A stretch of DNA of 64,000 bases, from positions 124,992,001 to 125,056,000 of the forward strand of contig OX597818.1 in the NCBI GenBank assembly GCA_951406725.2. The letters run 5' to 3'. The notes beneath the pieces were generated by a model that did no database searches, had not been told where the DNA came from, and saw only the letters and a program-made list of their open reading frames with translations. Position numbers and translations under genes: made by a program. Each line of letters begins with the position of its first letter. The first letter of the stretch is position 1. This document shows positions 1 to 64,000 of the stretch, in pieces. The DNA is from Octopus vulgaris. Its lineage: Eukaryota.

Positions 1-58
<58 letters not shown>

Positions 59-408
59 ATATATATACTTGCAAATGTGGAAATATATATATATAATATG
101 TGCAAATCTTTGGCTGGGCTCAAGGAGTCATACAAGAGCCTCACATTACATCAACAACGACGCATTTCAGTGATTCTTTCTAGCAGTGACTTTGCACATA
201 TATGAGAAAGCAGCTAAGATATATATATATATGCGGATCTATATCTAGCGTAAGAGCGTCAACATAGTGGATTCTCTCTCCTAGTTGTGTATTAATAATA
301 TTTACTGAATCTCAGTCTTTTTGCGCTAGGCCACTGGTGTTTAAATTGATGTTATTAAATTAATATCCAATTTTTTCACCCTCATTTTGACTATATATAT
401 ATATATAT

Positions 409-708
409 AGGGAGAGTTTACGAAAAAACAAAAGACGAAGACAGGTGGTGTACAAAACAAACAGATGTATTAGTATAACGCTCAGGAATAGAAAAAGTTT
501 TTTACGTTTTGAGCCTACGCTCTTCTACAGAAAGAGACACAGAAAAAAACAATGAGAGAAAAAAAATGTGTGTAGTGGCTAACAATCTATATATATATAT
601 ATATATATAGATTGTTAGCCACTACACACATTTTTTCTCTCCTTGTTTCTCTCCTTGTTTTTTTCTGTAGAAGAGCGTAGGCTCAAAACGTAAAGACTTT
701 CTCTTTTA
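409..708. mobile_element. Penelope-like terminal-repeat fragments in inverted orientation around (TA)n, each with a degenerate minimal hammerhead motif
   Basis: About 499-590 and 610-700 are reverse complements. Motif CTGTAGA-A-GAGC-gtag-GCTC-AAAAC-GTA at 661-696 (+) and 499-534 (-). Confidence 0.6.
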
Positions 709-1646
709 TATATATATATATATAAAGAGAGAAAGAGAGAGAGGCAATTATGTGGATAAATAAATTAGATGCTTCATATATATTAGATATGATAAATTTA
801 AAATATGTATATATGTATAAATGCAAAACGAGAGAAAGCAAAAGGTGGAGACTTTCAGACGATGAATATCTAAGTACAAATATATAGATATTTATATTAA
901 TAAGTCCAACTTACACAGAGTTCAAATGACAGAGAAAATTAAAGAGAGAGAGAGAGAAGGAAGAGAAAGAGAGAGAGAGAGAGAAAGTAGATTGTTTGTT
1001 ATATTTGTCGTGTGTTTTATTTTATTATTGAATTTTCCAATATGTTTCCTTCTTTATTTTTTTATGACATTTTATTCAGTGACAGGTCTACCCTGAAATG
1101 TTACTCTTATCTATGAAAGTTATATTCTTTTTTTTTTATCCCTTTTTATTTATTTATATTTTTTTGGGACATTTTGTTGTGATTTGTTTCCCTTAATCCA
1201 ACTTCTTGATAAGAAGTATATTAGAAGGGAGCGATAAGAGATAAGAACAAGAGGTCATCCTAACAGTTTGTAATTATACAAAATTGATTAGATATGGTAT
1301 CTACTGTAAAAGAGTATATAATTTCCTGATGAATCTACTCAACTGTCATATCACCTCCAACTTGTCATATCACTTATACACCATTTAAAAAATTTTTCTG
1401 CAGTCATTTATATAGAAGAACCAGTGTAGCACCCAACAGAATGCCTTGTAGTGCTTAGTTATGTTTCTTTTCACATTTTGAAGGTAAACCCTTGCACTTT
1501 TTTTTATTTTTAATTTCTTGAAAATAAAAACAAACATAAGAATTCAGAGCTGACATATCTCTGAATGAACCTTGAATTGGATATACCCCTATTATATAAG
1601 CCTACGAGTGAGCCTCTTTGCAGTCATTTTACATGTTAGAAATCTG

Positions 1647-1975
1647 AGACCCCCTTCGGTTACGACACAGACCATGGGATTGCACCTAGAAGGTTACCCT
1701 CCCAGGCACAAGTCCAGGCAAGGTTGTTTATGGAAGACCAGCAGTCGCCCATGCATACCGACCTCCCCTCTCCATACCACTGATGTTATCCAAGAGAAAG
1801 GCAAAGGCTGATACAGCTTGGCACCTGTGATGTCGCAACTCATTTCTACAGCTGAGTGAACTGGAGCAACGTGAAATAAAGTGTCTTGCTCAAGAACACA
1901 ACACACAGCCTGGTCCGGGATTCGAGCTCACAACCTCACAATTGTAAACTCGACACTCTAACCACTGAGCGCCTT
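1647..1975 (-). mobile_element. tRNA-derived SINE (related copies near 33290-33495 +, 63500-63730 -, partial 22405-22515)
   Basis: Dispersed near-identical copies in the window. The minus-strand head has A/B-box-like motifs. Confidence 0.75.
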
Positions 1976-2198
1976 CATGTGTTAGAAATACAAGGGCATA
2001 TATTCCAGATGTGCTAGGTGTGTGCTGCACACCCATTGAAAATGGCAAATTCATTATAAATATTAACCCTACTCATTAATTTAATCACAAATCTTAATGG
2101 AAAACTTTTGTTATACCCCTGAAATTTGGTGGCATTGGGTGTAGCAGCACATCCAATACAACAACCACCATGTGCCATTGTAGAAATAGTAGTTAAGT

Positions 2199-2586
2199 GT
2201 GGAGGCGTAATGGCCCAGTGGTTAGGGCAGCGGACTCGCGGTCATAGGATTGCGGTTTCGATTCCCAGACCGGGCGTTGTGAGTGTTTATTGAGCGAAAA
2301 CACCTAAAAGCTCCATGAGGCTCCGGCAGGGGATGGTGGTGATCCCTGCTGTACTCTTTCACCACAACTTTCTCTCACTCTTACTTCCTGTTTCTGTTGT
2401 ACCTGTATTTCAAGGGGCCGGCCTTGTCACTCTCTGTGTCACGCTGAATATCCCCGAGAACTACGTTAAGGGTGCACGTGTCTGTGGAGTGCTCAGCCAC
2501 TTACACATTAATTTCACGAGCAGGCTGCTCCGTTGATTCGGATCAACCAGAACCCTCACCGTCGTAACCGACGGAGTGCTTCCATC
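2199..2586 (+). mobile_element. tRNA-derived SINE with TSD (same head at 3393, 24102; related at 33989)
   Basis: A box TGGCCCAGTGG, B box GGTTTCGATTCCC. 11-bp TSD AGTAGTTAAGT at 2188-2198 and 2587-2597. Confidence 0.85.
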
Positions 2587-2809
2587 AGTAGTTAAGTCTC
2601 ACTCAAATCACACACAACCATCTTAAAAATGAAAAGAGACATGATAATGTGCTTCCAAATACACCCTGCTTGAAAATAAGATGGGATGGTCATAACTGAA
2701 GTGCTTTTGATCATAGGTCTGCTTGATCTGGACTGATCTGATGCAAGTAATCAACTCAGCAAAGTACCATTTATTCCTATAGAAAACGGTATTCCAAATC
2801 TTTCAATTG

Positions 2810-3320
2810 AGAGTGGTGTCCTTTAAGGCAGATTTTTGGGCCCGGTTCTCTTTTTGTTTTCAAATTAACAATGCTAAAGTTATGTGATAACAATGCCAAA
2901 TTATTTCTAGACTCCAAAATACTATAAATGATGAATAAAAATTTAGTTCATGGGTCAATTCACTTCATGTAAAAATTGCTATGTCCAAATGCAATGTTTT
3001 ATAATTAGGGCATGGTAATATTCACAAATGATAAGGCGGCAAGCTGGCAGAAATGTTAGCATGCCAGGCGAAATGCTTAGCGGTATTTCATCTGTCTTTA
3101 CATTCTGAGTTCAAATCCCGCTGAGGTCGACTTTGCCTTTCATCCTTTCCGGGATCAATAAATTAGGTACCAGTTGTGTACTGGGGTTGATCTAATCGAC
3201 TATCCCTCTCCCCCAAAATTTCAGGCCTTGTGCCTAGAGTAGAAAAGAATATTCACAAATGATACAAACTGGATTCTACTCATTCCATTGTTTCTAGTAT
3301 CAAAGATCAAGGTATAACTG
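2810..3320 (+). pseudogene. Decayed CR1/L2-type reverse transcriptase fragment, interrupted by a SINE
   Basis: ggtgtcctttaaggcagatttttgggcccggttctcttt reads GVLxGRFLGPVLF, matching the RT motif GVPQGSVLGPLLF. Contains stops. Confidence 0.5.
3034..3247 (+). mobile_element. SINE of the most abundant family (head aaggcggcgagctggcagaa, core gaggtcgactttgcctttcatcctttcggggtcgataaa)
   Basis: 17-bp TSD AATATTCACAAATGATA at 3017-3033 and 3248-3264. Many copies, e.g. 3950-4182, 11630-12020, 20055-20275, 22510-23780, 32524-32765, 42730-42955, 50550-50940, 59964-60345. Confidence 0.85.
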
Positions 3321-3346
3321 AGTCTGGTGATTTAAAATTTTTTATT

Positions 3347-3395
<49 letters not shown>

Positions 3396-4689
3396 AGGCA
3401 CAATGGCCTAGTGGTTAGGGCAGCGGACTCACGGTCGCAGGATTGTGGTTTCGATTCCCAGACCGGGTGTTGTGAGTGTTTATTGAACGAAAACACCTAA
3501 AAGCTCCACGAGGCTCCGGCAGGGGGTGGTGATCCCTGCAGTACTCTTTCACCACTCTTTCTCCCACTCTTTCTCCTGTCGGCCTGCTCGCTCAGCCAGC
3601 AGAGTGGCGTCATTCGAAGGCTAAAAAAATGCGAACGCATTGTGACCAGCGATGTGTAACTACATCTGATGGTCTGGTCGGTCACGTGATGATATATATA
3701 TACACACACATGTCATGTATACATACACATATGTATAATTATTAACAACAGAAGCAGTATTACTACCAAAAAGCAATCTTTATATTAAACCTAACATTGA
3801 TGCCAAATACTGCATACTTACCTTGTGAGGACCTTTCATTTAGATGCATGGTGCATAAATGTACACAAAACATCCACATTAAGTTGGATGGACGGACATG
3901 CATGCATACATGCATCCATACATGCATACATACATACATACATACATACCTATTTCTTTACTACCCACAAGGGGCTAAACACAGAGAGGACAAACAAGGA
4001 CAGACAAACGGATTAAGTCGATTACATCGACCCCAGTGCATAACTGGTACTTATTTAATCGACCCCGAAAAGATGAAAGGCAAAGTTGACCTCGGCGGAA
4101 TTTGAACTCAGAACGTAAAGAGAGACGAAATACCACTAAGTATTTCGACCGGTGCGCTAACGTGTCTGCCAGCTCGCCGCCATACATACCTACCTACCTA
4201 CCTACCTACCTACCTACCTACCTACCTACGTACGTACGTACGTACGTACATACGTACGTACATACATACATACCTACATACATACCTACCCACCTAAAAA
4301 ACCCACCCACCCACCTACCTACCTACCTACCTACATACATACATAGCTTTCAATGATGTGATTGTTTTTTTAAATATAAAAATTGGTACATCTTGTTTTA
4401 ACACCTTAGCATTTAAACCAGCCATATCCAGACCTAAATGTTCTACCTGTTTCATCCCCAAACTGGTGAGATCTGGCCTCTCATGGCAACCCTACAATCT
4501 CATTCTAAAGATAAACAATCATTTCACTGAAATCTTGAAGCTATAAGACAATGCATAATTAATTCAAAGCAACATGAATAAATAAACATTACATTTGACT
4601 GAATAATCTGAATTCTAAAGGTTAAAAAACAATTATTTTGTCTTGCCCTTCTTTTTTTTTCTTATTATATCTATAAAATTATTTTTTCT

Positions 4690-5065
4690 AACCAATCCTA
4701 TGACTGGCACCTGGCAGATGCCAGGACCCCTGGACTGGAGATACGTAAAAAGCACTATCCGAATCGTGGCCGATGCCAGCGCCGCCTCGACTGGCTTCCG
4801 TGTCGGTGGCACGTAAAAAGCACCATCCGAATCGTGGCCGAAGCCAGTGCCGCCTCGACTGGCTTCCGTGCAGGTGGCACGTAAGAAGCACCCACTACAC
4901 TCATGGAGTGGTTGGCGTTAGGAAGGGCATCCAGCTGTAGAAACATTGCCAGATAAGACCGGAGCCTGGTGCAGCCTTCTGGCTTCCCAGATCCCCGGTC
5001 GAACCGTCCAACCCACGCTAGCATGGAGAACGGACGTTAAACGATGATGATGATGATGATGATGT
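4690..5065 (+). mobile_element. Non-autonomous retroelement with (GAT)n tail, probably RTE-mobilised (copies 6163-6395 -, 12346-12575 -, 21515-21750 +)
   Basis: Repeated body gagtggttggcgttaggaagggcatccagctgtagaaac, ending gcatggagaacggacgttaaac(gat)n. Internal tandem repeat of about 58 bp. Confidence 0.7.
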
Positions 5066-6553
5066 ATTGAGCAAGTAAATAAAACACCCAACAAAAACAA
5101 AGCACCAGACAGCTTTATTTATAAGTTTCTTTATTGGCCACACAGGGCTGCACACAGATGGGACAAATTACAAGGTAGAGCTTTTCTTTTGGGGGATGAA
5201 AAAAAAAAAAAATTGGCGTAGGTTTTCGATCAAAAGACAGCTTTATTTATGCTACAGTAAACAGTAGGAAAATTATGTCAGAAAAATCTGAAACTTCATG
5301 GCCTAATAACTGATGATATTTGATGAGTCTATACAGTAGGGATTTCAATTGTCAGGATTTAAACCTGCTTACAATTTTTAATTTCATTTTAGGTATTGGT
5401 GGTGGGGTAGAGGGTAGGAAGGATCCAGTTTGAAATTTAAAAAATCTTCTCTTCATGTGGTATGATGCCAATTTTATTAATTATTGTCATTATTGTTTAA
5501 CTCTGCATCAACCTTAACTGAGCAGATTGTATGACAAAAGATGTTACTATTCTGGCTTTAAGTCTTTTTCAAAATGTTAGTTGTGATTAGGGAGAGATCT
5601 AGCTGCTATTTCTTGTAGGTTGAACTTCCATATAAGGCTCTATACTCTTTTTTTACTTCATTTGTTAACTAAATCTCTTTCAAATTGCATCTTAACATTT
5701 TGAAATGGATAAACAAAGCAGATTCATCATGGTTAGACATAGAGCTAAACACACAACAGTTAATAAAATATGTGTGTCATGCCACCATAAAAAGAGATGA
5801 GCTGTGTCAGTTCAGGCAAGGTTCTTCTTTACACCCACCTTCCATTGAAAAATGAAACCTGAAAGAATGTATAATCCCTAACAATTGAAGTTGCTTCTGT
5901 CTAGCACTGATTAAATTTCACAAATTATTGGGTCATAAGATCTCAGATTTTTCTGATGTGGAAACTGATATGACATTTAGGATTTTCCCAATGTTAATCT
6001 ATTGCCAACAACACTATCTGGTAGGACTTTTTAATTGTTCCTTGTTGACACAAACTACCAATAATTTCCTGTAGTCATTTAATTGGATATTAATCGAAGT
6101 ACCAGAAATTATCAGTTATATCTTAACTTGAATGATTACACCGAATTGTAATAAAATATTCATCGTCATCATCATCATTGTTTAACGTCTGTTTTCCATG
6201 CTAGCATGGGTTGGACGGTTCGACCGGGGTCTGGGAAGCCAGAAGGTTGGACCAGGCTCCAGTCTGATCTGGCTGTGTTTCTACAGCTGGATACCCTTCC
6301 TAACGCCAACCACTCCATGAGTGTAGTGGGTGCTTTTTATGTGCCACCGGCACAGGGGCTAGGGAAGGCTGGCAAACGGCCATGATTGGTTGGTGCTTTA
6401 TTATAATAACAAAAATGAAAATATATTTGTATTCATGTATTTGTTTTTGCAAAACTCTTGATGTGAAATTGTGTCGAAACATTTATATTCTGCTAGAGGT
6501 TGGTATAGATAAATTATGCAGCAGAGGTTTAATCAGTGTATTCACATGATGTA

Positions 6554-7795
6554 TTAGGTTGTCAAGTATGAAATTTGTAGAAAAGAAGAAAAAGTTTGCT
6601 AATGTTTTGTAAATACAAGGAATAGTTTTATTCATCAAATTATGCACCCATATTGTCAATACACTTTGGCCATTTCAGCGGTAGCTTGTCCAGCCCAGAA
6701 CTATAAAAGCCTGGCAATCTAGAAACAATAAAATCTTGGAAGGCCTGTTTTACAGTGTCGTTGGAATTAAATTTGTTTCCTTTCAAAAAGTTATCCAAAT
6801 TCTGGAAGAAGTGGTTGTCAGTGGGGGCAAGATCAGGTGAGTATAGTGGATGACGGAGAACTTCAGACTCCAACTCCTGTAGTTTCACGAATGTAATTTT
6901 TGCGATGTGTGGTCTGGAGTTGTCTTGCAATAAAATAGGAATGGATATGTTGACTAATCTAAGCTGTTTCTTTGTAAGTTCCTGCATCATTTGGTCCAGT
7001 TGGCTGCAGTATATTTCAACCATGATTGATGAGCCAGGTTTAATGAAATCATAATGGATCATACCTGCATCTGACCACCAAACACACACCATCAGCTTCT
7101 TTTGATGAATTTTGCTTTTTGGACTCTGTTTTGGTGGCTCATCTTTGTCCAACCATTGTGCGGTTGTTGTATTGGTTCCATTTCTCCTCGCATTACAATT
7201 CGATTAAAAAGTGATTCATTTTTGTGATGAGAAAGTAGCATAATGCAGGCTTCCAAACATTGCTGTTTCTGATTTTAATTGGGTTCATGTGGAACCCACT
7301 TATGCAACTTTTTCACTTTACTGATTTGAACTAGGTGAGTCAATATTGTTTGCTTGCTAACACCAAACAACAACGATAATTCACGGGCACTTTGAGATGA
7401 ATCTGACTTGACGGTGGCTTTCAGTTCATCATTATCCACCTTTGTTTCTGGTTGACCACATTGCTCATTTATGAGGTAAAAGTTACCAGAACGAAATTTT
7501 GCAAACCAGTTTGATACTGTCTGCTGTAGAATGAAATACTCTATTAATATTCTGAGCTGTCTGTGATACTGTATTTCTAAGAAAGAACTCATATTTCAAA
7601 ACTGTACAAATTTCTGACTTATCCATCTCTAAACAAAAACAGCAAAAAATGATTTATAAATACTTTATAAAGTGCAAAATGAGTTAGAATAAAGAAATAG
7701 ATGTGTCAGCTTTCTTACAAAAAATAAGGATTGTCAAAATAATGAGCAGCTTTACCATATACCTTACTACAAATATTGTGTTCTTGATAACCTAA
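6554..7795 (-). mobile_element. Full-length but degenerate mariner (DD34D) transposon
   Basis: TA-flanked TIRs (ttaggttgtcaag / cttgataacctaa), 1242 bp. ORF pieces 7275-7592 (KWVPHE) and 6640-7152 (LLQDNSRPH, HPLYSPDLAPTD) are frameshifted. Confidence 0.92.
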
Positions 7796-7974
7796 TATAT
7801 TCTTTTATTCTTTTACTTGTTTCAGTCATATGACTGTAGCTATGTTGGGGCACTGTCTTGAGGGGTTTTAGTCAAACAAATTGATCTCAGGATGTATTTT
7901 TTTAAAGCCTAGTACTTATCTACTGTGAATTTTGTTTCATTTTGAAAAATAAAAAAAATTCATTTTATGGTTTA

Positions 7975-8371
7975 CTAGCAGTATCGCCCGGCGTTGCTCG
8001 GGTTTGTAAGGGAAATAACTATATAAGCATTTTTAGAGAGTTATAGCCAAAAAATAGCAAAAAAATGCATTAAAAATGGAAAAAAAATGATGGTAAATTT
8101 TTTTTTAAATCGTTGACTCATCGTAGACATTTTTAGAGAGTTACTTCCCTTATATAATAGCGAAAAAATGCATTAAAAAGGAAAAAAATGATGGTAAATT
8201 TTTTTTAAATCGTAGACTCATCATAGACACGCACTAATACCCAGAAGGGCTTGATATGAATCACGACTATAAGATACCCGGTTTTGGTTAAACTGCACCG
8301 CAAAATGTGGGAGTAGTTAGGAATCTAAATCGCAGGAGACAGACACACAACCTTATTTTTATATATAAAGA
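7975..8371 (-). mobile_element. Non-autonomous Helitron-like element
   Basis: Minus strand reads A|TC...hairpin cccgagcaacgccggg...CTAG|T. No TSD. Internal duplication of about 110 bp. Confidence 0.75.
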
Positions 8372-8606
8372 TTAGTGTTTACATTTTGAACCATTTTTAC
8401 ATATCCTTGAGAGCACCAAAACCTTTTAAGTGCTTAGGGCCTCTATGGGTCTTAATCTGGTCCTGCATATGACCCATACCATCATGGAAAATGAATATTG
8501 AATGATGATGATGAATGATGGTGACTACCTTGTAATATTTAGTTACAGCTCTCAGTTCCATCGAGGTTGTCTTTTATCCTTCAGACATCAGTAAAGAACC
8601 ATTTAA

Positions 8607-8826
8607 CCCTTTCATTACCAACCCGACTGAAACCGGCTCTGGATCTGAGTACAAATGTCTTGTTTTCAAACGTTTTGAATTAAAATTTTCCACCAAACCT
8701 TAGTTACAAACTATGTTCCGAACACTAGCTGAATGATAACTAAGTTATTTTACTAAATTCTTTATTATATTTAAAGTAATTGAAAGAAACACAGAGCGTC
8801 TCAAAATAAATACAGTAACGAAAGGG
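8607..8826. mobile_element. piggyBac-type MITE
   Basis: TTAA|CCCTTTCATTAC...GTAACGAAAGGG|TTAA. Older relatives near 4400-4625, 18825-19050 and 20950-21140. Confidence 0.8.
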
Positions 8827-9016
8827 TTAAGTATTGGAATTCATATAATCAACTTTTTCCATTGCCCACTTCTAAAAGCTGCCAAAATTTCTTGCCTTGT
8901 GTCTGAAGAAGAAATAATATAAGTATTATTTTGATTCCATAATAATTTTTGTTCTTTTATGAACTACTCTAGTTTTGAATCCTGTGGATGAGTTTGTGGG
9001 AAATTAGCCTGGCACC

Positions 9017-9092
9017 ATGATTCTACGGCTAAACAAATTGATGTCGGAGCAGTTCCCTCAAGTTGCTACAAAAGTGAATTCTCTACAACCAG
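9017..9092 (+). CDS. ALPK1: ALPK1-like gene, first coding exon (MILRLNKLMSEQFPQVATKVNSLQP+G)
   Basis: ATG in strong context (ggcaccATG) with an in-frame TAG upstream at 9005-9007. Donor CAG|gtaaaa is phase 1 and joins exon 10485 in frame. The sequence is not itself recognisably homologous. Confidence 0.6.
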
Positions 9093-9156
9093 GTAAAACT
9101 AAAATGGAAAATTTATTGTGTGTGTGTGTGCGTGTGTGTGTGTGTACATGCGTGCA

Positions 9157-9575
9157 TACTCTTTACTCTTTACTGTTTTACTTGTTTCAGTCATTTGACT
9201 GCGGCCATACTGGAGCACCGCCTTTAGTCGAGCAAATCGACCCCGGGACTTATTCTTTGTAAGCCCAGTACTTATTCCATCGGTCTCTTTTGCTGAACCG
9301 CTAAGTGACGGCGACGTAAACACACCAGCATCGGTTGTCAAGCAATGCTAGGGAGACAAACACAGACACACAAACACACGCGCATACACACATACATATA
9401 CATACATATATACGACAGGCTTCTTTCAGTTTCCGTCTACCAAATCCACTCACAAGCCATTGGTCGGCCTGGGGCTATGGCAGAAGACACTTGCCCAAGG
9501 TGCCACGCAGTGGGACTGAACCCGGAACCATGTGGTTGGTTAGCAAGCTACTTACCACACAGCCACTCCTGCGCC
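9157..9575 (-). mobile_element. tRNA-derived SINE with internal (TA)/(TG) tract and (AAGAGT)n tail (CORE/OR-type octopus SINE family)
   Basis: Head ggcgcaggagtggctgtgtggtaag...ccgggttcagtccc, tail ggtgctccagcatggccgcagtcaaatgactgaaacaag. Copies at 12781-13810 (split), 14410-14790, 17350-17800, 18318-18723, 26062-26468, 27228-27620, 47975-48360, 49325-49735, 54580-54970, 58792-59320. Confidence 0.85.
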
Positions 9576-9989
9576 TATATATGTATGTTTCATCCTCTAT
9601 ATATGTATGTTTCATCCTCATCATCATCTTTATCACTTCCACCTCCAACATCATCATTGTCATCTTTGCTATAATCACTATTGCAACTACCAAATTTGTC
9701 ATCATCCTTTCCTTCATTACAAGTACCACAGGCAATCATCATTACCACCGACACCCCAACCATCCATGAACACCATCACAACCACCCCACTACATCCACT
9801 ACCTCCACCACCTCTGCCACCACCTTCACCACTGCCACCACCTCCACCACCACTGCCACATCTCCTCCTCTTCCTTAGCATCACCATCCTTGTTTTTTTT
9901 TGTCGTCGTCATCATCATCATCATCAATGTCATAATTGTCATGTTGTCAACAACAGCATCACTGCTGTCCTTGCTGCTGATGTGGCTAT

Positions 9990-10094
9990 AATCACCACCA
10001 CCACCACCACAACAACAACAACAACAACAGCAATAACAAAAAGCCTGTGCCTACTGCTACTACTACTACTACTACTGCTGCCGCTACTACAACA

Positions 10095-10127
<33 letters not shown>

Positions 10128-10224
10128 GCTACTACTACTACCTCCACCACCAGCACTACTGCTGCTGCTGCTGCTACTACTACTACCACTACCACCACCA
10201 CCACCAGCACTACTACTGCTGCTG

Positions 10225-10274
<50 letters not shown>

Positions 10275-10289
10275 GCTGCTGCTGCTACA

Positions 10290-10354
<65 letters not shown>

Positions 10355-10400
10355 TACTACTGCTACTACTACTACTACTACTATTGCTACTACTACTATG
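9990..10400. repeat. (CTA/CCA/CTG)n trinucleotide microsatellite in ALPK1 intron 1
   Basis: Direct inspection. Explains the poly-L/T/V ORFs. Confidence 0.95.
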
Positions 10401-10484
10401 AATATTTTCCTTACCATCACCAGCACCACTTTATCACAGCCACCGTTATTCTTTCTTACCCTTATCACTTCATTTCCTCTTCAG

Positions 10485-10705
10485 ATGATCTACCTGACAA
10501 GCTGAAATCTGCAGTCACTGAGGACAGAAACCGTGATCTGAATATAATGCAGGTGTCATTAGATCTTCTCTCAGAGAATCTCAAAAAATATTTTGAAAAT
10601 GCCTTACAACAACTTTGGCCCTTTATGCCACCAACCATTGTACCAGACATGATGTTTGAAAAGAACCATTTCATCCCCAAACTGTGCCAAGCAGACCTTT
10701 TGTTG
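10485..10705 (+). CDS. ALPK1: ALPK1-like exon 2 (DDLPDKLK...QQLWPFMPP...ADLLL)
   Basis: Acceptor ttcctcttcag|, donor |gtgagt (phase 0). LWPFMP matches human ALPK1 KWPFVP (F61), recalled from memory. Confidence 0.85.
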
Positions 10706-10994
10706 GTGAGTCTGTCAGCGGTTTCTATAAGTTATTCTTCATTATTTACCATTTATTAAGACAATAAAGTAGCAGAATCATTAGCACACCTGGTAAAATG
10801 CTTGGCAGCATTTTGTTCAACTTAATGTTCTGAGTTCAAATTTTGCTGAGGTTGATTTTGCCATTGACCAATTTTTGGGGGTCGATAAAATAAGCACACT
10901 GGGGTCAATGTAAATGATTTATCCCCTGCCCTGAACTTGCTGGCCTTGTGCCAAAATTTGAAATCATCATCATCACCATTATTATTATTATCAT

Positions 10995-11025
<31 letters not shown>

Positions 11026-11033
11026 ATTATTAT

Positions 11034-11566
11034 GTGAGAGAGCAGTGCATGCCATCAAAGTGACACTGGGGTAAAATATACGAAGCCTAGTATACCCATC
11101 ATGACTACCTGTCTGATAAGGGTACACCAGGCACATGCATCACAACCATATGTGTGCGTGACATAGTGATTTCATATCAAGATAAACAGCACATAACATT
11201 GCAGGTGGGGCCCAGTTAGAATTTTCTTCTGGTTGAGTAGCCCATCCTGCTCAAAAGGTCCCTGAATAAGGGTTGTTTAAGGACGTTGAACGAAACACCC
11301 CTGTTTCCAGAGAGGAATTATTTAAACCCCAAAAAATCCCTCTCAACACATGGCTATGATGCTCCCCCCACTACTTCTGCTCGTGATCAGAGATGCACAT
11401 ATCGTCAGCCACTAAGGGACATGCTCAACTGGTTATGGTCAAACAACTGACAAGCAAATCTGTGATATTGAGCAGAATATTTGCTGTAGCCCATCTTTTA
11501 TACCAAGACAAAACAATGCACATGATAACACTTCCAATCATTTAAGATCAAAAGCCATGAGAGCTT
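11034..11566. mobile_element. Element of about 530 bp embedded between (ATT/GTT)n tracts, probably a microsatellite-targeted non-autonomous retroelement
   Basis: Sharply bounded by (ATT)n on both sides, with higher GC and no ORF. Class is inferred. Confidence 0.4.
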
Positions 11567-11588
11567 ATTATTATTATTGTTATTGTTA

Positions 11589-11631
<43 letters not shown>

Positions 11632-12026
11632 GACAGTGATCTGGCAAATTCATTACTGCACTGAGCAAAATGCTTAGCAGCATTTCATCTGTCTTTATGG
11701 TCTGAGTTCAAATTCTGCTGAGATCAACTTTGCCTTTCATCCTTTCAGGGTTGATAAATTAAGTACCAGTGAAACACTGGTGTTGATGTAATCGACTAGC
11801 CCCTCCCCCAGAATTTCAGGCCTTGTGCCTATAGTAAAAAGGATTATTAGTTTTATTATTAATAAGGCGGCGAGCTGGCTGAATTGTTAGCACACTGGAT
11901 GAAATGCTTAGCAGTATTTTGCCCATCCCTACATTCAGAGTTCAAATTCTGCTGAATCGACTTTGCCTTTTATCCTTTTGGAGTCGATAAAATGAGTACC
12001 AGTCAAGCACTAGGGTCAATGTTCTA

Positions 12027-12201
12027 CAGGGTGCACCAGAATTAACTATTTATTTCAGTGAAATTGGACAATTTTTTAAAAATCTCACTTTTATTTATGC
12101 TTATCATAAAACAAAAAACACAATTTTTCAGAATGTAAGGATTTATGAAATGCTGCTAAGCATTTAGCCCAGTGAGCAAACAATTCTGCCAGCTCACTGC
12201 C

Positions 12202-12249
<48 letters not shown>

Positions 12250-12678
12250 GCTTCAAATTTTGACACAAGGCCAGCAAGTTAGGGGCCAGACAGTTATAAA
12301 ATTATGAACAAAATAAGAAATTTATACACTTTTGACATGTATTAATCATCATCATCATCAGCAGCGTTTAACGTCCGCTTTCCATGCTAGCATGGGTTGG
12401 ACGATTTGACTGAGGACTGGCGAACCAGATGGTTGCACCAGGCTCCAATCTTGATTTGGCAGAGTTTCTACAGCTGGATGCCCTTCCTAACGCCAACCAC
12501 TCCGAGAGTGTAGTGGGTGCTTTTATGTGCCACCGGCACAAGGGCCAGTCAGGAGGTACTGGCAACATCCATGGAAAAATCGTGTTTTGTTTTTTTATGA
12601 TAAACATAAATAAAAGTGAGATTTAAAAAAAAATTGTCCAATTTCACTGAAATAAATAGTTAATTCTGGTACACCCTG
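12027..12678. mobile_element. Tc1/mariner-type MITE with TIRs of about 100 bp and SINE-derived interior
   Basis: TA|CAGGGTGCACCAGAATTAACTATTTATTTCAGTGAAATTGGAC..., with the reverse complement ending ...ACACCCTG|TA. Confidence 0.85.
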
Positions 12679-12984
12679 TATATTAAGTAGAACATTCTGA
12701 GGAAACTAATGGAGACCTATCTAAAACATCAGACTTTACCTCTTCTCAGGATTATGTTCAGGATAAATATGTTTGTGGAATACTCTCTTTTACTCTTTTA
12801 CTTGTTTCAGTCATTTGACTGCGGCCATGCTGGAGCACCGCCTTTAATCGAGTAACTTGACCCCGGTACTTAGTCTTTTGTAAGCCCAGTACTTATTCTA
12901 TCAGTCTCTTTTGCCGAACCGCTAAGTGACGTGGACATAAACACACCAGCATTGGTTGTCAAGCAATGCTAGGGGGACAAACAC

Positions 12985-13018
<34 letters not shown>

Positions 13019-13021
<3 letters not shown>

Positions 13022-13623
13022 GATCAAAATAAAATAAAAACATGATGCGAAGGATTCAGCGGTACATATGTTTCGGGCCTTTATTAGACAGATTTATAAC
13101 AATGCATAATGTATGTCTGAGGCCTTCTTCAGCCGCGCACAACAGCTTCCGCAAGGACATGTGTTACATCAAAAATTCTTGGTTGGGGATGCAAATCCTC
13201 TCATTCACGTACGACATAATGCGGCAGCAGCATAGAATTGAAGCGTCCATCTCTTTCTTCTCTCAATGTAGAATGAGGAATGGTGGTTCTACATTGAGAG
13301 AAGAAAGAGATGGACGCTTCAATTCTATGCTGCTGCCGCATTATGTCGTACGTGAATGAGAGGATTTGCATCCCCAACCAAGAATTTTTGATGTAACACA
13401 TGTCCTTGCGGAAGCTGTTGTGCGCGGCTGAAGAAGGCCTCAGACATACATTATGCATTGTTATAAATCTGTCTAATAAAGGCCCGAAACATATGTACCG
13501 CTGAATCCTTCGCATCATGTTTTTATTTTATTTTGATCAATTTACTCCACCACCTACACCACCAAACGGTATACACAGGTGCTTATAATTATCAAGTACT
13601 CACCCCGAATTTCTATACTCAAC
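13019..13623. mobile_element. Penelope-like insertion: perfect inverted repeat (arms 13019-13273 and 13287-13541, 13-nt spacer) plus about 80 bp tail, inside the (TA)n of a SINE
   Basis: Mirror ORFs 13042-13359(+) and 13201-13518(-) are identical outside the spacer. Flanked by (TA)n. Contains a hammerhead motif. Confidence 0.8.
13424..13501 (+). ncRNA. Type I hammerhead ribozyme (mirror copy 13059-13136 on the - strand)
   Basis: Stem I GCGG/CCGC; core CUGAAGA (13428-13434); stem II GGCCU/AGGCC; GAAA (13486-13489); palindromic stem III ACAUAUGU; cleavage triplet GUA (cut after 13497). Confidence 0.75.
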
Positions 13624-14126
13624 TATATATATATATATATATATACACGACAGGCTTCTTTCAGTTTCTGTCTACCAAATCCACTCACAAGGCTTTGGTC
13701 GGCCCGAGGCTCTAGTAGAAGACACTTGCCCAAGATGCCACGCAGTGGGACTGAACCCGTAACCATGTGGTTGGTAAACAAGCTACTTACCACACAGCCA
13801 CTCCTGTGCCTACATAGTCACAAATTAATTAATTTGTTACTTAACTAGCTTGATTGGTTGAACATCTAAATTAATGTATACCTGTATTCACATGCTTGCA
13901 CACACATGCATATCTCACAAAAGCAAATATCATACTGTAACGATATCTTTAAACGAGGGTTGAAGTCATAAATATTTATTTCTTACCTGGGGCTTTCAGC
14001 TATTTTACGCTATTGGATTGTGCAGTATTGGGGGACAAGAATTGGGCCTTTTTGTTTTGTCTACAATTAAATGTCATTTTCCTATTTATTTCATTTTTTG
14101 TTTTTTCATTCAAACCAATTAACCAG

Positions 14127-14376
14127 ACTGCTTTGAATTATGCAATTGAATGCGGAGAGTTCCACTATGCTTCAGCCCTTGCATTTGTGGTCGATCGATT
14201 CATGTACTGGTATGGTGGTTCTAAGGTGTTGTTGAATATTATTGATCACATATTGGTACTGAGTCCCTCAACAGTCATTGCTCCACAGTTAACCATCCGG
14301 CGTGCACGTATCATGAAGGATAATGGTAATCTCCATGGTGCCATAGAAGTCCTTGATAGCCTTATTGATTCGAAAG
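14127..14376 (+). CDS. ALPK1: ALPK1-like exon 3 (TALNY...AFVVDRFMY...IAPQLTIRRARI...LDSLIDSK)
   Basis: Acceptor aaccag|, donor G|gtaatg (phase 1). Matches human VFLVDRFLY and IAPQVVIRQARI (R116, R150, R153). Confidence 0.93.
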
Positions 14377-16110
14377 GTAATGTGTAAGCTGTATTATTTT
14401 TTTTATTATTTAACTTGTTTCAGTGATTAGATTGTGGCCATGCTGGAGCACTACCTTGAAGAATTTTAGTTTAATTAATTAATTCCAGTGCTTCTATTTT
14501 TTTTTAAGCCTGGGACTTATTATATTGTTTTTTTTTTTTGCTAAACTGCTAAGTTATAGGGATGTAAACACACCAATACCAGTTGTTAAGTAGTGGTGGT
14601 GAAACAAACACACACATGAATGACAGGCTTCTTTCAGTTTCTGTTTACCAAGTCTGCTCACAAGTCTTTGGTCAGCCCAAGGCTATAGTAGGAGACACTT
14701 GCCCAAGGTGCCACACAGTGGGACTGAACCCAGAACCCTGTGGTTGGGAAGCGAGTTTCTAACCACACAATCACACCTGTGCCTTCTTACCACACAGTCA
14801 TGTCTTTTTTTTTTTATTAACACAGTAGTGTGATATTTGAGCAATATTTGGCTGCTATTTTTAACAGGTTGAATGACCACATAGAACCTCTTCCACACTG
14901 CACTGACTCATTAAGATTGTTGTTGAAGTTGTTAATAGGTGATTTTTTATTATCTATAAATATTGTACCAGTATGTTACTGAGTTTAATCCATGTTTGGA
15001 TATGGAGTTGCTTTGTAGAGTTTGTGAATGTTAGACAACAGTCATGAACTGTCATCCCTTGCAATGAACTGTGTTCTTCACGAGGAAGCTTGCTGTTATG
15101 TACTCATAAATACTATGCAGCAACCAGGATCTTCCTACCCTACTCAAAATTGGAAATGATGTCATGAAAACCTGAATCCTATGATAGTATGTCCAGACAA
15201 TAGCTATAACAAGTACTTTAAGGCTATTTCCCCTGCTAAAGCGAAAGTTAACCTTGCTTGTCCTTTGATGGTCTTCTGTTGCCTTATCTTCTGTATCCAC
15301 GCATCACCTTCACTTTCATCTTTATTTCCTTCTCTATCATTAGCTGGAAACTTCCATGGTTGTTTCTCCATTTCTGGCCCTACTATCTCACTATCCATCT
15401 TGCCTTTTTACACAAAGCCCACAATGTAAACACATTGCAAATTTGATATTGTTCTCATTCCTTTTTCTTTTCTTTCTCCTCTTAATCATTTTACTTATAT
15501 TTGACAAAGGATATGACCTGAAATGTCAAATTCTCTTCTGTTTCTTTTTATTTGCTATATATATATTTCCAATCAAACATTTTTGATTGTTATTGTTTCA
15601 TTTAATTTTCAATACTTTTTCCACTTTTTCAACTATGTTTTACTTGTATATTTATCTCCACCTTACAATCTAATCTTTGTTTTACTTTTGTATTTTTAAT
15701 CTATTATATATATTTCTATTTCTATACACGTCTGTATGAGTGTGTGAAGTGTATCTGTCAGTGTATCTGTGTGTGTTTTTCTCTCTATATATATGTGTAT
15801 GTCATCAGCATTCATCAGTGTTCCATGTTGCTAAGAGTTGGACAGGTTTTCTGAGGCAAAATTTTATGGATGGGTTTCCTTTCCGTTGTCAACCTTTTTA
15901 ATCACCTCTTAACAATACAGTTATGCACCTTTTCTACCACCAAGATTCACCTGGAACTATGCTCATCTACCAATGTGAGTATATGTCTGTGTGTGTTTAT
16001 AAATGTGAGTATATAAACACATGTGTATATGTATATAATATTTTATGTATTGCGTGTATGTATGATGTATTTTCATATATATAAAAACAAGTATTTCTTT
16101 TCCAACCCAG

Positions 16111-16212
16111 CTCTCAGTGAAGATGGCCAGTGGCACTACAGAACTGAGTTTCAGTATATGAATGTTTATGCAGTCTGTGTGCAAATCAAAGGACAGATTT
16201 ATCGCAACTTAG
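16111..16212 (+). CDS. ALPK1: ALPK1-like exon 4 (ALSEDGQWHYRTEFQYMNVYAVCVQIKGQIYRNLG)
   Basis: Acceptor tttccaacccag|, donor G|gtaatg, phase 1 to 1. Matches human [30 protein letters not shown]. Confidence 0.93.
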
Positions 16213-16233
16213 GTAATGAAGCATATATTTATG

Positions 16234-16277
<44 letters not shown>

Positions 16278-16296
16278 CCTCATATATATATATATA

Positions 16297-16532
16297 AGAG
16301 TGTGAGGAACTTGCACAAAGTAGATGTAGGGTTTTTTAAATCAAAGCTGGACCTCTTCCTGTCATGAGTCCCCGATGAACCTACCTCACGGCAAGAGGTG
16401 CAAATGAGGGTAGCTATATCAAACTCCATGCTTCACCAAGTGCCACATATTAGAGGAGGCTCTTAGTAATAACAGTGTAGCAAAACGGCGGTGCATCAGC
16501 ATGGCCACAGCTCTGAGCTGAAACTAGAGAAA

Positions 16533-16540
<8 letters not shown>
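16297..16540 (+). mobile_element. 3' end of a CR1/L2-like LINE with poly(A)
   Basis: FKSKLDLFLS..PDEP C-terminal motif followed by a short 3' UTR and an A-run. Confidence 0.55.
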
Positions 16541-16562
<22 letters not shown>

Positions 16563-16563
<1 letters not shown>

Positions 16564-16770
16564 TAGTTAATCCAAACATGAAAACACAAAAAAACACAAC
16601 AACGCGAGGACGTGGAACAAATATAGTATTATTGGACGCTCAGGAAGGAAAGGAAGGAGGAGGGTTTAACGTTTCGAGCAGAGCTCTTCAACAGAAACAT
16701 AGGAGAAGGAAAGATCCAGAGAAGGGAAGACAGAGGAAAAAAAATCGACAACGGTACACACGCGGTCACA
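16563..16770 (-). mobile_element. Penelope-like terminal-repeat fragment with minimal hammerhead (16664-16698, - strand)
   Basis: Minus strand GTTT-CTGTTGA-A-GAGC-tct-GCTC-GAAAC-GTT-AAAC. Abuts (TA)n. Shares cctgagcgt with the 409-590 element. Confidence 0.6.
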
Positions 16771-17008
16771 AAGATTCTTTGTTCCAAATCCTAACAATTG
16801 TTTTGATAAATTCTCGCACCAGTTGTTCATAGGTGAGATGTTGTGCAGTGATTATCCTAAATCCCAAGTGTAGAATACACCTCCTCAGTTTACTGTTTAA
16901 ACAAATTCTTCGCTATATGCTCTTGCCATTTCACTTAGTTTAATAATGTATACCTAGGTTGGTGTGTCATTCTAGCTGTTCACAGACAGAACCAAAAGCA
17001 TAGATTCA

Positions 17009-17260
17009 GTGAGAGACAAGATGCACTGGAGTCTGGCTGACTGCTATCAGTTTGCGCCAGTCGCTGTCAAGATGTCAGGTGTTCTAGGACCCTATACTAC
17101 CGATTTCCTCTGCAAAATAGGAACAGTGGTGGCCGGTCAGAAAAATGGGGCCCGTGAGATGGAGTGGTTACTGCAGCGAGTGTTGCTGGCCATTCTCTGT
17201 GGTAACACCGTCGCAGTCATTACCATAGAGCATGGTTGAGCATCTCACTTGTTCTGGGAT
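17009..17260 (+). pseudogene. C-terminal restriction-like endonuclease fragment of a CRE-like non-LTR retrotransposon
   Basis: FAPVAVKMSGVLGP...FLCKIG...REMEWLLQRVLLAILCGN fits the F.P.A.E..G..G...L.QR.S.A..RGN pattern. Confidence 0.6.
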
Positions 17261-18317
17261 ATGTGGCCCATCACTCCTCCCCCTCTATCTTCCACTGCTT
17301 TTCTCTCAAATTTTTTTCTCTTTTCTTTTTTTCATCTTTTAAAAGTGTTTACTCTTTTACTCTTTTACTTGTTTCAGTCATTTGACTGCGACCATGCTGG
17401 AGCACCGCCTTTAATCGAGCAAATCGACCTCGGGACTTATTCTTTGTAAGCCCAGTACTTATTCTATCGGTCTCTTTTGCCGAACCGCTAAGTGATGGGG
17501 ACGCAAACACACCAGCATCGGTTGTCAAGCAATGCTAGGGGGACAAACACAGACACACAAACATACACGCACACACACACTTATATATATATATACATAT
17601 ATACGACAGGCTTCTTTCAGTTTCCATCTACCAAATCCACTCACAAGGCATTGGTCGGCCCGGGGCTATAGCAGAAGACACTTGCCCTAGATGCCACGCA
17701 GTGGGACTGAACCTGGAACCATGTGGTTGGTTAGCAAGCTACTTACCACACAGCCACTCCTGCACCTATAGCTACTTACCACACAGCCATTCCTGCGCCT
17801 ATTTGGCCTGTTTATTTGTAAATAAAGTGATTCCTTTTCTGTTAGTATAAATACATAGATGAAAAATAGACAAATGAAATTAACATAAAGATATAAATGA
17901 CAATACAAAAAATACTAAAAGGGCTTGTTTGGCTATAAACTTCTAACATATGACCCCTCATAACTTATTATTTTTGCATTTTCAGAAAATAATTGCAAAC
18001 TTGTGTTCTACACATGAGAATTCATATGATTATGAAGAAACCAAAAAAAAAAAAAAATTGTGATTTATGGGCTACTGAGCTGTTATTTTTAGCGCATCTC
18101 TCAACGACCTACCTTCCTCGTTGCTTTGTCACTCTGACATGTATTGATGTTTTCCAGTATTTTTCTCCTCACAAACACATTTAATGGTCCATTGCTGGGA
18201 TTTAAGCCCAAATTTTGGAATGTCTGTATTTTAAACTTTGATTAAAAAAAAATTTGTAAAACTGAAAAAAAATTTTTAATTCAAGAAAATTAAAAAAAAC
18301 TTTTTTTCATAATCATA

Positions 18318-18723
18318 GGCGCAGGAGTGGCTGTGTGGTAAGTAGCTTGTTTACCAACCACATGGTTCCGGGTTCAGTCCCACTGCATGGCACCTTGGGC
18401 ATGTGTCTTCTACTATAGCCTCGGGCCGACCAAAGCCTTGTGAGTAGATTTGGTAGATGGAAACTGAAAGAAGCCCGTCATATATATGTATATATATATA
18501 TATGCGTGTGTGTGTTTGTGTGTTTGTGTTTGTCCCCCTAGCATTGCTTGACAACCGATGCTGGTGTGTTTATGTCCCCATTACTTAGCAGTTCAGCAAA
18601 AGAGACTGATAGAATAAGTACTGGGCTTAGAAAAGAATAAGTCCCGGGGTCGAGTTGCTCGACTAAAGGCGGTGCTCCAGCATGGCCGCAGTCAAATGAC
18701 TGAAACAAGTAAAAGAGTAAGAG
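18318..18723 (+). mobile_element. Full-length CORE/OR-type SINE with TSD
   Basis: TSD TAATCATA at 18310-18317 and 18724-18731. Confidence 0.85.
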
Positions 18724-19212
18724 TAATCATATGAATTCCCGTGTGTAGAAGACAAATTTGCAAAAATTTGCTGAAAATTCCAAAAAATGAAAGAAGTTAT
18801 GTGAGGGTGTTATATGGGGTGCTTAATCTTTTTGATACCGACCCACCTGAGACTGCTCTAGGTTCTGTGACATAGACTTACTGTTTTAAAGTGGTCTAAG
18901 TCATAATCTTCCATCAAAATTTTATGCTAATATGAATCAGGCCCCCAATTTTATAATGAGAAAGTTATTTTACTAAATTCCTCATTTTGAGAATTAATTG
19001 AAACAAAAGCAGTTCATGTTGACAGAAATATAGTAACAAAAGAGTTAAACCAGAATTCTGCCTTCTATTCTACATAAATCAGAAGAAATAATTAATAAAA
19101 AAGTGGGGTAGGTTAGCATATATTAGTTTATTGTTTCTTATCGTTTCTATGAAATATATTAAAACCAGGCAGTAATAAATTAACTCTAAATAAAGACTCC
19201 TCCTTGTCTTAA

Positions 19213-19523
19213 CCCTTTCGTTACCGTATTTATTTTGGGATACTCTTTACTCCTTTACTTGTTTCAGTCATTTGACAGCGGCCATGCTGGAGCACCGCCT
19301 TTAATCGAGCAACTCGACCCTGGGACTTATTCTTTTGTAAGCCCAGTACTTATTCTATCGGTCTCCTTTGCCGAACTGCTAAGTAACGGGGGCATAAACA
19401 CACCAGTATTAGTTGTCAAGCAATGCTAGGGGGACAAACACACACAAACATATATATATATATATATACATATATACGACGGGCTTCTTTGTAACGACGG
19501 GCTTCTTCTTGGTAACGAAAGGG
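19213..19523. mobile_element. piggyBac-type MITE ends enclosing half of a SINE
   Basis: TTAA|CCCTTTCGTTACC...GGTAACGAAAGGG|TTAA. Interior about 19240-19490 is the 3' half of the OR-type SINE. Confidence 0.75.
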
Positions 19524-19930
19524 TTAAGGTGGAGCAGCCAGTTTGTTGGGTTGGTAGGTAGAAGAATGGGTATTTGGGTCCATAAAGGTGACAAGGAAAC
19601 AGTTGTGCTGAAATGGCCAATCACAACCTACTGATCACTTGATTATCTTTCAAGATTTTTTTTTTTCATTTGTTTCTTCACTTTATTTTCTAGTCTGTCC
19701 AATTCTTTCTTCTTTATAATCTGACAGACAGACAGGCTTTTTTGAAACAGAATTTTTTCTGGCTAGATGCCTTTCTTGTTACTAACATGAAGACACTAAC
19801 ATATACACACTTATGTATACACACACACTCACACTCATATAGAAATACACACATATGCATACAAACATATATATGTATATATACATACATTCAAAGGCAC
19901 ACATACACAGATATACATACTTATATATGA

Positions 19931-19971
<41 letters not shown>

Positions 19972-20015
19972 CAAATTCATGCAAACATATGCAACACACT
20001 CAGATGGAAATACAT

Positions 20016-20055
<40 letters not shown>

Positions 20056-20376
20056 GGCAGAATCGTTAGCACGTTGGGTGAAATGCGTAGCTGTATTTTG
20101 TCTGCCGTTACGTTCTGAGTTCAAATTCCGCCAAGGTCGACTTTGCCTTTCATCATTTTCGGGGTCGATAAATTAAGTACCAGTTACGCACTGGGGTCGA
20201 TATAATCGACTTAATCCGTTTGTCTGTCCTTGTTTGTCTCCTCTATGTTTAGCCCCTTGTGGGTAGTAAAGAAATATATACATACATATATGTGACTATA
20301 TATATACATATATATATATATATATGCACAAATACACACACACACACATAATCCACGACTTGTATTATAATTTTAG

Positions 20377-20636
20377 GTTTGTGGAAAGAAGCTGTTCCTC
20401 TCTTGTTGAAATCTGTTGAAGAATTTGAGAAACTCCCTGATAAGGACTTGAAAGGCATATCATACTCTTATGGTTTGCTCTCTCATTGTTTGTGTAAGCT
20501 CAGCCATAAGGAGTATTTGGAACTTCAGAACATTTATGTATTTCAGAGAGACCATCCTTGCTATGAGGCATTTGAATATGGCATGAAAGCAGCTGAATTA
20601 TCACCAAAACAGAGTTTGTTTTTTGCAAGACATTGT
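20377..20636 (+). CDS. ALPK1: ALPK1-like exon 5 (GLWKEAVPLL...LPDKDLKGISYSYGLL...KAAELSPKQSLFFARHC)
   Basis: Acceptor attttag|, donor |gtaaat (phase 0). Matches human GMWYEAAELI...LPQPDKKGLSTSLGIL...LAAAFSAYTPLF. Confidence 0.92.
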
Positions 20637-21233
20637 GTAAATATATATCTAATCTTCTTTCTCACACATTTTTTGTTGGCTGGCCACATTATTTTATTTG
20701 CTTATTGTTGTATTGTTACATTTTAGCTGAGAAGGATTTTGGAAGTTTGCATTAGACCCTTGTAAGGTGTTAGATTAATTTTCTTTTACAACTCAATGGT
20801 TCAGTTCATTTGAAATTTTGTATGATGTTAATCACAAGGTCCAAGTCCAAATTTACTGCAGATTTTTTATTGGATTATCTGTTAAGATAATCTCTTATCA
20901 TCTCACAACAATCCATTGGATTGTTTCGTAATTCTGGTATCATTTTGAACCCTTTAGTATTCAGTTTACTCTCTCAATTATAATGATTTGAACTTATCAT
21001 GCATTATCTCCTTGCTTTGAGATTTCAATGATATGGTTGTTTATTTTTAGAATGACATTGTAAGTTAAGTGAAAGAACCTGGATCTGGTCAGATAGAATA
21101 TTTAAGCTGGGTAAGGCTGATTTAAATGCTAAAGTATTAAATCAGCCTTACCCAGCTTAAATATTACTGAGATATATATTTGTAGTTGTAGTTGTCCTCT
21201 CATATTCATAGCAATGTCTTTCCTATATTTCAG

Positions 21234-21451
21234 CTCCAGTCAAGTGAAAGTCTGTTGATGTATGCAGTTCAGGTAACTGATTTGACTCAGCGGAAGAAAA
21301 TATTGGCTGATGTTATTCTGTATCTGCAAAAAGTTATTTTTGCAAACAACATTGCAGAAATTTCAAAGAGTAAGGAGCAATTGTTCATCTTTATAAAAGG
21401 AATTTATGTGATGGTTCTTGTCCTTGGCTGCTCCAATACATCTGCAGATCA
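21234..21451 (+). CDS. ALPK1: ALPK1-like exon 6 (LQSSESLLMYAVQ...SKSKEQLFIFIKGIY...NTSAD)
   Basis: Acceptor tcctatatttcag|, consensus donor CA|gtaagt (phase 2). LLMY and KEQLFIFIKG match human LLSY and KQELHSFVKA. Confidence 0.85.
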
Positions 21452-22286
21452 GTAAGTAAAATGTATATGTTATTATTTCATTTATTAGGTAGCAGGGAAT
21501 TCTGTGCCAATCCGATCATGCACCAATCCGATCATGGCCGTTGCCAGCCTCGCCTGGCACCTGTGCAGGTGGCACGAAAAAAGCACCCACTACACTCACG
21601 GAGTGGTTGGCGTTAGGAAGGGCATCCAGTTGTAGAAACACTGCCAGATCAGACTGGAGCCTGGTGCAGCCTTCTGACTTCCCAGATCCCCGGTCAAACC
21701 GTCCAACCCATGCTAGCATGGAGAACGGACGTTAAACGATGATGATGAGTAGATGGAACTTATGGAAAAGGGAGACCTAAGAAGACATGGGATGAAGTAC
21801 TGACACTGAACCTTTCAGATGAGATGACAAAGGACTGAAATACTTGGCACCTTGATGCACTCAAAAGCACCTGTCCTCCACAGCAGTAATGTTAAGGCCA
21901 CTCCTCCTGGTCAAGAGAATTAGGAATAGTCCTGTGCCAGTGTCACACAAAAAGCACTCATGCCTGAACAGTTTGACCAGAGCTGGCAAGCCAGAAAGTT
22001 GCACCAAGTTCCAGTCTAATTTGGCCTGGTTTCTACAGCCGGATGCCCTTCCTAATGCCAACCACTTTACAGTGTGCACTGGGTGCTTTTAGCATGGCTC
22101 CAATATGAGCACTATCATGTGGTACTGACACAAGTGCATTTTATATGGCACTGGCTCAGGACTTGCAGGCCAATCCTCTTCAACAAGGAATGCAGTCTTA
22201 ACACTTCTGCGGTAGGGAATGAGTTTTCTTGAGTACAGCAAGGCACCAGGTATCCCAAATTATAATTCTACTTGTGTGTTTGTTAG

Positions 22287-22359
22287 TAATTTAGCACATG
22301 TGTTATGCTCTTCCAATTTGGCACTGCTCTTTCCTGAATCAAGTTATTATGGGATTTAG
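22287..22359 (+). CDS. Candidate further or terminal exon of the ALPK1-like gene (H-NLAHVLCSSNLALLFPESSYYGI*)
   Basis: Acceptor tgtttgttag| is phase-compatible with the 21451 donor. LAHVLC...LF weakly resembles human AASQLC...LY. Ends in TAG. Could be chance. Confidence 0.22.
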
Positions 22360-22908
22360 AGGTAAAAGCATATCAATCCAGAACATATAGAGAACTATTT
22401 AAAGACCTCCTTCGGTCATGAATAACCATAGGATTTTACCTAGAAAGTTCCTCTCTTGGGTACAAATCCGGGCAAGGTTGTTTTGTGAAAGACTAGCAGT
22501 TGCCCATGCTTACCAGTACTTTATTTTATCAACCCCAGAGGAATGAAAGACAAAGTTGACTTTAGCAGGAATTGAACTCAGAACATAAAGACTTGGAAAA
22601 AATACCACAAGGCATTTTTTTAATTGTTTAACAACAACAACAACGATAATGATTTCAAATTTTGGCACAAGGCCAGAGATTTTGGGGTAGGGGTTAAGTC
22701 AATTACATTGACCCTGTGTTCAACTGATACCTATTTTATTGACCCCGAAATGATGAAAGGTAAAGTTGACCTTGGTAGAATTTGGATACAGAATGTAAGA
22801 AAGATGAAATGTTGCTAAGCATTTTGCCTGACATGCTAATGATTCTGCCAGCTTGGTGGAATTTGAACTCAGAACATAGTGTGCTAGTGATTCTGCCAGC
22901 TTGCCGCC

Positions 22909-22940
<32 letters not shown>

Positions 22941-23438
22941 CCTTTCTACTATAGGTACAGGGCCTGAAGCTTGTGGGGATGGGGTTGTTGATTGCATCGA
23001 CCCCAGTGCTCAACTGGTACTTGATTCATTGATCCCAAAAGGATGAAACGCAAAGTTGACCTCAGTGGAATTTAAACTCAGAATGTAACAGCAGATGAAA
23101 TACTGCTCAGCATTTTGCCTGGCATGCTAACAATTCTGCCAGCTCTCCACCTCAATAATAATCCTTTCTACTATAGGCACAAGGCCTGGAATTTGAAGGG
23201 AAGGGTGATGGTTGATCATATAGACCCCCAAGTACTTGACTGGCATGTAATTTATCAGCCCCAAAAGGATGAAAGGCAAAGTCAACCTTGGCAGAACTTA
23301 GAACATAGTGATGGGTGTGATACTGGCTAAGCATTTCATCCAGTATGCTAACAATTCTGCTAGCTTGTTGCCTTAATAATGATAAGGACAATAATAATAA
23401 TAATCTTTTCTACTGGAGGTACAAGGCTTCAGATTTGT

Positions 23439-23538
23439 NNNNNNNNNNNNNNNNNNNNNNNNNNNNNNNNNNNNNNNNNNNNNNNNNNNNNNNNNNNNNN
23501 NNNNNNNNNNNNNNNNNNNNNNNNNNNNNNNNNNNNNN
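23439..23538. other. Assembly gap (100 N, probably of unknown size)
   Basis: Run of exactly 100 n. Confidence 0.99.
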
Positions 23539-24580
23539 GAAATACGTATTTCTTTATTACCCACAAGGGGCTAAACACAGAGGGGACAAACAAGGACAGA
23601 CAAAGGGATTAAGTCGATTACATCGACCCCCAGGGCGTAACTGGTACTTAATTTATCGACCCCGGAAGGATGAAAGGCAAAGTCGACGTCGGCGGAATTT
23701 GAACTCAGAACGTAACGTCAGACGAAATACGGCTACGCATTTCGCCCAGCGTGCTAACGTTTCTGCCAGCGCGCCGCCTTTACGCATTTATACCAATAAT
23801 ACTGGTTGTGGTTGGTTTTGTGAGTGAATGTCTGAATAACAATCAAGGAAAGCTCGGATTTTCAGGAAAAAAAACTCATCCAGCTAAAAAACGTTAAATA
23901 CATTACAAGCACAATCTGTAAGCGGAACGCGCGCGCACACACATGCATACACACGCATACACGCACAAACGCGTGCGCACGCATACTCATTTTCTCCAGG
24001 CATGCGTATAGATGTGCAAATGTCTGGTCAACCTTGATCGACGGACGACCTATAAAGCAGCCGCAGTAGTGGCAGCGGCGGCAGTAGCAACAGCAGCGGC
24101 AGTGGAGGCGCAATAGCCTAGTGGTTAGGGCAGCGGACTCACGGTCGTAAGAACGCGGTTTCGATTCCCAGACCGTGCATTGTTAGTGTTTATTGAGCAG
24201 AAACACCTAAGCTCCACGAGGCTCTGGCGGGGTGGGGTGAACCCCGCTATACTCTTTCACCACAACTTTCTCTCACTCTTTCTTCCTACTTCTGCCACAA
24301 AGCAGAGGAACCATGGTGTAACCCACTATGGTGTGGTAAACTTTCAGACCCTAGTCTAGATTGCGAATCTTCTGTACCTCAGGATGGTTCAGCTCTCCAC
24401 CCATTAAAAGCCACCGTTTACGGAATGAGGATAACAACGTAGCTTTCGCTCCCGTGCAACAACCGCCAGTCTATCGCGTGAGGTGGGTGGCTCTTCAAGT
24501 TACCGCACACATTCTTAGTAGCTTAGAGTAGGCTCGAATTAGAGATTGTTCTTTGTGGCTAATGGCGTGAGTCCTGACTG

Positions 24581-24770
24581 GAAGAAGAAGAAGAAGAAGA
24601 AGAAGAAGAAGAAGAAGAAGAAGAAGAAGAAGAAGAAGAAGAAGAAGAAGAAGAAGAAGAAGAAGAAGAAGAAGGAGGAGGAGGAGGTGGAGGAGGTGGA
24701 GGAGGAGGAGGAGAAGAAGAAGAAGAAGAAGAATGAGTAGAAGAAGAAGAAGAAGAAGAAGAAGAAGAAG
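24581..24770. repeat. (GAA)n/(GAG)n microsatellite
   Basis: Direct inspection. Confidence 0.95.
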
Positions 24771-25111
24771 ATGAAGAGCAGCGACAGCAACACTAGTAGT
24801 AGTAATTTGTGAGACAACATTGCATTGCAGACCTACTCTTCTCTCACGGTCTCCGACTAAAATTTCGCATAGTGGTACATGGCCTCTTCTTTTTTTTTGG
24901 GGGGGGGGAACCTATTGGGAACTAGCACAAAATTCAAGGGTCAATGCTGCAACTTTTTTTTCTATTTAGCGTGAGGGCTCATCAGATATTCACGGACCCT
25001 TTCCCATCCCTGATAGCCCCAGTCATCACCACCACCATCACCACCACCACCACCACCACCGGACCGGGTAACCGACCGAATCTTTCCTTCACTCTTATAG
25101 TCCCCGTCGTG

Positions 25112-25354
<243 letters not shown>

Positions 25355-26183
25355 TGTAATGTATGTAATGTATAGTGTCAGGCTAACCTTAATAGGTCAA
25401 TCCTATGATCAAGGTAATCTGTCTCTGGTGGCCACCCTGTCTTTTTCCTACATATAGATGGTAATCCGGAGCACTGCATTTTCCAGCTTATCAACGTATA
25501 TCCTTTTCCAGGACACTCGTGTTGCACACGTGTGTGTGTGAGTGTATGTGATTCAAAGAGAGATTCAATAGAGGCCAAGCGACCACATACAAAGCTGGTC
25601 TCCCTTGTTGATTCGAACGCTCACCGTGGTCGATCGGCGTCCATTCACTGAACGATTTAAATTTGCCAACAAACGTGTGACCCTATGTCAAAGATAGAAA
25701 AACCATAATGATGATGATGATGACAGTGATGATAATGATGATGATGGTCATCATCATCATCATCGTCATCACCACTGATGTTTGTGCACTATTTTTTGTT
25801 TCGCCTCTTTAGGTTGTTTTATATATTTATCTAATCATTTCCCTCACCCTCTCTCCCTTCTCTCCGCTTTTTCTTCAGTGTCAGTTAAAATATTTTTTTC
25901 CCCTTTACCCCCGGACGGAAGTTCTATTGTTTTTCTAATGTACTGTAAACATCACATCACGGGTGCTTGGCTACATGCCAGATTACATTTTAGAAGTCAG
26001 CCCACACACAAATACGCTTCCCACCACATACACACACACAAAAATAAATAATAATAAATAAAATGGTTCCGGATTCAGTCCCACTGCGTGGCACCTTGGG
26101 CAAGTGTCTTCTACTATAGCCTCGGGCCGACCAAAGCTTTGTGAGTGGATTTGGTTGACGGAAACTGAAAGAAGCCCGTCGTA

Positions 26184-26235
<52 letters not shown>

Positions 26236-28057
26236 CATGTGTGTTTGTGTGTCTGCGTTTGTCCCCCTAGCATTGCTTGACAACCGATGCTGGTGTGTTT
26301 ATGTCCCCGTCACTTAGCGGTTCGGCAAAAGAGACCGATAGAATAAGTACTGGGCTTACAAAGAATAAGTCCCGGGGTCGAGTTGCTCGATTAAAGGCGG
26401 GGCTCCAGCATGGCCGCAGTCAAATGACCGAAACAAGTAAAAGAGTAAAGAGTAAAGAGTAAAGAGTAATGAAAATAAAAATACAAAAGCAACAAAAACA
26501 AGGGAACTAACTTCTACATGGTCACATGGTCAGTTTGAAATGGTGTTGATGGCTGTAGTAGGTATTTCGATCGAACGAAGGAAACAGTTTATATTGTTTT
26601 TTTCTTTCAAATTGGTCGATACTGTCTGTCTTAATTTTCGAAGGAGAAGTGTCACCGTTTTTCTAATAGCCGGGGCGGATTTGAACTCACAAGGTACAAA
26701 GTCGGAACAGACAGCACAAGGTATTCCGTCCGACAATCCAACAATTCTGTCAAGCCCCTGTCCTGACTACTGGCGCTTTTATCTATCGATTTAAAAAGAA
26801 ACCGAAGAGCAAAGTTGACCTTGGTGATATTTGATCTCAGAATGCACAGAAACGGAATAAATACTGATATAGAAACAGTGTTCTGTTCGACGCTTAAATA
26901 ATTCTTCGAAACCACTGCTCTGGACTGGCATATTTTAGGGACATCGAAAAGATGAAAGGTATAATCAATTTTAGTGAGATTTGAACCCAAAGTACCAGAA
27001 CACCGGATCACCAGACCGCCAGAGCGCCAGAGTACCAGAGCATCAGAGTGCTGGAGCGGCAGAACACAGAAAATTGGAAATATGTTGCGTGGTATTCCGT
27101 CTAGCGCTAACAACTACGATGATTCTCTGCTTTAAAGATTAATAGAAATAGGAGACAAACATCTCTTAAAGTCCACCCTCTTACATTAAAGAAGAAAAAA
27201 AAAGATAAAAAGGAAAAAAAAAAACAGAAGTGGCTGTGTGGTAAGTAGCTTGCTAACCAACCATATGGTTCCAGGTTCAGTCCCACTGCGTGGCATCTTG
27301 GGTAAGTGTCTTCTGCTATAGCCCCGGGCCGACCAATGCCTTGTGAGTGGATTTGGTAGACGGAAACTGAAAAGAAGCCTGTCGTATATATGTATATATA
27401 TATATGTGTGTGTGTGTGTCTGTTTGTGTTTGTCCCCCTAGCATCGCTTGACAACTAATGCTGGTGTGTTTACGTCCCCGTCACTTAGCGGTTCGGCAAA
27501 AGAGACCGATATAATAAGTACTGGGCTTACAAAGAATAAGTCCCGGGGTCGATTTGCTCGACTAAAGGCGGTGCTCCAGCATGGCCGCAGTCAAATGACT
27601 GAAACAAGTAAAAAAGTAAAAGATTATGCTGGCGTGGCTCTGTGACAAGAAGTTGACTTCCCAATATTTTCCCGACGTTAACTGTTTTTTGTCTCCTGTG
27701 TGGCCCTAAGGCCGCATTCTGTTTTTTTTTAAAAATTTATTTCAGTCCGTTCGTATGCCTACATCTCTTCCTGTTTGTTTTGTCTCGTCTTGAATTACAT
27801 TTATTTCACATTTGCATGTTCACTTTCTGTATCGCACGGTTGTTTATTTCTCGTCTCTTCGTTTATTTTCTGTCATATTTTCTGTCCCTTGTTTTTTTGG
27901 CTCGCCATTTCCGACGGTGTTTTGCCGTCGGCGCCACCAGAAGGGCTTCAATATCGTTAAGGTGCGAAATCGCGTTTGACCTTTTGGCCGATAACTGATG
28001 AAGGTTTGGTGACCCTGTGCCTCTATTTTCCGTTTGTTTGTGCATTTACTATATGTT

Positions 28058-28162
<105 letters not shown>

Positions 28163-28167
28163 TGCTA

Positions 28168-28385
28168 GAAGGTGAGGTGTTGAAAAGTTCTTGGCTTTAA
28201 GAGTATCGTGAAAGGCATGATTAGAGGCCCAACTTTCCGGGTACTTTTACAAGGCTGAGAAAAACTGAAAGATTGCTGCAACGAGTGAGTGAATCTGAGA
28301 GGGAAATATGTTGGATAAAATCATAATTAACTGATCCTCGTGTATTTTCTTTCACCCAAGGCCAGGAACTTTTCAGAATCCCCTC

Positions 28386-28389
<4 letters not shown>
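28168..28389. mobile_element. mariner-type MITE (copies 47083-47280 partial and 47393-47610)
   Basis: TIR-like ends gaggtgttgaaaagttc / gaacttttcagaatcccctcg|ta. Three related copies in the window. Confidence 0.7.
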
Positions 28390-28469
<80 letters not shown>

Positions 28470-28472
28470 ATG

Positions 28473-29670
28473 CTAGCTGGTGTACCCGGTAATTTCCGGG
28501 AGTAAAAATGTTCTATTGAAACGCCTTACTGCTCTGATATAAGAAAACAATTTCGCTATAACAGCCACAAAAGGTGTATTTTCCGTCACGAAAAAGCACA
28601 AAAAACTGTCAGCTGGAGGAGGGAGAGACTGTTGGAGGTTGGCGAGAGAGGTTTTCGGAGGTTGGCGAGAAAGATTGTCGGAGGTTGGTGAGAGAGGTTG
28701 TCGGAGGTTGGCGAGAGGCAAAGACATTATTCTGCTTATCAAAGTCATCTGGGAAATGTATAACAGCTGTCATTCACAGAAAAAAAAAAACTATTGTTTT
28801 ACTGTGAGAAAAGCGCTGTTGAAGTGTTAAGTGAAATTTGGCAATCGAGGATTGAATCCACGCTATGCCTGAATGAAGCCACTACAAATACGTTGTGGAA
28901 AAAAATAAATTATCTACTGTCATGGAAAAAGTGTAACTGTAAAAATGCAGAATTATCGGAGTAATGGGCATTCAAAAACGGTATGTATGTATAGAAATAT
29001 ATGAATGAAGTCTTTAATGTTTAAGATTCAAATTAAGTAAGTGCAATAATAATGTTTGGCAGTTCAGAACTGTGAGTAGTGAAATGCAGAATTAGGTCAG
29101 CTGATCGTAAGAATCAAATATTGATTGCTTCGCTAAAATCTGTAAGTGGCTTGGGTTATTTCCCTTGGGTTGTTTAAATAAAATATTAGTAATGTGTAGT
29201 AGATTGAAGGATCCATTGGAGGAGCCCCATTATCGATTTTTTCAACAATCTAAATATGTCACGAGGTTTCCAGACATGAGTTCTACTCACTTGTCAAATA
29301 AATGTATAAAAGTGATGTTGTCTGCAAAAATTAGAAATAGGACACACAAAAAATCAATATTCAAAGTAATCGAACATAAACAATGAAATGGGTTATTTCC
29401 CTTGGGTGTCTGAAAAAAAATATTGTACAGGTGCTATTGGTTATTTCCCATGGGTGTTTAAAAAAATTAGTTATATGAGGTAGATATAAAGGTCCCTTCC
29501 AGGGTCCGTATCATCGATTGTTTCAACAATCTAAGTATGTTACGAGGTTTCCAGACATGAGTTCTACTCACACGTCAAGTGTTATCAAAATCAATAAAAC
29601 GATGTCGGAGGAGTTAGCTAACAACGCCACAAACAAACACAAACACACCGATTTTCCACGTATATAGTAT
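28473..29670 (-). mobile_element. Helitron-like element with a 24-bp minisatellite and internal duplication
   Basis: Minus-strand 3' hairpin cccggaaattaccggg...CTAG. (ttgtcggaggttggcgagagagg)-like repeats at 28620-28720. Duplicated block near 29150-29310 and 29440-29580. 5' end approximate. Confidence 0.6.
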
Positions 29671-30039
29671 ATATATATATATATATATACACGCGCTTAT
29701 ACATACATACATACATACATACCCCCCCATACACACATATATATATATACTACTGCTACTTAAACAATCAAAAACATGAATTCATATCAAACTACTACTA
29801 CCTACTGCCCACTACCTAGAACTCACATGAGTAAAAAAGAGAGACAGAGACAGACAGAAAAAAAGAAAATATCTCTTGCGTTTACAAATTATGGAAATAC
29901 TTTTAAAAGACATTTCATTTAATTTTTCCACAATTCCATTGTTTTTCATGCTTTACTGTAAGTTGAAAAAGTCGCAAAGTCTGAAACCGGTACTAAAATG
30001 TTCTTCATGATAAAATTATTTTAGAATTTTCTACCTTGT

Positions 30040-30113
<74 letters not shown>

Positions 30114-30406
30114 GTGTGTGTATATATATATATAAACATATATTAAGATATGTACATATACATCTATCTATCAATCTATCTATGTGTATGTATACATCTG
30201 CCTGAAGATTGCTTTAGCGTGAACCTCGAGCATGCATGTGTGTGTGCGTGCGTGTGTGTGTGTGTAAAAGTGTGTGTTTTTGTATGTGCGTGCGCACGCA
30301 AAACTATGTAAAGTATGTAGAAAATTAACTTCCGTATCTCATAATCATCATACACCCCCAAAACACCAACAGAACTACTACCACCACCACCACCACCACC
30401 TCCACC

Positions 30407-30509
<103 letters not shown>

Positions 30510-30681
30510 CTACTACTACAACAACAACAACAACAACAACAATAAAAGCGCGCATCGTTAATTATTCATGCCTTAGTTTATCCCTTTTTATGCAATACCC
30601 ATGATGCTCTCTGTAAACTCTGTCGTCTCCCTGTTGACTGTAACTGGAAGGAATATATAACATCATCATCATCATCATCAT

Positions 30682-30734
<53 letters not shown>

Positions 30735-31050
30735 GCAACAACAGTAATAACAGCATGAACCGCGACATCAACTTACGCCACCAACCGTAGCAGCAGAAAT
30801 AGCAAAAGCAACAACAACAATAACAACAACAACAACAACAACCGAAACAGTAATATCAACAAGTGCAACACCAATATCTGCAGCAGCCACAGCTGTAGCA
30901 ACAACATTCACAGCAACAACTGCAGCACTAACAGCTGCAACCGCAACGATTTTAGCAAGAACATCTGTGGCTACAACAGCAGCAATAGTGGCAACAGTAG
31001 CCGCATCAGTAACTGCAACAACAGCAAATATGGGAGTAACAACAGCAGGT

Positions 31051-31081
<31 letters not shown>

Positions 31082-31138
31082 CAGATTCAAATAGGACAGC
31101 GACAACTATTGCTGATACATCTGCTGTAGCAACCACTT

Positions 31139-31556
31139 TCGAACTTGAAATCTTCAAAGCCACAGTCGAACCAATCCTACTATATGGCTCAGAAACCTGG
31201 ACGTTATCAAAGAAACTTGAGAGGCGGTTGGATGGAACCTACACCCGCCTCCTTATGAGAGCTCAAAATCTCTCGTGGAAGTGTCATCCAACCAAAGTAC
31301 AAAAAATATGGGAAACTACCACCTGTGTCATCTCTTGTGAAAGGTAGGAGAGTCCAAGTTTGCTGGACATTGTTGTAGAGCTGAAAAAGAGGTAATTTCT
31401 ACTCTTCTCCTCTGGAAGCCATCTACTCGCAATACCAGAGGGCGCACACTTTCCTACCCTGATGTAATCTCCAGGGATACAGGCATCCAGCAACAGGATC
31501 TCCGTAATGCCATGATGGACCGTGAAGTCTGGCGTCGAACAATGATGATGATGATG
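31139..31556 (+). mobile_element. 3' fragment of an RTE-clade LINE
   Basis: IFKATVEPILLYGSETWTLSKKLERRLDGTYTRLLMRAQNLSWK, frameshifted downstream, with a (GAT)n tail. Confidence 0.85.
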
Positions 31557-31908
31557 TAGCAACCACAACAGCAACAACTGTAATGACAAAGTGATGTCAG
31601 GCTTCTTAACCCTAACCCATAGTTCTCAATTAGTCGGGAAATACGACCAATGGTTCGTCCCGCTTGTATTCTGATGACGATTAGTGACGGGGAACAGAGA
31701 CTCTGAGTATTGAAGAAGATTAATTGAACTGTGTAGCTCAGAGAACTTTCAGTCTGTCGACTATGATCTACTTCTAGAAACCTCTGATCTGACAGTTCTT
31801 GGAGAGATATTACTGATTTGCGATAAATTCGTAGCACCGTCAGCCGAGGTTGTCTGAGATGTATGCAGGGCGACGAAACGTTGTGCGCGTATTGATTCAG
31901 TATCAAAG

Positions 31909-32260
31909 TATTGGGTTGGCAACTAAGTCCCCGCCGTTTTTTTAAATTTTGGAATTTATTGCGTTGAAAAATTTTGGAATCTATTTTTTTCGAGAATTCT
32001 ATTTTTGAATTATTTTGGAATCTATTTTTTTTTTTTAGTTAATTTTAGTTAATTTTTGTTTATTTTCGGATCATTAAAATGGAATATCAAGTTAAGAAAA
32101 ACTAGCATTTTCGACACCTCCTTTTTGCATTTAATCAAGATTCCAAGGCCGCAAAAGCTGCTCACGACATTTGTGCTGTGTATGGTGAGGGTGCTATAGC
32201 TGAAAGAACCGCCTGTGACTTGTATGCCAAGTTCAAAAATGGAAATTTTGACTCAAAGAC
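31909..32260 (+). mobile_element. 5' fragment of a mariner transposon
   Basis: TA|TTGGGTTGGCAACTAAG TIR-like start, then frameshifted N-terminal transposase (…KAAHDICAVYGEGAIAERT…KFKNGNF). Confidence 0.7.
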
Positions 32261-33680
32261 GTCATTTCATTCCTTTTGTTGTTTTTGATGACTGTTTTTT
32301 CTCCTTAGCTGATTCTTTATTGTCTCCCTCTCGTCCTTTTTTTCTGTAATTTGTCTCCTATTAAAGAACTTTCCTTAAAAAATTTTATTGCTGTATCTTT
32401 TATTTCTTTTATTTTGACTTCTGTTCACTTGATGTAAACCCCCACTCTGTGTGTCTGTATTTCGTCCTTGTTTTGTCCTAAGTATTTTGGACTCTTCTGG
32501 CCCATAAACGAAATCAATATTATAAGGCGGCGTGCTGGCAGACTCGTTAGCGCGCCGGGCGAAATGCTTAGCGGCATTTCGTCTGTCGTTACGTTCTGAG
32601 TTCAAATTCCGCCGAGGTCGACTTTACCTTTCATCCTTTCGGGGTCGATAAATAAAGTACCAGTTTCGCACTGGTTGGGGGGGGGGTCGATGTAATCGAC
32701 TTAATACCTTTGTCTGTCCTTGTTTGTCCCCTCTATGTTTAGCCCCTTGTGGGCAATAAAGAAATCAATATTATAGTTGTTTCTGCAACTGTGATGCTAT
32801 TAAAAATAATAATAATAATGGTGGTGGTAATTATATAAATAGTAGAAAAGAAGTTGGTGTTGGTGGCGTTAGTGCTTCTTCAATAAAGTGCGCTGTTTTG
32901 CTGTTTATCGTAGAGATCTTGTTAACTAAGGACAGATTGGCATAATCCGTGATATATATAATCAGTACAATAGATCTTTCTATGCATTGGTCAAACGTGG
33001 TGTATATTAAAGAACCAAGTGTGTACATATGATGCTTTATTTTCTTGATAATGCCTTCCACAAGTGGTGTTGATATAGTGTGAATAACATCTACATAATT
33101 ACAAATATTTTTGTATAATGTATGTTATTTGTAAGTTATTGAGTATCATTATTGGTTATAATTGTCAAGTTTCATTGGTGCTGCTAAGAAAAGAGATAGT
33201 GGATTTGGTAGCTGCTTAGAGCCTGTATCGCAAGCAAGCCATTATTTTAATGGGCCGCATAACCAGGTTCGATTTCCGAAGTGTGTTGTGTTTTGCTCTT
33301 GAGCAAGACACTTTATTTTACATTGCTCCAGTTCACTCAGCTGTAGAAATGAGTTGCGACTTCACTGGTGCCAAGTTGTATTGGCCTTCGCCTTTCCCTT
33401 GGATAACATCGGTGGCTTGGAGAGGACTTGTGCCTCGGGGGGGAATTTTCTAGGTGCAATCTAACGGTCATTCATGTCTGAATGGGTTCTTTACCCTGTT
33501 ACCTGTCCGCTTATTAGGAGCTTTGGTCCACGTATCAGCCAAGGCAATTTTAATCCCTTCTTTTGAAAGCCCAAGCAAATCTATAATTTTGGAAATGTAT
33601 TAGCAAATCACTTTTCATCTTTCTCGAGCTTGTTCATGGTTCCAGGTAAGAATATGCTTGTTCCGATTATTATATTGCTG

Positions 33681-33724
<44 letters not shown>

Positions 33725-34362
33725 GCATAACGTGTGTGTGTGTCAGTGTTAAATCTATTTCATACTGGCAATTTTTGGACAATCTGGATTTTTATACAAA
33801 GAGAAGTCAGACAAAAAAAATTCTGTTTTTAATTTTTTTTATTTGTTCGTATACATGCACAATACAGTTACATGGAACGGTCATCTACATAAAAATAACG
33901 CTTAAGGCAACAACTACATCGATTTACGTTGTTTAAATGTACGCATCAAAGAAAACTAAAATTATGGTAATCTATAGACGATCATGTCGAGGCGCGTGGC
34001 TTAGTGGTTAGGGTGTCTGCACATGATCGTAAGATTGTGGTTTCGATTCCTGGACCTGGCGACGCGTTGTGTTCTTGAGCAAAACGCTTCATTTCACGTT
34101 GCTCCAGTCCACTCAGCTGGCAAAAATGAGTAACGCTGCGATGGACTGGCGTCCCGTCTAGCTGGGGAACACATACGCCATAGAAACCGGGAAACCGGAT
34201 CCATGAGCCTGGCTAGGCTTTAAAAAAAAGGGGGAATTATTATTTTTTTTTATAGACGATCATACGCATTAACAGTGAACAATTCCATCGACGCGCTTAG
34301 CTACACACACTTGTTTATGCGTGTGCGTGCGCGCGATCACACGCACTTTTTACCTATTTGAA

Positions 34363-34945
<583 letters not shown>

Positions 34946-35612
34946 TACATTATTTGTATTATTATTTAATTGAACGCCACACATCCATTTCCAAGTAAGT
35001 TTATCTTCACCTTTTTGATGTGACTCTACTTTATACTGTTTTCTTCTTTCATCCTTCTCTAATTCCCTTCCCCCCTCTTTCACTGCTTTCTATCTGTCTC
35101 TCCCCCCCCCCTTATTTCTCTTTTCCTCTATCTCGTTGCTCACACGTGACCATTGTCCATCTTTCCTTTCCTCGCGTGACCATCTTTCTTTCCAGTACGG
35201 ACGTTTATTCTCCCACCGTCTATCTTTTCTCTTTTCAAAGAAAATATTTCTCCCACCGTTCACTATTTTCCCCTCGTTCTGGTCTAACGACCCTTCATGT
35301 TTGTTTTCGTTCGGTTTCCTTGTACGTCTCCACTGTCTTGTTTTTGTTCCCAACTTTGCCCCGCCATAAATCCTAAATTGCATTTTAGAATTTATGGGAG
35401 CAGCTGTCTTTGAAGACTCATATTGTCATTGAATACTAGAAACGAGGAGTAGATAGACAGCTGACAACTGATGAAGGGTGGTTTCTCTGTGTTTACTTGT
35501 CCTGTTTTCCATTTTTTCTCTTGTTGTTTACGTATTTAACTCGTTTGTCTACGTATTTCATGTTGTTTACAGTTGGTGACATCCTGTACCCATATATGCA
35601 TATATATGGGTA

Positions 35613-35655
<43 letters not shown>

Positions 35656-35722
35656 GTTGTTGTTGTTGTTGTTATTGTTGTTGGTGTTGTTGTTGTTGTT
35701 ATCATTATTATTGTTGTTGTTG

Positions 35723-35793
<71 letters not shown>

Positions 35794-35946
35794 TTTAATA
35801 TTATATGTAAATATATAAGAAACTCCGTAAAACTAAGTGCTTTGTGAATGTGAAACCCAGGGTAACCCAAGAGACCGGCTATAACTATCGTTATCTAGTT
35901 ATATATATGTTTGTTTATAGGCGTACGTTTGTATACGTATCAACCT

Positions 35947-35991
<45 letters not shown>

Positions 35992-36596
35992 TATAAGAAA
36001 CGCCGTAAAACTAAGCTCTTTGTGAACATAAAACCCAGGGTAACCCCAGAGACCGGATATAGCTGTCATTATCTAATTATATATATATATATGTGTGTGT
36101 GTGTGTTTGTAAGGGGTCTACTTTGGGGAAGTGGTTTGGCACGATCATACCCGCAGACAAGAGGTTCAATTCCTGTTGGCGATTTTACAACTATTATATT
36201 AATGTGATACAATCAAGCCTGTTATACTCGCCAGCGAGTATGACGTGCTAGACTGTACCATGCTTTCACTTGTTGTTTTAGGTGCCTATGTAGTCAGAAG
36301 CAGATACGGACATCCTCTCAACCCTCTCAACCCTCTCATCGTTGACCCTGTGTGGAACACCGAGGAAGTGACAGTTGGGGGGGGGGGGGAAGAAAACTGC
36401 AAAAGCAATCTGTTAGAAAACACATTTGCGACTGAATAAAGTGGAGCAACTTGAGCTGAAGTGCCTGGATCAAGAACAAAACGCGCTACCCGGTCAAGGA
36501 ATCGAACCGATGCTGCTTACGATCATGAACCTAACACCTTAACGACTACGCCATGCATTTTCACGTTTTCAAATTTTCATACACATGCACACACGC

Positions 36597-36675
<79 letters not shown>

Positions 36676-36957
36676 TTATCGATCTATCATTCTATTTGTC
36701 TATCTGTCTGCCTATCTTTCTATCTGTTTATCTATCTATCCATGCTTTTTTTTATATCTTTTTATTTTACTTATCCCATTCATTAGACTACAGCCTTACT
36801 GAAGCACAGCCTTGAAGGGTTTAGTCAAACAAATCGCCCCTAGTAGTTACCTTTATCAGTCTCTTTAGCTAAACTACTAGATTAAGGGGACGTAGGTAAA
36901 CGACACTGATTGTCGCTCGGTGGTTAGGGGACAAACACAAGCACAAAGAAGAAATAT

Positions 36958-37018
<61 letters not shown>

Positions 37019-39299
37019 CACACACAAACACACACAAACACACACACACACACATGCACACGCACACATACACACATACGCAGATAAGGCAATCTTTGTA
37101 ACTAACTCAACGTGGATGTATGGTTAGAACACCGAAAACTGCGTTATTTACCTTGAGAAGGCCTCTCATGGGTCCATGATGCATAAAAGCACACATATTT
37201 ATATCGCTGACAGGCGTTTATCGTCTGCTACGGCTACGGGAACTGCCTGTATGTACGATGGTTTCCGTCACTTTTTGTGGCAACCAAATTCAAGAGCAAG
37301 TCATTGTCAATGGTGCCGTGCAGTCAGACAAAATGCGAAATCTAGTGGTTCAAAGCGAGCTTCTTAACCACACCGCCCACCTCCACATGCACATACAACT
37401 ACATACATATACATTCATGCATGCATACATACATACATGGTGGCCGCCCCCTCGTTATCGAATATGGCCATTGCACGAAGCTTAATCAATGTTGTTATCG
37501 TGCAATTCCTGTGCAAGAAGATTTTTTTTAAAGTGAGGAAAGACTGTGCACTGAGTCAATCCCACTCACTAAGCAACAGCAGCCATAATCCGAAAAGGAA
37601 GAACAAGTCAACATCATCGGTAACCACTGAGCCGCAGGTTTTATGTCGGAGTTATCCCAGTTACCTGAGTTATCTTCTCCCAGAAGGATGCCATAACAAA
37701 GGGTAGGAGTCCTTCACTCCCAATGGTTTAACCGCGCGCGATCGGGTATTCAGTCCGATTATTTCTATGTCCCCGCGCATGATCCAGCCTTAAGACATTT
37801 ATTGGATGGCCGTTGACTCTCAAGAGTTTTCCCGCCCTTTGACGGGTTTTGTTTTTCATCCCGCGGGGTGTCCAATAAACACCCTCCTCCTCACCAAGCA
37901 AGCTTGGTGGGGTTGCCGGTTTAGTCGCCGACGACCCGACCATGCAACAGGTTGTATTGGGTTACATGTTACCAATAGCACTCAAACATACATACATACA
38001 TACATACATACATACATACATACATGCATGCATGCATGCATACATACATACATACATACATACATACATACATACATACATACATACATACACAAATACA
38101 TACATACATACATACATACATACATACATACATACATACATAAAAGGAGAAAGCTAGATAAGCAATGAGACATGGAGAAAAAACAAAAGGCATGATATCC
38201 TGTCGTCTGCTTTGTTCCATATTTTGGAGAAAGCAGACGACACAGCAACAATATAAAAATATTTTAGATCACCGCATTAGGAAACTAACACCAGTTTGGA
38301 TTTAATTGATTATTTGTTTAAGATAAAGTTTAACCTCTTCGGAAACTTAAACTACCATCTATTTATTAAACTATATATCTTATCTATCCATTTGTATACA
38401 GGTATCTTAATTTTTTTTATTATGAATTAACGCATGGATACACAAATGTAAACAAACTTAAATTAGGCACATTCATGCGTGCTCGCACACGTACTTCTAT
38501 ATTTCACCTAGTGTGTGTGTATCTCTGTGTGTAAATGTGTGTATGTATCTATATGTTTATATATGTACAGAGAGGAGCAAAGGCATACATATAAGCATGC
38601 ATCCGCAACTAAAGATCTATCGTCGTCTACACAATTTTCTGCATAACAAGTGTCTGCATGATACTGCATACATGCATCAGTGCATGTAAGCACAACACAA
38701 ACATCGTACTCTCCAATACATTAGCTGTCACATCCTCCTCACTTTTTATATCTACACCGCCATCACTAAAACGTAAGCATTATGTACACACATACACGCA
38801 TATATACACTCAGTCATACACAAATATAGACTAACTCATTCACACACACACACACACACATACACACACACACACACACATACACACATACACACTGTAT
38901 AAACACATGTACATTAAAAAGAAATCCGAACAAAAACCACACGCATGAACTCACACAGTAATGTTGCGCGTACATAAACATAGTCATTGACATATACACG
39001 CTCGAATACACAAATAATCATTCACACACATACACACACACACACACTGGATGACACATCCAGCACTTCATAAATTCCAGTCTCCTTTGCGATAGTTCCA
39101 ACCAAAACACACTCCAAATTTAACCCCACACCCAAACCGCTCCATTCACTACACTCAACACATTATAATTGCCCTTTCTCCTAACACTTCTATAAAACCA
39201 CTTAGAAAGTGTGCTTGTGTGTGTATGCGTGTGTATATGGGAATATATTTTACTCTCTCTAACTCTTTGTATATCTGTCCCTTTCTCTCACATACATAC

Positions 39300-40190
<891 letters not shown>

Positions 40191-40783
40191 AATCCCTGAA
40201 CACAGGAATATTCTATTCTTTCCTCTTATTTGCCCCCTTCTCCCATTCCTCTTCCCCTTTCACTCCCTTTTCGTCATCCAACACTTCCCTTCCCGGCTCT
40301 TTTACCCATCCCTTCCACCGACTGTTGATACTGCAAGCCTCTTCTAAGCCTCGCCCTCATGCCAGTTTATAAAGGCATGTTCAGTCCAAGTGACTGTCAG
40401 ACAGAATTTCTTTACCCCACAATACAGTGTGCTACTGCATAACACGTTCGCATACGCTCACACACATACACATGCACACACATGCTTACACACACACACA
40501 CACACACACACAAACTGTTTGCATGTAAAAGCTAATTAGTTTGTCAGAAGCTTACATACACACACACACAGACACGAACACAAACGTTAAGACAGGCAAC
40601 AGGCATATTTAAGCACGCATAGAAACATACAAACGTTTCACATACTCTGCTGCCTGTGGATTATGAAGTCGTGCTTACGGCGTGAATTTTCTACACAGAA
40701 TATTTGGTTTTCCTATCCGAAGGCTGAGGCGTTTTACTTACCACAGGTAAATATTGAAAATTGGATTGACTTTCATAATAATA

Positions 40784-40856
<73 letters not shown>

Positions 40857-41033
40857 TAACATCCATCCATGAATTTATTTATTTATTAATTTTTAAATAC
40901 ATATTTTATCTGTGAATTTGCGCGTGTAATCTGGGAATGCATGCAATGCTCTTCTCTGCCCTGGGTGTATGGAAAACACTCGGCGAGAAACGGAAGAAAA
41001 TTTGAAGAAAGAAGGAAAAACATCATCATCATC

Positions 41034-41077
<44 letters not shown>

Positions 41078-41188
41078 TTCTTATAATTTAATTGTTTTTT
41101 TTAAATAATAATGATAATAATAATGATTTTTTAATAATGATGATGATGATGATAACGATGATTTCTTATAATTTAATTGGTTTTTAAA

Positions 41189-41243
<55 letters not shown>

Positions 41244-41318
41244 GTAATAACGATTTTTTAATAATGATGATGATGATGATGATAACGATGATTTCTTATA
41301 ATTTAATTGGTTTAAAAA

Positions 41319-41354
<36 letters not shown>

Positions 41355-41582
41355 GATTTTTTAATAATGATGATGATGATGATAACGATGATTTCTTATA
41401 ATTTAATTGTTTAAAAAAAAAAAAAAATAATAATAATCCTTTATGCTAGAGGCACAAGACCTTAAATTTTGTGGGGAGGGGACTAGTGGGTTAGATCGAA
41501 CCTCTGTACTCAAATGTTATTCCATCGACATTGAAATAATAATAATCATAATAATAATAATTATAATAATAATAACAACAAC

Positions 41583-41662
<80 letters not shown>

Positions 41663-42437
41663 TAATAATAAAAATTGCATTATTTTTATCATCATCATCA
41701 CCATTATTATTGGTTTCAAATTTTGGCCCAAGGCCAGTAAATTTGGAAAACGTGGTAAGTCGATTATAACGAATCCAGTGCTCAACTGGTACTTTTTTTA
41801 TTGACTCTCCCAACGGGTGAAAGGTAAAGTCGACCTCAGTGAAATGGTAATAATTTTTAATATAGGCATGAAATTTGAAAGGAAGGGGTTAGTTGATACC
41901 ATCGACCTCAGTATTCGAGTGGTACTTTGTTTTATTGTCCCTGAAAAGATAAACGGTAGTGTTGACTTCGATGGGATATGGACTTAACATAAACATCCGC
42001 AATACCAATTGTCATTTTTCTGGTGCTCTAACGGTTCTGCCAATCCACCTTTATTTAACATTAATAGTAATGGTATCTAATTTAGGCAGCAAGTCGACAA
42101 TTTTGAGGAGAGGAAAGACGTTGGTCTTTAATTATTTCAGTCGCGTCCATCAGCCAATTTCTTTGGCTATTGTCGCTAGTCAGGGTAAAACTGTTTTGAT
42201 GACCGAAAAGAAAGCCGTGAGAGCATATTCGTTGTGATGGATTTGACCAAGATCCGGATCAACCCTACACACAACTACATTGTTGGCTATAAACTCCACA
42301 AATCAACCATATATATATATTGATTGGATCCTGGTAAGATTTGAACTCAGAACGTGCATAAGAATCCTGGCTAAATATTGCAAAAATATTTTTTCCTGAA
42401 CACTCTTTCGATTCTACTATTCCCAATCCCATCATCA

Positions 42438-42484
<47 letters not shown>

Positions 42485-43747
42485 CACCACCACCACCAGT
42501 AGTAGTAGTAGTAGTAGTAGTAGTGGAAGCAGCAGCAGCAGTAGCAGTAGTAGTAGTAGTAGTAGTGGAAGCAACAGCAGCAGCAGTAGCAGTAGTAGTA
42601 GTAATAGTAGTAGTAGTAGTAGTTGTAGTAGTAGTAGTAGTAGTAGTAGTGGAAGCAGCAGTAGTAGTTGTGTTGCTGCAAATGATGATGATGATGATGA
42701 TCATCATCATCATCATCATCATTACAATAATGGTTTCAAATGTTGGCACTGGCCAAGCAATTTTGGAGGAGAGGGTAAGTCGATTGCATCGACCCCAGTA
42801 CTCAACTGGTATTTATTTTATTGACCCCGAAAGGATAAAAGACAAAGTCGACCTCGGTGGCATTTGAACTCAGAGTGTGAAGACGTGAAGAAGTACGAAA
42901 TGCCACCAAGCATTTTGTCCGGCGTGTTAACAGTTCTTCCACCTCGCCGCCTTAACTACTACAACAACAACAATTTCTAGCAGGGGCACGTGTAATCAAA
43001 TACAGAGGTAGCATAGATTATATCGACATTTGACTGGTACTTAATTTTGTCAAACCTTGGAAGGATGAAAGCCATAGTTGGCATCGGAGGGACTTGAACT
43101 TAGAATGTAAAATGCCAGAACGTAACTAATACGGTAAAGTACTTCCTCCGACGCCCTACCGATTCTGTTAGTTATAATTTCTTTAGTTGTCACCAGTTCA
43201 AGGAATCCGGGGACATTACAAGGGATAAGTAGTAAAAACGGTGGAGAGGTTTGTCTGGATTATGAAAAATCAAAATAAATCAATATGAAACAAAAGCAAT
43301 TAAAAAAAGAACCAGTAAGAACAAAATAATAAAACAAAAAAACGATTCCAAAACGCATAAAAACAAAATAATAAAATGGAATGAAATAAAACATCCTCAG
43401 TAAGGGCTACAGTGATCCAAGATTATCCCTTAATTACTAAGGGCAAGTTCATTTTCTCAGCCCCCAAAAGCCTTCATTCTAATTGTAACCGATAGAAGTT
43501 GACTGATATGCGGTCATTTCAGTTAAGATATCAACAGGTTGCCTGTAAAGATAGACACAGGTACGTTCAAGAGAGTAAGAAGTGAATACTTCAGATAGCT
43601 TAACTAACGTTGAACAGTTGAATGAATTAGATGTCACGTATTCTGTTTGCGATTTAGGAATCAGCCGAATCTAGAACAGCAACAAATAATAATAAGGAAT
43701 TAATGATTGCTGGGACTGGATCAAGGGTGACGGTGGTGCTGAGGATG

Positions 43748-43847
<100 letters not shown>

Positions 43848-44006
43848 TGTATGTTTGTATGTATTAAGAACTATTTCTGCATATGGGTGTATGCGGGTGT
43901 ATTTGTGTGTGTGTGAAGGAAATTCACAGATGTATTTATGTGCGCGTGCGGGCATATTAAGAATGTTTAAATTGTACTTTTATAAATATGAGAGCACGTG
44001 TGTCTG

Positions 44007-44052
<46 letters not shown>

Positions 44053-44064
44053 CATATATATATA

Positions 44065-44096
<32 letters not shown>

Positions 44097-45113
44097 CCAA
44101 AAGGCAAAAGTACAATATATATATGTATATATATATTTATATACATATATAAATGTATATATATATATATATATATATATTTGTATGTATACAAATATGT
44201 ATATATTTATGTTTAACACAAATACATACATATATATGTATATATGTATATTTATATACGTATATATTATATAAAATATGATATGCATATGTATGTATCT
44301 ATCTATTTATTTATATAGATATGCATATATATATATTGATATGCATGTCTATAAATATACATATATATATATATGCAGATATATGTATATCGATTTATCT
44401 ATCTATATGTACATACATATAGATAAATAAATAGATGTACATATATATACATATATATGTATATTTATAGACATACATATCAATATATATGCATATCTTA
44501 TAGACAGATAAATATATAAATACATACATATGTGTGTGTGTGTGTGTGTGTGTGTGTATTTATGTGTATTTGTATTATGTTTCGTATATTACACACATTT
44601 ATGAATACATGAATTTATATGTCTGAATGTGCACATGTTATATGTACATGAATTTATATGTAGACGTTAGTGTACCTGTTTCGATTGTCTTTTAGTGTTA
44701 GTCAAAAACTAAAAGCTACGACCGCATCATATTTGGATTAAAGCTATCGTAATATATGATAAGTGTTATATAAGTTAACGTCTAAATTGCGTGTTTATAT
44801 GTAATTAAAACAAACAAGTCGTCAGTTGTTGATCTGCTCCAGATTATGGCGTCTTGTAGTAAATACAAGCGCACACACAATGCAAACACATACAGCCACA
44901 CAAGGATGCATTGTGTGTGTGCGCATGCGTGCGTGTGTGTGTGAGTGTGTGTGTGTATGTGTGCATGTATATGTGTATGTAATTATGTGTCTATAAATGA
45001 ACGTGTGGAGGTTTAGGCGCATGTGTAAATCAGTAAGAATATGCTAAATGTGTTTTCATGCAAAAATGTATGAATATGTGTATACGAGCACACCTGTCTG
45101 CCTGGTTTCTGGA

Positions 45114-45145
<32 letters not shown>

Positions 45146-45286
45146 TGTGTTCGCGTGTGTATGTTTGTGTGAGTTTGTGGGAGTTTATGTTTTTGTGTAT
45201 GTGTCTATGCGTGTCTTTGTGTGCGTGTGTTTGAGTAAAAAATGTGTATGTATGTATGTAGTTATATATGTAAGTATGTATGTATC

Positions 45287-45318
<32 letters not shown>

Positions 45319-45571
45319 ACACACGCACACTTAGATGTGTATATGAGCGTAATTCTTACCTACCACCTACCTACCTACCTACCTACACCTACCTACATAT
45401 TTACCTACTTAACTACCTATATACATATATATATATACAGGTATGTATATTTAAATATGCATATATATTATGTATATATCTATATACATGTATGCATGTC
45501 TGTGTATGTATGCATGTATTCAAGTTCGTATGTATGTATATATATATATATATATATACGTGTGTGCATGA

Positions 45572-45618
<47 letters not shown>

Positions 45619-45911
45619 TATATATATGTATATAAATATATACATATATATACATATATATACATATATATATATATACATACATACATACATACACACA
45701 TACATACATACATACATACATACATACAAACACACACTCATATCTAATTTATTTATTTAATAACAGTTTGATTTAGTTACATGCAACTTAAAAGTTTCGT
45801 ATAGTCGTCCGTCGAACCTGGAGGCGATTAAAAAGTGTTATTAAATAAATAACATATATAACTCTTACTGGACGTGTTGACTCCCGCTTCCTTTCGTTTA
45901 ATCAATCACAC

Positions 45912-45960
<49 letters not shown>

Positions 45961-45963
<3 letters not shown>

Positions 45964-46081
45964 GCTTTTATTAAAGGTGCAAAATCATCACAAATCTGCA
46001 TCACAACAGTCCGACGAACGGGTTTTGTGAAACTCTGAGTAACAGTTTTGTGATAATTTTGCATCTTTAACCAAAAACATA
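45961..46081 (+). mobile_element. Hairpin element of about 120 bp beside (TA)n with a hammerhead-like core (46007-46045)
   Basis: Arms tatgcttttattaaaggtgcaaaatcatcacaaa / ttttgtgataattttgcatctttaaccaaaaacata. Core CCGACGA-acggg ttttgt-GAA-ACTC-t-GAGT-A-ACAG. Confidence 0.5.
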
Positions 46082-46152
46082 TTACTCTACTTTTGGTATT
46101 CCAGTATAATTTTTTTCACCTTCTTTTGCACTTATGTGTTCACCTGTGTGTT

Positions 46153-46196
<44 letters not shown>

Positions 46197-46277
46197 TGTA
46201 TTTGTGTGTATGTAAATATATATATATATATTGATAAATATCTGAATAAGTAGATAGGTAGATAGATAGATAGAGAT

Positions 46278-46321
<44 letters not shown>

Positions 46322-46459
46322 TTGAATACACATATAAGAAGACACGCGTACATATATATATAATAACAAAGGGTAACATTAATTAATTAAGAAGTAATCA
46401 GTAATCTCACCAAGCAGAATTCGGCATGAAAAAGACCAATTCATGGTAAGCTTAAGTAA

Positions 46460-46638
46460 TACTTTATAAATAGGGTTCAGCAACGATTTGCTTCACCACA
46501 TACCGAAGTTTAGCAACGATTTGCTTCACCACATTTGACTGCTATTTTTTGACTGGAATAGCTAAGATTTTTTGACTGCTATTTCTAAACTTCGGTATGT
46601 GGTGAAGCAAATCGTTGCTGAACCCTATTTATAAAGTA
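46460..46638. repeat. 54-bp perfect inverted repeat with internal short direct duplications
   Basis: 46460-46513 is the reverse complement of 46585-46638. The spacer repeats agcaacgatttgcttcaccacat and tttgactg. Confidence 0.85.
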
Positions 46639-46639
46639 T

Positions 46640-46703
<64 letters not shown>

Positions 46704-46708
46704 GTATG

Positions 46709-46740
<32 letters not shown>

Positions 46741-47278
46741 TGTATGTATGTATGTATGTATGTATGTATGTATGCATGCAAGCATAGAAATATATGCCCA
46801 ATAGAAGTTGAAACGAGGCATACTGATCACCAAATGACATACACCACACAGCTGTGTAGAGTGCCCATGGGTATATTAACTAATTAATTGATAGAAAACA
46901 GGTATCCCGCTGTATGTAGCTAGAATAAGTAAATAGATTGGTAGGGCTTGATATTGCTAGATAGACAGATGGATAGATTAGGAAATCGGTTGATAAATAG
47001 GAAGATATTTATTTAAAAAGATTGGTAGTTCGCATATAGGTGTTTGCTTTCTTATCAGTAATGCTTTTTCCTCTATATATATACGAGGGGTTCGTGGCTT
47101 TGAGTAAAAGAAAATACAGGAGGATCAGTTAATCATGATTTTATTCGGCATGTTCCCTTCTCAAATTCACACACTTATTGCAGCAGTCCTTCAGTTTTTC
47201 TAAGCCCTGCAAAAGAACTCGGAAAGTTGGGCTTCTAACCAAGCCTTTCGCGATACCCTTAAAGCCACAAACGTGGCT

Positions 47279-47368
<90 letters not shown>

Positions 47369-48167
47369 CATGTATGTATGTATATTTTTATACAGGGGGT
47401 GCTGAAAAGTTCCTGGCTTTGGGTGAAAGAAAATACAGAAGGATCAGTTAATTGTGATTTTATTGAACATATTCCCCTCTCAGATTCTCAAACTTATTGC
47501 AGCGGTCCTTCAGTTTTTCTAAACCTTGTAAAATAACTCGGAAGGTTAGGCCTCTAGCGAGGCATTTTGCGATAGCTTTAAAGCCAGGGACTTTTCAGCG
47601 CCCTCTCGATTATGCATGAATATAATTCTTATCCCAAATAAATTTGCACTTCATGTTTGACGCTCTGGTGAAGCTATAAGGTGTTACTCGGGCATTCAAC
47701 TATGAGTCCACTGCATATTATAGCAGAAACAGCCGTAAGCTAATGAAGTTCATAAGATAATCGTTTATTTCTTTGTCATATCACTTTCTTAGATGGGTAG
47801 TTATATAGATAGCTGTATAAGTAGTTAAATGAATGGATTAATAATAAGATAAATGATTATTTAGTTAGTTTGCTGGTTAGAGAATAAGATAGGTAGGTAG
47901 ATAACTTGTTGACTAGGTAGATAGCTAGTTAGATAGATAGTTAAATAACTGAATGGATTTCTAGGTAATTAAATATTCTTTTACTCTTTTACTTGTTTCA
48001 GTCACTTGACTGTGGCCATGCCGGAGCACCGCCTTTTAGTCGAACAAATCGACCCCAGGACTTATTCTTTGTAAACCTAGTACTTATTCTATCGGTCTCT
48101 TTTGCCGCTAAGAGGACGTAAACACACTAGCATTGGTTGTCAAGCGATGTTGGGGGGACAAACACAA

Positions 48168-48198
<31 letters not shown>

Positions 48199-48581
48199 CG
48201 ACGGGCTTCTTTCAGTTTCCGTCTACCAAATCCACTCACAAGGCTTTGGTCGGCCCGAGGCTATAGTAGAAGAGACTTGCCCAAGGTACCACGCAGTGGG
48301 ACTGAACCTGGAACCATGTGGTTGGGAAGCAAGCTACTAACCACACAACCACTCCTACGCCCGGATAAATTGATAGCTAAATAGTTACATTAAATAGACC
48401 GACGGATCGATCGATGAATGGATGGATGGATCGATGAATTTGTTGATCAAATAAACAATTATACAAGTTGCTGCTCAGTTTCCTTCTTACAAGTAACCAG
48501 TGAAGAAATGGTAGAATTTTTTTTTATTAATTGATCCTGTTTGCTTCCGCTGCTGTGAAACTGACGACGACGACGACGATA

Positions 48582-48613
<32 letters not shown>

Positions 48614-48736
48614 CTTGATGATGACGATTATAGTGAAGAATATGGAAATGATATTGATGCTAATGAGAAAACATCTGTTGAGATCGTGATCTCCCGCCAA
48701 CGCTTCCACCACCACCACCACCACCACCACCACCAG

Positions 48737-48784
<48 letters not shown>

Positions 48785-49475
48785 AACTACTACTACAAGG
48801 ACCCCCTCTGTACGCGCCACTACTAAGCACCGTAATTAACCAATCAGCATCACAAGCATACATAATAAACCACAACATCACCACCGCCGTCACCATCTCC
48901 CCCACCACCACCATCACCGCCACCACCACCACTACCACCACTATCACCACCACTACCACCACTACCCCCCACCGCCGCTGCCGCCACCGCCACCACCACC
49001 ACCACCGCCGCCGCCGCCGCCACCACCACCATCACCACCACCTCCACCACTCTTTACTACAATCGCCTCCCCCGCCACCTGAATAAATAAATCAATATAT
49101 ACATTATCAACAGTTTGACTTTCAGCCTCGGAAGCTACACCAGCTGCTGAGAGACTAACCCCTAACCCCACAGCCACAAATATTCGTCATTTCACCTAAA
49201 ACAACAACAGTAACAACAACGGCAATGGGTCAACGAGGGTGGGGATAAATGTGGTTGCTCCATCTGCTAGAAATGGTACCCTATTTTTCCTAAGTCACAT
49301 ACTTCTATCTTTAAAATATATATAAGCGCAGGCGTGGTTGTGTGGAAAGAGGCTTTCTTCCCAACCCTATGGTTCTAAGTTCAGTCTCACTGCGTGGCAC
49401 CTTGGGCAAATGTCTTCTACTATAGCCTTGAACCTTGTGAGTGGATTTGGTAGAAACTGAAAGAATCCCGCCGTA

Positions 49476-49512
<37 letters not shown>

Positions 49513-50091
49513 TGTGTGTGTATGTGACTTTGTGTCTGTGTTTGTCCTCTACCGCTGGACAACCAATGTTGGTTTGTTTACGTTCCCGTAACTTAGCGGT
49601 TGGGCAAAAAAGGCCCGATAGAATAAGTACCAGGCTTTAAAAAAGATAAATAAGTACGGGGTCGATCCCCTTTACTAAATATCTCTTCAAGGTGGTGCCC
49701 CAGCATGGCTTCAGTCTAATGACTGATACAAGTAAGTATATACACACACACATATACTGGGCTCTCTTTGATCAGAGCTAACCCTAGGTTAATCCATAAC
49801 AGCAACAATCATAGAGAAGCAACGAAGGAACCTGCCAGTAATAGCAGCCAAAATCTCTCAAATCATACCCTTTACGCCCACCGGTGGGGCCTAGGATCCA
49901 ATTTTTTCTTTCTTTTATTTTTTAGTGAGACATGGAATTGTGAGATTTTTCTTCACAGCAAACATACTACACCTATACTCAGCCTAGTCAAACCATTTCG
50001 TCCAGCCAAGCTTACTGTGTGAAGACTGCTGCAGTATAGTGATATTCTAATGTCCTGGTGTGGATATTTCTTTAAGGAGAGTATATAATTA

Positions 50092-50535
50092 GGATTTTTT
50101 CGGTTTGAACGGCAGTTTTTAACATAATTTCTAGGTAACTAAAAAATTTAAAACTTCGTATACTGGTAGAATGTGTTTATAAAATATATTTTTCTCTTGG
50201 CTTTGTTGAGAAAATTCTATAGTTTGTAAGATATTTGTTGTTTTTTTTTTCAATTTCTGCAATTTCAACCAATCAGTGACGTCTATTGAGTTAAAAAGCA
50301 TTCTGTGCCGTATGAATATGTCCCTCGTTTAAGAAACAGATTGGGTTTATTTACATTTGTGAAGAAAAAAAAAAGATACCCTTCCCCCACTCCTAACCCG
50401 AAACCTAACCCTAACTAACCCTAACCCTAACCCTAAAAGAGATTGAAATGCAATAGATCGATTCTAGGTTCATAATAATGGGTGACAATTTCATGACTCC
50501 GCTAGAAAAAACTGTCGTTGAAACCGAAAAGATCC
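50092..50535. mobile_element. Non-autonomous DNA transposon with 8-bp TSD carrying telomere-like (CCCTAA)n
   Basis: TSD TATAATTA at 50084-50091 and 50536-50543. TIR GGATTTTTTCGGTTTGAACGGCAGTTTTT / AAAAACTGTCGTTGAAACCGAAAAGATCC. CCCTAA units at 50391-50436. Confidence 0.8.
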
Positions 50536-51529
50536 TATAATTATAAAACTGATTTCAAGTTTTGGCACAAGGCCGGCAAGTTCTGGGGAGTGGGTAAATG
50601 GATTACATCGACCCCAGTGCTCAACTGGTACTTTTTGTTATCGATCCCGAAAGTATGAAAAGTATAGTAGACCTCCGCAGAATTTGAACACAGAACGTGA
50701 AGACAGACGAAATGCCACTAAGCATTTCGCCCGGCGTGCTAACGATTCTACCAGCTCGCTGCCTTGTATAATTATAAAATATCGATTTCAAATTTTGGCA
50801 CAAGGGTGGGGACGAAGTTCAACTGGTATTCATTTTTTCGACCCCGAAAGGGATGAATGGCAAAGTCGACCTCTGCGGGATTTGAACGCAGAGTGTAAAG
50901 TCGGATAAAATGTCGCAAACAATTGAATCTGCTCGCCGCCTTATATAATTATATAATATTTGAAACAAAGTTGCTTTTTTCCCAATCACCGGTGGGGCAT
51001 TCATTTTTCCTGGAAAGTTATAGCTGGGCTTGGGAGAAATTAGGCTGGGGAACACTGCTCTGTCGTATTTTTGAAGAAAGGACACATCTGACGATATAAA
51101 CTTTGATTTACAGAAATACGTAACATGGGATGGTCACGGTTAGGATGGACGCTATTGATAACAGGTTGGCTCAATCAGAGCTAACGTGAGAAACAAAACA
51201 CCACCGTCGCCAGTAACAAGAAGAACTCCCTCACCACCGGCACCTGCGCTAAGATCACCACTACCGCTATCATCATCGCCGACGCTGTCGTCGCAGCCGC
51301 CGTCACTACTACGATAAATAATCAGCATATGTACGACTCCACCTCCCCACATCTACTAACAACAACAACAACAACTAACTTTACGGAGCAGGTGTTTCTT
51401 TGCGCCTCGCTTAAGGGCTGAGTTTTCTTTCAATCTCACTTTCTCTTTCTCTCTCTCTCCCTTTGCCCCTCTCTCTTATTCTTTCTCCATTGCTCTTTTC
51501 CCGTTTAATTTGCTTCACCACATCATCAT

Positions 51530-53266
51530 CTATTTCGTTACTACCCACAAGAGAGGACAAACAAGCACAGACAAACAAGCACAGACAAACGGATTAAGTC
51601 GATTACATCGACCCCAGTGCGTAACTGGTACTTAATTTATCGACCCTGAAAGGATGAAAGGCAAAGTCGACCTCGGCGGAATTTGAACTCAGAACGCAGC
51701 GGCAGACGAAATACCTATTTCTTCACTACCCACAAGGGGCTAAACACAGAGGGGACAAACAAGGACAGACAAACGGATTAAGTCGATTACATCGACTCCA
51801 GTGCGTAACTGGTACTTAATTTATCAACTCCGAAAGATGAAAGGCAAAGTCGAGCTCGGCGGAATTTGAACTCGGAACGTAGCGGCAGACGAAATACGGC
51901 TACACATTTCGCCCGGCGCGCTAACGTTTCTGCCAGCTCACCGCCTTTCAATAAGAAAGAATTATGTGGTAAAGGAAAGGTAGTATTAACTTATATTGTC
52001 AAGTCATGAGTGCTACAGGTAACATGAAACCCAGTACAGCCTGTTGCATGGCCAAGTCGTCGGCGTCGATTAAATAAGTACCAGTTACGCACTGGGGTCG
52101 ATATAAACGACTTAATCCGTTTGTCTGTCCTTGTTTGTCCTCTCTGTGTTTAGCCCCTTGTGGGTAGTAAAGAAATAGGTATTTCGTCTACCGTTACGTT
52201 CTGAGTTGAAATTCCCCCGAGGCCGACTTTGCCTTTCATCTTTCGGGGTCGATAAATTAAGTACCAGTTACGTACTGGGGTCGATGTAATCGACTGGTCC
52301 CCCCCACAAATTTCGGGCCTTGTGCCTAGAGTAGAAAAGAATCCTTTCTTACTGAACGTTTTGATGTTCATTACGCCGTTACGTTCTGAGTTCTAATTCC
52401 GCCAAGGTCGACTTTGCCTTTCATCCTTTCGGGGTCGATTAAATAAGTACCAGTTACGCACTGGGGTGGATATAATAGACTTAATCCGTTTGTCTGTCCT
52501 TGTTTGTCCTCTCTGTGTTTGCCCCTTGTGGGTAGTAAAGAAATAGGTATTTCGTCTACCGTTACGTTCTGAGTTGAAATTCCCCGAGGCCGACTTTGCC
52601 TTTCATCTTTCGGGGTCGATAAATTAAGTACCAGTTACGTACTGGGGTCGATGTAATCGACTGGTCCCCCCACAAATTTCGGGCCTTGTGCCTAGAGTAG
52701 AAAAGAATCCTTTCTTACTGAACGTTTTGATGTTCATTACGCCGTTACGTTCTGAGTTCTAATTCCGCCAAGGTCGACTTTGCCTTTCATCCTTTCGGGG
52801 TCGATTAAATAAGTACCAGTTACGCACTGGGGTGGATATAATAGACTTAATCCGTTTGTCTGTCCTTGTTTGTCCTCTCTGTGTTTGCCCCTTGTGGGTA
52901 GTAAAGAAATAGGTATTTCGTCTACCGTTACGTTCTGAGTTGAAATTCGCCCGAGGTCGACTTTGCCTTTCATCTTTCGGGGTCGATAAATTAAGTACCA
53001 GTTACACACTGGGGTCGATATAATCGACTTAATCCGTTTGTCTGTCCTTGTTTGTCCTCTCTGTGTGGTAGTAAAGAAATAGGTATTTCGTCTACCGTTA
53101 CGTTCTGCGTTCAAATTCCGCCTTTCATCTTTCGGGGTCGATAAATTAAGTACCAGTTGCTTACTAGGGTCGATCGAATCAACTGGTCCCTTACCCCAAA
53201 ATTTCGGGCCTCGTGCCTAGAGTAGAAAAGAATCCTTTCTTACTGAACGTTTAGATGTTCATTACG
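51530..53266. repeat. Cluster of tandem SINE units: - strand dimer at 51530-51947 and + strand array at 52066-53266 with a 366-bp period
   Basis: The block aatcctttcttactgaacgttt(t/a)gatgttcattacg occurs three times (about 52340, 52706, 53231). Confidence 0.8.
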
Positions 53267-53564
53267 TCAATTATATTAAAGAGTGAATTAACTGCTGTCT
53301 TTTTCACACGTATGGACTCACTTTGTAATAAACCGCCTTTACGTATAAGTTAGTTTTAAGACACTTAATGCATTGTTCAAGTTATTGCTGTTGTTGCTGT
53401 TGTTTGGGTGTGTAGGAATTTGAGAACAATCATAATTATTTCAACATGCTTATTTCAATTAATTAATTATTGTTCGTATAACACTTTTGCATTACATGTT
53501 TAAGTAGAACTCCTCAGATATGCGGCATATCGTCATCATCATTGTCATCATTGACGTCGTCGAT

Positions 53565-53614
<50 letters not shown>

Positions 53615-54973
53615 TGAACCACAGATACTCTTCTTCTTCTTCCTTTTCTTCTTCCCCACCTCCTACTCACCTCCCCCGCCCTGCACTTCATTACTCACCG
53701 CAGAACTTCAGTTGTCAAGTGGACAGCTGCGCATAATTTCGGTTAATGCCCGAACTCTTTGGCATAACATTGCGCAGTTTGAAGGGTCAGTAACAAGGAT
53801 GAATGCACTGTAAGAGTTTAGGATGGTGTTGGCGGTGTTATTTTATGGTAACGTTTTCACACCTTCCCCGAAGATAATTGGGTAAATTGACCATTGGTAG
53901 CTAGCACTTATTATGAGTCAATCGTAAAACATGGACAATAATTCACAAGGTGCATGCAAAATAGCTAGAATTCAAATAATAACGCATCTATTAATTCTCA
54001 AAACGTTTCGGCAGATTCGAACGAAAATATCTGATCAGTGTTGTTTTCCATCATCGGAGAACATTTGTTCCCTTTCGCTGATGTGAGTTCATAACTCACG
54101 TGATTCATAGGTGTAAGGTAACTTTGAGACACTGCGGTGTTTCGACCTTATTGCGTGTATCCTCAGCCAAAGTTAACTCACAAAACCGATGAATCTAACA
54201 TGAGTACAGACTTTTGTTTGGAAATCAGTAAACAAATTATTTACTGATGCGACCTATTTGATGTGTGCAAAATGGATAATTCATAAGGTGCACACAGAAC
54301 GGCGAGAATCCGAACAATAACGAATCTGTTCATTTATAACACGGACGCCGTTGTGGTCCATTTGGACGCCGTTCTGCTCCGTAAGAATACATGTTATGTA
54401 TGTATGTCTGTATGCCTGTAAAAGTGTATGCTTCCAACCAACAGGTTTCATGCGTCGCCTATATTGCTAAGGGCAATAATAAACGTGAGACCAATAGTTA
54501 CTTTCTAATCGGCCATAACCAGCGACTACCTAATATGTGTGTGTGTATGTATGTATGTATGTGTGTGTGTATATATATGCGTAGGCGTTGCTGTGTGGTA
54601 AGGATTTTGCTTCCCATCCACACGGCTCCGAGTTCAGTCCCACAGCATGCCGTCTAGGATTGAGCCGACCAAAGCCTTGTGAGTGGATTTGGTAGATGGA
54701 AACTGAAAGAAACCTGTCGTATATATATATATATATATATGCCTGTACATATCTATACATATCTGTGTGTGGGTGTGGGTGTGCCTTTGTGACTGTGTTA
54801 GTATATTTACGTCCCCGTACCTTAGTGGTTCGGCAAAAGAAACCGATATAAGAAGTACTAGGCTTGGAAAAAATACCTCCTGGCGTGGATTTCTTCGACT
54901 AGAACCCTTCAAGGCGGTACCCTAGAATGGTCACAGTCAAAATGTCTGAAACATGTAAAAAATAAAAGAAGTA

Positions 54974-55114
<141 letters not shown>

Positions 55115-55121
55115 GTGTGTA

Positions 55122-55203
<82 letters not shown>

Positions 55204-55575
55204 GATAGATGGATGGATGGATGCAAGCGTCTATAAGTGTCTAAGCGTAGAGGTTTTCAGCCAATTAAACCACTTGGCGAACGGAAAGCTCCTAAACTCA
55301 ACACTTAGTAAATCGTAGGTATCATCTTAGAAAAATTTGGAAGGAGGCTCTCTAATAAAAATCCTGTAATTGGAATAGTTTGAAGCCACTTTGTTCTTCT
55401 TCGAGCCTGGATGTTTAATTATGGATAATTACAGAGTTGCATACATGACGTATACAACAAGCGTATATCGCTATAATTCATTGATGTACGTTTATGAGAC
55501 CGCTATCATCTGACGAAATAAAGCAATTATCAACTATGTACGCATGCATGTGTATATGCATACTTGCATGAATGA

Positions 55576-55634
<59 letters not shown>

Positions 55635-55704
55635 TTCATATTGCATATATATATTTGTATATATATGTGTGTGTGTGAGTGTATGTGCATGTGTATGTGT
55701 GTGC

Positions 55705-55737
<33 letters not shown>

Positions 55738-55916
55738 GTCACCAAATCGTTTTTATGTTCCTCTTGATGAATCCTCACTACTTTGCTTAACTATAGTCTC
55801 TCTCCCACTTTCTCTCTCTCTGTCTCTCTCACACACACACGCGCACACACATGTATACACACACACACGCACACACACGCTCATTCTTTGTCATTGAAAA
55901 AGTGCCTATAAATATA

Positions 55917-55952
<36 letters not shown>

Positions 55953-55984
55953 TGTATGTATGTATGTATGTATGTATGTATGTA

Positions 55985-56022
<38 letters not shown>

Positions 56023-56157
56023 TGCGCATGTGTATGTGTGAGAGTCGGGCTGTCGATGTATGTAGATAGTCACTTCCACACACACACAAACAAGATTAAC
56101 CAAAACAGTAGCAATTGATTTTTATAGCTGAATTCCACTCATTCCTGGAAACTAAGA

Positions 56158-56188
<31 letters not shown>

Positions 56189-57386
56189 GAGAAATAATAA
56201 TATATATGTGTGTGTTGGTATATATTTATATCATTCTTATATATAATCGTACATAAACATGTAGATATATCAATTTGTAAGCAGTATATTAACATCCGAT
56301 TGTATGTATATACACATATACATATGTGTGTGTGTATTTGTGTGTGAGTGTGTTTGTGTGTGTGTGTGTGTGTAAATATATAGATATGTATAAATATATC
56401 TATATATATGTATCAATGTGTAAATAGATAGATAAAACGCTTGAATGAATCTATGCAGATATGAGTAGTCAGGAATGTCTTGTACAGTATTTTTCGTTGA
56501 GAAGAGATATGAACGCGTGAGTAAGACATTGTACTGCCATCCTGCGTACATATTTTGAGTTCATGTTCACTAGATATCCGTTACGTGTCCACTTATCTTC
56601 TTTATTTATTTATATATTTATTCATTTATTAGTCAGAAGCGAGACGGTGGTGCCCTCGACCCTTTTCAAGGTTTGTGAACCTGATGGGAGAAAGGGAGGG
56701 TGTGGCAGTTGGAGAGAATTATCCTCAAATCGAAGATCTGTTTCGGATCAATACAACAGACTTCTCTCCTCTAAAGGCACTCAAGTGATAGTTGTGGGTT
56801 CCTTGTTTCACTTGACAGGAGCCTTAATTTTTCTTTACTTATTACAGTCATTTGACTTTGGCCATGCTGGAGCACCGTCTTGAAGGGTTTAAATGCAACA
56901 AATCAACCCTAGGACTTACTATTTTTGGAAGCCTAGTCCAAGCTCATTTACATGTTATAGTTAGAAGACACTTGCCCAATGTGCCACGCAGTAGATCTGA
57001 ACCTGGAATCATGCAGTTTGGAAGCAAGCTTCTTACCACACAGCCACGCTTGCACCTATATTTGCAATAGCTTCTCTCGCATGAGGTGATTTTGAATAGA
57101 TCACTGCTTTTCAGATTGACAAATACCGGGCCGCATTGCCAAACTGACATATTACGGAATATTTTGTCTTTCTCCTTATTAAAGATAGGACAAAAATAGT
57201 TTGTAGCCGTGTAGTACTTCATTCTTTGCCACAGTGATGGATTTACTTTAAAATAAATGTTTAAAATTATTACTTTTGTATTTGGTACGCAAGATTCTTG
57301 ATGCGGATTCTTATTTTGAAATAGATTATGCTGTATCTTGAGCAGGTCATTATGCCAATAAAAACACACGCACTGGCTCGATCTTC

Positions 57387-57467
<81 letters not shown>

Positions 57468-57505
57468 CATCATCATCATCATTATTATTATTATTATTAT
57501 TATTC

Positions 57506-58134
57506 TATGTTTGACTTTTGCTTTATGTCTGTACAAGTTGGCTCCAAGTCTCACCCAGAGACCTCAAGAGACAACAGGTTGGAAGTTCTGTGCCATATAT
57601 TTGGTTTTTTTTTTTTGGGTGTTGTACTAGTGAATGTCTAATACATAAAAAAATAAAATAAAATAAAATAAATAGATAAATAAAAGTTTGTTTTAAACCT
57701 TGGGATTACATAGAGAGTATTTTGCGTAGGTTATGAGCAGTTCCCATGAGCACTATCTTTTGAATTTCTGCCATTTTGGGGTTTCCTGGTATCTGAGTTA
57801 GGTAGCAATTAGTCCCTTTCACTATCATTCCCAGGGCACCTATGACAACAGGTATTGTTTTAGTCTTCAGCTTCCACATTTTGCTGATTTCTATTTCAAG
57901 ATCTTTATATTTGCTCAGTTTTTGGTAGGTCTTGACAGATACGTTTATATCGATTGGGACAGTCATATCAATGAGGAGGCATGTTCTTTGTCTGAAGTCT
58001 TTTAATATGATGTCTGGCCTATTTGCATCTATCTTCCTGTCAGTTTGAATGGTGAAGTTCCAGAGGAGTGAGATGTGGTCATTTTCAAGCACTGGAGGTG
58101 GATTGTGTTCCCACCAGTTTTTTTCATGGGGCAA
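57506..58134 (-). mobile_element. 5'-truncated R4/Dong-clade non-LTR retrotransposon (REL endonuclease domain 57706-58134 plus 3' UTR) in (TAA)n
   Basis: WWEHNPPPVLEND...LWNFTIQTDRKIDANRPDII...CLLIDMTVP...KLSKYKDLEIEI...PVVIGALG. Long (ATT)n tracts on both sides. Confidence 0.88.
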
Positions 58135-58180
58135 ATCCAGGTTTTTGCAAATTACCCAGTGAATATATGTGCAGTGAATA

Positions 58181-58550
<370 letters not shown>

Positions 58551-58946
58551 TGCCAACCATTTAATCATTTAACCAATTAAACTAATCGACTGCTTGATCA
58601 ATCGTTCGGTCAACCAATGAATCTGCTAGATTCGTCAAAGTCCTTTCATTGTCATTCTTGTCCTCGTCAATGACATGCACTTGACAATTTGCGCGACCCT
58701 CATTTTTGTCATTCCCTTGGACCATGAACACCAGTTATAAGAAACACTAGAGTAGATGACGTGAATTATGATGATAACTGAAAATATATAAAGGTGCAGG
58801 CGTGGTAAGAAATTTGCTTCCTAACCACACGGTTCTGGTTCAGTCTTGCTGCGTGGCACCTTGGGCAAGTGTCTTCTGCTATAACCTCTAGCCAACCAAA
58901 GCCTTGTGAGTGGATCTGGTAGACAGAAGCTGAAAGAATTCTGTCT

Positions 58947-58987
<41 letters not shown>

Positions 58988-59031
58988 AATAAATTAATAT
59001 GAACAGTAGTTTACGATGTTTCACTCCAATC

Positions 59032-59107
<76 letters not shown>

Positions 59108-60427
59108 ATGTGTGTGTGTGTTTGTGTTTGTCCCCCCCTACCGCTTGACTACCGTTCTTTGTGTGTTTATGTCTCCATAACTTAGCGGTTGGGCAAAACA
59201 GAGTGCGATAGAGTAAGTACTACGTTTTACAAAAAAAATAATAAGTACTGGGGTCGATTCGTTCGACTAAAATGTTCCAGCATGGCCGCAGTCTAATGAC
59301 TGAAACAAGTAAAAGATTAAAAAGAAGAGATAAAACACGGGAAACCGGTGAGCCCTTCTTGGCCAGGTGTCTATCAGCCTAAATCGTACACGCATAGCGG
59401 TCGTGGTAATATTTAATATGACAGATTTTCAATACGAGCGTAAAATGAGGCATGCCAGACGTAGCTACAAATGTGAAGCATTTATATAATTTATTCCCCA
59501 CGTACGTTTCACCATTGTGGCTATTTGTATTCTCTGCGGTGGTTATCTGTATTCTCTGCAATGGCTGTTTGTATTCTCTGCACTGGCTATTTTTATTCTC
59601 TTGACTTACCGTCTCAAAAACTACTATATAAACTAGATGAATCTATTAATCCCCTACTTACAATTAAAGCATTAGGACACGAATGATATTGAAGCTATAA
59701 ATATTCAGATTTTATAAATGTAATTGGATACTAAACCACAACAGTTCTTCAGGGTGATGCTTTATTGCTATGAGTCTTTTTTTTTCAGCATCCAACGGTA
59801 CTTGGAACGTCCTCTGTAGAGAAAATAAATAATCTTTATGGTGAAACATACACAGGGAACAAATGATATGAACTGCATCTTGTGTTTATCATACTTTTTT
59901 TTACCCTAAATTTGCTCTCTGTATCATAACCGGTATTACCCCGCATTATTAGGGGTAGACTAAAAGCAGCGAGCTGGCAGAATCGTTAGCACGTCGGAAT
60001 AAATGCTTAACGGCATTTCGTCTGCCGTTACGTCCTGAGTTCAAATTGCGCCGAGGTCGACTTTGCCTTTCATCCTTTCGGGGTCGATAAATTAAGTACC
60101 AGTTACGCACAGGGGTCCGTTTGTCTGTCCTTGTTTGTCCTCTCTGTGTTTAGCCCCTTGTGGGTAGTAACGAAATAGGCATTTCGTCTGCGCACTTTCT
60201 GAGTTCAAGTTCCATCAAGTTCGACATTACCTTCCATCTTTTCGGGGTCGATAAAATAAGTACCAGTTGAGTACTGGGTCGATTACATCGACTGTCCTTC
60301 TCCCCCAAAACTTCAGGCCTTGTGCCTATAGCAGAAAGAATTATTAGAATGATGATACTTTACGTGGTGCTTTAAACTCACCAACAACGGTCGTACATCT
60401 AACTGCCCACCACAGAAACACTATATA

Positions 60428-60895
60428 CAGGGTGTCCCAGAATTAATTATCTATTTCAAATAGATACAAAATTAAGATACAAAAACAAATAGATTAATAA
60501 ATCTTATGTCAAAAATTTACATAAAATTTTCAACATGTGCTCCGTTTGTATTCTTGCAAATTGGAAATCAATCCTTAGTGTTGCGAAACACATTTTGAAG
60601 CATTTCAAGAGTTATTGCCTGCACTGCTAACTGAATGTGTTCTTTAAGTTCAGCTATACTATTGTTCCATTCTGGGGATGAAGGCAGAGAAAATGATTGC
60701 AGCCAAATTTAAGAAAAGCTGTCTCGTGGGTAGATACACGGGATCCAACTGGAATGAAAATTCTAAAATTATAAACAAAATTCAAAATTTATACATTTTT
60801 AACACATATTAAATATGATAAAGCGTAAATAAAAGTGAATTTAGAAAAAAAAAATCGTCCAAATTCACTGAAATAGTTAATTTGGGGACACCCTG
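60428..60895. mobile_element. Tc1/mariner-type deletion derivative, same TIR family as 12027-12678
   Basis: TA|CAGGGTGTCCCAGAATTAA ... TTAATTTGGGGACACCCTG|TA. Confidence 0.75.
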
Positions 60896-60911
60896 TATAA
60901 ATAAATAAATA

Positions 60912-61053
60912 TAAGGTTTTCCCAAAAGTTTGTAGAAAGTCTTGGAAAATAATGGTCTTTATTTTGAGGAATAATTTTTGTTGTTTTTGTTAGTACTTGG
61001 CGAGTAAAAATTCAATTTTTGCAAGTGTTTACGAACTTTTGGGACAACCTAAT
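60912..61053. mobile_element. Short mariner-type MITE
   Basis: Inverted ends aggttttcccaaaagtttgta / tacgaacttttgggacaacct flanked by TA. Confidence 0.55.
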
Positions 61054-61958
61054 ATATATATGTGTGTGTGTGTGTATATATCTACACATATACCATCGCG
61101 TCTAGAAGGACGAAAACCGAAGTTAACCTCTGTAAGATTTATTTGAACTTGTCGTGACTAGTAACTGCCAACCATTTTCATAGCACTTTATTGCTTTAAC
61201 CACTCAATCATCTTCCGTTTTAGTGTTGATAATAATGAATACTATGGGCTAAATTTAGGGAAATGTACTGAAGTCGATTTAACTGAACCCTGTATATGCT
61301 ACCCCTTTGCAACTTTGCTGTTCTCTCATTTAGTGTTTATAGTAATACAAAAATATAACAAGTAGCCATTTATCATTGATATACATTAAACGCGATAATG
61401 ACACAATTTCTTCCATAAGTGGATAATAATTCATAAGCAGACGATATTTTTTGACAGACAGCCACCGCCAAACAGTATGGCTTCTACTAACGGCTGGAGA
61501 CACGTAGTTCAACAGGCGTAGTGGTGGACAGCAATGCTAAAATTATAAGTGTAGTGACATTAAAAATCTTTAAATGAAACAGAAGTAGTTTGGCCTGAGT
61601 GTTTGTTTATTTTGAAACAGAGGTCAAAGAAAGATTTGGATCTCTGAAGGTCAATGAGTTTAAGAGTGGAGGAAAAGGATAAGAAAATGATATAGTAAAA
61701 ATAAAGAATAAAGACGAAAAAACAAATAAGATAGGAGATCTAACAGAAAGAGAATAAACTTCAATCAAATATATGCTTACAGGAAGAGTCATAAGTGAGA
61801 TTGGGTGGCCAGCATCATGTTTGTTCTACGGGAAATGAAACCCCTACTTTAGCACAATTTCCAGACTGACAGTCTAAGGTTGTAATCCCCCGCCGGAATG
61901 TTGTATACAAACATCCTTACACTTGACAGACACATCTATTTTATTGACAATCTACCGT

Positions 61959-62030
<72 letters not shown>

Positions 62031-63109
62031 ATGTATGTATGTATGTATGTACGTATGTATGTGTGTATGTATATATGTCTTTGTAAGGGTGTTTGAATAT
62101 ATGTATTCGCGTGTGTGTGAGGGAGAGAAAACTACGTTTTGCTGTTGATAATCTTTTACTTAAACTCCATCATACTTGTATATCAATCCATCAGTAAAAA
62201 TAAAAAGAAACTGTAATTGGATGTGTCTTTTTTAATGAGAGACCGTGGATCTAACCTGGTCTTTGACAGAGCAAACTCAAACAGACGAAGATACATTCGC
62301 AGTAAGGTATCTTCAAATCTTAAAGCACGCTCGTGTGAAATATTGATGGGTCAAACGCTCTTGTCCATATCTTGAAATTAAGATTATTATTGGCACCATA
62401 ATACATAAAAATGTCTACAGAATGGCTTCCGTAAATTTTATTGGGAGGGAAATGCAGTGGATTTAACTGATAACAGTAGATAACTGGTACTTATTCGAGT
62501 ACAAGGATGTCAAGAAAGGAACCTTTCTCATCAACAGTAAAAATTCTTTCTCAGATGATACCATATTATCTTAAAAAGTTGGAAGAAGACATCGAATAAC
62601 ATATTCTTTGAAACACTATGCCTGTAAGAAAAAATAAAATGAAAAAAAAAAAGAACGAATGGTCACAGTTGAAATGTCTTTGATCATAGGTTTGGAGTGT
62701 CAGAGATGGGCTGGGGATAAAAAAGACGACGATGGCTCCCTGTGTTTGACTCCAGGGCATCGGATGAGGGGGTCAATTATGAAATAAGATAATTACTTCC
62801 ACGATAGGCATAAGACATGAAATTTGGAAGGAGGAATATTTATTTCATCGACCCCGAGAAGATAAAACGCACAGTCGACTTCGGCGGAATTTGAACTCAG
62901 AGCATAAAGACGAACAAAGTACTGTTAACCATTTTGTCCGGCATGCTAACGATTCTGCCAATTCGCCACTTTATTATATATTATTCGACGATTTCAAATA
63001 ATGTCAGAGGAAAATTTTTTCAAGAGTTGCCATCAGCACGAAGAGCATAACTCTAACATACCATCTAAAAGAGAACAATTCCCAAAGCAATTTATCAGCA
63101 TTATTAATA

Positions 63110-63260
63110 CTAGTGGGACCCGTGAATATATCACGGAACTAATAGTAAACTTATTAGGTTACTTCAGAAAACCTTATCCCAAAAAACCTGAAATCGTAGC
63201 CTGTGTAGTGTCTGTATCAAAAGATAGTCGCTCACCTGATTATCATTGAAAAGTGAAAGA
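63110..63260 (-). mobile_element. Helitron-like 3' end fragment
   Basis: Minus-strand hairpin ccgtgatatattcacgg followed by CTAG|T. Other boundary uncertain. Confidence 0.45.
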
Positions 63261-63853
63261 AACTGGAATGCGATGATTATTTAATGCAGGAGTAGCCATG
63301 TGGTAGGTAGCTTGCTTACCAACAACATGGTTCCGGGTTCAGTCCCACAGCGTGGCACTTTGGGCAGGTGTCTTTTACTATAGCCTCGGGCCAACCAAAG
63401 CCTTGTGAGTGGATTTGGTGGAGCGGGAACGAGAGAGATGGAGTACATTCTGGAAAGTTAAGTTGTGTCTGCCATTCGACCACAGTACATTCGCACTTGT
63501 GAAGCACAAGTCCAGGCCAGGTTGTTGATGGAAGACCAGCAGTTGCCCATGTATACTAACCTCCCCTCTCCACGTCAGCGATGTTATCCAAGGCAAAGGG
63601 GTCGATACAGCTTGGCACCAGTGACGTCGCAACTCATTTCTACAGCTGAGTGAACTGGAGCAACGTGAAATAAAGTGTGTTGTTCAAGAACACAACACAC
63701 AACGCAATTCAGGAATCGAAGTCACTGTCTCATATCTCATTTGAAGTATATAGTTGGTTCGTGATTCTGTCAAGTAATTTAGCTCGCTGGTGCCGAGTTC
63801 ATATCCCAAGCCATTGGGGTCTAATTTTAATAGAAGTTTATGGGACCATCTAG

Positions 63854-64000
<147 letters not shown>

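What the first reader, a model, noticed from the sequence alone, without database searches (positions are those of the whole stretch)
20445..20468. Tyr at the position of human ALPK1 Thr237 (ROSAH site), and apparent loss of Gln67
Seen: DLKGISYS aligns without gaps to human DKKGLSTS, so TAC at 20463-20465 puts Tyr at residue 237. After WPF the sequence reads MPPTIV, so Q67 appears replaced. The S277-equivalent position appears to be Glu. Established: human T237M causes ROSAH autoinflammatory syndrome and was reported to broaden activation to other nucleotide-sugars. Inference: the phosphate clamp is conserved while the base and sugar contacts differ, so the natural ligand may differ (another NDP-heptose or NDP-sugar).
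Basis: partly seen in the sequence, partly recalled or inferred. Interest (0 to 1): 0.7.

Follow-up and report, generated by a model that had tools for sequence, protein, structure and literature searches.

The report
Octopus ALPK1 with tyrosine gatekeeper residue
Octopuses have a spliced counterpart of the human bacterial-sugar sensor ALPK1 that keeps the phosphate-gripping residues but carries a bulky tyrosine where the human disease-linked gatekeeper threonine sits, so it likely still binds a nucleotide-sugar, probably with a different sugar preference that has not been tested.

Summary
TAC at 20463-20465 is Tyr at human ALPK1 position 237 (gapless match to 5Z2C 209-260). It is identical in 4 of 4 runs laid and spliced in 3 of them. 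All 5 longer cephalopod sequences have it. The gene is an octopus ALPK1 orthologue (six exons; the O. bimaculoides model fits ALPK1 structures at Z 28-29).

Phosphate-clamp residues are kept and Tyr237 is a radical cephalopod change. But Gln67 loss covers all 17 mollusc rows, and Glu277 is the usual invertebrate state. Position 237 has only median conservation: Ser, Ala and Met occur naturally, including the ROSAH allele Met in one shrew record and Ala in three fish lineages. Aromatic 237 arose at least three times. No ligand test was possible.

The context matters more than the single residue. ALPK1 with the sensor domain occurs in molluscs, an annelid, a nemertean and amphioxus, against published statements that it is vertebrate-only. 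Three bacterial STAND ATPases carry a sequence-homologous sensor. The kinase exons are not in the window.

The parts
9017..9092 (+). First coding exon of the ALPK1-like gene (ATG at 9017; alternative ATG at 9041)
   Evidence: tblastn to O. vulgaris and O. sinensis models; GT donor; open six-exon frame
10485..10705 (+). Exon 2; holds F61 (10622-10624) and the mollusc-type lid loop WPFMPPTIV with Val at the Gln67 column (10640-10642)
14127..14376 (+). Exon 3; holds R116 (14196-14198), R150 (14298-14300), R153 (14307-14309)
   Evidence: E 2e-9 to 5Z2C 103-173, no gaps; 100% to the O. vulgaris protein P0002
16111..16212 (+). Exon 4 (skipped in the public O. vulgaris model P0002, present in O. bimaculoides, O. 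sinensis and Argonauta models)
20377..20636 (+). Exon 5; D231 (20445-47), K233 (20451-53), Tyr237 (20463-65), Tyr239 (20469-71), Y254 (20514-16), Glu277 (20565-67), F295 (20619-21), Arg298 (20628-30)
20463..20465 (+). TAC codon, Tyr at human Thr237
21234..21451 (+). Exon 6, last exon of the gene found in the window
   Evidence: splice joint 20636^21234 in 3 of 4 runs
23439..23538 (.). 100-N assembly gap; no later exon of the gene (linker, kinase) is found anywhere in the window

Best explanation
This exon belongs to the octopus orthologue of ALPK1, whose N-terminal helical domain likely still clamps the diphosphate of a nucleotide-sugar (most likely including NDP-heptoses) and is predicted to switch on a C-terminal alpha-kinase, while the cephalopod Tyr237 likely re-shapes the sugar side of the pocket so that selectivity differs from wild-type human ALPK1. 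Shown: the residue, its splicing, the orthology, the kept clamp and the spread of each state. Inferred order: the ancestral animal pocket had Ser237, Gln67, Glu277 and Arg298; molluscs lost the Gln67 lid sequence; a cephalopod ancestor then fixed aromatic residues at 237 and 239; jawed vertebrates separately moved to Thr237, Ser277 and Thr298. One cephalopod-clade fragment has Phe237, so the ring likely acts by packing into the space near the remodelled lid rather than by replacing the Thr hydrogen bond (inferred, not modelled with a ligand).
For: Orthology: profile E 1.2e-43 to 5Z2C. The AlphaFold model of the O. bimaculoides protein matches 9j4p Z 28.9 (rmsd 3.2, 380 aligned) and 5z2c Z 28.7, against 18.9 for the next family. 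The Argonauta orthologue has a kinase closest to ALPK1's (E 6e-46 against eEF2K 3.5e-18). The sensor-domain tree groups cephalopods (98/98), gastropods (98/98) and vertebrates (100/100). Pocket under constraint: F61, R153, R116, R150, D231 and K233 rank 2-20 of 239 columns, while three divergent mollusc proteins (P0019, P0045, P0048) have lost most of them, which shows what a decayed pocket looks like. The Tyr lies in a helix modelled at pLDDT about 98. Human T237M and T237A still respond to ADP-heptose but also to UDP-mannose and ADP-ribose (PMC10723048; PMC11614533). Phe237 in P0063, which groups with the cephalopod-like P0175.
Against: No ligand-bound model or assay was run, and the tools gave no coordinates, so where the Tyr side chain points is unknown. 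Position 237 has only median conservation (rank 127 of 239), and Ala, Ser or Met there are natural in vertebrates, so substitutions may be compensated with no change of ligand. Tyr is larger than any substitution tested in the papers read and could block the site. None of 7 Octopus gene models scanned has a kinase domain, and the window has none. TIFA was not searched for in cephalopods. The roles of Q67, D231, F61, F295 and R116 as ligand contacts are recalled from Zhou et al. 2018, which I did not see; the papers read confirm only R150, R153, K233 and T237.
Confidence: 0.45

Rival explanations
1. Neutral, compensated drift: Tyr237 rotates away or is buffered by neighbours, and the protein senses NDP-heptose just like human ALPK1.
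For: 237 has median conservation. 68 of 150 rows could be read at 237: S 30, T 19, A 8, Y 4, F 2, G 2, M 1, V 1, E 1. Human-pathogenic or gain-of-function states occur naturally: Met in Sorex fumeus; Ala in Arapaima, Anguilla and Denticeps. ALPK1 from fish to mammals is reported to signal comparably (PMC11573728).
Against: 35 of 36 longer non-cephalopod animal rows have a small residue (S, T or A) and the other has Met. Tyr is fixed in 5 of 5 cephalopod rows together with Tyr239. In human cells even T237A changes specificity.
Confidence: 0.2
2. The natural ligand is not a heptose at all but another diphosphate compound such as ADP-ribose or an NDP-hexose, perhaps because molluscs make their own NDP-heptose.
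For: The lid loop is remodelled in all 17 mollusc rows and the gatekeeper is replaced, while the clamp is kept. Two commentaries say heptose-making enzymes occur in Mollusca or some eukaryotes. Bacterial homologues also lack Gln67 (0 of 3).
Against: D231 and K233 are kept. I did not test whether cephalopods have heptose-making enzymes. Most other molluscs lack Gln67 yet keep Ser237, so the two changes are not one package.
Confidence: 0.2
3. The Tyr plugs the pocket, or Octopus has lost the kinase, making a ligand-independent or decoy protein.
For: No kinase domain in 7 of 7 Octopus models scanned or in the window; Tyr is bulky.
Against: Argonauta, with the same Tyr237, has the kinase. The O. 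sinensis models end inside a 15-residue tandem repeat, the O. bimaculoides models end just after a motif that precedes the kinase in Argonauta, and the window has a gap after exon 6, which points to assembly or annotation breaks (inference). The clamp is fully kept.
Confidence: 0.12
4. Sequencing error, or a genomic Tyr recoded to Cys by A-to-I editing (common in coleoids, recalled), so that the protein has a small residue.
For: TAC would read as TGC if edited (inference). Contigs drop rare variants.
Against: No other letter in 4 of 4 runs, 3 of them spliced. Tyr in four further cephalopod proteins, one from a Logan contig.
Confidence: 0.03

Closest known systems
[quoted passage not shown]
   Same: Same fold in the model (Z 28-29); 35% identity over 235 residues to a marmot orthologue; F61, R116, R150, R153, D231, K233, S236, Y254 and F295 kept.
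   Different: Tyr237, Tyr239, no Gln67 (shorter lid), Glu277, Arg298, Leu232; kinase exons not in the window; ligand and substrate untested.
ROSAH variants T237M, S277F, Y254C and laboratory T237A
   Same: Same position changed away from Thr, so the reported hydrogen bond to a sugar hydroxyl cannot form as in wild type.
   Different: A fixed, clade-wide aromatic state on an invertebrate background whose default is Ser; Y254 is kept; Glu277 is the usual invertebrate state and not a disease-like change.
RefSeq 'alpha-protein kinase 1-like' proteins of Octopus sinensis (XP_029636967.1, XP_036358960.1), Haliotis, Patella, Pomacea, Liolophura, Lineus and Branchiostoma
   Same: The window's gene is the counterpart of the O. 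sinensis gene already given this automatic name.
   Different: The names are automatic; no functional or evolutionary study turned up in the search listings; the other invertebrates named have Ser or Ala at 237.
Bacterial STAND ATPases with a TPR-like sensor (P0062, P0066, P0080)
   Same: Their C-terminal domain matches human ALPK1 39-257 at E 6.5e-21 and keeps F61, R116, R150, R153, K233, S236 and an aromatic at 295; like cephalopods they have Tyr239 and Arg298 and lack Gln67.
   Different: NB-ARC-like ATPase instead of a kinase; Ser or Ala at 237; Glu or Asn at 231; the predicted fold does not single out ALPK1 over generic TPR proteins (Z 19.6 against 22.7).

Membership tests
ALPK1 orthologues | N-terminal helical domain homologous to ALPK1 residues 1-446 | tested here: met
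   (E 1.2e-43)
ALPK1 orthologues | C-terminal alpha-kinase closest to ALPK1's in the same polypeptide | tested here: inconclusive
   Met in Argonauta and in other molluscs, an annelid, a nemertean and amphioxus; not found in the window or in 7 of 7 Octopus models scanned, probably through assembly breaks
ALPK1 orthologues | Tree placement consistent with vertical descent | tested here: met
   Sensor-domain tree groups cephalopods 98/98, gastropods 98/98 and vertebrates 100/100; midpoint root only, deep nodes weak, no kinase tree with ALPK2/3
ADP-heptose receptors | Phosphate clamp R150, R153, K233 (papers read) and R116 (recalled) | tested here: met
   5 of 5 cephalopod rows
ADP-heptose receptors | Thr237 hydroxyl gatekeeper | tested here: not met
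   Tyr; but Thr is also absent from lamprey, bichir, eels, arapaima and one shrew ALPK1, so it does not define the orthologue group
ADP-heptose receptors | Gln67 lid contact (role recalled from Zhou et al. 2018) | tested here: not met
   0 of 17 mollusc rows; kept in amphioxus, Lineus, Owenia and vertebrates
ADP-heptose receptors | Kinase activation by NDP-heptose | not testable with these tools
   needs an assay
ADP-heptose receptors | Signalling through TIFA Thr9 | not tested
   no octopus genome was held and no TIFA search was made

The most novel reading that the evidence does not exclude
The ALPK1 pocket is an ancient nucleotide-sugar sensor module, shared with bacterial NLR-like STAND ATPases and present across bilaterians long before vertebrates. 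Molluscs, reported to make NDP-heptose themselves, re-tuned it by dropping the Gln67 lid, and cephalopods added a Tyr gate, so that octopus ALPK1 detects a different nucleotide-sugar or ADP-ribose-type signal.
Probability: 0.2. Interest if true: 0.85.

Novelty: new variant of a known kind. Interest (0 to 1): 0.57.

Why it matters
Two 2024 commentaries on Tang et al. (Science) state that ALPK1 occurs only in vertebrates and arose after deuterostomes lost heptose synthesis. The sensor-plus-kinase protein found here in molluscs, an annelid, a nemertean and amphioxus, with the clamp intact, contradicts that account and raises the question of how animals said to make NDP-heptose avoid self-activation. 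The natural series at residue 237 (Thr, Ser, Ala, Met, Tyr, Phe) gives a ready panel for testing the ROSAH 'gatekeeper' model, including one mammal record with the human disease allele, and could inform pocket-selective drugs. The Tyr itself is a moderate lead until assayed.

Tried and rejected
Base error and majority RNA editing at the TAC codon: rejected. No run is on record as RNA ('no RNA holder listed'); splicing is read from the joints only.

Gln67 loss and Glu277 as octopus-specific: rejected.

Tyr237 as unique: rejected. A gastropod-like fragment (P0102, Tyr237/Phe239, SH-aLRT 98 with gastropods) and a non-mollusc fragment (P0131, Phe237) also have aromatics. In one search P0102 fell among the cephalopod rows on a very long branch, which I attribute to its unrelated N-terminal part.

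My first exon model had a wrong acceptor and went out of frame (its WIN row is invalid from exon 5 on); corrected. Exon 2 alone does not hit ALPK1 in the PDB, and exon 5 alone ranks designed TPR/PPR repeats above ALPK1.

The fold of the bacterial protein did not single out ALPK1 over other TPR proteins, although animal rows were in the folding alignment. The Atlas gave only generic TPR clusters. PADLOC gave one weak TPR hit in 3 proteins. No further bacterial copy was found in 400 other genomes of that phylum at E 1e-6; 6 of 7 genome loci and 2 of 3 metagenome loci matched only the ATPase part.

Paper searches for Q67/D231/F295 contacts gave nothing usable. No complex prediction was run because it cannot score a ligand as partner. 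Earlier scan notes held nothing relevant (one unrelated note).

Full report
1. The observation. Bases 20445-20468 encode DLKGISYS, with TAC at 20463-20465. They lie in an exon at 20377-20636 with AG and GT ends. The exon alone matches human ALPK1 (5Z2C) residues 209-260 length for length, but weakly (E 0.003). The O. bimaculoides protein P0003, identical over this motif, aligns to 5Z2C 32-261 at E 1.9e-30 with no gap near the site, and a four-row mollusc profile gives E 1.2e-43. So the Tyr is residue 237. It is not an error: 4 of 4 runs laid (4 of the 24 listed, from 4 studies) show no other letter across the exon, and 3 of them join 20636 to 21234 at GT..AG. The other two remarks also hold: Val stands in the Gln67 column and Glu in the Ser277 column in 3 of 3 alignment modes, numbered on a marmot orthologue.

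2. The gene. Six exons (9017-9092, 10485-10705, 14127-14376, 16111-16212, 20377-20636, 21234-21451) splice into an open frame of 375 codons. Exon 3 is 100% identical to an Octopus vulgaris protein, and the model is 94% identical to O. bimaculoides. RefSeq already calls the O. sinensis counterpart 'alpha-protein kinase 1-like'. An AlphaFold model of P0003 (47-row alignment; pLDDT mostly above 90 over about residues 81-460) matches the three ALPK1 entries at Z 28.0-28.9, against 18.9 for the next family. The Tyr sits in helix 279-293, which follows the Asp231 equivalent and also carries Lys233. No later exon is found in the window, which has a 100-N gap at 23439-23538. None of 7 Octopus models scanned has a kinase domain. 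Argonauta hians, with the same Tyr, has one whose best PDB match is the ALPK1 kinase (E 6e-46; eEF2K 3.5e-18). I infer that the Octopus models are cut by assembly or annotation, but this is not shown.

3. How special is each change? A profile search of 1.84 billion representatives gave 211 hits, of which the best 150 were returned. After leaving out one incomplete gene model (P0002) and two repeat proteins, and adding P0004-P0006, 68 of 150 rows covered residue 237 with a readable Lys-Gly motif: S 30, T 19, A 8, Y 4, F 2, G 2, M 1, V 1, E 1. Dropped rows were fragments of other parts or divergent copies, among them P0013, P0019, P0045, P0048, P0056 and P0058; the Val row looks mis-spliced. In a hand-picked set of longer rows (5 cephalopod, 12 other mollusc, 3 other invertebrate, 2 cyclostome, 19 jawed vertebrate, 3 bacterial; fragments and the three divergent mollusc copies left out), Tyr237 and Tyr239 were the only fixed cephalopod-private sites in residues 40-300; the other 36 animals had S 17, T 14, A 4, M 1 (the hagfish row aligns poorly here). 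One of the five cephalopod rows, P0175, is unnamed and is called cephalopod only because its cluster representative groups with the octopods (98/98).

Against: 237 ranks 127 of 239 columns in conservation, whereas F61, R153, R116, R150, D231 and K233 rank 2-20. Gln67 is absent from all 17 mollusc rows but kept in amphioxus, Lineus, Owenia and vertebrates. Glu277 is in 5 of 5 cephalopods, 10 of 12 other molluscs and 3 of 3 other invertebrates, and goes with a basic residue at 298. Aromatic 237 recurs in a gastropod-like fragment (P0102) and a non-mollusc fragment (P0131), and a cephalopod-clade fragment (P0063) has Phe. Named vertebrates also deviate: Ser in bichir and lampreys; Ala in Arapaima, two Anguilla species and Denticeps; Met, the ROSAH allele, in Sorex fumeus XP_055972616.1 (one record, not checked in reads).

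4. What is known. [quoted passage not shown] PMC11614533 (passages and section 3.5): T237A is even more open, S277A behaves as wild type, T237 is called a gatekeeper, and R150 binds the phosphates. PMC11573728 and PMC11461863 (part 1 of 2 of each, covering the main text): ADP-, CDP- and UDP-heptose activate ALPK1 alike; ALPK1 and TIFA are said to be limited to vertebrates; heptose-making enzymes are said to occur in protostomes including Mollusca. PMC2827801 (passages) names only eEF2K among the human alpha-kinases as present in invertebrates. PMC6752478 (passages) calls Thr237 highly conserved in vertebrates. Passages of PMC10221265, PMC12420824, PMC13143021, PMC13179400 and PMC13366308 and part 1 of 2 of PMC8985801 added nothing on contacts. 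I did not see Zhou et al. 2018 or Tang et al. 2024, whose supplements may list invertebrate sequences; the roles of Q67, D231, F61, F295 and R116 are recalled. No paper on invertebrate ALPK1 or on a bacterial copy of the domain appeared in the listings (top 15-25 of 63 to 2,894 papers each), which is weak evidence of absence.

5. Mechanism. Shown: orthology, splicing, a constrained diphosphate clamp, and the residue states above. Inferred: the domain binds an NDP-sugar and controls a kinase. Three mollusc copies that lost the clamp show that decay is visible when it happens, and it has not happened in cephalopods. Inferred with less support: the Tyr ring packs near the remodelled lid and changes sugar selectivity. 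I give 0.45 to 'still an NDP-sugar sensor, likely including heptoses, with shifted selectivity', 0.2 to 'same profile as human', 0.2 to 'a non-heptose ligand', 0.12 to 'blocked or kinase-less' and 0.03 to error or editing.

6. Wider finding. [quoted passage not shown] Their own profile finds human ALPK1 39-257 at E 6.5e-21, and they keep F61, R116, R150, R153 and K233. P0080 is encoded on a 55.8-kb Crocosphaera contig among ordinary cyanobacterial genes, next to a NeuB-family gene (L001). P0066 lies near integrase, HNH and AbiEii genes (L009). The domain is rare: 0 of 400 other genomes of that phylum matched, which also shows that the profile does not pick up TPR proteins in general. The predicted fold does not separate ALPK1 from other TPR proteins (Z 19.6 against 22.7, though identity is 21% against 13%), so this link rests on sequence. 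The tree gives no direction of transfer (long branches, no root).

7. Verdict. Observation confirmed; interpretation partly supported; a new variant of a known kind. The Tyr alone is a moderate, testable lead. The invertebrate distribution, the natural alleles at 237 and the bacterial homologues lift the interest to 0.57.

Noticed in passing
P0023 (Sorex fumeus XP_055972616.1), residue equivalent to human 237: A shrew ALPK1 record carries Met at 237, the human ROSAH allele; Arapaima, two Anguilla species and Denticeps carry Ala, a gain-of-function change in human cells. Single shrew record, not checked in reads.
   Followed up: partly
L001:5668-8022 (+), P0080; L009:4029-6626 (+), P0066; P0062: Bacterial STAND ATPases whose C-terminal sensor is sequence-homologous to the ALPK1 ligand-binding domain with the phosphate clamp kept; rare (1 of 401 genomes searched); fold evidence inconclusive.
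   Followed up: partly
P0007, P0011, P0012, P0014, P0016, P0017, P0018: ALPK1-type sensor domains in abalone, limpet, apple snail, chiton, amphioxus, a nemertean and an annelid (kinase confirmed in all but the short apple-snail record), against commentaries that limit ALPK1 to vertebrates.
   Followed up: partly
P0019 (Potamilus streckersoni), P0045, P0048: A divergent mollusc clade (100/98) that keeps the kinase but has lost most clamp residues: possible ligand-independent or re-purposed paralogues.
   Followed up: no
window 21234-21272 and about 40700-40747; protein P0002/P0182 (CAI9723490.1, CAI9723489.1): The public O. vulgaris gene model looks chimeric: it skips exon 4, cuts exon 6 short and continues across the N gap into an exon of an unrelated, hydrophobic protein.
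   Followed up: partly
window 20565-20567 and 20628-20630: Glu277 and Arg/Lys298 occur together in invertebrates and switch to Ser/Thr together in jawed vertebrates; Arg298 is also in 3 of 3 bacterial rows. Possibly a salt bridge or a lost ligand contact.
   Followed up: no
P0003, P0004, P0176 linker region (outside the window): Octopod ALPK1 linkers hold long Cys-containing tandem repeats (15 residues in Octopus and Argonauta), dozens of copies in Argonauta, which may explain broken assemblies.
   Followed up: no
window about 20990-21125: A very high-copy repeat inside intron 5, seen as a depth spike in all 4 runs.
   Followed up: no
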